This document shows, one piece after another, positions 1-64,000 of a stretch of DNA of 64,000 bases. Each line of letters starts with the position of its first letter. Position 1 is the stretch's first letter. Below the pieces are notes generated by a model that worked only from the letters and a program-made list of their open reading frames with translations, had not been told where the DNA came from and made no database searches. A program made the position numbers and the translations under genes. The stretch lies in assembly GCA_964016885.1 (NCBI GenBank), contig OZ024754.1:42594001-42658000 (forward strand), written 5' to 3'. The stretch is from Eledone cirrhosa (lineage: Eukaryota).

Positions 1-570
1 GAGAATTCTGACCGGATATGGCTGATTTAAATGCTTTGTGGCATTTGTGTTGGTTGTATGAGTTCCAAAGCCCGAGTTGAAATCTCACCTCTTTTCACTG
101 ATAAAAGAGCAACATATATGCCAGAAATTACAACCAATAGATAGAATCAGAAATGGAAACAACAGTTGAAACAGTTTCCTTGATCTCATCTAGAAAATAA
201 ATTTCTTCTCTTTCTTTTAAGCTGCTAAAAATACATATTCTTTTATGTAGCATTGTACAAAACCTAATTCTGTAGCCAGATAGGAAGAAGAAGCTACCAA
301 GTACTTAATTCCAACAGAGAAAACTACAGCTTCTTTTTTTTTTTATTCTTTGTTGTTTTGTTAGTAACGCCTAAATACAGACAAAGCTAAATACAAACTA
401 CTGTGACATTTTCAACAACTATAATCATGTAATTATTTTTACATTTTTACAAATTTTTCAATGAGTTATAAATCATTTAAATCTCAAACAGCTGGTAACA
501 CCAGCAATTATATTTAAAGTAAATTTATTTTCGAAGAGTTAAAATCTAGACTATTTCTTTTTTTCTTTAA

Positions 571-755
571 CCCTTTAGCATTTACATTAGTCTATATATT
601 CTATTGTATTTTCGTGGTAAAGGATTTATCTCACATAATATCAAATCTATGAGATTTTGATATTTATTTTGAGAACAATACCTTAACATTAGTATGAGTG
701 GCCAGTTATGGTGAGAGAATTCTAGCCGGATACAACTGGTTTAAATGCTAAAGGG
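571..755. mobile_element. piggyBac-type MITE (other copies 12065-12447, 18119-18328, 27007-27233, 27892-28099, 31468-31678; partial ones near 1, 30533, 32620, 56410)
   Basis: TTAA|CCCTTTAGCATTT...AAATGCTAAAGGG|TTAA termini, about 190-230 bp, non-coding. Confidence 0.85.
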
Positions 756-1844
756 TTAAATATATAATTTATGCCTCTCTTTTCCTTTTAAGGAAATTTG
801 TAGTTAAAATAGTTACAACTAATAACCTTTACAAATTTGATTTTAATAGTGTTACCATTATTATTCCAGTTTTTTTTACTTAAATGGAACCAAATTATTA
901 ACCTGAACTTGTCTTTTTATCTGTCATTCTTCAGGCTCTGCTTTCACAGTTTTTTCCCCAAATTCTCAGTTTGTTCTCATTACATATCTACTTCCATCTA
1001 AGCTATTCTTTTGATAAACAACATCTGAGCCATCTAATTATTCTTACAGAACTTAGCTGTTAGTTCACAACCAGTTGGCCACTACTCATCTAACACCAAA
1101 GATATCATACAAAAACAACAACAAATGTTTTTAAAGGGCCATATTGCCTGTTAAAGTAGGGGTTAGCTTTGTAGACTTCATGACAAAGAACCTTTAAGTT
1201 ATATTCCAAACAATCCTGGTTCTATGATACAAAATTGTTTGTTTTAAAATGTTTATATTTATCTAAAAATCTTCCGACATATTTTATATAAGAACCTTTG
1301 TTAAGTTATGTTCCATACACCTGCTTAATAATGGTTTCTAATTTAAGCACAAAACCAGCAATTTGGGGGAAGGGGAAAGTTAATTTAAATCAACCCCAGT
1401 ATTTGACTGGTACTTGAATTTATCAACCTCAAAAGGATGAAAGGAAAAGTTGACCTTGGTGGGATCTGAACTCAGAACGTAGAGTCATAAGAAGGACTGC
1501 CAAACAATTGGACCAACACTCTACCAATCTACTGCCAAACAATTGGACCAACACTCTACCAATCCACTGCCAAACAATTGGACCAACACTCTACCAATCC
1601 ACTGCCAAACAATTGGACCAACACTCTACCAATCCACTGCCCTACACCAACTTAATAGTGAGAAAGTTAGCTATATTGCTAAATTCCTCAAAATGATTTG
1701 AAAATATTAGGCAGTGCCAATCATTAGAGATTTGGTAATGAAACAGTTAATATTTTTTTTGTTATTCAGCAAGAAAAACACATCAACTTATTGCTTGATA
1801 ATATTTTTGATATTGTTTATCTCAAGACAAAGAAATTAACTTAC

Positions 1845-1920
1845 CTTGATGGAATAAGCCAATTCAATTTGCTGGCGGATCCCAAGATACTCAGTAAGGC
1901 TACCAACAATGACTGCATAC
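1845..1920 (-). CDS. RMDN3: RMDN gene internal exon (YAVIVGSLTEYLGIRQQIELAYSIK); gene continues beyond the window start
   Basis: AG acceptor, AAG|GTAAGT donor, 76 nt, phase 2 to 0; matches the RMDN W-YA...G...I...IK segment. Confidence 0.93.
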
Positions 1921-2101
1921 CTTTAAAAATTAAACAAAAAACGAATAATATCTTTTATATTAAAGCTGTGGTATATTTTGTGTAAAACGCCTGTCGTGGA
2001 AAAAAGGGATTGAGAGAGAGAGAGAAAGAGGGAGAATAGAGAGAATTAGACTGAGTTAGTTAGGATGATTATGTTGTTTGTGTGTGTGTGTGTATATGTA
2101 A

Positions 2102-2142
<41 letters not shown>

Positions 2143-2379
2143 TCTTTGAGCAAGACACTTTATTTTACATTGCTCCAGTTTACTCAGCTGTAGAAATGAG
2201 ATGATAGGGACTGGGGTCCCTATCATTCCACTGTAAAGTGGTCGTGGAGGTGCCATGGCAAAAAAGCACCCAGCACTCACTGTAAATGAGGTTGGTGTTA
2301 GGAAGGGCATCCAGCTGTAGAGATCAAGCCAGAATCAAATGCCGTCCCACCCTTGCAAGCAGGGAAAAGTGGACGTAAA

Positions 2380-2411
<32 letters not shown>

Positions 2412-3181
2412 ATATATATAAAGACCTAAATCCGAAGAGGGCTCGATAATGAATATGTATATATATATATATATAAGTATATATAAACCTGTAGAGCAAA
2501 TATTTATTATTAATACAGATTAAAGTTTAAGCAATGAATTTCTGCTTTCACCCTATATGGGATCTTCTGAAACTTTCAAAAGATCCTGTAGCTGTACTAA
2601 TAATAAATATATATATACAGTATATATCGTCTAAAGCCATGCTAGTGTGGAAGATAGACGTTAAACGATGATTATGATGATGATATATAAATAAATATAT
2701 ATACTGTAAAGTGGACATGTAAAAGACACGGCAAAAAGCACCCAGCCCACACTGTAAATGTAGTTGGTGTTAGGAAGGGCAACTGGCCGTAGAAAACCAG
2801 ACAGGAACAGCCCTATATGAGTGAGACATGGTCACCCAGCCCAACTTGCCTCTCATTGGGACAAACCAATCTAACCCATGCTAGCGTGGAAGATGGATGT
2901 TAAATGATGATATATATATATAGTAATAATAATAAATGTGAAGACTAAAATCCAAAGAGGGCTCGATAAGGATAAATATATATCAAATATATAAGAACCG
3001 TAGAGCAAATATTTATTAAAATAACAGATTAAAGTTTAAGCAAAGAATTGTTGCTTTCACGTTAAGGGGGAAAGCAGCGATTCTTTGCTTAAATTTAATC
3101 TGTTATTTTAACACACACACACACTGTCTTCTATCAGCAGCCATGAACGTGAAATAGTTAACAAGAATATCTGGTGTTTAC

Positions 3182-3348
3182 CATTTGTGAGCACTGGACG
3201 AGTTTACATTCAATGCAATGGAGGCATTAGCTAAATCTCTGGCCACAAGTAGAAGACCTTTCTTTTCTTCACTTTGAGGTTTATGAGTTTCAGCCATTTG
3301 AAAAGTGGATTTGGAGAGGCGCCAATGGAAATCAATGTTGCCTTCATA
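3182..3348 (-). CDS. RMDN3: RMDN gene internal exon (YEGNIDFHWRLSKSTFQMAE...EEKKGLLLVARDLANASIALNVNSSSAHKW)
   Basis: ttttcag acceptor, TG|GTAAA donor, 167 nt, phase 0 to 2; WRL and AHKW motifs typical of RMD1/2/3 proteins. Confidence 0.93.
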
Positions 3349-4470
3349 CTGAAAAATAATAAGAATAGCAGAATTAGAACAAGAATTAGAATAGAATAGA
3401 TCAGCAGAATTAGAATAGAAATTAGAACAGAAAGGAAGAATTAGATAATATAGTAGAATCAGAATAGAATATTAGAATAGACAGGCAGAATTAGATTAGA
3501 ATTTCAGTTATCATCTTCAATGGAAATAGACCATCATCATCATCATAAGAACATTTTTATGTCCATTATTCCACACATGCAATAGTTGAACACCTCTCTC
3601 CAACCCATCATCTCTCCACTTGTCATCTGTTTTGTGAGGTTCAGTTTCCTAAGATCTTCCTTCACCACTTCTGCCAGTCTTCCTCAGCCAACCTCCACCA
3701 CATCTTTATATTTATAACTTCTGGCACTTCTTCACCCAACAATCATATTACACATAGTTTACACAATATCTACAGTAAATCTCTTCTCTCAAATAAAACA
3801 CCGTCTTTCTGAACTGAACTGTTGTCTGGCAATGCAGCCTTCATCTATTTAGCTTTCCAGGAACAACTGCTGTTATATACTTATATTCTTATAGCAGAAT
3901 AACTAAATATTTCCAGCTACAAACTGTATGAGCTTTAACAGAGCTACCTCCCTGCTAAAAATAACACAGCAACAATGTCTAGATAATGTTCCATGCAGTG
4001 AAGATTAGATAATGTTCCCTGCAGTGAGGACTAGATAGTGTTCTGTACATCTAGTGAGGATTAGATAATGTTCTGTGCAGTGAGGACGAGATAGTGTTCT
4101 GTACATCTAGTGAGGATTAGATAATGTTTTGTGCAGTGAGGATGAGATAGTGTTCTGTGTATCTAGTGAGGATTAGATAATGTTCTGTGCAGTGAGGATG
4201 AGATAGTGTTCTGTGTATCTAGTGAGGATTCTAAAAATCATTACTGTTTAAAATGAGATTTCTTAATCAGGTTTTTTGAGGTCAACTTCCAAAATTAAAA
4301 AAATCATTCAATATTGATTCGATGTTATTGATCTAGATAGCATGGAGAAGCAGACAAAGATGATGATAATGATAATAATGTTATTGATCTAAATTTAAAA
4401 GCAATATCACAACAAAACAAGGCAGGTCAGTAATTTTGAATGATTTTAAAATATTGGAATCAACAGAACC

Positions 4471-4503
<33 letters not shown>

Positions 4504-6864
4504 GTGCCTCTATGAATCTAGAGTTTAATATAGCCCCCTGTAGCCAGTCACTTCTGTACCAAACTACCTAAATTTGCTCCTAGTTTTATTATTGAATCTT
4601 AAACATTATCATGTTTTTAATTAAAGACACTAATCATAATTTTGGAGGGATTTAATAAACTTTCTCATTATCAAGCTGGTGTTTGGAATATAACTTAAAC
4701 AAGGTACTTATAGAAAATTATAACGGCAGGTTTTTTCAAATAAATATAGATAAATATATATATATATATATAGTAATAATAATAAATGTGAAGACTAAAA
4801 TCCAAAGAGGGCTCGATAAGGATAAATATATATCAAATATATAAGAACCCAACAGCAAATATTTATTAAAATAACATTCTGTTTTCCTTCGGTTGCAACG
4901 ATTTTTCGAAATATTTACTTCTGTGTTCACAGATTGATTTTTTTTTAGTTTCAGAAGATCCTGTTAAGGGTGAAAGCAGCAATTCTTTGCTTAAAGTTTA
5001 ATCTGTTATTTTAATAAATAAATAAATAAATATATATATATAAAACCAGGTAAAATAAGATAAACAAAAAACAAGATGAGTAACACATTAAGAGAAGGCA
5101 CAAAAGAAAACAGACAGCCGTTGAAGAGGTCACATGATGTGTGAGGAAAGAACATCGATGAACTAATGAATAACTAATAATACAGATAATATGGTGGTGT
5201 GTTTTGTTTTTATTGGCAACATGACCCTTCTCAAATATAACAATATCTTAGATACATAGAGTTTATGAAACCTTTGCTAGCAGGGAAAATGGACATTAAA
5301 TGATGATGATGATGAGTTCTGTATGATAGAACCAGGGGCAGTTTGGGATCAAAAGGGTTTATCTATAAACTCATTTACCTTATAATTGTTTACTTTGAAA
5401 GTGAGAAAATGTCAAAACATTTTAAAAAGATGTTTTGAAATCTTGAGACTGAGTTACGTCAATAATATCAGTATTGGGGCTGTTGCTATAGCAACATGTG
5501 ATGTGGTGACATGGCAGTGTCGTTATTTCTGTCTGGTTAGGGCTGTCTAGTTAAACCGGTGTGGTTATTAACAGCAACATAAGGTGTGATGTGGTGGCAT
5601 AGCTGTGTGGTTAGGGCTGTTGTTAATAGCAACATAAGGTGTGGTGTAGTGTAGTGTAGTGCCATGGCTGTGTGGTTAACAACAACATAGGAGTTCACTT
5701 TGCAACTATGTAGTTTCAAGTTCAGGCTTACTGTGTAGTACCTTCAGCAAGTATCCTACTATAGGCCAAGAGTGACTTATGCATTGTGAGTGAAATTTGG
5801 TAGAAAGAAACTGTGTGGAAGTCTGACATATATGTATGTGTGTTTTTCCATGTTTATATTCAACAAACAACGATTGATAAAATAAGTTCTAGAATTGCCA
5901 AAAAAACATGTACTCCCGTACATGGTTTTTTTTGGGGGGGGGGGGGGGGGGGGGGCAGTGCTCCAGCGTGGCCAGAGTTTAATGATTTAAAACCAGTAGA
6001 AGAGCAAGATAGTTTATAACGCAGTTCCAAAACAAAACACGACACCATTCCAAATTAATCCTACAACTACTTGCAAAAAAACAGGAAACAGTAAGAAGGT
6101 TAATTAACCTTTCAAAAGAGCCTCTTCCTTCGTTATTTGGCAGTGTTTGCCATTTTATTGGGGGAGATGATAACAATATAATTAAATTTTAGGCTGTGAC
6201 TGAAAAGAAAGCCTGAGAATATATGAGAAACTATTTCAGACAATGACAGCCAAGAATATTCCATTATTCCATTTGAGGGAGCAACTAAATGATTTTACCG
6301 TGAAGGAAGGTTCAATGGAATGACCGTTTCTTTGGTTAAGGAAGATTGACTTCTTTCTCTTCTTTATATATAATGATATAAATATATATATATATATATC
6401 ATGATATATATATATTTATGTTGGTACTACAAAACGTCCAGCCCACACTGTAAAGTGATCATGTAGGAGACACGGCAAAAAGCATCCAGTCCACAATGTA
6501 AAGTGGTCATGTAGGAGACACAGCAAAAAGCACCCAGTCCACAATGTAAAGTGGTCATGTAGGAGACACTGCAAAAAGCACCCAGTCCACAATGTAAAGT
6601 GGTCATGTAGGAGACACAGCAAAAAGCACCCAGCCCACACTGTAAATGTGGTTGGCATTAGGAAAGGCATCCAGTCATAGAAAACCAGTCAGAAACTCTC
6701 CTATACAAGCGAGACACAGTCACCTGACCCAACTTGCCTCTAACGGGACAAACCCGTCTAACCCATGCTAGTGTGGAAGATGGACGTTGAACGATGATGA
6801 TGATGACCTAAAATAAAAAAAACAATATGAAGAGGGAGGAAGGAAACTAAAAGAACTAACTTAC

Positions 6865-7057
6865 CTTTTCTTTGGTGTCTTGGAGTATTTGATGTGCTTT
6901 CTTTCGGTCGTTGACACTTCCTTCCATGAGGGTGTCAACTTTGAGGAAAAAGGTATCACCACCTTTACCACCGACAATATCGTAGAAGCCATCAATATGC
7001 TCGCGGTGGGCCGTCGGTGATTCTCCAACTTTAGGATTCTTTACATCAAACGTCCCG
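6865..7057 (-). CDS. RMDN3: RMDN gene internal exon (GTFDVKNPK...FFLKVDTLMEGSVNDRKKAHQILQDTKEK)
   Basis: tttccag acceptor, AAG|GTAAGT donor, 193 nt, phase 2 to 0; the sequence resembles the start of the RMD TPR-like domain. Confidence 0.9.
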
Positions 7058-7849
7058 CTGGAAATAAACAAGAAACCACCTATTACCTTCTTTCATTGAT
7101 TACATGTCATTTTTGCCTTTCATCCTTACGGGGGTCGGTAAAATAAAGTACCAGTAATACACTGGAATAATTGCTGGCCTTGTGCCAAAAGTAGAAACAA
7201 TTATTATTATTATTATTATTATTATTAGGGTGGTGGATTGGCACTGTCGGTAGAGCATCGAACAACATGCATGAGGCGTAGAGTTACGGCCCTTTACGTT
7301 CTGAGATCAAATCTCGCCAAGGTTAGCTTTGCCTTTCATCCTTACGGGGTCGATAAGATAAAGCACCAGTAATGTACTGGGGTTGATTTAATCAACTTTC
7401 ACCTCCACCAAAATTGTTGGGTCCTTGCCTATGGTGATCAGGTTGATCTCAGATTTGTGAGGTCCCTATATTATTTCTGGGTGCTGCTCCCTCTATTAGG
7501 GAATTCTATTACCTTGTTACCTTTTTTAGATTGCAAGGGTTCTTCATAGTATGTGTACAGTGCTATTCTATACCATGTTTTGAATTTCCTGAAATCATGG
7601 TTCACCAGGGATATTTCTATGGTCCTTATGATGAGTGGGACTTATTTTCGTTTTAAGGGGGTCACATCTCTGTAACCCTTATCTCTAGGTCGTATTTGTT
7701 TAGTTTTTCAATTGTTGGGTGTGGGGGGGGGGTGATGAACATGAGGAAAAAAAAACAATGGTGACAATAATATTGATAACAATAGCAATAATGTCAATAA
7801 CATCGAAAGCAACAAGAAAATATAACAAAGGACAAACAATAACAACAAT

Positions 7850-8395
7850 AACAACAGAGCAATATTGCTAACAATAACAACAACTGCCTCTGGTCAGAGC
7901 AATATTGCTAACAACAACAAGTCCTGGCCAGAGCAATACTGCCAACAACAACATCAATAACAACAGATTTTAGCCAGAGCAATATTGCCAACAACATAAA
8001 CAGACTTTGGTCGGAGCAATATTGCCAGCAACAACAACAACTCCTGGCCAAAGCAATATTGCCAGCAACAACAACAACAACTCCTGGCCAAAGCAATATT
8101 GCCAACAACAACAACAAGCCAAAGCAATATTGCCAGCAACAACAACAGCTCCTGGCTGGAGCAATATTGCCAGCAACAACAACTCCTGGCAGGAGCAATA
8201 TTGTCAACAACAACAACAGCTCCTGGCCGGAGCAATATTGCCAGCAACAACAACTGGTCAAAGCAATATTGACAACAACAACAACAACTCCTGGCCGGAG
8301 CAATATTGCCAGCAACAACAACAACTGGTCAGAGCAATATTGACAACAACAACAACAACAACTCCTGGCCGGAGCAATATTGACAACAACAATAA
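7850..8395. repeat. CAA-rich minisatellite (gcaatattgccagcaacaac...)
   Basis: Variable-length tandem units; explains the ORFs at 7908-8411. Confidence 0.9.
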
Positions 8396-8562
8396 TAAAT
8401 TAATGAGATAATGAAGAGGAAGACATTAAACCATTTAACAGTAAATCACTGCAACAGTCTCCATCTGTTGTATCTGTTTTTTTTATCTGTTTCTTGGTTT
8501 CATATAACAGAGTCAAAAGACTTGCTATATCTGTTTTTTTAACTGTTTCCTGGCCTCATACA

Positions 8563-8595
<33 letters not shown>

Positions 8596-8662
8596 AACAT
8601 ACACACAAGGTCAAAAGACTTGCTGTATCTGTTTTTTTATCTGTTTCTTGGCATCATATAAT

Positions 8663-8841
8663 TGTTTCTACTTTAGGCACAAGGCCAGCAATTACCCAGT
8701 GCATTACTGGTACTTTATTTTATCGACCCCGTAAGGATGAAAGGCAAAGTCAACCTCGGCGGGATTTGAACTCAGATCGTAAAGGGACGTAACTATGCTG
8801 GAAAGCATGGCGTCCGACTCTCTACCGATACTGCCAATCCA
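8663..8841 (-). mobile_element. Second-family SINE with a 13-bp target-site duplication
   Basis: Flanked by ggcatcatataat on both sides. Confidence 0.85.
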
Positions 8842-9224
8842 GGCATCATATAATACACAGTCAAAAGACTTGCAGTAAAATGGTTTGTTTTTGTTTGCTT
8901 TTTTTATATTTCATTGTTATTTTGTGGATAAAATAAATAAAAGGCGATTCCAGCTTGTCAAGAAGTCATGCTTTGTGGTCCTGACAAACAAAATGGTGAA
9001 TGCATTAGTTCAGAACTTCAGAGGCTGATGAAAGAAGATGAAGTGAAGAAGCAAACCGCCAGATTTTTCCACTGCTACATATTAAACAAAGAACCTACTA
9101 GAGAGCAACTAGTACTTTGTATGTCATCTTATTTCAGCATTTTAAACCTTATCTTTCTCCTGCAGCAGGTTAACTTTCCACAAAATACATTCTACTAAAA
9201 GTCAAATTTAAGTTGCCAATCTAA

Positions 9225-9520
9225 ATTTGCAGACTTAGCCAACCCACATCAACATGTAGCTAATGGAAATTTGCAGGCTTAGCCAACCCACATCAACATG
9301 TAGCTAATGGAAATTTGTAAACTTAGCCAACCCACATCAACATGCAGCTAAAGTAAATTTGAAGACTTAGCCAACCCACATCAACATGTAGCTAAAGTAA
9401 ATTTGAAGACTTAGCCAACTCACATCAACATGTAGCTAAAGTAAATTTGAAGACTTAGTCCACCCACATCAACATGTAGCTAAAGTAAATTTGAAGACTT
9501 AGTCCACCCACATCAACATT
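9225..9520. repeat. Minisatellite (gacttagccaacccacatcaacatgtagc...)
   Basis: About 7 tandem copies. Confidence 0.9.
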
Positions 9521-10780
9521 GAAAATAAATATGAACTGAAAGAGAAACATTATTTGCATAAAATTTACTTCATATGAAAAACAATACAAAGAAAAAAAAA
9601 CATTCAAATTTAAAATGTATGCACGTGTTCACGATCCTTAGTGTGTACATGCATCTGTACATGCATGTATACATGCATGTGTGTATGTGCATGTGTGGAC
9701 ATCGATGTGTACATATAATTATGTGAGCATGTGCATTGACAGGTGTATATTAGAATATAGATATGTGCATACATATGTATTTGTGTCTACTTAATTATAC
9801 AAGGAAGGGGTCACTGGGTTACAGGAAAATATTCAGCCTATAGTCAATGAACTGCGTTCTTCAATGTTAAAGTCCTGTACCAGCTGAAACAGCATTAACA
9901 AGACACTCTAGAAAAGCACGAAACAACACTATGTTTGTATCACATTAAAAGTCTTTACTTTAATACTGTAAATGTTCACAACAATCTTTCCACTCATAAA
10001 TATACTATAAACATTTGAATTAACAAACCTATTTTAAAATATTTTCAGCTGAATTATTACAGGATGTTAAGAGTTAATCTAACATGCACCAGTATACACT
10101 AGTGCAGTGTGCACCAGTACACACTGCACCAGTACACACTGTTGCAGTATGTGCTGTCACATACCAAGTCAGGCAGCAAGTTAGTTGAACCCCCACCAGT
10201 TCTGATGACAAATGTTCCAGTTGTTCAAACAAACTACTCATGAAATTAACATGTAAGTGGCTGAGTATTCCACACACATAGGTACACGCATAGTAATGTA
10301 ATTCTCAGTGAGATTCAGCCTGACACAGGTTATGACAAGGCTGGCTCTTTGAATTATAGGTACAACTACAGCTGAGACGACTGGAGTCACATGAAATAAA
10401 ATATCTTGCTCAAGGGAATCAAACTTATGACCTTTAGTGAGTCAAACTTACTAACCACTAAGCCACATGTCTTCACAATGAGCATGTAGGTTACCTTACA
10501 CTGTTCCCATTTAGACTGCAGGTAACACCGAAGATCCCAGGTATAAAAACAAACTACACTGTCAACTATTTCTCTCAGTTGTAATTATTATCCAAGCTAC
10601 CATATCAAACATTGCTCAACACTCCAGACAGATGATATTTTAAGAAACTGTTCACTTCAACTGCAGTTACTTACAAACTTTCATTACCAACGCCATCAAA
10701 GAAACAAAAGATTAACCTGTAAATAGCTAATTTCACCTTTAATTATAGCCAGGTTTTACTGTCAACTTCCTCAGATTGCT

Positions 10781-11440
10781 GACATAGAGAGACTAGATGA
10801 CATGGAGACAGGCTAGTTGACATGGAGAGAGGCTAGTTGACATGGAGAGAGGCTAGTTGACATGGAGAGAGGCTAGTTGACATGGAGAGAGGCTAGTTGA
10901 CATGGAGAGAGGCTAGTTGACATGGAGAGAGGTTAGTTGACATGGAGAGAGGTTAGTTGACATGGAGACAGACTAGATGACATGGAGACAGACTAGATGA
11001 CATGGAGACAGACTACATGACAGGGAGAGAGGCTAGATGACAGGGAGAGAGGCTAGATGACAGGGAGAGAGGCTAGATGACAGGGAGAGAGGATAGATGA
11101 CACGGAGAGAGGATAGATGACATGGAGAGAGGATAGATGACACGGAGAGAGGATAGATGACATGGAGAGAGGCTAGTTGACATGGAGAGAGGCTAGTTGA
11201 CACGGAGAGAGGCTAGTTGACAGGGAGAGAGGCTAGTTGACATGGAGAGAGGCTAGTTGACACGGAGAGAGGCTAGTTGACACGGAGAGAGGCTAGTTGA
11301 CACGGAGAGAGGCTAGTTGACAGGGAGACAGACTAGTTGACAGGGAGACAGACTAGATGACAGGGAGAGAGGCTAGATGACAGGGAAACACACTAGATGA
11401 CATGGACACACAAGATGACAGGGAGACACACAAGATGACT
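10781..11440. repeat. 20-bp minisatellite (catggagagaggctagttga)
   Basis: About 32 copies in exact 20-bp register. Confidence 0.95.
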
Positions 11441-11954
11441 ATCTTCGACAGCATTTAGCTATTTTAGTGGCTGTTCTAGAGATGAATTTTCTCATTTTCA
11501 TATTTGTTCAAATACACTCTCACTTCATCTCAGAGACAACATTGTTTTCATATCATTATAATCATCATCATTATTATTATTACAGAAATGCAGGGAAGTA
11601 CAAAACCCCCAAACAACCGTATATACACATTACATTATATTACATTTATATACTTGGTTTCATTGAATAAATAAATCCATGAGAAAAGGAAAGAGAGAAT
11701 ATGAGTTCTCAGTGGAAAAGACAAAAATTCATTAGTTAATGGTAAAAATATGCAATCCCTAGAATTATTGGTAAACAGGAAATGAAGAGAAAGAAGATTC
11801 TCCTTTTCCAATTATATCCATTGATTTAAATTGAAAAAAAAGTGATTAAAAAAGTGTTAGTTAGATGGAGTGACTGAAGCTTAAGAGACAACACATGTAC
11901 AACATCCAAGTGCAGAGATATCTTCTAGAGATTACAGATATCTCATAAAGTTAC

Positions 11955-12008
11955 CTTTTGTCTTTCCGCAGACGAGCTCGAGTCCGAGAGGCTGAATTAT
12001 TGGTTGCA
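11955..12008 (-). CDS. RMDN3: Probable 54-nt frame-preserving exon of the RMDN gene (ATNNSASRTRARLRKDK)
   Basis: Long pyrimidine tract plus CAG acceptor (minus strand cttctctattttctatttttctttttatttattgataatcag), AG|GTAAC donor, open in phase 2, CpG-rich patch in an AT-rich intron. Confidence 0.6.
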
Positions 12009-12499
12009 CTGATTATCAATAAATAAAAAGAAAAATAGAAAATAGAGAAGGAATTGCTGTTTAACCCTTTAGCATTCACATTATTTTATATTTAGTGGTG
12101 GTGGTTTGGCAGTATCAGTATAGAGTTCAAATCCCACCAAGGTTAACTTTGCCTTTCATCCGTACGGGGGTCGATAAAATAAACTACCAGTAATACACTG
12201 GGATAATTGCTGGCCTTGTGCCAAAAGTAGAAACAATTATTCTATATTTAGTGTTGTACTTTAACTATAAAGGCTTTATCACACGTAATTATCTCATATA
12301 ATATTAAATCTAAGAGATTTTGATGATGATGTAATTTATTTTAAGAACAATACCATAACATTAGTATGAGTGGCCGGTTACAACCAGTTTGAACAGAAAG
12401 AGGTGAGAGAATTCAGGCTGGATACAGCCAGTTTAAATGCTAAAGGGTTAAACTTATACTTGGCTTTCTTATACTTGGCAAATGATATTCATTAAATGG

Positions 12500-13220
12500 A
12501 AATTTACAGCTCACACCTATGTAGGTCTAGCTAGCCTCCTACATGGTTGGCAAAAAAGGAAGATTTACAATACATATCTCTGAAGGTCTGGGTGACCTCC
12601 TACATGGTTGGGAGAAAAATGAAATTTACAGCTCACAGTTATGAAGGTCTAGCTGGCCTCCTACATGGTTGGGAGAAAGATGAAATTTACAGCTCACAGT
12701 TATGTAGGTCTAGCTGGCCTCCTACATGGTTGGGAGAAAGATGAAATTTACAGCTCATAGTTATGTAGGTCTAGCTGGCCTCCTACATGGTTGGGAGAAA
12801 GATGAAATTTACAGCTCACAGTTATGTAGGTCTAGCTGGCCTCCTACATGGTTGGGAGAAAAATGAAATTTACAGCTCATAGTTATGTAGGTCTAGCTGG
12901 CCTCCTACATGGTTGGGAGAAAGATGAAATTTACAGCTCACAGTTATGTAGGTCTAGCTGGCCTCCTACATGGTTGGGAGAAAGATGAAATTTACAGCTC
13001 ACAGTTATGTAGGTCTAGCTGACCTCCTACATGGTTGGGAGAAAGATGAAATTTACAGCTCAGTTATGTAGGTCTAGCTGGCCTCCTACATGGTTGGGAG
13101 AAAGATGAAATTTACAGCTCACAGTTATGTAGGTCTAGCTGGCCTCCTACATGGTTGGGAGAAAGATGAAATTTACAGCTCATAGTTATGTAGGTTAAGT
13201 TAGCTTTCTACATGGTTGCA
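12500..13220. repeat. 59-bp minisatellite
   Basis: Unit gaaatttacagctcacagttatgtaggtctagctggcctcctacatggttgggagaaag..., about 12 copies. Confidence 0.95.
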
Positions 13221-14351
13221 TCTCATAGACAGCTTCTTGGGTGTTTTAATGGTAGTTAGCCCCCCCCCCCAGTCCTCTCATGAAAAGCAATATGAAATGA
13301 AACACCTTGCTCAAGAACACAACATGCCAGCCAGTCCAGGAATCAAACCCATCACCTTATGATCCTAGGACCAACACTCTAACCACTGAGCTACACATCT
13401 TCATGATATTCATTAACAGAATAAGGGGAATATATTCATGATGTTACTCTGATAAATTCATGGAAGTACATGAATAATAATAATAATAATAATAATTTCA
13501 TTTATTGGCCACAGGGCCAACATGTAGGGGACAATACAAAGACAGGGGCAGTGGGGGGGGGGGGGGGGGGGGTTTACAATAAACTCGAGTAAAAGTGCAC
13601 AATAGTAATAATAATAATGACAGGGAACAATATCTGAAGACAGAAGAATAGAAACATTGAAGGAAGGAAACATAGGTAAGGGGTAATATTTATTTTATCA
13701 AACAACCTGGAATATTTATCATTGAAACCAACGGAGATCTAACATATTATAGATCTCAGTATTAAGACTTAACACTAACATTAACCCTAACACTAACATT
13801 AAACTTAACACTAACCTTAACATTAACCTTAACACTAACCCTAATACTAACCCTAACCTTAACACTAACATTAACACTAACATTAACACTAACACTAACC
13901 TTAACACTAACCTTAACACTAACACTAACCTTAACACTGACATTAACCTTAACACTAACACCAACACCAACATTAACACTAACACTAACCTTAACACTGA
14001 CATTAACCTTAACACTAACACTAACCTTAACCATAACACTAACCCTAACACATCATCAAAACCAACTTTGCCTTTCATCCTTACAGGGATTGATAAAATA
14101 AAGTACCAGTAATTTACTGTGAACGATTTAATCGACTTTCCCCGCCCCACAAAATTGTTGACCTTGTGCCTAAATCAGAAAACATTATTAGATAAACCAT
14201 CTAAATACAAATGAAGGTTAAATCATATACAATTAGATTTGCATTATTCAAGTGGTTAAACTTTACACTGCATTATCTTAATTATGATCCAGATATTACT
14301 ATCTCTTAAGAGGTTTTAATAAAGAGTTGCACTCTTACACAAGAGCAAATA

Positions 14352-14982
14352 TAATATTTAGTTAACTGGACTTACTTGCTATATGGGAGATACTAAGATA
14401 TTCTCAGTACTGTTGTAATATTTAGTTAACTGGACTAGACTTGCTATACGAGAGATACTAAAATATTCTCAGTACTGTTGTAATATTTAGTTAACTGGAC
14501 TAGACTTGCTATATGGGAGATACTAAGATATTCTCAGTACTGTTGTAATATTTAGTTAACTGGACTAGACTTGCTATACGAGAGATACTAAGATATTCTC
14601 AGTACTGTTGTAATATTTAGTTAACTGGACTAGACTTGCTATACGAGAGACACTAAGATATTCTCAGTACTGTTGTAATATTTAGTTAACTGGACTAGAC
14701 TTGCTATACGAGAGATACTAAGATATTCTCAGTACTGTTGTAATATTTAGTTAACTGGACTAGACTTGCTATACGAGAGATACTAAGATATTCTCAGTAC
14801 TGTTGTAATATTTAATTAACTGGACTAGACTTGCTATACGAGAGATACTAAGATATTCTCAGTACTGTTGTAATATTTAGTTAACTGAACTAGACTTGCT
14901 ATACGAGAGACACTAAGATATTCTCAGTACTGTTGTAATATTTAGTTAACTGGAGTAGACTTGGTATATAAGAGATACTAAG
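14352..14982. repeat. 65-bp minisatellite
   Basis: Unit tgttgtaatatttagttaactggactagacttgctatacgagagatactaagatattctcagtac, about 9.5 copies. Confidence 0.95.
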
Positions 14983-15380
14983 ACAAAAATAAAGGATAAA
15001 GATCTCATAACTCCTTTTGGAGTTATAGAGGCCCCGCTATATGGTGTGTCTAGGGCACTTTTAAACCTGGTGGAGCCCAACTATCTCCAGGTCTCAACAC
15101 AGCCAATTTTTCTATAGCGGAAGAATCGACCCCAGTACTGGACTGGTACTTTGTTTATCAACCTCGAAAGGATGAAAGACAAAGTTGACGATGGCAGAAT
15201 TTGAATTCAGAGCACGCAATGATGTGGGACGAATACCGTAAAGCATTCTATCCAACATCTGCCACATACATACGATAATACACAGATTAGATAACAAAAT
15301 ATCTATTCGACAGAGTAATACCTAACGACAAGTTTGAGATTAAGCTAGCTTATCTTTTACTAAGAGCTTTACATACATAT

Positions 15381-15822
15381 GTGTATATATTAATACTGCT
15401 GAGTGTATATATTAATATTGCTGAGTGTATATATTAGGACTGCTGAGTGTATATATTAATACTGCTGAGTGTATATATTAATATTGCTGAGTGTATATAT
15501 TAGGACTGCTGAGTGTATATATTAGGACTGCTGAGTGTATATATTAGGACTGCTGAGTGTATATATTAGGACTGCTGAGTGTATATATTAGGCCTGCTGA
15601 GTGTATATATTAGGCCTGCTGAGTGTATATATTAGGCCTGCTGAGTGTATATATTAGGACTGCTGAGTGTATATATTAGGACTGCTGAGTGTATATATTA
15701 ATATTGCTGAGTGTATATATTAGGACTGCTGAGTGTATATATTAGGCCTGCTGAGTGTATATATTAGGACTGCTGAGTGTATATATTAGGACTGCTGAGT
15801 GTATATATTAGGACTGCTGAGT
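15381..15822. repeat. 22-bp minisatellite (gtgtatatattaggactgctga)
   Basis: About 20 copies. Confidence 0.95.
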
Positions 15823-16568
15823 ATGATAAATTATGTTATGAGGAATCTAAACTTGGCAATTTACTGCACTGAATAAAATATATAGAAATATAACATAATT
15901 AACGGTTTTTAGAGATATGGAAGAAACATACATTGATTTAAATATATATGTATATATATATATTTAAATCAAAGAAAAAAAGATGAAATCGAAAATGCAA
16001 CTGGAGTCTTTTAAAAAATATTTATTTGGTTCCTTTACCGGTTTTGCAGTTCTTGTGCTTTTCAAAAGTAGAATTGAGTAAAGGAACGAAACCGGTAAAG
16101 GAACCAAATAAATATAAAAAAAAAAAGACACCAGTTACATTTTCGATTTCATCTTTTTTCCTTATACTTTCACTCGTGTAGGACATCTCTTTTTTTCATT
16201 TTGTAAAAAAACCTCACTTTCTAATAATTTATATATATATATATATATGTATATAAGCAATGAGTTATTTAATTTATTGATTATTCAATATATATTGATA
16301 TATATATATATAGGAGTCTGGAACTAGCTGTTGAAATGGCAAGAGCTCAGCTATGAACCAGTGTTCTAAATAGCTTGCCAAGCTATTTAGAACACTGGTT
16401 TAACCGCTTTACTTCCCTCCGAAGAAGAAATATTATCTCAAAAATTAAGGACATTTAAATAAATCTAAGGTAAAAGACTAATTGTCAACAATATCTTTTG
16501 CATTTGCATTTTTTTTATTCTATGTCCATACCTGCATTGTTTGGCTTTACAAATTCAAAACGTTTATA

Positions 16569-16603
<35 letters not shown>

Positions 16604-16746
16604 CCAAAGATTTATATGGTTCGTTGATTATTCAACGAATACAATTTTACAATTGATTAGAAGCACTCGACAGAAAAATTTTCCTGGAGTATTTAATATT
16701 ATTCAAAATATTAATAAATGAAAAATATTCTCATAATCAAAATATA

Positions 16747-16809
16747 TATTTTATTATACATATTTCAAAGGTACTATGGTGATTAAGTAGGTTTTCATCC
16801 GATAAAATA
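16747..16809 (-). ncRNA. Degenerate hammerhead motif (core CGGATGA), same family as 18465 and 51081
   Basis: Minus strand TATTTTAT-CGGATGA-...-GAAA-TATGTA-TA^ATAAAATA; one core substitution. Confidence 0.5.
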
Positions 16810-16828
16810 TATAAGATTGGATATAGGT

Positions 16829-16865
<37 letters not shown>

Positions 16866-17004
16866 CTTCCTCTCCAGACATCAGTTGGGCTTAGACTGAA
16901 CTATGGAGCTTAGACTCTCTACACACTATCCTATTGTCTTTTCCTCTATAACATACATTCACATATACACATATACACCCACTCAGCTACACACATATAC
17001 ACAC

Positions 17005-17942
17005 ATTGAGCTGGACATATGTATATATACACTGAGATGGACATATATATACACCGAGATGGACATATATATACACTGAGATGGACATATATATACACCG
17101 AGATGGACATATATATACACTGAGATGGACATATATATACACCGAGATGGACATATATATACACTGAGATGGACATATATATATACACCGAGATGGACAT
17201 ATATATACACCGAGATGGACATATATATACACCGAGATGGACATATATATACACCGAGATGGACATATATATACACCGAGATGGACATATATATACACCG
17301 AGATGGACATATATATACACCGAGATGGACATATATATACACTGAGATGGACATATATATACACCGAGATGGACATATATATACACCGAGATGGACATAT
17401 ATATACACCGAGATGGACATATATATACACCGAGATGGACATATATATACACCGAGATGGACATATATATACACTGAGATGGACATATATATACACCGAG
17501 ATGGACATATATATACACTGAGATGGACATATATATACACCGAGATGGACATATATATACACCGAGATGGACATATATATACACCGAGATGGACATATAT
17601 ATACACCGAGATGGACATATATATACACTGAGATGGACATATATATACACCGAGATGGACATATATATATACACTGAGATGGACATATATATATACACTG
17701 AGATGGACATATATATATATACACTGAGATGGACATATATATATACACTGAGATGGACATATATATATATACACTGAGATGGACATATATATATATACAC
17801 TGAGATGGACATATATATATATACACCGAGCTGGACATATATATATATACACCGAGCTGGACATATATATATATATACACCGAGCTGGACATATATATAT
17901 ATATACACCGAGCTGGACATATATATATATATACACCGAGCT

Positions 17943-17973
<31 letters not shown>

Positions 17974-18004
17974 CACCGAGCTGGACATATATATATATAT
18001 ACAC
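17005..18004. repeat. Minisatellite of about 22 bp with an internal variable (TA)n
   Basis: Unit acatatatatacac(c/t)gagatgg; source of the 330-350 aa pseudo-ORFs. Confidence 0.95.
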
Positions 18005-18464
18005 TCTCAGATAGAGAAGCTCTTATTCTCCATTTCCTCACAAAAAAAGACCTATTTTATGACCTGCAATAAGTTAAAATTGAGAACTGTTCAGTAATGT
18101 CATTTTTTAAAACTTTAACCCTTTAATGTTCAAACCGGCCAGAATTCTCTACCTCTTTCTGTTGAAACTGGCTGTAACTGGTCACTCAAACTGATGTTAA
18201 GGTATTGTTCTCAAAATAAATACTTTCAAAATCTCATAGATTCAATATTATGGGAGATAATTATGTGAGGTAAAGCCTTTACCATGAAAATATAATAGTA
18301 TATGTAGAGTAATGTGAATGGTAAAGGGTTAACACAGATGCGGGTAGTGTTATATATGTATATATTTGCATGTACATATACATATGTGTGTGTGTGTGTA
18401 TGTATATATATATAGATATATCAATGATATTAATAAATGGAAACTATCTTTATAAAACCATATT

Positions 18465-18526
18465 TATTTTATTATATATATTTCAAGGGTGCTAAAATTT
18501 TTGGTACACTCTCATCAGATAAAATA
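18465..18526 (-). ncRNA. Minimal type I hammerhead ribozyme motif, sense in RMDN intron 1
   Basis: Minus strand TATTTTAT-CTGATGA-gagtgtaccaaaaattttagcaccctt-GAAA-TATATA-TA^ATAAAATA; stem II has mismatches. Confidence 0.7.
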
Positions 18527-18727
18527 CAAAGTTTGTTTTATAAATAGTGACATATCCAAAAAACAAGAACTTATCGTTTTAAGTTCAGAACTTAAAACGA
18601 TAAGTTCTTGTTTCAAGCCCTCTCCCTTAGCTCATCTGAGAAGTTAGTAGCTCCACTTAGATACTGACCCCTGTGATGACCCCTAACTCTGTCCAATATT
18701 TGCTAGCATGGAGAAACAACTGTTAAA

Positions 18728-18847
18728 TGTTGATGATGATAGTGATGGTGATGATGGCAGTGATGATGATGATGGAAGTGGTGATGATGGTGGTGGTAAT
18801 GGTGGTGGTAATGGTGGTGGTAATGATGGTGATGATGATGATGGCAG

Positions 18848-18878
<31 letters not shown>

Positions 18879-19798
18879 GGAAGTGGTGATGATGGTGGTG
18901 GTAATGGTGGTGGTAATGATGGTGATGGTGGTGATGGCAGTGATGATGATGATGGAAGTGGTGATGATGGTGGTGGTAATGGTGGTGGTAATGGTGGTGG
19001 TAATGATGGTGATGATGATGATGGCAGTGATGATGATGATGATGATGATGGTGATGATGGAAGTGGTGATGATGGTGGTGGTAATGATGGTGATGGTGGT
19101 GATGGCAGTGATGATGATGGTGACGATGATTATGATGGCGGTGATGATGGAAGTGGTAATGATGGTGGTAATGGTGGTGATGAAGATGGTAATTATGATG
19201 ATGGTGGTGGTGGTGATGGTGGTGGTGGTGGTGGTGGTGATGAGGATTTGGTTTGTTTGCTTGTTTCACCATAATTTTATCTGCTGCAATCCTCCCTTCC
19301 CGATTCTATCAATGACTCACGTGAACATGTGCATATCTTCTGGGTTAACCCCAAACTATATTGCTTGCCACTTGTCAATATCAAAACAACTTCCATTTTA
19401 TATGAAACCAAAAACCTTGACATGTTTTTAAAACAACAACAACAACAACTACTGAAACAGTTTACAGCCATTGGCAAGCATGGAAAAATGGACGTAAAAA
19501 CAATGATGGTGGTGGTGTAAGTGGTGGAGATGATGATGGTGATGATGATAATGATGATAGTGGTGGTGTTGGTGGTGGTGATGATGTTAATGATGATGGT
19601 GGTGATGATGATAATGATGATGGTGGTGGTGATGATGATAGTGGTGGTGGTGATGATGATGATAGTGGTGATGATGATAGTGGTGGTGTTGGTGGTGGTG
19701 ATGATGATGATGGTGATGATAGTGGTGGTGGTGGTGATGATGATGGTGATGATAGTGGTGGTGGTGATGATGATGATGGTGATGATAGTGGTGGTGGT
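18728..19798. repeat. Two compound GAT/GGT trinucleotide tracts (18728-19245, 19503-19798)
   Basis: Low-complexity sequence giving poly-His, poly-Asp/Gly and poly-Met/Val ORFs. Confidence 0.92.
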
Positions 19799-20273
19799 CT
19801 TACCAAAAGAAAGGACAGAGGTGTTTTGTTAAATACTAAAATATTCTAAATCTATATAATAAGAGCGCTGTCTGTCTGTTCGTCCCTCAGTCACGCTCAC
19901 TATATATATAGAGAGAGGGGGAGCACCAAGAGAGAGATACATACATAGAGCGAGGGGGTGTCAAGAGGGTTAGGTGCACCAAGAGAGAGATATACATACA
20001 TAGAGAGGGGGGTACCAAGAGAGAGTTATACATACATAGAGAGAGAGAGGGTATCAAGAGAGAGTTATACATACATAGAGAGAGGGGGTGTCAAGAGAGA
20101 GTTATACATAGAGAGAGAAAAAGGCAGTGTGTTTTCAAGGTGACGGAACGAAGTAGATAGACAGAGAGTTATGATGTCGCCCTCATTTAGAGAGGGGGAG
20201 AGCCAAGTGAGAGAGATGTACATAGAGAGAGAAAAGGAACGTCATTTGTTTAAAGAGAGAGAGAGACAGACAG

Positions 20274-20348
<75 letters not shown>

Positions 20349-20581
20349 CAGAGAGAGGGAGTTGACATCTCTCTCACTTAAATGTTATATAAACTTGTCA
20401 ATCTATCAACTCTTAACATCCTGTAATGATTTCGTAGGAAATATCTAAAGCAAACTTGTTGACTCAAATATTTATAGTATCTTTACTTGTGGACAGATTG
20501 TGGTGAAAATGTGCAGAAAACGTAAGAAATAACTTCAATTTGTGATAGAGTCAAGTTTTGTACTTTTCATTTCTTCATAAT

Positions 20582-20769
20582 CGTTTCTACTTTTGGCACA
20601 AGGCCAGCAATTATTCCAGTGCATTACTGGTACTTTATTTTATCGACCCCGTAAGGATGAAAGGCAAAGTTAACCTAGGCGGGATTTGAACTCAGAATGG
20701 CAAGGGCCGTAACTCTATGCATCAAAGCATGGCGTCCAACCCTCTACCGATACTGCCAATTCACCGCCC
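20582..20769 (-). mobile_element. Second-family SINE with an 18-bp target-site duplication
   Basis: Flanked by ttttcat(t/g)tcttcataat on both sides. Confidence 0.88.
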
Positions 20770-20884
20770 TTTTCATGTCTTCATAATGTGGTTTTATGTG
20801 TGTTACAATGGGATGTCACAGCTGTTAGTATATTTGTATGAACAAAGGTAAACTAAAATATTCACCAGACGTAATTTCAAACTA

Positions 20885-21059
20885 CCGTATTTCCCGGCGT
20901 CGAAGGCGCTACTTTTCCCCTAAAACAAGTCTAAAAAATCTACCATGGGTCCTGGAGGCCGAAGGTTGTTTATTATTATTTTTTTTTTTTCAAATTTTTG
21001 GTTGTCAAAATTAGGGTGAGTCCTTGAGGATGAAGCGTCTTCAGCGCCAGGAAATATGG
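20885..21059. mobile_element. Tc1/mariner-pogo-type MITE
   Basis: TA|CCGTATTTCCCGGCG...CGCCAGGAAATATGG|TA imperfect TIRs. Confidence 0.7.
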
Positions 21060-21147
21060 TACTAACGAGACCACAGGTCACTACAATGAGCCTACATATA
21101 CACAGTCTACTGTCAGGTCACTTCAGTTATTATTTATAGACATTTCG

Positions 21148-21754
21148 CCTGTGGGGCTCCATCTGGCAGACCATCCACTGCCGACTTCCCGCTGCAACAG
21201 CCACCCCCACCCTGTGGGGCTCCATCTGGCAGACCATCCACTGCCGACTTCCCGCTGCAACAGCCACCCCCACCCTGTGGGGCTCCATCTGGCAGACCAT
21301 CCACTGCCGACTTCCCGCTGCAACAGCCACCCCCACCCTGTGGGGCTCCATCTGGCAGACCATCCACTGCCGACTTCCCGCTGCAACAGCCACCCCCACC
21401 CTGTGGGGCTCCATCTGGCAGACCATCCACTGCCGACTTCCCGCTGCAACAGCCACCCCCACCCTGTGGGGCTCCATCTGGCAGACCATCCACTGCCGAC
21501 TTCCCGCTGCAACAGCCACCCCCACCCTGTGGGGCTCCATCTGGCAGACCATCCACTGCCGACTTCCCGCTGCAACAGCCACCCCCACCCTGTGGGGCTC
21601 CATCTGGCAGACCATCCACTGCCGACTTCCCGCTGCAACAGCCACCCCCACCCTGTGGGGCTCCATCTGGCAGACCATCCACTGCCGACTTCCCGCTGCA
21701 ACAGCCACCCCCACCCTGTGGGGCTCCATCTGGCAGACCATCCACTGCCGACTT
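21148..21754. repeat. Homogeneous GC-rich 63-bp tandem array
   Basis: About 9.6 apparently identical copies of cctgtggggctccatctggcagaccatccactgccgacttcccgctgcaacagccacccccac. Confidence 0.97.
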
Positions 21755-21839
21755 CGTCATAAGCCCACCTCCACACCTGCTATTTTTATTACTATCTATA
21801 TTTAAATTTTGATCAAATGTTAAAAGATGAAGATAGAAA

Positions 21840-22335
21840 GATGAACAGATGACATGACAGGAACATGTATAAATAAACTGAGGTGGTTTGATATGGAAAG
21901 ATGAGCACATGACAGGAACATGTATAATTAAACTGAGGTGGGTTGATATGGATAGATGAGCACATGACAGGAACATGTATAAATAAACAGTTTTGTATGA
22001 GACAGGGGGAAGACTGAGGTGGGTTGATATGGATAGATGAGCACATGACAGGAACATGTATAAATAAACAGTTTTGTATGAGACAGGGGGAAGACTGAGG
22101 TGGGTTGATATGGAAAGATGAGCACATGACAGGAACATGTATAAATAAACAGTTTTGTACGAGACAGGGGGAAGACTGAGGTGGGTTGATATGGAAAGAT
22201 GTGCACATGACAGGAACATGTATAAATAAACAGTTTTGTACGAGACAGGGGGAAGACTGAGGTGGGTTGATATGGAAAGATGAGCACATGACAGGAACAT
22301 GTATAAATAAACTGAGGTGGTTTGATATGGAAAAG
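21840..22335. repeat. 81-bp minisatellite
   Basis: Repeating gatgagcacatgacaggaacatgtataaataaac... units. Confidence 0.9.
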
Positions 22336-23074
22336 GTTAAATAAGCCCAACAGAAAATGTTCGCTAACATTGTTCCCAGGACTTGAAATAACTTGTTTCC
22401 GGCAGAATGTCAATTTCTGGTGTAAAAGGTCAGGAGAGTGAGAGAGAGGGAGAGAGGGAGAGAGGGGGGGATGGGGGAGGTGAAGAGAGAAAGTGACAGA
22501 GAGTGGAGAAAGGAGAGAGGGGAAGAGAGAGAGAGAGAGAGAGACAGAGAGAGACAGAGAGAGAGAGATGTAGAGAGAGATGTAGAGAGTGAGGGAGAGT
22601 GAGAGGCAGAAAGTGAGTGAGGGAGAGTGAGAGGCAAAGAATGAGGGAGAGAGAGAGTGAGAGATGTAGAGAATGAGGGAGAGAGAGAGAGAGAGGGGCA
22701 GAGAGGGAGAGTGAGAGAGAGTGAGAGGCTGAAAGTGAGTGATGGAGAAAGAGAGGCAGAGAATGAAGGAGAGAGAGAGATGTAGAGGAAGAAACTGACT
22801 CCAGAAAACAACAACAAAAAAAAAAGGTCTAAGAAGCTGGTAATTCGAGTGGAAATAAAAATGTAAATATAAACATGACTGCAAGTATAGAAGGTGAAGG
22901 TCACTGGTCCCTCTCTTTGATCACATTGCAAGTATAGAAGGTGATGGTCGATTGGTCCCTCTCTTTGATCACATGAACTGGTAGGGTAACAATCCAGGTT
23001 GAAGTGTTACACTCCTTTTGTCTGGTGTTAGTTGTGAGGTGTGGTGTTAGTTGTGAAGTGTGGATTAAAATAAT

Positions 23075-23528
23075 TGTTTCTACTTTTGGCACAAGGCCAT
23101 CAATCACCCAGTACATTACTGGTACTTTATTTTATCGACCCCGTAAGGATGAAAGGCAAAGTTAACCTCAGCGGGATTTGAACTCAGACCGCAAAGGGAC
23201 GTAACTATGCTAGAAAGCATGCCGTCCAACCCTCTACCGATACTGCCAATCCACCGCCCCAGCATGCCGTCCAACCCTCTACCGATACTGCCAATCCACC
23301 GCCCCAGCATGCCGTCCAACCCTCTACCGATACTGCCAATCCACCGCCCCAGCATGCCGTCCAACCCTCTACCGATACTGCCAATCCACCGCCCCAGCAT
23401 GCCGTCCAACCCTCTACCGATACTGCCAATCCACCGCCCCAGCATGGCGTCCAACCCTCTACCGATACTGCCAATCCACCGCCCCAGCATGCCGTCCAAC
23501 CCTCTACCGATACTGCCAATCCACCGCC
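23075..23528 (-). mobile_element. Second-family SINE whose 45-bp head is tandemly amplified about 7 times
   Basis: Unit agcatgccgtccaaccctctaccgatactgccaatccaccgcccc at 23216-23528; TSD gtgtggattaaaataat. Confidence 0.88.
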
Positions 23529-23639
23529 TGTTGTGTGGATTAAAATAATGTTGGGAAGTGGATTGGTAGACCCTTCAACAAAATGATTGTGGTGGTATTT
23601 GTTGCAGCTGTTTGTGTTCTAAGGTCACCTGCAATAATC

Positions 23640-24505
23640 AATATAGATACCAAACTATACCAATCAATATTGGTACCAAACTATACCAATCAATATAGTA
23701 CCAAACTCTATCAATATAGGTACCAATCAATATTGGTACCAAACTATACCAATCAATATAGTACCAAATTCTATCAATATAGGTACCAATCAATATTGGT
23801 ACCAAACTATACCAATCAATATTGGTACCAAACTATACCAATCATTATTGGTACCAAACTATACCAATCATTATTGGTACCAAACTATACCAATCAATAT
23901 AGTACCAAACTCTCAATATAGTACCAAACTCTACCAATCATTATTGGTACCAAACTCTACCAATCATTATTGGTACCAAACTCTACCAATCATTATTGGT
24001 ACCAAACTCTACCAATCATTATTGGTACCAAACTCTACCAATCATTATTGGTACCAAACTCTACCAATCATTATTGGTACCAAACTCTACCAATCATTAT
24101 TGGTACCAAACTCTACCAATCATTATAGGTACCAAACTATACCAATCAATATTGGTACCAAACTATACCAATCAATATTGGTACCAAACTATACCAATCA
24201 ATATAGTACCAAACTCTATCAATATAGTACCAAACTCTATCAATATAGTACCAAACTCTATCAATATAGTACCAAACTCTATCAATATAGGTACCAAACT
24301 CTACCAATCATTATTGGTACCAAACTCTACCAATCATTATTGGTACCAAACTATACCAATCAATATTGGTACCAAACTATACCAATCAATATAGTACCAA
24401 ACTCTATCAATATAGTACCAAACTCTATCAATATAGGTACCAAACTCTACCAATCATTATTGGTACCAAACTCTACCAATCATTATTGGTACCAAACTAC
24501 CAATA
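23640..24505. repeat. Compound minisatellite (ggtaccaaactctaccaatcattatt variants)
   Basis: Tandem units of about 22-27 bp. Confidence 0.92.
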
Positions 24506-25152
24506 ATGTGCCACTTCTCTCAGACAAACATAAAAGCCACAAGTGAATGCTGTTAGGAATGGTGTAATATATGTAAATTCTTGCTCTCCCCCACCCCACT
24601 AATGCCACGAGCTATCAAATGTTAAGTCGATGACCCAGTAATTGAGGAAAAGACATGGCAAACCCATGCAAACATTAAATAAATCGACGATAAAGAGAAG
24701 CAGGATGTCGCTTATAATGTGTGTATGTGTCTGTATGTGTCTGTCTGTGTGTATGTGTCTGTATGTGTCTGTCTGTGTGTATGTGTCTATGTGTATGTCT
24801 GTGTGTCTGTGTGTATGTGTCTGTATGTGTGTGTGTGTGTGCAATGCATACATGCCTTGCACATGTATATGTAATATATAATCATGTGCAGTGCACATGA
24901 TTATATATTAGACTCATGTCTATAGAATAAATAAAATAAAAGGGCATCTAACTGTAGAACCCATGCTAAAATGGAATATATGAGTAAGACAGCATCATCT
25001 GATCTGTCTAGTCTCAGAACATGATGATACTTATAAACATACATACATATACACATATATATATATATACACACATTCATACATATACATACTTATATAT
25101 ACATACATATATATATACATATATATACATATATATACATACATATATATAC

Positions 25153-25187
<35 letters not shown>

Positions 25188-25266
25188 CATATATATACAT
25201 ACATACATATATACATACATACATATATACATACATACATACATATATACATACATACATACATAA

Positions 25267-25300
<34 letters not shown>

Positions 25301-28134
25301 GGTGGCTGCCAACTCGTTTTCGATACAGCCACTACTTTATATCCATGTAGGAGAACCCCTACCAATGCGCTGAACGAATGTGACTTTTTAGTCCAGCCAG
25401 CGACTTGAAAACTCTGGTACACACACTACACTTGTGACAATTATTGACACATAGTGCTGGGCCCATGGTACCATGTGACGACAAGCGCAGAGAGATCTCC
25501 AGATATAAAGCAATGCCTGTGCTGTGAAGCTTTTATAGTGAGCAAAGGCACTGCACAAAGCCAGTCCCACTCTCTTAACCAAGAGGATATTTACCAAAAA
25601 GAAGAACAAGTCAACATCATTGGATACCATCAGGGTTGCAGGTGTTATATCAGAGTTTTCCTTCTCCTAGAATTCTGCCTTGACAAAGGCTAAGGGGTCA
25701 TCTCTCCCGGTGATTTTGGATGGCCATTGACTCTTAAGAGCTCCTTTGCCCTTTGACAGGTTTTGTTTTTAGTCCTGCAGGATGTCCAAAGTCACCCTCC
25801 TCACCAAGAAACCTTGGTGGGGTTGCCAGTTTAGTCGCCAACGACCCGACCATGAGACAGGTTGTACTGGGATACATATTACCAGTAGCTCCAACTGGTG
25901 ACCTGACATATACATATATACTACATACATACATACATATACATATATATATATATATATACATACATATATATATATATACATTCATACTCTCCCATAC
26001 ACCACCATGAGGACAGGCTGAAATAAATGCATCCAGTGATGACCCCAGCATACACTGTAAAGTGGTTTTGTAGGAGACATGGCAAAAAGTACCCAGTCCA
26101 CACTGTAAATGTGGTTGACGTTAGAAAGGGTATCCAGCCATAGAAAACCTACCAGAAACAGTCCTATACGAGTGAGACATGGTCACTCAACCCAACTTGC
26201 TTCTAAATGGGACAAACCCGTCTAACCCATGCTATCGTGGCTGATGGACGTTAAACGATGATGATGATGATATATATACATTCATACATATATACACATA
26301 CATATACATACTTACATACACACACTGATTTCAATAATCTCGTGGTCATATTATCTGAGCATAGTTATCTATGAATGTATACCCTGCAATTAAGAAGCAT
26401 GTGCTTTTGTATACAGGTAATATATATATATATATACATGTGTATATATATATATATGTACATATATATATGTATATATACATAAAGCATTGTAATATAG
26501 AACAAGGAAATTAAATTATAAATTAATCAAATCTTTGATCAGTGAACAATATAACAATTAGTAATTAGATCACGGACATATTTAATTAGTGACTATTAAA
26601 GATAAACTTTATCAAAAGCAAGATAATTTACAGAGATTAGAAAAGGTTTTTTATGTATGTTTGTGTTTTGTTTTTATCTGAATGAATGAATAAGCTTTTC
26701 ACTATACTGATGTATGGTTTAAAGGTTGTACAACTCACATGAATGAATCTCATTATCTTTTTATTTCAATTAATATTTACTAGATAGATTGGATACGAAA
26801 ATAACTACTCTTAGGTTTCAAAAAACCATCCCCTCACCCACACCTTCACTCCCACCCATTAATAATTTCAGATTCTTCCCCCATTTCCACACCTGCTCTT
26901 AGGCTGCCTAATATTTTCAAATAATTTTTTAAATTATCAATAATTTGGAGGCATTAAAGCAATATAACTTTCTCATTATCAAGCTGGTGCTTGGAACATG
27001 ACTTAACCCTTTAGCATTTACATTATTCTACTACATATACTATTGTATTTTTGTGATAAAAGCTTTATCTTACATAATTATCTCACATACTATCGAATCA
27101 ATGAGATTTTAATGTTATTTATTTTGAGAACAATGCCTTAACATCAGTATGAGTAGCCAGTTATGGCCAGTTTGAACAGAAAGAGGTGAGAGAATCCTGG
27201 CCACCGGATACAGCCGGTTTAAATACTAAAGGGTTAAACTGGCCATATCCGGCCAGAATTCTCTCACCTCTTTCTGTTTAAACCGGCTGTAACTAGCCAC
27301 TCATACTGATGTTAAGGTATTGTTCTCAAAATAAATATCAACATCTCAGATTTGATATCATGTGAGATAAAGCCCTTCTCTGAGTCACAGAAAGTTCTGT
27401 CAACAGGGCAGAACCAGGCCAGAAATGGTTAACTAAATCACAGAAATTCTATCAACAGGAAAGAACCAGGACAGAACCAGGCTTGAAATGGTTAACTGTG
27501 TCACAGAAAGTTCTGTCAACAGGGCAGAACCAAGCTTGAAATGCGACAGGATGTAGTAATCAATTAATTTTTGACCTTAAAAAACAAATATAAAAAAAAA
27601 AACAAAAAAAAAACTCAACAAAAATGGGGCTGACATTAAAAAAAAAAGGATTGGATAAAATGGGAACCAGGAAGCAGATTCATCTCATAGCTGCATGCTT
27701 AAGGCTCTCTACCCCTGCCGGATGTCCAATTGATATTGATACTGAATACATCACTAAACCAGAGTAGCATGATCATTCTAAAGAGTGTTTCCTCTACCAC
27801 CTCCCAATAATTTCTGTATCATTCACAAATATGTCATACTACCTTTACACTTTTCTGTGTCATCAGAACATTTTCTATTATCATCGTTTAACCCTTTACC
27901 ATTTACATTACTCTATATATACTATTGTATTTTCATGGTAAAGGCTTTACCTCACATAATATCGAATCTATGAGATTCTGATATTATTTATTTTGAGAAC
28001 AATACCTTAACATCAGTATGAGCAGCGAGTTATGGCCAGTTTGAACAGAAAGAGGCGAGAGAATTCTGGCCAAATACAGCCGGTTTAAATGATAAAAGGT
28101 TAAATATTTATTCTACACTGGCAGGAGCTTAACT

Positions 28135-29800
28135 GTGTATATCCAGTTTACAATAGGTACACTGTATCCCTGTGTGTATCTGGTTTACAATAGGTACACT
28201 GTATCCCTGTGTGTACCTGGTTTACAATAGGTACACTGTATCCCTGTGTGTACCTGGTTTACAATAGGTACACTGTATCCCTGTGTGTACCTGGTTTACA
28301 ATAGGTACACTGTATCCCTGTGTTAATCAGGTTTACAATAGGTACACTGTATCCCTGTGTTAATCAGGTTTACAATAGGTACACTGTATCCCTGTGTGTA
28401 CCTGGTTTACAATAGGTACACTGTATCCCTGTGTGTATCTGGTTTACAATAGGTACACTGTATCCCTGTGTGTACCTGGTTTACAATAGGTACACTGTAT
28501 CCCTGTGTGTATCTGGTTTACAATAGGTACACTGTATCCCTGTGTTAATCAGGTTTACAATAGGTACACTGTATCCCTGTGTGTACCTGGTTTACAATAG
28601 GTACACTGTATCCCTGTGTGTATCTGGTTTACAATAGGTACACTGTATCCCTGTGTGTATCAGGTTTACAATAGGTACACTGTATCCCTGTGTGTACCTG
28701 GTTTACAATAGGTACACTGTATCCCTGTGTGTACCTGGTTTACAATAGGTACACTGTATCCCTGTGTGTATCTGGTTTACAATAGGTACACTGTATCCCT
28801 GTGTGTATCTGGTTTACAATAGGTACACTGTATCCCTGTGTGTATCAGGTTTACAATAGGTACACTGTATCCCTGTGTGTATCAGGTTTACAATAGGTAC
28901 ACTGTACCCCTGTGTATACCTGGTTTACAATAGGTACACTGTATCCCTGTGTATATCTGGTTTACAATAGGTACAATGTATCCCTGTGTGTATCAGGTTT
29001 ACAATAGGTACACTGTATCCCTGTGTTAATCAGGTTTACAATAGGTACACTGTATCCCTGTGTGTACCTGGTTTACAATAGGTACACTGTATCCCTGTGT
29101 TAATCAGGTTTACAATAGGTACACTGTATCCCTGTGTGTACCTGGTTTACAATAGGTACACTGTATCCCTGTGTGTATCTGGTTTACAATAGGTACACTG
29201 TATCCCTGTGTGTATCAGGTTTACAATAGGTACACTGTATCCCTGTGTTAATCAGGTTTACAATAGGTACACTGTATCCCTGTGTGTACCTGGTTTACAA
29301 TAGGTACACTGTATCCCTGTGTTAATCAGGTTTACAATAGGTACACTGTATCCCTGTGTGTATCTGGTTTACAATAGGTACACTGTATCCCTGTGTGTAC
29401 CTGGTTTACAATAGGTACACTGTATCCCTGTGTGTATCTGGTTTACAATAGGTACACTGTATCCCTGTGTGTATCAGGTTTACAATAGGTACACTGTATC
29501 CCTGTGTGTATCAGGTTTACAATAGGTACACTGTATCCCTGTGTGTATCAGGTTTACAATAGGTACACTGTATCCCTGTGTTAATCAGGTTTACAATAGG
29601 TACACTGCATCCCTCTGTATATCTGGTTTACAATAGGTACACTGTATCCCTGTGTGTACCTGGTTTACAATAGGTACACTGTATCCCTGTGTGTATCTGG
29701 TTTACAATAGGTACACTGTATCCCTGTGTATATCTGGTTTACAATAGTTACACTGTAGCCCTGCGTGTATCTAGTTTACAATAGGTACACTGTATCCCTG
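28135..29800. repeat. 37-bp minisatellite, about 44 copies
   Basis: Unit ggtttacaataggtacactgtatccctgtgtgtatct with a few interspersed variants. Confidence 0.97.
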
Positions 29801-32800
29801 TATCATAAGGTGTGACTAAAAGGAAGGGCATCCAGCTGTAAAACATCTCAAAAAGGATGCCAATTTAAGGATGAACCTGTGATGGAGAGTGGAGCTGTAC
29901 GGAAAATAGCTTTAAAACCCTTGTTACAGTATATATATCCTATCTTCTACACATCAAGTTATTTCATTAGTAAAAACAGGCCTTTACAAAAAAAAAAAAA
30001 AAATAATAATAATGATTTCTAGTATAGGTATAAGGCCAGCAATTTTGGGAGAGGGGAAAGTCAATTAAATCGACCCCAGTGAGTGACTGGTACTTTATTT
30101 TATCAACCTCATAAGGATGAAAGGCAAAGTTAACCTCTGCGGGATTTGTACTCAGACCGTAAAGGTGCGTAACTCTATGCTGCAAAGCATGGTGTCCGAC
30201 CCTCTACCAATACTGCCAATCCACCGCCCTAATAATAATAATAATAATAATAATAATGAATAAAATAATTTTGATTTAAAAATATAATCCAAGGTTAGAT
30301 TTTTGTTTTTATTTGGTTTAAAAGTGAGCAACAACAAAAATGTAATATTTGATTACATAGATGATCGATAATTCTTTTCAATTTTTAAAAACTGAAATAG
30401 GATTATTTCAAATATATTTAATTAGAAGTGATAGATGCAGTAAATTAATAGTTGTTAAAACATCAGAATACTTTATAATATCTATTTCAGCTCTCTCTAT
30501 ACTAACTTCATATCCTGTCAAACTCTACTCAACCCTTTAGCATTTAAACCAGCTGTATCCGGATAGAATTCCCTCACCTCTTTCTATTCAAATTGGCTGT
30601 AACCAGCCGCTCATACTGATATTAAGGTATTGTTCTCAAAACATATAATATCAATATCTCATAGATTTGATATTATGTGAGGTAAAGTATTTACCGTGAA
30701 AACAAGGTTGATAAATATAGTACCAGTCTAATACTGGGGTTGATTCTTCCACTATCTCTCTTTCTCATTTCCTTTGTCCCTCATTCATGGAAGAAATTAG
30801 CTGTGTTCAAAAGGATTAGCTCTGCAGGGTTTAAATGCCCAAGACATACTGTATGTCACAGTGGGACCCCTCAGGATTTAAGGAGCTATGGCATGGTATG
30901 ATGCATGATACATATACAACTATGCCACAAACTATGTTATCCAATGCTCTACAGATACTGCCAATCCACTGCCCTCGATAGCTAATATAAAATAATAGTT
31001 CATTTAACTCTTTCATTACCATATTTCTAATGAAAACCAGTGTCTATGTCTTTAACCCTTTCATTACCATATTTCTAATGAAAGACACAGTCTATGTCCT
31101 TAACCCTTTCATTACCATATCTCTAATGAAAGATAGTCTATGTCCTTAACCCTTTCATTACCATATCTCTAATGAAAGATAGTCTATGTCCTTAACCCTT
31201 TCATTACCATATTTCTAATGAAAACCACTGCTTATGATTTTCAAATAATTTTGAAAATAATCAAGAATTTGGAGGGATTTAATAATATAACTAACTTTCT
31301 CATTATCAACGCTTTCATTACCACATTTCTAATGAAAACCACCACAAAGAATTTAGATATAACTTTCTCATTATCAAGCTAGTGTTTAGAGCATAAATTA
31401 ACAAAGGTTCTTACATAAAATTATAATGGAAGGTTTTTTTTTTTTTAGATAAATATAAACACTTTAACCCTTTAGCATTTAAACCGGCCGTATTCGGCCA
31501 GAATTCTGTTCAAACTGGCTGTGACCAGCCACGCATACTGATATTAAGGTATTATTCTCAAAATAAATAATATCAACATCTCATAGATTTGATACTATGT
31601 GAGATAATTATGTAAATACAATAGTATATATATGTGAAAATACAATAGTAAATATAGAATAATGAAAATGCTAAAGGGTTAAAATAAACATCTAAGTGTC
31701 ATTGTTTTAGGGATGGTTTCAGGCAGTTTCGTATCAAAAGGGTTAAGATGATAGTCTGTAGAAAACAATATTCGTTTGTAATCTTTAAAAATCTTCTCCT
31801 TTGATCTGATTATTAACATTAAACTTTGGTCACATTTACTAAACAATCACAAATACCCAGCCTTCTTTTTGACCCAATATACTAAATTTATATTCATACT
31901 AACACATATCTTGCTCTTAGTCTTTTCTTTTCTTGATTTATTCTTTATATGATTTCAGTCATTAGACTGTGGCCATGCTGGAGCACCGTCTACAGGGGAT
32001 TTAGTTGATAATATTTACCCCACAATACTTATTTTATTGATATCTATTAGCTGAACTGCTAGGTGGCAGGACATAAACAAATGCAGGCAGAAACACATTC
32101 ACACACACACACATCATTTTACATCTGTTTATCATGCTGGCACAACTAGATGCGTATGATAATAATTGTTTCTACTTTTGGCACAAGGCCAGCAATTACC
32201 CCCAGTGCATTACTGGTGCATTATTTTATCGACCCCGTAAGGATGAAAGGCAAAGTTAACCTCGGCGGGATTTGAACTCAGGAAGTAAAGGGCCATGACT
32301 ATGCTGCAAAGCATTTTGTCTGACGCTCTACCGAGTCGGATAATAATGTTTTGCTTATACATTCGAAAGAGAGAGAAGAAGCAGAAGGAAGAATCGACCA
32401 AGTACTGGAGTGGTGCTTTGTTTATCCTCCTCAAAAGTACGAAAGGCAGGGTTGACCGTGGCATGATTTGAACTCGGAGCAGAGAGAGCCAAAATAAATA
32501 CAGATGTATTTAATCCAATGCCCTAACGACTCTGACAATCCACTGCTTTATATATGGTCCCTTAACCCCTGGCGGAGTCGTAGGAGGCGCTGTAGTAACA
32601 TAAAGCATTTCTTGGACATTTTTAACCGGCCATATCTGGTCAGAATTCTCTCACCTCAAACTGGCTGTAACTTGCTACTCATACTGATATTAAGGTATTG
32701 TTCTCAAAATCTCAGATTTGATATTATGTGAGGTAAAGCCTTTACTATGAAAATATAATAGTAATGTAAATATTAAAAGGGTTAAACCTGGTGGAGCCCA

Positions 32801-33443
32801 TCTCCTCTCCAGGTTCTATATGAATTATGACAGTCGATCGACTTTCGTCAAATGTTTCCGTTGGCCTTTCCAACTCCAGGTAGAAGGAGCAACATGTCTT
32901 GCACATAACGCATCGCCCGGTCCAGGAATCGAACTCACAAACTCACGATTGCGAATCCAATTCTCTAACCCCTCAGCCACGCACCTATTAGTTCAAAATG
33001 ACTAAATATATACATTCTTATATACAATTAATTAATATATACTTCTTACATACAATTAATTAATATATACTTCTTACATACAATTAATTCATTTAGTCTA
33101 TCACTCATAATTTCATTATAACAAGAATAGTTGGCAATTGTCATTTTCTTGGGGAATTTCTCTTAAGCAACCTTTACTTCATGTTTAGAAATAGGGAGAG
33201 AAAATGGAATTTTTGAAAAAAAATGGAATCAAATTTCCATAAGATGACAACTAAATCATCATCATCATCATCAATGATAACACTGATTAATATCGACTCA
33301 TTTGTTTGGTATTCAGAAGTCGTTCCCACCCCACACCTCAATATCAGATAATACGTTACATCAAAAAGCAAATTATTTACTTTCGCTGATACATTAATGA
33401 ACTAAAACTCGAGGTGTGTGTATGTGTGAGTGTGTGCGCGCAC

Positions 33444-33493
<50 letters not shown>

Positions 33494-34211
33494 GTGTATT
33501 GGACCTCCGTCGCTTCCGACGACTATTCCAGTTGGACAGGGAAAACATTTGGTTTTTTTTGGTTTTTTTACCCTGCGATACTTGGTTACAATTAAAAAAG
33601 GGAGTTGACTAAAAAGGGGATTATTATAACCAGTGATTGTAACAGAAAGAAATTCCGAAACCTATACTTCGGCTACGTGACAATATTAAGGAGTTCTGAC
33701 ATAGGAGGTACAAGGGCAGCACAAGGCGCAAGTGGGGTAGCCGAGTGATTCGACCCCTGTACTAGACTGGAATATTATTTTATCGACCCTCAAAGGATGG
33801 AGGGCGAAAATAAACCTCAGTAGAGGGTCGGAACAAATACTGCAAAGCACTAGTCCGCTGTTCTAACGAACCAGCCAAATAATTGTGGCATGGGTCGTAA
33901 AGAATATCTTAATATCTCGACAGACCGAGTATGTGAACCGATTTGTATTTCAATGTTAAAACAATTCACTTGGTTTCCACTGTAAGACAGTCTTGAAAAG
34001 GAATACAAATGTACGAACGTCATACAATCTCATTTTTACAACTTACAAGGATGTTTATATGAAACGATATTCCGTAAAGCACCTGTAACTTAATTAAGAA
34101 ACACACACACACATATATATATATATACTTTTCCCATCTTGACGTTATAGTCGCATATATGTTATAGAATGCCGTTAGCTTCTTGCTAAAACAATCTCTA
34201 TACCTCTCATT

Positions 34212-34242
<31 letters not shown>

Positions 34243-34347
34243 AGTGCCGAGTGATGTAGAAGCAAGTTAGCGGCAAACTTTACAAGGATGTTTATATACA
34301 ACGAAATTTAGTAAACCGCCCAGTAACTTAATTAAGAAACATATGTG

Positions 34348-34385
<38 letters not shown>

Positions 34386-34679
34386 GAGCGGGGGGGGGGG
34401 TCCCTAAAATGTATACACACTTCGACAGCATCCTAATAAATATTGCCTCTACAGTAATCAAAGTATGTATACATTTTTGGGGGACATCCTATATATAATA
34501 TATATATATATTATATTATAATGTTTAATATAGAAATGGCTTCTACATCGTTCGAAGGAAATCATTAGGAAAGCGCTTTCCTGGTGATTTCCTGTAGAAG
34601 GCATTTCTATATTAAACATTGTATATACACTATACTATATATTGAGTACCCTGTGGTTAGCCTCGATTGAACTCGGGTT

Positions 34680-34743
<64 letters not shown>

Positions 34744-35361
34744 GTGCCGTGTGATGTAGAAGCTATCGGCAAACTGAGTTTTCCTGCCAGCTGTCCTTGA
34801 GAAAACATGTAAGCCTGTTATCAACTTATTTTTTTTAAACAAGGAAAAAGAAGAATTTCCCACAGAACGGGAGAGTTTTTCTGTAAATTTAACACTTATT
34901 TTTACCCTCTTTATAAATTGAAAGGTCTGAACATCTATATAAAAAAATAAAAATCAATATATGTACAATATTTAGTGTGTCAAAATATCGCTGAATGTGT
35001 CTCGATATCTTTAATTGTTAAAAAAAAAAATCATCTTAGTTATAATTGATAATCCCAATAAAACAAGAAGAAAAAACCCCCCAAAATATGAATAAAGTAG
35101 TTTATTTTAAAAGTTGGCTACAGGAGAAGGGTTTAATTCCTTTCTCGAAATAGTCTCCATAATATTGATAATAGCATTGAAAATGAAGAATCGATAAGTT
35201 TAGAAAATGAGAAAGAGGTTAAATAAAATGAATAATTGAAGAGAATTATTTGAATGGTTATTTCGTGTAGCAACATTAGAGTTAAGGGAAACAGAAGGGT
35301 CCTTTTAGGGTTTCAATAATCCACAAAAACAAACAGAGGGCAAATAAAACGATAGCGATGA

Positions 35362-35411
<50 letters not shown>

Positions 35412-35418
35412 AACTTAC

Positions 35419-35672
35419 CCTCCTAGCGCATCCTGATACTCCTCATCTCCGCTACTCCCCACCGGGGAATAATTCCTCTTCACAGCATTAACTTCTTTCA
35501 AACTATCGACTTGGTATTTCAATTCATCGATCTTTATGAGCAAGTTTTCCAAAACTCCAAAAACATGCCTATCGTGTGTGTATTTCATGAACAGGATAGA
35601 TCCTCCGGCACCGAGGATGAATCCTACTCCAAGAGCAAGGAAAGTAGCAGAGGAGGCTTTGAACAGCATCAT
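35419..35672 (-). CDS. RMDN3: RMDN2/3-like (regulator of microtubule dynamics, PTPIP51 type), coding exon 1: TM anchor, coiled coil, FFAT-like motif
   Basis: ATG at 35672; reads MMLFKASSATFLALGVGFILGAGGSILFMKY...LENLLIKIDELKYQVDSLKE...SSGDEEYQDALG; ends GG|GTAAGT (phase 2), matching the phase of the exon starting at 7057. The symbol is nominal: an invertebrate gene is likely co-orthologous to RMDN2 and RMDN3. Confidence 0.88.
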
Positions 35673-35752
35673 CTCCGCTCCGACCAGCAATGGTAAAAGG
35701 TGGTAAGGGCACCAGTGGTACGATGTCTACTGCTGTCAAATGGAGTAGCCAT
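35669..35752 (-). promoter_or_regulatory. Upstream ORF (27 aa) whose stop overlaps the RMDN start codons
   Basis: atcATGG start at 35752; MATPFDSSRHRTTGALTTFYHCWSERR then TGA inside ATGATG. Confidence 0.55.
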
Positions 35753-36681
35753 GATCGACAGTCCTAAGGCACTCTTCATATAACGCATTGTCTCAACAAA
35801 TCACGCCCCTCCACTCAGCCACAACATTTTTACTGCTGCTGATCTCACAATCTCTACACTTTCTATCGTTGTCACTCTAATCGTAAAATTGACAATAGCA
35901 AACCTTTATCTCATTGCCATTTAATGGACGTGATATATATCTCGAAATCAGTTTTAATCTACATCATACTCCATGTTTATTTCTCGGACTAAATGTTTAT
36001 CTCTTTTAGTAAAAGATCGTCGTGGATACCTCTTTTTAGCAAAGAGTTCTTCCTTTGAATTTCTAAGAAATTTAAGTATGGTAAACCAAACGTATTATAG
36101 TTTATTTTAAATGGGGGAAAACCATGATGAAAAGCTTAAAACCTTCTCCTGAAAATTTCAAAGAAAATAATAGATATAGATATCCATTTATATGTAAAGC
36201 TTACATATATGAACAAACTTGCTTTCTAGCAAATGTGAACTACCGTGTTTACTATAACTTATTTACGAGAATGATTTGGGGGAAAATTATACAAAGATAC
36301 TTTCTACACCCAAAACAAATACTTATGACATGCTGACATATTTAGTATAATGAGCCAAAAATATTCCACTTCACTAAAAGTATACTTATAATTAACTGAA
36401 CAGACAATATTTTATTACTTCTAGTCAAGAAAGACAAGGGAGGCAAGTCCGACATTTCAATTAATTTAAAATTTAATGTAGATAAAAAGTTGGGAGTGAA
36501 TCTAGTCTTTGGCAAGTATGGTTTGGTTTTATTAGATTTCACCAACATTTTCCCTCTTGTAGCTTCAAACAATTAAGACCACTGTCCATTAATATGCCAC
36601 ACAACACTCTACATTCCTATTGTGAAAGACAGCATTACTGACTGACTAAGAAGTTTGGATAAGTAATGGAAGTAATGAAAT

Positions 36682-37200
36682 TGTGTACAGTGCTCAGGTG
36701 CACTACAACTCATCAAAGGTGCATGTATAGTACATAGAATAATTGTTTCTACTTTTGGCACAAGGTCAGCAATTATCCCAGTGCATTACTAGTGCTTCAT
36801 TTTATCGACCCCGCCAGGATGAAAGGTAAAGTTAACCTCGGCGGGATTTGAACTCAGAACTTAAAGGGCCATAACTCTATGCTGCAAAGCATGGTGTCTG
36901 ACGCTCTACCGATATTGCCAATCCACCGCCCTGTACAAAAGTCAGGAAAGTGAACAGTGTATGAGTCATGATACATACACACAGACATGTGTGTGTGTGG
37001 AGGGGGAATATTAGATGTAGTTTTGGCGAATTTCAGGAAGCATGGAAGTTTTGAAGGATGCATGTCCCAACAGCTAACAACTGATGCAGGTAGTTTGTTC
37101 CATGCTTCAGCAACTCTGAGTGTGAAAACATGTTTCTGAAAGTCATGGGAGCTGTACTGTTTTCTGATTTTGAAAGCATGTCCACAGGTGTTAGACATAT
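36682..37200 (-). mobile_element. CR1-like LINE 3' end interrupted by a SINE (about 36742-36931)
   Basis: GHAFKIRKQYSSHDFQKHVFTLRVAEAWNKLP; colinear with the 60112 copy on both sides of the SINE. Confidence 0.8.
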
Positions 37201-39719
37201 GTGTAAGTGGCATTTACCATAACCCTTTGGTTTACTTGTGCCTTTTGACTGTGTTAGACCACAGATAGATATGTTAGACGAGAAATAGATATGATAGACC
37301 AGAGATAGATGTGTTAGACCAGTGATAAATATGTTAGACTATGTTAGACTGTGTTAGTCCAGAGATATGTTGGACTGTGTTAGACTAGAGAGAGATATGT
37401 TAGACCAGAGATAAATATGTTAGACCAGAGATAAAGAATTTATAATCTTCAATCCACATGAAGCCTGCAAGATTTGTTTGTGCAACCCAGGGCTGGATTA
37501 ACGTTTAAGTCAAATAAGCACATAGATTGCAGACGATCAGAGTTTCAGTAATCTTTCAATAAAATTTATGAAATTCAATTTAATCGGTTACTTTTTTGTG
37601 TGAGTGGATAATAATTGTATTTTTGTGTGACAAAAGATTAATATTTAATAAATTCAGGGTTTTTTTTTTCAAATGAGGCTCACTGTATTCCATGTAGTTT
37701 TGAGGGAGAAAAGTTTGCCTACCCTTGCATTAGACAGTCATAAAATCTGTCCCTGTTATGGTATACACCCTCACTGTGAACACAAATAATATTTTCCCAA
37801 TTTAACAAATCGTTACCGAGTTATACTTAAAACAACATTTACTGTAGTTTTTAATAAACCAGATATAATTATTTAAATATTCTAAAAACATCTTCAACTT
37901 TTTCTTTATACAATATTATCTAAATTAGCTGATTCTGTTTTGGTTTCAAAAAATCACCATCTTATTAATAAAGCTCAATAAATTATTGGTACTAACGATT
38001 AGTGTCTTATTAATAAAGCTGAGATAAAATATTTGTTTTAGGTATTCTTTGCCTAACGGTGAGAAATCCCACTTTAGTATAATGGGTAAGTTTAATTTAG
38101 TTATAACCTTTGATGTTTGTTGATAATTATCTCCCTTGGATTTTTGGCTTCGCACGAGAAATTTATTTATTGTTAATCGGCTTCCCGCTCCGAAAATTGC
38201 TGGCCATGTGCCTAAATTAGAAAATATTGTTGAATAACACTTATTAGTCAAGTGATGATCGTGAGGGTGTTTGGTTAGTTCCTCGCCTTAGTTTCACTAT
38301 CACCCATAGCAATTCTATGTCTTGGCATGTCTGTAAAATATTTAGAGACGAACACCAACATTCCCTGTTATAACATAAATTAAGTGTGCTATTTTTTTCT
38401 CTGGTTAATTTCTATTCATTCCAATCCCCCTAATGTAAGACTGAAATTCTAGATCCTATCATAAGCTCAAAGCCAATCCTTCTTTTCCTGCTTGCTTCCC
38501 ACTGGAACTCATTCTCTACATTCAGCTATAATTTAGTGTGTGATGAGTGGACTGGAGCAGTTTGAAATAAAGTGTCTTGTCTAAGGACATGATACCTTGC
38601 TGGAAATCAAATTCATGACCTTATGGTTAGGACTAGTCAGAAGCAGCAGGGGACAACTGTCAATGTACATTTCAGGCTTTGGCCATCTGCTTCTGCTGGA
38701 ATCCACTAGATAGCGCTAGATGTCATCAGCCTTTTAATATTCATAGCTGGAGAGCTTTTCAAAATGTTTATTTATTAAAGATTATTTAGTTCATATTCCT
38801 GCATAGGAGTAAATAATAAAGGCGATAGCAAGCTACTATAAGATAAGGAGACAAACAAAAGTAGAAGGGTTCCAAATAGTATAGGGATAAATAGCAAACT
38901 ACCACAAGCCAAGGGGATAATAGCAGTATCGATAGAGAGTCAGACGCTATGCTTTGTAGGTCAACTCCAGGTAGAAATTGGACCAACTATGATGAAAGCT
39001 TTCCAGGCCACCATCATCATTATCATCCTCATCACCATAATCATCATCATCATCATCATCATCATCACAAGCTAGCAGGCCAACCTATGATGAAAGCTTT
39101 TCAGACCACCCATCATCATCATAATCATCATCACAAGACAGCAGTAATTCGACCAACCAATGATGAAAGTTTTCCAGTTCAGACCATCCATCATCATCAT
39201 CATCATTGCCGTTTAATGTGCATTTTCCCCATGCTAGCATGGATTAGATGAGTTGTCCTGTTGTGAGAAATTCCAGGTCAGGTGACCTTGTCTTCATTAT
39301 ACAAAGCTGATTTTGTTTTGTTTTGTATTATTTTGTTTTGTAAATCTCAACTGCATTGTTATTGTTCAACTATATTCTTCAATTCCATTATATGTTGCCA
39401 TAGAAACATCCTTTAACACATCTGTAGAAAGAATCACCAAAAATAATAAAAGACTTCTTAGGGTACAGGGAATTGTTAGACTTATGTCAGTTCCTCTAAG
39501 TGTTTCAGTTTATTGATCAATGGAACAGCCTCCTTGTGAATTTAACGTCTCATACAAATAACATATTTTCATTGCAATAATAAAATCTCTCTTGTGACGC
39601 TAAACTCCACCAGTTGCAGACTGCGCATTAACATGTGATATCTCTCTCCACAAAGTTCAATCACCAACAGCAGAGTTCAAAGAGCAAAGTTCAAGTCCAG
39701 TCCATGAATTGACATTATC

Positions 39720-40110
39720 AAGCCATCGTTTTGCCTGCTGGCCTCTGCTTCTCTTACCAGCCAACCTTCCTTCCAGCAATATATAATACCTTTCGATCAC
39801 CAGCAGCAGAGTTCAAAGAGCAAAGATCAAGACCAGTCCATAAGTTGACATTATCAAGCTATCTATCGTTTTGGCTGCTGGCCTCTGCTTCTCTTTCCAG
39901 CCAACCTTCCTTCCAAGAATAACCTACTTACATCATGAATTGATCTTTTTATATGACCGTATAGTTTGAGTACACTTGACTTCACAATTGATGTAATTGG
40001 TCTAAGTTTAGTAATATTGAGCATCTCACTGATACAGATATGGTCGCTGAGCCGCTTGTCAGTCATAAGTCTCATGGTGTGGTTCTGGAATGTAGAGAGC
40101 TTTTGAAGTG
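39720..40110 (-). mobile_element. Degraded RTE-like LINE fragment with an internal duplication
   Basis: LKLYGHIKR...LFLEGRLAGKRSRGQQPKR motif; the segment near 39660-39780 is repeated near 39800-39915. Confidence 0.6.
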
Positions 40111-41175
40111 ACCTTGTTGTCCAATAATAAAATACAATTTTAAAAAAAATAAGATAAAAACATTTGAATCAATTTAAAAACTGCTGTACAATTTGTTAAA
40201 TATTCTTTTAGGAATATTGTTTTAATATATATTGTTTAGGTCAAAATCTATGCCTATGTCATCATTTTTTGTTATCAACGGTCTGAAACTATCCTGGTTT
40301 TATGATACAAATCTGCCCAATTTAAAATCTTTATGTTTATATTAAAGCCCAGCATAATAGTTTTATTTAAGAAAATTTTATTAAGTAATGCTTCAAACAT
40401 TAGCCATAACTCTGGACATGTTTCAATCTTGTTTGACCTCCTCAGTGAAGCCTAATCTACTCAATGACTGCCAAAATTGCAGAAGAACACCTAATAGACA
40501 TAGTTTGATTTGTTTATATATATAAGGGATATTCACTGATTAGGAAAATTAAAATAATGATATTAGAATATTTTCCAAGACTGGCATTAGCACAAAGAAA
40601 ATATATTTAAGTGCAAGCTACCATATTTGATGTGGTGAGCTATAAATAATTTTTAATCAGCTGAAATTATAACCCAAATTTTAAAATAACAATAATAATA
40701 ATAATGATGGATTCTACAATAGGCACAAGGCCAGCACTTTGGGGAGAGGGGGAAGTCAGTTAAATGGATCCCAGTGCATTACTGGTGCTTTATTTTATCG
40801 ACCCCATAAGGATGAAATTAGCGTTAATGAAAATATATTCTCTGAAGAGATAAAATAAAGGTCTCTCAACATTTCAATCAACTAAAAATTAAATAGCAAT
40901 ATACAAGGTGGAGAGAGTGATCCTGCTGTTTGGCGGCCGTGGTGACAACTTTGAACATGTTTCGGTAGTATTGGCTCTCCTTAGCGAAACATAATCCACA
41001 TTGTAATTTATTTAGTTTTTTTCCCTATACGCAATTGCTTCCGTAAAAATTTACTTCGTATATGTGCTTCCGTAGGTTCCAGAACGTTGTCAAGCAAGGT
41101 TGATAAATATCGTAAATCTATCAGTAGAATAGTTTATATGAACGGCTGATATCAGGAATAATTATTATATACAGG

Positions 41176-41211
41176 ATGCCGTATGTACTCGTAAGCACCC
41201 AGATCAGATTG
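41176..41211 (+). CDS. GCHFR: GTP cyclohydrolase I feedback regulatory protein, exon 1 (MPYVLVSTQIRL)
   Basis: aggATGCCG start; near-identical to the GFRP N-terminus MPYLLISTQIRM; TTG|GTAAGT donor, phase 0. Confidence 0.95.
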
Positions 41212-41833
41212 GTAAGTTGGACAGATCTCTTTTTTAAAATTAAAAGATATCAGGGAATATAGTTAGTTGTATTATTTATTTAAAACAACAGTGACAGCAG
41301 CTGTAAATGAAAGCAACATGTATTACTAAAAAAAATAACAAATCCACTATTTACGCTCGAACTATTTAATAATTAATCTGTGCCCTCTTGTAGTTAAACA
41401 TTGTCTGAACATTGCTAGAGGGTGACACACTCTGGTGTCAGGTTTTCCTAAATCAATTGCCCTTTGACCCACTACCAAAACTCAATTTGTTTCAAACGAG
41501 ATGTGGTCCTGGTAGAGAGAAAAGCAGGAGAAGGCGGGGTTGTAATTAATAATTATAAAGATTTATTATCTAATTACTCGCAGACTTCCAGTTTGTGGAT
41601 TGTAAACAAATGACCATTTCCTTCAGCGAATCTTTCCTTTCTTGTTAACAAGAATGCTCAGTCCTTCATTTTAAATATTTATCATCTTACAGAAATATTT
41701 CTATCTTTAAGGATTTTTTCTGTCTGTCTATTTGTTTATTTTTTCTACTGGGTTAAAATTCCGTCTATTTGGGACAGCATGTTCTTGTTCCACATCAAAA
41801 CAGTGATTGAAACACATTAGAATCAATACTCCA

Positions 41834-41880
<47 letters not shown>

Positions 41881-42630
41881 GTGTAGTATTGGTTTAAATA
41901 TATATATATTATAGGAGGGTTCCCGATGTATATCGAGAGGTGACTACTATCGAAAAAGGTACTCAATACGTTAGTAGGGTACAGGTATATTTATATTATT
42001 ATAGAAACGACTTCTACAGGACTAGAACTGTACAAACCATCTCTATAATATATATATATATAATTTATATATATAATTTATATTATTTATATTCACTATA
42101 AACAACATAATTTCAAAGAAGCATCGTGTGATTTACATAGCTGAAATGGTTTATTATTGCCGAATTATTTACCATTATCGATAATTCCCTTTCATCTCAA
42201 GCTATTGATTTTGCTAATTAATAGTATGAGGTTGCCGCGAGGAATAACAAAAAATCCGACTAGATTAAATATATACCTTTATAGAATTACTAGTATTAGA
42301 ATATTTTCAACGAGTGTGTCCCTACTGTGATTATGCTATTGCCACGACTAAGACATTTGCTGTGATAAAGGTCATGTTTTAATCGTGGTAAAAGACAGGT
42401 GCGATATTAATATAAATATATCTTGACAAGCATCACTTGGTTTATAAGTCCCGGATTTGATATTACTTTATTTACAGTTGTATAAATAACATTACAAATT
42501 GCTCGTAATTCTTTCAGAATAAAAATATAAACACAAATATAAAGACTTATAATAAATGCAATTAACTATTGCTAGGAACCACACAAATATAGCGCACCAA
42601 AATATACGACTGAAAAACGAGAGTCAAACT

Positions 42631-42825
42631 TACGGGACTAGAACTGTTTCATTCGCAAGAAATCATCAGGAAAGTCTGATGATTTCTTACGAATGAAACG
42701 GTTCTAGTCCCGTAGAAGACATTTCTATTATAAGATAAATATGCCTATACTCTATTAACGTATTGAGTACCTTTTTTAAACTGTAGTCACCTCTCGATTT
42801 ACATAGGGAACCCACCACCTATAAT
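42631..42825 (+). mobile_element. Penelope-like relic with back-to-back hammerhead motifs
   Basis: CTGATGA(42676)-TTTCTTACGAAT-GAAA-CGG...CCGTA^GAAG, with an inverted partial copy at 42631-42674. The TATTGAGTAC tail is shared with copies near 34530-34680, 41915-42035, 52735-52920 and 61995-62085. Confidence 0.6.
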
Positions 42826-43453
42826 ATATGTGTGTGTGTAAGAGAGAGAATGTATGTATGTATGTATGTATGTGTCCAATTAGTTTTATTGTATAGATTT
42901 ACTCATTGCTTTGATGATTCTTCTCCATATCTAATCCCCAGAGTATCCCCTCCACACCACACCATGTTTTTGGTCTCATTTAATATATTGTAATGTATAG
43001 TGGTGCTAAATATATACAAGACATCGTTTGTGTATCAGATTTTCCTGATTTATGCTAATCAACAAGTAGAAACAAGAAGATTCAGCCATGATTCTACTAC
43101 TACAGTTTGCCATACGACTATCGATTTTCTTTCACTAACTGTCCCGTGTCATCATTTGACTTTCATCACCACCCACCTCTTCGTTTTCTGTTGGAAGCAG
43201 ATTTCAGATTAGTTTAACTCTTTCCTTACACTATTTCCAATGAAAAACACTGGCCTGTGGTTTTTCAAATCATTTTGAAAATATTCAAGAATTTGAAATG
43301 ATTTAGAAATATGATTATGAAAGATAGATGCAGTTCTATATTTTCATTTGTGAGTGATAAAACGGTAAACATGCTTATATACACACACAGTTCAGTCCGA
43401 ACACAGAGGAGCCAAATTCCCACTCTCATTGCCTCCATCTCTCTCGCCTTCCA

Positions 43454-43502
<49 letters not shown>

Positions 43503-43568
43503 CCCACTCTCAAGCGTGAACCTAACACCTTTCGTACTGTACTCCTTGCTGTTGTTGTTTACTTTTCC

Positions 43569-43599
<31 letters not shown>

Positions 43600-44994
43600 A
43601 TATATATATATAATTTTTTTAATGCCCCCCCCCCCCCCCGAACTCTCTTCTTGCCCACTTTTCTCCTGATGAAGGGCTTATGCCCGAAACGTAGTCCCCC
43701 ACCCCACTCTCAAGCGTGAAACTAATAACATTTGTACTGCCTCTTCGCTTCCACGTTTTTTTTGTTTTCTGTTTATTGTCTCTACTTAAAAAAATATATA
43801 TATCATTATCATCATCATCATCATCTTCGTTTAACGTCCATTTTCCACGCTAGTATGGGTTAGACGGGAGTTGTCCCATTTGAGGCAAGGCTGGTCGGGT
43901 GACCGTGTTCGCTCATATAGGACTATCTGGCAGGTTTTCTACGGCTGGATGCCCTTCATACCACCAATATATATATAAACGTGGTTGGTGTTAGGAAGGG
44001 CATCCAGCTGTAAAATACCCAGCCAAATTTACAGTTCTTGCCAGAGCAAGGTGCAACACATGACCAAACCTGACCAGACTTGCCTCCCAGCATGGACGAC
44101 CAGTCTAACGCATGCAAGGGGGGGGGGGATTGACGTTAAACAGAAAAGATGATGATGATATATATCTATATATATATGTGTATATATGTATATATATATA
44201 TGTGTATATATGTATATATATATATAAGTATATATATATATGTATATATAAGAAGTGGTCAAGCTTTGTATGGAACAGATGACCTTTATATCATCATCAT
44301 CATCATTGTTTAACATCCATTTTCCATGCTAGCATGGGTTAGGCGGGTCGTCCCATTTGAGGTAGGTGTGATCAGGTGACCGTGTCTCATTTATATAGGA
44401 CTGTTTCTGGATAGATTTCTATTGCTGGATACCCTTCCTAACGCCAACCACATTTACAGTGTGGGTTGGGTGCTCTTTTGTCATGATGTTAAAGACAACT
44501 AAAAGGGTTGGTAGGAAAGGCATCTTGTAAAACATAGCTTCAACCCTTGCTTCTCAATAATGAGCATGAAATCTTTCAAGTATCCCTTAACCCCTTGTAA
44601 ATCTAACCCCAGCTTTAGTAGGGTAAAATAACCTTAAAATGTTTTGTTATTGATGATGTTGTAAGCTGATCAATATTTGTGTTCTATTGATTGGATTGAG
44701 GTGAACAACATTAAATTAGATTAATAAAGGAAAAAGTGTTTGTATGAAGTAGGACGGGGCTTGACAGGGATGGAGGGTTCTGAAAGAGGAGAGGACTTGG
44801 GAGAGGAGGAAAGGAAGGGCTTGAAAGAAAGAGAAAGGAGAGCTAGAGATGGGGGGGGGGGTGAGAGGGAGGAGAGGAGAGGGTGAAAACAAGAGGAGAC
44901 TTTTTTAATCTATATATTTATATATTCCTGACCCCCCACCCTCACCTGTACCCCACCCCACCCTTACCCCACCCCGATCTTTGTCCTAATTCAA

Positions 44995-45028
<34 letters not shown>

Positions 45029-45253
45029 ATACAAAAATATATATATATTGTTGACCTTAAAACATTAAAACAATGTATTACAGACTGAATATAGGATAGT
45101 TTATTGTTTTATGTGGTGGGGGTGGGGACTAGGGGGTGGGGGTTACGTGTGTGTGTGTGTGTGGGTGGGGGGGTTTATTATGATATGTGTATCTATATGT
45201 GCATGTATATATGTACATGTATGTGTGTGCATGTACGTATATGTGTATGTATT

Positions 45254-45396
<143 letters not shown>

Positions 45397-45693
45397 TATA
45401 TATAGGAGGTGAGTTTTATTGTAGTACAATAAAGCAATGCAGATATCAGATAAGAAGCACTCTACAGTTTGTAGGACTGGAGTATACATAATATATAAGA
45501 TCAAAAGATGGTTAAAAGAGTTCCATGTATTTTATTATGCGCATTTCAAAAACAAATATCATCATGCAATAACATTTGTGTTTTCATCAGATAAAATAGG
45601 GAGACATGATATGAAGGTTAAAAAACACTTGTGAATAGTGCAGTTTTAAATCAACATATGTTGATTTAAAACTGCACTATTCACATGTCTCCC

Positions 45694-45764
45694 TATTTTA
45701 TCTGATGAAAACACAAATGTTATTGCATGATGATATTTGCTTTTGAAATGCGCATAATAAAATA
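45694..45764 (+). ncRNA. Minimal type I hammerhead ribozyme motif (inverted twin on the minus strand at 45528-45598)
   Basis: TATTTTAT-CTGATGA-[long stem II]-GAAA-TGCGCA-TA^ATAAAATA: 8-bp stem I, intact core, palindromic stem III, AUA cleavage triplet. Confidence 0.8.
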
Positions 45765-45794
45765 CATGGAACTCTTTTAACCATCTTTTGATCT

Positions 45795-45839
<45 letters not shown>

Positions 45840-46807
45840 CATGTATGTATGTATAAGTATGTGCATGTATGTATAAGTATGTGCATGTATGTATAAGTAT
45901 GTGCATGTATGTGCATGTATGTATATGTATGTGCGTGCATGTATGTATATGTGTTTGTGTGTGTGTATATATGTGCCTGTATGTATATGTATGTGCATGT
46001 ATGTATGTGCATGTATGTATATGTGTTTGTGCATGTATGTATGTGCATGTATGTATATGTGTTTGTGCATGTATGTATGTATGTGTTTGCGTGTATGTAA
46101 ATGTATGTGTGGGGGGGGGGGTAAAGTTGGTGAGGGATATGGTAATACTGGTTTTGTTTTTGTTGTTGTTATTATTATTATCGGTAGAGGGTCGGACGCC
46201 ATGCTTTCAAGCATAGAGTTGCGTCCCTTTACGATCTGAGTTCAAATCCCGCCGAGGTTAACTTTGCCTTTCATCTTTACAGGGTCGATAAAATAAAGTA
46301 CCAGTAATGCACTGGGTAATTGGTGGCCTTGTGCCTAAAGTAGAAACAATTATTATTATTATTATTATGGCCATAAAAAGGTTGGGGGAAGGTCCTGTTT
46401 TATTAGTAAGCAGTAATATTAAATCTAGGGATGAGTGATACTAAAATATGTGTATAGGGATTTTATCTTCCTTCAAACCATTCTTGCTATGTATTATTTT
46501 ATAGGAGTTCAAAGTTTATTGGAAATAATTCATTGTAATCAATTGGTTCACAAGTCTTGGTGATAGTAAGTATTGATGACCATAATTGATAAAAACATAC
46601 AATATAGGACAATTGTATCAATAATTAATCAATGGTTTTGTCTTTCCCCTTTTTTAATCATCAGTCACTGTGTTTATAGACAAAGAACTGGCGGTCTTTA
46701 ACCCTTTCACTGAGGACTATCAGTTATGATACCCTGAGCTTTTCAGACGGCAGAACTGAAAAAAATATTTGAAGGTTTCTAAAAAAAAAAAAAAAAAAAA
46801 AAAATAA

Positions 46808-46883
<76 letters not shown>

Positions 46884-46990
46884 TATTTTCCGTTGTGTTG
46901 TAATATAAATATTACACACAGTAGATTATCAGCTCACGTAGAGTTTGCTCGACGGTTCCAGTTGTAGTTCCAAAAGTAATCCGGAGAAAA

Positions 46991-47910
<920 letters not shown>

Positions 47911-48298
47911 TGGCTTAGTGGTTAGAGGCACTGGCCTTGCAATCGAAAGGTTGTGAGTTCAATTCTTAGACCGGGTGATGTGTTGTTTCCTTGAGCAAGA
48001 CACTTTATTTCACATTGCTCAGTTTACTCAGCTGTAGAAATGAGATGATAGGGACTGGGGTCCCTGCATTCCACAGTGGTCATATTGTTGTAATATTGCC
48101 AGAAATATTTCTGGCAATATTATAACAATATGACCCTCCCCAAGTATAACAATATTTGTTTTGACACACAATTTCATATCAAAAACCTTGCAAAACAAAT
48201 TCATATATATATATATATATTTACCATCTAATATATTTTACAGAATTTTGGTGTTAAATAATAAGTATATATATGTTTGTTACATTAATGTGATGTGA

Positions 48299-48347
<49 letters not shown>

Positions 48348-48492
48348 AATCATGTGGTGTGTATATATATGTGTATATATATATACATGTGTGTGTTTGA
48401 AGTATATCTGCTCTCCAATAACCTTGACTAACCATGTGACAATACACAGTTGTGTGTCTGTAATCATGTGCATATATAATGTATGTATGTAT

Positions 48493-48552
<60 letters not shown>

Positions 48553-49940
48553 TAGATATATTTCTTTATTAGCCACAGGGGCACAAAAGAAGGGGACAAA
48601 TACAAAGGGGGAAGTTTACATACAATAAAAACGTGTAAAATGTTATCACAGATGGAATTTAAAAGTTAGTCGATTTTCCCCAATAGAGGGAGACAGTTTA
48701 TATGGGTAACACAGACCCCCAAAAAAAATGTGCAACCCTCATCTCCAGGAGTACGAAGAGCTTGTACTCCTTTCCTCTCCTCCTCCTTTTCCTCAACCTA
48801 CAGGCTGATATAGAGAGAAGGCCCATTCACTCGGGCCATTCTCGCCACTTTCACCCACCTTTCATAAAACTTGCTGGGGTACAGCACCTCTCTCTCCATC
48901 CTGATTCTTCATAGATAGATAGATAGATAGATAGATAGCTTGTGATAAAGTGTGTCAACGTTCTATTCTCCTTTAACCTATATTTATTTTCTTCATTCAA
49001 ATGGTTGGCATCTTCCACATACAATGTCTCCCTATTCTAGCAAAGAACCCCCTTCCACACTCCAAAAATGAACAAGAAATGAAACCTTATTTTGACTTTA
49101 TGTATTTAAAGCAAGGCATTAGAAAAATTACAGATGTTTTCTTTGACCGAAATGACACCAAACCATCTGAAACGACAGCAGTTTTTATGATTCAAAACTA
49201 TTTGTTTCAGTGAGTTTATATTTGTCTAAAAACCTTCCACTATAATTATATGTAAAAACATTTAAGTTATGTTCCAAATACCAGCATTAATAGCAAGAAA
49301 TCCCTTCAAATTCTTGAGTATTTTCAAAATGATATGAAAATGTGTCTTTCATTAGAAAGATGGTAATAAAATGGATAAACTCCATTCTGTTGCCTGCATT
49401 TCTCTAGAACTTACCAGCTCCATTCTTGAAATTTCTTTAGAACTTATTAGCTCCATTCTTGAAATATCTTCACAACTTACCAGCTCTGTTCCTAGAATTT
49501 CTCTAGAACTTACCCACTCCATTCTTGAAATATCTCCAGAATTTGCTTGCTTCATTCCTGAAATTTCTCCAAAACTTACCAGCTTCATTCCTAAAATTTC
49601 TTCACAACTTAGCAGCTCCATTCCTAAAATATCTCTAGAACTTACCAACTCCATTCTTTTCTCCTCCTTTTCATTTATTTCCATTATTTCAAGAGAAATT
49701 CAACAACTGCAGCCTTCATTGTCAAAACCATTTTCCCCTCTTTTAAGCTTCTTTTCTTGCAGGAGTAGTTCTATTATACAGTCACACAGACATTGTTTCG
49801 CAAACACGAAGTCTTGAGTTCTATCTCACCATGAGGCTCCTTCAGTAAATGTCTTTAACTATAGCCACAGACTCACCAATGCCAATTTGGAAAACAGAAA
49901 CTGTAGGAAGTCTGTTATGTATGTGTGTGTATATATATAT

Positions 49941-50937
49941 AGAGTCAGAACTGGATGGAAAAAGTTCAGAGAGCTTATACCACTATTAGCCGCTAGAGGG
50001 TTCTCCCTAAAAATGAAAGGCAGGTTATACGATGCCTGCATACGAACAGCAATGCTGCATGGCAGTGAGACCTGGGCACTGTGTGCAGAGGATATACGCA
50101 GACTAGAGAGGAATGAAGCTTGCATGCTCCGCTGGATGTGCAATAGTAATATACGTGAACGGCAAAGCATAAACGAACTAAGGAAAAAATTAGAAATAAG
50201 AGGGATCAGATGTTGTTTACTCGAGAGAAGGCTACGTTGGTACGGTCACGTGATGCGCATGAAAGACGACAGCTGTATAACAAAGTGCAGGGCAATAAAG
50301 ATAGACGGTAGCCACGGAGTAGGCAGACCCAGAAAAACATGGGACGAGCTGATAAATTCCGACCTCACACGCTTACACCTCTCCAAGACAATGTCACTGG
50401 ACCGAGACCTTTGGCGGTACTCAGTAATAGAGAAGACCCGCCTTACCTAAATACAAAGTAAAAACCTACTACAGTCAGTAGGCATCTCTATCAAAACACA
50501 CCCCCGTCCCACCACCTCCACCCCACCCACACCGCCCCTTTCAATGTAAAGTTATGTTGGTCCCACAACATCCAGGCCGAAACAAATGAGATCGTGTAGG
50601 TGTCACGACAAAAAACACACAGTCCACGCTGTAAATGTGGCCGTGTAGGCAACACGGTAAAAACCTCCCAGCCCCACACTGTAAATGTGGTTGGTGTTAG
50701 GAAGGGCAGACAGTCCACGCTGTAATGTGGCCGTGTAGGCAACACGGTAAAAACCTCCCAGCCCCACACTGTAAATGTGGTTGGTGTTAGGAAGGGCATC
50801 CAACTGTAGAAAACCCGCCAGACAGTCCTATGCGAGCAAGACAACCACTCTTGCCTCAAGTGGGAAAACCCCCGTCCAAACCCATGCAAGCATGGAACAC
50901 GGACGCTAAACCTGATGATGATGATGATGATGATGAT
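49941..50937 (+). mobile_element. 5'-truncated RTE-clade LINE: C-terminal ORF, 3' UTR and (GAT)n tail
   Basis: Open frame to 50450 with LHGSETW, RLRWYGHVMR and GRPRKTW; (GAT)n tail at 50913-50937; embedded in (TA)n. Confidence 0.92.
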
Positions 50938-51080
50938 ATATATATATATATGGAAAGTTATATTTAAATTGTTGGGTTACAACTAGTAAATATTTATAAC
51001 TGATATAAAAGCACTCGACAAATATTTGGAGTATATTTACAATATTAAATAAATGGAAACTATATTTATAAAACCATATT

Positions 51081-51146
51081 TATTTCATTATATATATTTC
51101 AGGGATATCATATTAACAATATGCTATGCCTTCCTCAGACAAAATA
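51081..51146 (-). ncRNA. Minimal type I hammerhead ribozyme motif
   Basis: Minus strand TATTTTGT-CTGAGGA-aggcatagcatattgttaatatgatatccct-GAAA-TATATA-TA^ATGAAATA. Confidence 0.7.
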
Positions 51147-51328
51147 CAATATAAACAGTTTTATAGATAAATAGATTCGACATACCGTAACAACATCGAC
51201 TTGTATTTGAAAAGGTTGATTTGGCAGTGAAAAAATTGTACACAGAGAGAAAGAAAGAGAGAAAAAAAAATATATATATATATATCAAATTGAGAGTATT
51301 TAAGACATGGTTACATAATTGCTTTATT

Positions 51329-51379
51329 GCATGATATACATTTCTGTTATATGGTTGTGCATGTGACTTCATCAGATGC
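51329..51379 (-). ncRNA. Hammerhead ribozyme motif, second family
   Basis: Minus strand GCAT-CTGATGA-agtcacatg...catataaca-GAAA-TGTATA-TC^ATGC; 4-bp stem I, AUC triplet. Confidence 0.6.
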
Positions 51380-51455
51380 TCATGCAATCATAGGGATATG
51401 TCGCTGGTCATGTATTACCATCCGGTTGTGATGTCAGCAGACATATATATATATA

Positions 51456-52320
51456 CAGGGTGCGGACGATATCTGTTCGCAAGATTACTGTCTAGGATTA
51501 TATAACACAGAGGTTTTATTTTTTAAGATATATTTATCAAACTTGGGTCAGTTTGTCTTCATGACTTGTTCTTTCGATCTCACTCGATAAACCTGCATTG
51601 GCGGCCTCGGAACCAGCTACAGGCCGTCGTCACTGTCCCCCGACTTAGGCCCCAAAAGGCACTTGTGATCCTGGCCTTCAAATCGTCTTTCGTATTGCAG
51701 CTAGATCTGTTGGTGTCTCATTCCACTGCGCCCCACACAAAGAAGTCGAGGGGGTTGCAGTCAGGTGAGCTGGGAGGCCAGATGTCAGGTGAAGTGTGGC
51801 CGACGAAGTTCTCTGACAGCCAGGCTTGGGTCTTTCGGCTGGTATGTCTGAGTCTTGCTGCCACATGTACGGCCTACCTGCAGCTACCTGGTTGATCCAG
51901 CGCTTTACTACCTTGCTCAGAACACGGATATAGCCATCGGTGTTCAGATTGAGGCCCTCAGGGAAGAAGTGAGGTGGCATGACGTCACCTTGACTGCTGA
52001 CGACACCTAAGACCAATGTTGTCGCTGGAAACTTTGTCTGCATGACTCTGGGCACATCTTTGGATGAGACAGCGAGCCACCTGTTGTTCTGGGAGTTGAT
52101 CTTCTGGTCTTATTTGTCCTCCTGGCGCGGATTCCAAGAAGAACTCCGTGTCTCTTCCACAAATTTGGAGGTTCAAAATTATTCATAATCAATTATTCTG
52201 AAAATAAATAATGGAAATATAGTCACTGTTTTTATGAAGACAAGAGTGACAACGGAAGTAAAAAAAAATTTGCATAAAATTAGCAGTTGAAAATTGCGAA
52301 TAGATATCGTCCGCACCCTG
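51456..52320 (-). mobile_element. Internally deleted Tc1/mariner-superfamily DNA transposon (maT/DD37D-like)
   Basis: TIRs CAGGGTGCGGACGATATCT(G/A)TTCGCAA at both ends, TA on both sides; frameshifted transposase with PPHFFPEGL, WQQDS and WPPSSPDCNPLDFFVW. Confidence 0.92.
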
Positions 52321-52324
52321 TATA

Positions 52325-52666
52325 TTCATTTCATCATCATTTCATTTTACGTCCGCTTTTCCCTGCTAGCAAGGGTGGGACGGGAACTGATTCTGGCTTG
52401 ATTTCTACAGCTGGATGCCCTTCCTAACACCAACCTCATTTACAGTGAGTGCTGGGTGCTTTTTTGCCGTGGCACCTCCACGACCACTTTGCAGTGGAAT
52501 GATATGGACCCCCAGTCCCTATCATCTCATTTCTACAGCTGAGTAAACTGGAGCAATGTGAAATAAAGTGTCTTGCTCAAGGAAACAACACATCACCCGG
52601 TCTGAGAATTGAACTCACAACCTTTCGATTGCAAGCCCAATGCTCTAACCATTAAGCCATGTGCCT

Positions 52667-52668
<2 letters not shown>
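52325..52668 (-). mobile_element. Full-length tRNA-derived CORE-type SINE with an RTE-derived tail (other copies or parts at about 2136-2412, 2700-2910, 6440-6806, 26045-26270, 43805-43960, 44290-44480, 47909-48075)
   Basis: A box TGGCTTAATGG, B box GAGTTCAATTC, CORE-like CCTTGAGCAAGACACTT...CAGTTTACTCAGCTGTAGAAATG; tail shared with the RTE 3' UTR. Confidence 0.85.
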
Positions 52669-52699
<31 letters not shown>

Positions 52700-52917
52700 C
52701 TGTATATATATATATATATATATATATGAAAATGTTTGACCCCGACGGCAGAGCTCAAGCCGTTTTCAACGGCTATTTTTAGTTCAGAAATAGCCGTTGA
52801 AACGGCTGGAGCTCTGCTGTCGGGGTCAAACATTTTCCTATTACCCACTCTACTACCCTAAGTATTGAGTACTCTGGTGCGTTATGGTCCATCTGGTTCC
52901 TTACCATACCTCCTTCG

Positions 52918-52951
<34 letters not shown>

Positions 52952-54483
52952 AGATGTAAAAGTATAATACCACCTTAATCATGAAAGTTTTTTTACAAAA
53001 GGGGTGTTATTGCCCCTCCTCCTAGCTTTTAATGGTCCGCCCTCAGATTTGTAACATTTATGGGGTATGTTTATTCTGAAACTCCGCCTTACAATAATTC
53101 CAAATCACAGTACCCCCTCCCAGAATGTCTTGATGCCTCATAACCCCACACCGTTTCCCAGAAGATAATTTTATATAAACGTTGCAAGTTACACAAGTGG
53201 TCTTCTATAGTTACAAATGTTAAGTGTTGAAGTCTATACTAATCTTGTACCGCGATTATGAACAACATAATCTAAACAAAAAGCATTGTAAATGTGTACT
53301 TCAAACATTTAGAAAGGAGATTATCAAGTCAGGTGAACACTTCACATATGTTGAGTGGTTTCTATTGCTAATATATACCTTAGATAAGTCATATTAGTTT
53401 GTGTTCAACCTCAATGGAAAATAAGAGATAAATAAATTGTGAAACAGAAAAATGCTTGTCAAATGACACAACAATCATTAAACTCCGCCTCCTCTTCACC
53501 ATCTTCATTGGTAGCAGCAACATTAACCAATAGAATGTCTCGTATGTCAATATGGGTTGGACTTCGGCATCCAATCAGTATTCCTGACACAAGGTCCTGA
53601 AAGTTGGGACTTGAAGCAGGTTTTTGCTTTTAAAAAAAACAACACATTTTAAAATATAATAAAAAAGAAAGAAAGAAAGAATGTAGTATTTATTGAGGGA
53701 GATTAAGTAGTTACATTGTTGAGGGCAAAGAACACCTTTTAAGGGAGTTTCTTAGTAGAATTAAGATCTAGAACCCCTTTCTCATTACCTCAATCCTAAC
53801 CACCCCTCTGCTCTTTGGCTACACTATCACAACCTTTTTAATTAATTAATGAAGAATTTTGAGGGAGTTATAAAAATCATTAATTATTTCATTACTAAGA
53901 TAGTAACTTAATGTAAGGTTCTTATAAAATTATGTTGGAAGATTTAAATTTAAACAGGAATAATTTAACCCTTTCATGACTGCATTTCTAATGAAATACA
54001 CTCTATTTTAATTAATCAATGAAGAATTTTGAGGGATTTGCTAAAATTATTAATGTTAGTCAAATACTGTTCCCTTCCATCACACGTATGACATTATTCC
54101 TATGTTAGAAATAACGTATTTTGTGTTCATAACTAAAACACATTAACTCTTAATATCCTGTAATGATTTAGCAAAAAAATATCCAATATCCCAAAACGAG
54201 TTTATCAATTCAAATGTTTTTATTATCATTACTAATAAAAAGATCGTTGTGAAAAATTTGCAGTAAACTAAAGTAAATATTTTACTTTTAAAAGTAATGC
54301 AGTCATAGTGATGTTTTGTTCTTTCATTCAAGAATATCTTCCTGGTGTGGTTTCATGTGGTACAGGAGGTTTAGAGTTAAATTAAAATAGCTTGGAAGCA
54401 TAAGTTGCATCCTTTGGTTGAAGGGTGTGAGGTAAGTGTTGAAGGAAAGATTTCTAAGTTCCAATTTTTTTATTATATTTCAG

Positions 54484-54578
54484 GAGAATGGACCAACTAT
54501 GGTTGGAGATGAATGGAACGATGTGGAGTTGATGGAATATCTTGGAGCTAGTCTATGCAAAGAGCTTGGCACTAACTA
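54484..54578 (+). CDS. GCHFR: GCHFR exon 2 (ENGPTMVGDEWNDVELMEYLGASLCKELGTN)
   Basis: tttcag acceptor, TA|GTAAGT donor, 95 nt; GPTMVGDE motif characteristic of GFRP. Confidence 0.96.
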
Positions 54579-54598
54579 GTAAGTAATAGGTCATATTA

Positions 54599-54792
54599 GG
54601 GCGGTGGATTGGCAGTATCGGTAGAGGGTCGGACACCATGCTTTGACGCATAGAGTTACGGCCCTTGCCATTCTGAGTTCAAATCCCGCTGAGATTAACT
54701 TTGCCTTTCATCCTTGTGGGGTCGATAAAATAAAGTACCAGTAATACACTGGGATAATTGCTGGCCTTGTGCCAAAAGTAGAAACAATTATT
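54599..54792 (+). mobile_element. tRNA-derived SINE, second family (representative copy; others at about 7228, 8663, 12093, 20582, 23075, 30015, 32165, 36742, 46180)
   Basis: Head GGGCGGTGGATTGGCAGTATCGG, B box GAGTTCAAATCCC, central GCCTTTCATCC...GGGGTCGATAAAATAAAGTACCAG, (ATT)n tail. Confidence 0.88.
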
Positions 54793-55196
54793 TGAGAAGT
54801 TATACTTTGTGGTTTGTATTCTAGATTTATAGTTGATGTGAGATTTCTGCAGTACATTTAAAATAAAAGAGTATATGAAATATTGTGTTTACATGTTTGT
54901 ATGGTCCCATAACTCTTGATAGAGTCGTAGAGATATCTTTACTAGTAGACTGTTAACTCTTAACTGCTTCTTCTTCTTCTTTTACTTCTTCCTCTTCTTC
55001 TTTTACTACTACTGCTTCTTCTTCTTTTACTTCTATCTTTTACTTCTTCTTCTTCTTCTTTTACTTCTATCTTTTACTTCTTCTTCTTCTTCTTCTTTTA
55101 CTTTATCTTAACCCTGAGAGAGAGAGGGGGGGGGGGGGGGTCAGAGCCCTCAAACACTCCTCCCAGCATATAAAAATGTCTCTTATATAATTGCAG

Positions 55197-55368
55197 CATT
55201 GAATACCGAACCCCAGATCCGCCAAGAACCGTTCTGAATAAACTGGAATTGAGAGGCTATTCCATGGCTGGCATGGCCGGAGTTGGTCAAACATGCATTT
55301 GGACCATGCATAAACCAGCAAGTAAGGAAGATAATACAACTAACTCAAATGCAACAAATGGTTTTTAA
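55197..55368 (+). CDS. GCHFR: GCHFR exon 3 (YIEYRTPDPPRTVLNKLELRGYSMAGMAGVGQTCIWTMHKPASKEDNTTNSNATNGF*)
   Basis: ttgcag acceptor, phase 2; DPPR.VL.KLE.RG and GVGQT..W..HK motifs; TAA at 55366-55368; total protein 100 aa. Confidence 0.95.
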
Positions 55369-57134
55369 GTTTGATTTCGTCAAAGCTTACATAACATGTG
55401 AAACTCTGACTCTGCTAACACGTTCCTGGTTCAATCAAGAAATATTGAATAAGGATGACAGAAAACAAACAAAACAAAACAAACAAGCAAATAAGAAAAC
55501 CTCAAAATAAACTTTAAATAATAATAATAATAATAATAATAATTGTTTCTACTTTTGGCACAAGGCCAGCAATTATACCAGTGTATTACTGGTACAATAA
55601 AGATAAAGAGTGGTGAGTTGGCTGAATGTCATAGAATTTTTAGTTTCATGTTCAAATCTTTCTGAAGACATGGACTTTGTCTTTTATCTGTCTGGGATTA
55701 ATAAAACAAGTACCAGTAATATATTCAGGTCAATTCCATTGATGCTACCTCCTCTGCCATATAAAATTTAAAAAAATAGCTTTGTACCTTTTTTTGAGAA
55801 GAGATTACTATTAACCCTTTTATTACCATATTTCTAATGAAAGACTGTCCCCTATAGTTTAACTCTTTTATTACAATATTTCTAATGAAAGACTCTGTCC
55901 CCTATTGTTTAATGAAAGACTCTGTCCCCTATAGTTTAATGAAAGACTCTGTCCCCTATAGTTTAATAGATAATGATTAACACTTCAAAATAAACAGTTC
56001 TGTATTATAGAACTAGGAATGTTTTCGTGGGAGGTGTTTGGTACCAAAAGAGTTATCAAAGATTACAGATTAAGATTAACCGTCTCATGACAGTATTTCT
56101 AACACAATATACATTCTCTCTCTCCGTCTCTCTCTCATAGAAATCTGCTGTGTTAGGAGCTGGAGAGGGATGAGCTCCAATAACTTCAGATGTCCAAAAC
56201 ACACCGTGTGTCAGTACAACGCCACTCAAAAGTCCATCAGAAGTGCTCTCCCTTTCCTCTCTCATATCTGTGTTACACCCACCCACCCCATCTGTATAAA
56301 CAAGAAATGACTCTGATCTCCTTCTTGCCATAATCTTTATTATTAAGTTTAATCAATGTTCTATTCTCTGGCACTCATTCAGTGAAATTATTTAGATTCT
56401 GTTGGCATTAATCCTTTAGCATTTAAACTGACCATATCCGGCCAGATTCTCTCACCTCTTTCTGTTCAAACTGGCCACTCATACTGTTGTTAAGGTATTG
56501 TTCTCAAAATAAATAATATTAAAATCTCATAAATTCCATATTATGTGAGATAATTATGTGAGGTAAAGCCTTTACTGCGAAAATATAATAGTAAATATAG
56601 AGTAATGTAAATGTTATGTGAGATAATTATGTGAGGTAAAGCCTTTATTGCGAAAATATAATAGTAAATATAGAGTAATGTAAATGTTATGTGAGATAAT
56701 TATGTGAGGTAAAGTCTTTACTGTGAAAATACAATAGTATATATAGAGTAATGTAAATGTTATGTGAGATATTATGTGAGGTAAAGCCTTTACTGTGAAA
56801 ATATAATAGTAAATATAAAGTAATGTAAATAGCCTCACTATCACCTCTGGCAGTGTTGTGTGTTGGCTAACCTTGAATATTATTAGAGGGAGACGCATCA
56901 GACACCATGTTCTGCAGCATAGAGTTATGGCCCTTTTACGTTCTGAGTTCAAATCGCGCCTATGTTAACTTTGCTTTTCATTCTTACAGTGTGGATAAAA
57001 TAAAGTACTAGTAATACACTAAGGTAATTGCTGGCCTTGTGCTAAAATTATTGTGATAGTGTGCAGGTCTTCTCTAAGTATTTCTTTTTTTTTCCTTCTT
57101 TATTATTCCCTTTTTTATTTTTTTATTTTTTTAA

Positions 57135-57785
57135 CTGTTTAATTAATTACTACATTGTTTTGACTGTGTTTAATTAATTAATAAATTACTACATTGTTTT
57201 GATTCTGTTTAATTAATTAATAAATTACTATATTGTTTTGACTGTTTAATTAATTGATAAATTACTACATCGTTTTGACTGTTTAATTAATTGATAAATT
57301 ACTACATCGTTTTGATTGTGTTTAATTAATTAATACATTACTACATCGTTTTGATTGTGTTTAATTAATAAATTACTACATCATTTTGACTGGGTTTAAT
57401 TAATCAATAAATTACTACATCGTTTTGACTGGGTTTAATTAATTAATAAATTACTACATTGTTTTGACTCTGTTTTAATTAATTTGTTCTGGCTCTTTAT
57501 ATTCTGAGTTCCAATCCCATAGCCTTTCATCTTCCCAGGGTCGATAAAATAAACCACCAGTCAAGTACTGGAGTCAATATAATTCACCTTCCCCACCCCA
57601 CAAATTGTTGGCCTTGTACCTAAATTAAAGCCATTAATTAATATACCATTAAAATCATTAATTAATCCACAATTAAATCAATTAATTAACACAATCAAAG
57701 CCATTAATTAATATACCATTAAAGCCATTAATTAATACACCATTAAATCCATTAATTAATATATTAAAGCCATTAATTAATCATT
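57135..57785. repeat. AT-rich TTAATTAA minisatellites in opposite orientation on either side of a SINE fragment
   Basis: tttaattaattaataaattactacat units (57135-57485) and ccattaattaat units (57630-57785). Confidence 0.8.
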
Positions 57786-58720
57786 TGAATTCTAATTACA
57801 TTTTAAGGTCTTTTTTTCTGCTGGAGCAGGGTTTAGCCTTGTGAGCTCCATAACAAGCTTCATACAGATCATAGGGTCCTTTTTGAGGCAACGTTTTATG
57901 ACCAAATGCTCTTTCAACTATTTTAGTCATCTCTTACAACACCCAGGGATTCAGTGTACCTATTGTAAACCAGATAGACACCCTGTCCCCTACAACACTC
58001 AGGGATACAGTGTATTTACAAATAATAACCAAACCCAACTACAGAGACCAAGCAAACAAAAACAAGTGTTTTTCCTTGCTAAAGTAAGTAAACCCTGCTC
58101 TAACAGGGAAAATGGCCTTAAAATAAGTAAACCCTTCCTTAGCAAGGAATATGGCCTTAAAATATTTGCTTGTCATACAGAACAAACAATAGGTGGAAGC
58201 AAGCTCTGCTGGAAAAGACCTGTCCAACCCATGCAACGATGATGATGATGGGGGACAGGCATGGGAGAGAAACCACACACAGGGATTTGAACACTCCACA
58301 CATAACACTAGGTTACCCCTGATACACCAGAGGCAGTGCCTTCTCCCAATTCTTTGGCCCCAACCTACAGCCACGTGTTACCAATCCACGCAGTTAATGT
58401 GGGACTCATTTAGCTACATGTTCCCAGCCCACAGTTAATGTGACGGCTCATTTAGCCACATGTAACTAGCCCACGTAGTTAATGTGATGGCTCATTTTCA
58501 ACATCTATGATATACATTAGATGTTATTTTCTGGTCACATACTGCGAAAAGAATTTAATGAAGAAAAAGGGGTGGCGAAGGGGGAAGGCTGTTTTAACTG
58601 GCCGGCATTAAGATGTTACAGGGTGGCCTCCCTTGAATTACAAGCTAGTGAGACCATTTTTTGTGTGGTTTACTTATAAGAAAATACCTGCTCTTCTTTT
58701 AATATTTATTTTCCTTTCAG

Positions 58721-59175
58721 GAGTGCATCGCCTGTCGTAGTTATTTATTCATGTATATTTACCAATGTATCTAGCTTCAGACAATAACAGCAAAGCCCAA
58801 ATCCCCAAAGTAGTGAAATACTAACAGCCTATAGTTGCAGACATGGCTATAGGCTGCATCTCAACCAATCAACACTTAGTAAGAATTATATATTTGTTGT
58901 ATTAGATATATTTAAATGTCAATAGAATACCTGGCAGTGATGACTGGGATCAAGTTAATATTTAGAAGTGGTGTATAGTAAATGTCTAGAGGATAAATCC
59001 AACAATCCTTTCTGTAAAGTTGAAGAAGTCTGTAGCTTATTTTTATTTTATTTTTCACTCATTTTTATTGATTTGCTTTTTTTTTTTTAAAAATCATATT
59101 CCTTATAGAAATTGTATTTTTATGTACAAAAAATGATCACAAAATGGAATAAATTCTCTTTTCACATGTATAATC
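58721..59175 (+). other. Candidate alternative or terminal exon of GCHFR
   Basis: Strong acceptor cttcttttaatatttattttcctttcag|G at 58720, non-repetitive downstream sequence, AATAAA at about 59148-59153. Confidence 0.4.
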
Positions 59176-60111
59176 CATTCCTAATTGTTTATACATACAT
59201 ACAAGTATGTTATATATATATATAGAGAGAGAGTGTGTGTGTGTATTTCAGTTCAATAATCTGTGTTGATTGATCCAAGCAATCAACTAACTAAAGTGTA
59301 ATCAAGCATAAGCTCTCTACATCATAGATCCATAAAGGTATTACATATATGGTATCAGACAGAGTATTAATATTAAATGAGAAGAAGAGAGATAGTTGTA
59401 CATATTCCCCTGATATGACCAATCCAAGATCAGCAGATCCGACCACAGCGGTCACAGAGAAATATTTAGATTGTGCTGGGCTCTGCTTTGGCACAGCTTT
59501 TCTGCCAAGTTCTCTTCTCCTCCATGCTGGCACAACGGTATTCTGCTATACAGTGTGGCATCAAACATCACAGTCAGCAACATGAGTAGTCGTGTAATGA
59601 AATACAAAGTCATATTTCAACATGTTTGATACCACCTGAAACCAGCTGAGTTCTACAATACAAAACTGTATATAGGTTTAGCTGGTCACCTGACTAGGTT
59701 GCATCTCATTGGGTTTCTTGGGTGTTTTGATGTTAGCAACCCCTGTATTATAGCTACAGCCCACACCTATGTAGGTTTAACTGGCCACCTATGAAGGAAG
59801 ATTTCATAAGGGGTTTCCCAGGTGTTTTGATGTTAGGGGCCCCTGTATTATAGCTATAGCCCACACCTATGTAGGTTTAACTGGCCACCTATGAAGTAAC
59901 ATTTCATAGGTGGTTTCCCAGGTGTTTTGATGTTAGGGGCCCTAATGTTATTGTTTTGTGATGAAATCTGGTTCAAATTTAATTTTTCCTTTTTTTTTTT
60001 TATCCCTTTTATGACTTAGTCAAAAAGGGAAAACAGTACTCACAGCCCTTTTTCAGGGATCTCTGCATCTGGTGTGATGGAAGGAGGAAGGTATTTCACA
60101 TTAAACAAAGT

Positions 60112-60415
60112 TGGAAAACAGTACAGCTCCCATGACTTTCAGAAACATTTTCTCACACTCAAAGTTGCTGAAGCATGGAACAAACTACCTGCATCAGTTG
60201 TTAGCTGTTGGGACACTGCATCCCTCAAAACTTCCATGCTTCTCGAAATTCGCCAACACACCTGATATTCCCCTTCCACACACACGCATGTGTGGTGTGT
60301 GTGTGTATATCATGACTCATACACTGTTCACTTTCGTGACATTTGTACATTATTCTATGTACTATACATGCACCTTTGATAAGTCGTAGTGCACCTGAGC
60401 ACTGTACACAATAAT
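60112..60415 (+). mobile_element. CR1-like LINE 3' end
   Basis: KQYSSHDFQKHFLTLKVAEAWNKLPASVVSC matches the CR1 terminal motif (FF..RV...WN.LP..VV); second copy at 36682-37200. Confidence 0.8.
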
Positions 60416-60699
60416 TTTTTAAAACTCTAATTTGAATATACTACAACCACACTAAAGTATTTCATTACATTTTTGACTTTATTACAGAAGAATCTCTTGA
60501 CAACTTGCCTCAGAATATGGATTCAAGACAAAGTAATTCAGAGAAACGGATGGAGGCTATTGATAAGTAAATTCTAAAGCTATTTGTTCATTGGACACAT
60601 TAAAATGAACAGAAAAACTGCCGTCATTTATTCACTGTTGTTCTCATATTAATTTATTTATAATTTGGGGGGATCTGCCTCTTGTTCAGGTGATGTAAA

Positions 60700-60915
60700 A
60701 CTATCATTACACATCCAATGGAGCATGCTTCATTTCTCTCTAACCTCAGGATATCCTCAGAATTTACAACTCGTGTCTCGCTGCCATACAATATTGCACT
60801 GTTTATACAGACATCATGCAATCTACCCTTCACTCAAAGAGAAAATCCCTTTGTTTTTAACAGAGTTAATAGCGCTCTAAACTTTTTCCAGCCTGTTCTC
60901 ATTCTAGCTACTAAG
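60700..60915 (-). mobile_element. Degraded RTE LINE fragment
   Basis: Reverse complement resembles 49941-50140 (RTGWKKFR...RL.DVCI..A.LYGSET). Confidence 0.65.
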
Positions 60916-61359
60916 CTTTCAGAAAATAATTAGAAATGGTAGCATGCAAAACTAAAATAGCTTTGAGTATTTTGGTTTATCTCAAAAGTCAACTCCACAG
61001 TTATAATGAGTTGGTGCTTATCAATCTCTCTACTTTTCCTCTATCATCAAGTGTACAGTATGTTTTGCATAAGTAAGGCATTGTTTGATTCTAAAAGCGA
61101 TATAGTAGGTCTTCACATGCCTTAAGATGCACAAGGTAACAAGCTTCCACCTGTACAATTAATTTGCCCAAATTCTCGATACACCTGTCCAACTAATTCC
61201 TGTGTCTGAGGTCCTCCTGGAATATTCCATACCGGGTGTTCATGGTTAACAGGCTGTGCACTTTCCGCTAATATTGTCTGTAGGAAATTCTGAAGGTGAC
61301 CATGAAGAAATTAATTTATGAAGAAAGTATATAGCAAAACACCATGGTGCTGCTTGTGT

Positions 61360-61775
61360 GTAACTTGGTAGGTCACATCTCTGTATCACTTGGCAGGTCA
61401 CATTGGTGTCACTTGGTAGGTCACATCTGTGTGTCGCTTGGCAGATCACATCTCTGTGTCTCTTGGCAGGTCTCACATCTCTGTGTCACATTGGTGTCAC
61501 TTAGCAAGTCAGAGATGTGATCTGCCAAGCGACACACAGATATGTGTCACATTGGTGTCACTTAGCAAGTCACATCTCTGTGTCACTTGGCAGGTCACAT
61601 TTGTGTGTCTCATTGGTGTTACTTGGCAAGTCACATCTGTGTCACTTAGCAAGTCACATTGGTGTCACTTAGCAAGTCACATCTGTGTCACTTGGCAGGT
61701 CACATCTCTGTGTCACTTGGCAGGACACATCTGTGTATCTCATTGGTGTCACTTGCCAGGTCACATCTGTGTGTC
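61360..61775. repeat. Degenerate minisatellite (tgtcacttggcaggtcacatct) with an internal inversion
   Basis: About 61510-61546 is the reverse complement of about 61422-61456. Confidence 0.85.
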
Positions 61776-62629
61776 TGCCACCACTCAGACAATGGTTTAT
61801 TTTATGGGGAAGGGAGCTATCTAGTTCTATTTTACTCACAGAGAAAAACGAAAACCCTCAGAATAACATAATTGAAATTTCTGTATATTTCTAAAAAAAA
61901 TATGAATAAATATGTTGAAAAATAATGTGTTTTGTTACATTTGTGTGTGTGTATGTATGTGTGTGTATGTATATATATATATATATATATACACATGATT
62001 TCTTTCGAATGAAACAGTTCTAGTCCTGTAGAAGCCATTTCTATATTAAATCTTGTATATACTCTATGTATTGAGTACCTTAGCGAGGACACTAAGACAC
62101 TGGAACAACCAAGCACCCTGGCGGGCAGCAGTTGTATCTATGAATAGACCTGTAACTCCCGAGGGAATCGTAGAGGTGCCATATTGACATACAGCGCTTC
62201 TAGGGCATTTTTTAAAATCTGGCAGAGTCTCATCTCTCCAGGTCTGAATACAACATATTTCTTCCTGAGAAGGATACAGGGTGAGAGAATGGAATTGAGA
62301 AAGATATATAGAGGAAGAATTCACCCTAGCACTTGACTGGTGCTTTTTTTTTATCGACATTGAATGGATGAAAGACAAAGGTGACCTCGGCGGGATTTGA
62401 ATAGAGCCGAAACGAATACCGCAAGGCACTTTATCCGACGTTCTAAGGATTCTGCCAATTCGCTGCCTAGGAGTATCATCTGATACATTGGTAAAACTAG
62501 TCGTCAAAAATGACAAGAACTTCCAAAATATCTCGAACCACAGGCTGAAAAAAAAAATATATATATACTGTGCTGATAATTGTTAGTAATTGTTAATTTG
62601 ATTCTATTTGGCTACGGTTTCAGTGACCC

Positions 62630-62930
62630 TATCCCTTTCCGGCAGCGGGAAGGGGTAAAATTCTACAGCAGATTTGATAGATATTTAATACGTTATACTG
62701 AGAGAATATGCTGAGTTTTTGGTTGTGAAACTGCATTGAATAAAATTAACACGTATATCAATGTGAACTAATATATGTATATAAATGTGTGCTGTTTCAC
62801 CTGGCTTTATCAGTGATTTTATATCTCTATAAATGAGGGGGTAAATATAGCTGAAAATACTATAAGGGTATGTTTTTATTTGGGTCAGCTTGAATAAAAA
62901 CAAGTCGCACAAGACGAAAATGGCAGCGAC
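62630..62930 (+). promoter_or_regulatory. Putative housekeeping promoter / 5' region of the third gene
   Basis: ETS-like TTTCCGG at about 62636 and YY1-like AAAATGGCAGC over the ATG; CpG-retaining unique sequence. Confidence 0.4.
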
Positions 62931-63041
62931 AGCATTGAGTAAAACTCTGCTCTACGCAAGATTAGGTTTCAGGGTTCATTCAGGCTTTAAATGTAGTCTT
63001 CCTCGACAATACATTGAAACCTGGTCAACAGAGCGTACCAG
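62920..63041 (+). CDS. First coding exon of an unidentified gene, likely a mitochondrial presequence (MAATALSKTLLYARLGFRVHSGFKCSLPRQYIETWSTERT)
   Basis: aaaATGGCAGCG start context, 122-nt open frame, CAG|GTAAGT donor; first 30 residues are rich in Arg/Ser/Leu/Ala and lack acidic residues. Confidence 0.8.
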
Positions 63042-64000
63042 GTAAGTGTCTCAGGTGATTAACCTTTGTTAATTACGTTACATCCATAACGTAATATTTA
63101 CCAGCTGTAAACCACTCATTGCTTCATTAGTATAAATATAACAGCATGATCTCTCGAAGACAATATTTTTTTCTTATTCTGCCTTTGAAACCTTTTATTT
63201 ATTTAATTTTTACAAAGTTGTAATATTTTATAAATTCAATTTTATATAGAAATATCAATATTTTCTCGTCTCTTTAATATATTATATATATATAATGCGC
63301 AGTTTCGCAACACATGCTTTCGATTCTCTTTTGTTACTAGAGCAATAATCATTATTTTTCTAAATAAACATTTACAATTTTTGTTATTGAAATAACTAAA
63401 AATACATAAACGAATTAATGTTCGTAAGAACAACAGCTTTTTGCAGAGTTCACACTAACAAATTCGAAAGTATATATTTACGCTGTGTTAAATATTTCGA
63501 GTATAGTATTTACATTTGATTGTTGTTGTTTTTTTTTTTGTTTTTTTTGTTAATAAATGTTGAATAATTTCATTATTTATTAAAATATTTCTTCAACTGA
63601 AGTACTGAACTTAATTTTAACAAAGCAGTCACGACGAAACGACACAATTTATAATATAATTTGATAACATTGTATAGACTATGTAAGCCGATATAACGGA
63701 CCCACTATATCTGCTTATGTTTATCTACGAGGAAAAAATGAGTTTGGCTAATATGTCTAGAGGAGAGGAAATACGTTTCATTTAAGATAGGCTCGTTCAA
63801 ACAATATCTAGTCTTTATCAATTGTAATATTTTCAATGCTTCATTCACTGTCGTAAAACATTTCATTTGAACAAGTCGAAAGAGAGTACTCTCCCTTTAT
63901 AAATCTTATCACCGCGACTGATATAAATAAATAGGAAGTCGTTAAATGTCCGATTTCAAATTAAAAGTGCTAAAGAAAATCGGACATTTCATACTTAAGG

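Follow-up and report, generated by a model that had tools for sequence, protein, structure and literature searches.

In the window, the 64,000-nt stretch of Eledone cirrhosa DNA that was analyzed, an RMDN gene on the minus strand (ATG at 35672) faced GCHFR on the plus strand (ATG at 41176), 5.5 kb apart. Both genes were intact and no gene was found in the spacer, which bore out the earlier description of a head-to-head pair with nothing recognizable between. The RMDN gene consisted of 10 GT-AG exons in a single open frame of 372 aa, 5 of them within the window and the other 5 up to 7.2 kb to its left, and its product was identical to Octopus bimaculoides XP_014772191.1 at 346 of 372 residues. 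Exon 1 encoded an N-terminal hydrophobic anchor, a stretch that looked coiled-coil-like by eye, and a candidate acidic FFAT-like motif at residue 78. The Kyte-Doolittle hydropathy was 2.08 at residue 11 of homologue P0001, whose N-terminus is near-identical and whose first 32 residues are those of the window gene. Exon 2 is likely skippable, because the two Octopus isoforms, of 372 and 354 aa, are 18 aa apart in length. The TPR domain matched PDB 7CC7 (E 9e-37). A PF21033 profile search of the genome returned no match because the RMDN exons are too short, and protein queries were substituted. The coordinates of all features are listed in the table.

Features of the RMDN-GCHFR locus (window coordinates)
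Feature	Position	Strand	Evidence or remark
RMDN exons 6-10	3.7-7.2 kb left of window	-	outside window
RMDN exon 5	1845..1920	-	protein alignment to genome, splice sites
RMDN exon 4, TPR domain	3182..3348	-	PF21033 match weak (E 0.024, under cut-off)
RMDN exon 3, linker plus TPR domain start	6865..7057	-	protein alignment to genome, splice sites
RMDN exon 2, 54 nt	11955..12008	-	protein alignment to genome, splice sites
RMDN2/3-type coding exon 1	35419..35672	-	tblastn 94% to homologue P0001; splice sites; hydropathy; motif score
RMDN 5' UTR, lower bound	35673..36019	-	X19 contig spans 35419-36019 with 0 differences and stops there
Spacer, 5,045 nt between transcript-contig ends	36020..41064	.	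X19 contig ends
Interspersed repeat, ~540 nt	36663..37201	.	87% identical to copies elsewhere; very high contig depth
Interspersed repeat, ~540 nt	39582..40125	.	86-91% identical to dozens of copies; LINE 3' end-like by eye
GCHFR 5' UTR, lower bound	41065..41175	+	spliced X19 contig reach; CpG-rich, o/e 1.61 in bin 41000-41199
GCHFR coding exon 1, 12 codons	41176..41211	+	GT donor 41212; X19 contig departs from genome here
GCHFR exon 2	54484..54578	+	PF06399 37 bits
GCHFR exon 3 with stop	55197..55368	+	PF06399 54 bits; PDB GFRP chains E 1e-10

GCHFR comprised 3 exons with an open frame of 100 aa, or 99 aa if an alternative acceptor 3 nt further (54487, also in frame) is used. Exons 2 and 3 both scored above the curated GFRP (PF06399) cut-off of 25 bits, and the C-terminal tail was about 16 aa longer than in the PDB GFRP chains (83-84 aa). 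The genome-wide search gave GFRP matches at this locus only, and a GTP cyclohydrolase I family gene was present on contig C4 of the same genome. A homologue search of the protein collection gave no GFRP candidate, and a metagenome scan gave four loci, two of which were a GFRP last exon on 1.8- and 5-kb contigs without RMDN and two spurious. An intron directly upstream of the GCHFR ATG, where TACAG occurs, was considered and set aside, as the X19 contig was unspliced across the site.

The subfamily of the RMDN gene was determined on a tree of 58 rows. A 99/96 split placed it on the RMDN2/3 side, apart from the RMDN1 group, and joining it to RMDN1 was disfavored (AU p = 0.018); the tree was unrooted and deep branches within the RMDN2/3 side were weak. 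The genome's own RMDN1 was located on a separate contig (C1:116.53 Mb) and fell in the RMDN1 group. By these sequence comparisons the window gene is of the RMDN2/3 type and RMDN1 is excluded, so that the earlier assignment stood and the grouping with RMDN1 that would have spoken against it did not appear. The database label "RMDN1" on the octopus protein is therefore misleading and is corrected here. The octopod gene is co-orthologous to both RMDN2 and RMDN3, which are ohnologs with rows in the supplement of PMC7530604, rather than to RMDN3 alone. The N-terminal hydrophobic anchor was found in 73 of 90 RMDN2/3-side vs 4 of 29 RMDN1-side proteins. On an ad hoc FFAT-like score, values of 2.5 or below occurred in 33/91 RMDN2/3-side proteins, 0/29 RMDN1 proteins and 0.3% of shuffles; the window gene scored 3.0, outside this cut and equal to the RMDN2/3-side median, and alpaca RMDN3 scored 3.25. 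The predicted layout resembled that of the ER–mitochondria tether PTPIP51/RMDN3 (PMC9473665; PDB 7CC7), with an N-terminal anchor, a coiled-coil-like stretch and a candidate FFAT-like motif followed by the TPR domain. PTPIP51/RMDN3 is longer (~470 aa), whereas the octopod protein has a short linker.

X19 contigs matched the first exons of both genes with 0 differences and departed from the genome at both splice donors, apparently reflecting splicing and expression of the two genes, although run X19 is not on record as RNA. The two spliced contigs were separate and stopped at 36019 and 41065; such ends cannot fix transcription starts, and the contigs give no expression levels. Contigs of another organism, outside repeats, matched only 35410-36108 and 40945-41233 among the matches listed. 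The CpG observed/expected ratio was 1.12 at the RMDN end and 1.61 at the GCHFR end, and below 0.6 in 20 of 23 middle bins. The two contig ends, together with CpG-rich ends around a low middle, suggested separate promoters. None of the 12 spacer ORFs (stop-to-stop, at least 60 aa) matched Pfam, and Rfam gave 0 spacer matches at E ≤ 1. The spacer taken whole was single-copy within the assembly, with two high-copy 540-nt repeats inside it. Low-copy sequence at 37800-38199, in mid-spacer, reached CpG ratios of 1.38 and 1.19; this patch could hold a shared element. The first introns of RMDN (23 kb) and GCHFR (13 kb) were much longer than the spacer and full of simple and interspersed repeats.

The same two gene families have been found adjacent in distant animals. 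In supplementary file 4 of Robert et al. 2022 (PMC8851819), RMDN2/3–GCHFR–DNAJC17 is block 519, classed as "Planulozoa novel" and assigned to the cnidarian–bilaterian ancestor. Among the rows listed, the block occurs in 7 of 49 species, 6 of which hold both RMDN and GCHFR. Rows of the two are consecutive in 5 (Acanthaster, Acropora, Branchiostoma lanceolatum, Nematostella and Lingula, g16935/g16936), which corresponds to adjacency if row order is gene order; the table carries no strand (PMC8851819). The trio is present in cnidarians, a starfish, amphioxus and a tick, and the RMDN–GCHFR pair in Lingula; the Ixodes gene ids run GCHFR, DNAJC17, RMDN, which puts DNAJC17 in between (PMC8851819). 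The Nematostella block gene, EDO32079, clustered with P0098 on the same side of our tree as the octopod gene. RMDN2/3, GCHFR and DNAJC17 are unmentioned in the main text of that study.

Among vertebrates, the order FAM82A2(RMDN3)-GCHFR-DNAJC17 was reported in Xenopus, anole, chicken, mallard, mouse and human (Jönsson et al. 2011, PMC3229566), so the human neighborhood invoked in the earlier note is confirmed in print as to order. In this tetrapod region, RAD51–(CYP1C)–FAM82A2/RMDN3–GCHFR–DNAJC17, the RMDN2/3-type gene lies directly beside GCHFR as in the octopod; in contrast, no RAD51 was found in the 264 kb examined around our locus. The same FAM82A2(RMDN3)-GCHFR-DNAJC17 order was found in goat. 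Human RMDN3 and GCHFR are presumably head-to-head, the published source having shown order only. In zebrafish, FAM82A2 is on chromosome 20, and GCHFR and DNAJC17 are elsewhere with CYP1Cs; stickleback was described as similar (PMC3229566).

In E. cirrhosa, DNAJC17 was located at C14:40.81-40.82 Mb, on the 46-Mb contig that also carries the pair, at a distance of 1.8 Mb. It was identified by its J-domain, otherwise annotated just as DnaJ, and by PDB 2D9O (DNAJC17; E 2.5e-4); a further DNAJC17 exon matched 2D9O only at E 1.5. Multi-exon Rad51-family genes were on contigs C1 and C12, and the aldose epimerase family was on contig C6. Block 519 was defined by at least three genes with at most five intervening, and the octopod, with no DNAJC17 nearby, retains only the pair and falls under that threshold. 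The block has no cephalopod row, and no mollusc, annelid or vertebrate row among those listed, with 4 molluscs surveyed (PMC8851819). This absence is weak evidence, because the method needs three genes and it also missed, among the rows listed, vertebrates with the known trio. Likewise, GCHFR, GFRP and RMDN have no entry in seven supplementary files of PMC9023564, as expected of a three-gene method, and the pair had no match in one small supplementary file of PMC9068888.

The lack of a listed mollusc row, and of a spacer-bridging read or contig among the matches listed, would fit either misassembly or a reunion of the genes by chance within the lineage. We regard this as the least probable account. 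The same two subfamilies are adjacent in cnidarians, deuterostomes and a brachiopod, DNAJC17 is on the same contig, and an error or reunion would need to recreate a known ancient pair. The 264 kb examined was gap-free without any N, which eased the concern over misassembly. The published tables supported inheritance of the adjacency, with neighbors in cnidarians, an echinoderm, amphioxus, a brachiopod and tetrapods. The earlier claim that it was kept since the bilaterian ancestor was supported as to inheritance but too young in its date: the linkage predates bilaterians (Acropora, Nematostella) and was part of a trio with DNAJC17. Its survival in a coleoid genome is not unusual either, as 275 metazoan microsyntenies are retained in the bobtail squid Euprymna.

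Conserved ancestral microsyntenic pairs (CAMPs; Irimia et al. 2012, PMC3514665) are likewise unrelated genes in several lineages with a short spacer and 5'-5' orientation, the last in 55% of human CAMPs. Linkage of orthologous unrelated genes in at least four lineages, by which CAMPs are defined, was found here in cnidarians, echinoderm, amphioxus, brachiopod, tick, tetrapods and octopod, the count being taken from published tables with our genome added and the 5'-5' orientation seen only in our genome.

Taken together, we consider it probable, with some reserve, that this pair of unrelated housekeeping genes is an inherited remnant of the RMDN2/3–GCHFR–DNAJC17 trio of the cnidarian–bilaterian ancestor, kept by a short inter-promoter stretch that is rarely broken and not by a common pathway. 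Each gene would have its own promoter; breaks near either promoter would be harmful while mid-spacer insertions would be tolerated, and any co-expression may be passive, through a common open chromatin domain. Each product likely performs its usual function independently of the other: RMDN would be a membrane-anchored organelle tether, and GFRP would act in feedback regulation of GTP cyclohydrolase I.

A doubtful but possible alternative is that this ancient pair stays together through a shared cis-element co-regulating both genes, either an enhancer or a once-bidirectional promoter. Ancient 5'-5' pairs in general are co-expressed above controls and richer in intergenic enhancers (PMC3514665), which favors real co-regulation and counts against the reading preferred here. 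The microsyntenies retained in Euprymna are also co-expressed above random, the RMDN–GCHFR junction outlived the DNAJC17 link in the octopod and apparently in Lingula too, and the CpG-rich mid-spacer patch is unexplained. On the other hand, the contig ends, which cannot show starts, were 5,045 nt apart with two repeats between, far over the <1 kb bidirectional-promoter criterion and unlike HSPE1–HSPD1 with its shared promoter of <1 kb (PMC3514665). Zebrafish has separated the genes, with stickleback described as similar, Ixodes ids place DNAJC17 between them, and literature searches found no paper on RMDN–GCHFR co-regulation. The earlier proposal of shared cis-regulation linking the tether to tetrahydrobiopterin (BH4) control is thus not supported so far.

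BH4 is a radical trap. According to its title, PMC11811300 has RMDN3 moving lipid radicals at contacts. We consider it highly unlikely that the RMDN2/3–GCHFR junction, older than the cnidarian–bilaterian split, owes its survival to a single shared element co-regulating the brake on BH4 production and the ER–mitochondria tether as an unrecognized module against lipid-radical damage.

We also think it unlikely that the locus is a target–bystander block, with GCHFR enhancers in the RMDN first intron, or vice versa with RMDN enhancers in that of GCHFR. The length of both introns would suit it, and the reciprocal separation in teleosts (PMC3229566) may resemble the dismantling of such blocks after genome duplication. 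Nevertheless, the introns are full of repeats, no entry for the pair turned up in the supplement of PMC7530604, and the usual target is a developmental regulator (PMC3514665), which neither gene is.

With retention by a rarely broken inter-promoter stretch as the preferred reading, the new element is the cephalopod case, in which the pair survives with DNAJC17 1.8 Mb off; the linkage itself was already catalogued. A coleoid is thereby added to a pre-bilaterian block, and block 519 is tied to the tetrapod RMDN3–GCHFR–DNAJC17 region, omitted from the published table among the rows listed. The broken junction differs by lineage: DNAJC17 was separated off in the octopod and RMDN3 in zebrafish, and the order was shuffled in the tick. 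The trio therefore offers a small natural test of co-regulation vs a rarely broken stretch. Its impact is modest, as reports of 795 groups of comparable ancient pairs already exist; though real, the pair is of an ordinary kind, of which hundreds are known. At 90 kb from the locus, HAD hydrolase and DcpS genes also faced each other, about 6 kb apart, and short spacers look normal in this neighborhood.

The RMDN2/3-type gene (RMDN) and GCHFR, whose product GFRP belongs to PF06399, were located on C14:42,594,001-42,658,000 of the 3.0 Gb assembly, and the starts and opposed orientation assigned to them by the earlier note were correct, with intact exon models (see table). The RMDN product was identical to Octopus bimaculoides XP_014772191.1 at 346 of 372 residues (93%), which makes an octopod the probable source, and GCHFR exons 2 and 3 both scored above the PF06399 cut-off. 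As had been claimed, no gene was recognised between them: none of the 12 spacer ORFs of at least 60 aa matched Pfam, and the spacer matched no Rfam family. Human RMDN3 and GCHFR are presumably also head to head. GFRP regulates GTP cyclohydrolase I, and that family was present on contig C4.

A gene-dense stretch was found right of GCHFR (C14:42.659-42.748 Mb, pieces L013-L021). We take its FAD oxidoreductase to be L2HGDH-like and its HAD hydrolase to be HDHD5-like; the latter and DcpS formed a head-to-head pair with roughly 6 kb between them, an approximate distance with first exons not fixed. Left of RMDN, only transposon remnants were recognised.

Features of the RMDN-GCHFR pair, its neighbours and related loci (bare coordinates are window positions)
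Feature	Position	Strand	Description
RMDN	start 35672	-	10 exons, GT-AG ends, single open frame of 372 aa
GCHFR	start 41176; exons 41176-41211, 54484-54578, 55197-55368	+	100 aa
Interspersed repeat	36663-37201		~540 nt, 86-91% identical to copies elsewhere
Interspersed repeat	39582-40125		~540 nt, 86-91% identical to copies elsewhere
FAD oxidoreductase	from ~65 kb		right of GCHFR
IF-2 gene	within 100 kb right of GCHFR		MTIF2-like
EF-hand gene	within 100 kb right of GCHFR		one 237-aa frame
HAD hydrolase	within 100 kb right of GCHFR
DcpS	within 100 kb right of GCHFR
DNAJC17	C14:40,810,299-40,819,405 (L033)	-	J-domain exon and further exons; match to PDB DNAJC17 chain 2D9O, E 2.5e-4
RMDN1	C1:116,528,113-116,540,318 (L037-L039)	+	falls with bovine RMDN1

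NCBI names the octopus protein RMDN1 for two species but "2-like" for another. A HMMER search listed 150 representatives; 145 of 154 proteins, those with enough TPR domain, entered a first tree, and the final tree comprised 58 rows, namely 56 hand-picked across the first, the window gene and the second RMDN (C1:116.53 Mb). In IQ-TREE these rows split with support of 99/96 into sides of 21 and 37, the tree being unrooted. Bovine RMDN1 and the C1 gene were among the 21; the 37 included the window gene, alpaca RMDN3 and orang-utan RMDN2, together with lamprey, tunicate, amphioxus, starfish, annelid, limpet, arthropod, Nematostella and sponge proteins, and the branches linking phyla within this side were mostly unstarred. 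A constraint placing the three cephalopod rows within RMDN1, a set drawn after the first tree, was rejected (AU p = 0.018). The split and the AU test placed the window gene outside RMDN1 and supported the proposed RMDN2/3-type identity; grouping with RMDN1, named beforehand as a refuting outcome, was not found. The NCBI name RMDN1 on C14-type octopus proteins is therefore misleading. Table S6 of PMC7530604 gives RMDN2 and RMDN3 as an ohnolog pair, which makes the octopod gene a co-orthologue of the two.

Protein architecture agreed with the split, as an N-terminal hydrophobic stretch was commoner on the RMDN2/3 side (73/90 versus 4/29 proteins). On an ad hoc score of our own, an FFAT-like motif passed the cut of 2.5 in 33 of 91 proteins on the RMDN2/3 side, 0 of 29 on the RMDN1 side and 0.3% of shuffles; the window gene, at 3.0, was outside this cut. 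PTPIP51 (RMDN3) carries a targeting sequence, a coiled coil, an FFAT motif and a TPR domain, and VAPB is a binding partner (PMC9473665). The roles of RMDN and GFRP in this octopod are presumed from family knowledge.

Robert et al. 2022 (PMC8851819, supplementary file 4) catalogue the trio RMDN2/3-GCHFR-DNAJC17 as block 519 ("Planulozoa novel") and record the block for 7 of 49 species. The table gives no strand, and row order was taken as gene order, as the Lingula and Ixodes identifiers suggest. The order is RMDN, GCHFR, DNAJC17 in Acropora, Nematostella and B. lanceolatum, and reversed in Acanthaster (XP_022101310/311 consecutive); in Lingula, g16935 (RMDN) and g16936 (GCHFR) precede two reductases, the Ixodes rows run GCHFR, DNAJC17, RMDN, and Exaiptasia has RMDN and DNAJC17 rows without a GCHFR row. 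The Nematostella entry EDO32079 fell in the cluster of representative P0098, on the same tree side as the window gene. Such blocks numbered 162 in real and 17-25 in shuffled genomes (PMC8851819). Among the rows listed there was no mollusc, annelid or vertebrate; the method requires three genes, and it clearly misses cases, because RAD51-[CYP1C1]-FAM82A2-GCHFR-DNAJC17 (FAM82A2 being RMDN3) is reported for four tetrapods (Xenopus, anole, chicken, mallard), while mouse and human show that order minus CYP1C1 (Jönsson et al. 2011, PMC3229566). A goat gene table agrees (PMC10763158). In zebrafish the linkage is broken: chr 20 carries FAM82A2, GCHFR and DNAJC17 adjoin the CYP1Cs, and stickleback is called similar (PMC3229566). 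With the pair or trio in other phyla, inheritance of the linkage is near certain; chance adjacency or misassembly is very improbable, and less likely than either retention by a promoter-flanked junction or shared regulation, both considered below. The proposal that the pair was kept since the bilaterian ancestor thus stood as to inheritance, with an older date, for the cnidarians Acropora and Nematostella also have the trio.

In this genome, DNAJC17 was on the same contig and strand as RMDN, on the RMDN side of the pair, with some 1.8 Mb separating it from the RMDN 3' end; this layout would not result from the tetrapod order by a single simple inversion. Rad51-family multi-exon genes were on C1 and C12, with a single weak exon on C14 8 Mb away, and the aldose epimerase family was on C6. 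Therefore only the RMDN-GCHFR pair remains.

The class of ancient gene pairs is already well known: 795 groups are described, with 55% of the human ones 5'-5' (PMC3514665), and Euprymna has 275 metazoan microsyntenies (PMC9023564). Block 519 is catalogued without discussion in its paper (PMC8851819). Among openly accessible papers on GCHFR with RMDN3, microsynteny, DNAJC17 and CYP1C synteny, judged mostly by listings, none dealt with how deeply the pair is conserved or whether its genes are co-regulated. The occurrence in a cephalopod, and the connection it makes with the tetrapod region, seem to be new, though of minor weight.

Evidence on the gene starts came from contigs of four runs. Run X19 (0 differences from the genome; not on record as RNA) gave contigs over 35419-36019 and 41065-41212, both departing from the genome at splice donors, with spacer-side ends 5,045 nt apart. 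The genome match of RMDN contigs from two other studies stopped near 35870-35980, and in the fourth run, from another organism, 35410-36108 and 40945-41233 were matched by two separate contigs among those listed. These ends are a hint, not proof, of two separate promoters, because contigs cannot fix transcription starts and most pieces are unlisted. CpG o/e was 1.12 and 1.61 at the spacer ends and below 0.6 in 20 of 23 middle bins. The two repeats indicated that the middle of the spacer tolerates insertions.

The pair may have been retained because a short junction flanked by promoters would rarely be broken without harm, and co-expression of the two genes would be at most passive. We favour this reading, with some reserve, because the starts are distant, repeats have inserted, a neighbouring pair is similarly spaced and some lineages have the genes apart. 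Shared regulation would fit ancient 5'-5' pairs as a class, which show higher co-expression and carry more enhancers (PMC3514665), and the low-copy patch at 37800-38199 (two bins with CpG o/e of 1.38 and 1.19, noisy at 22-32% GC) is a candidate shared element; but the contig ends are far apart, repeats lie between them and the genes are separated in some lineages, which makes shared regulation rather unlikely. A block held by intronic enhancers has a lower probability than either the promoter-flanked junction or shared regulation, and is improbable.

By eye, retroelement-like and transposase-like frames were seen in GCHFR intron 1 at 49818-50450 (+) and 51678-52109 (-), with no Pfam match at E 0.01. 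Outside the window, 30-40 kb to its left, lay a frame for a LINE reverse transcriptase with a PHD-finger match (L007:9037-9999) and a Tc5 transposase DNA-binding fragment (L006:8882-9436). Compared with the 83-84 aa PDB chains, the GFRP frame at 55197-55368 was longer at its end by about 16 residues, a polar, Asn/Thr-rich tail. A near-identical animal-type GFRP last exon was carried by two metagenome contigs (L028, L029), which are likely host DNA and too short to reveal neighbours.
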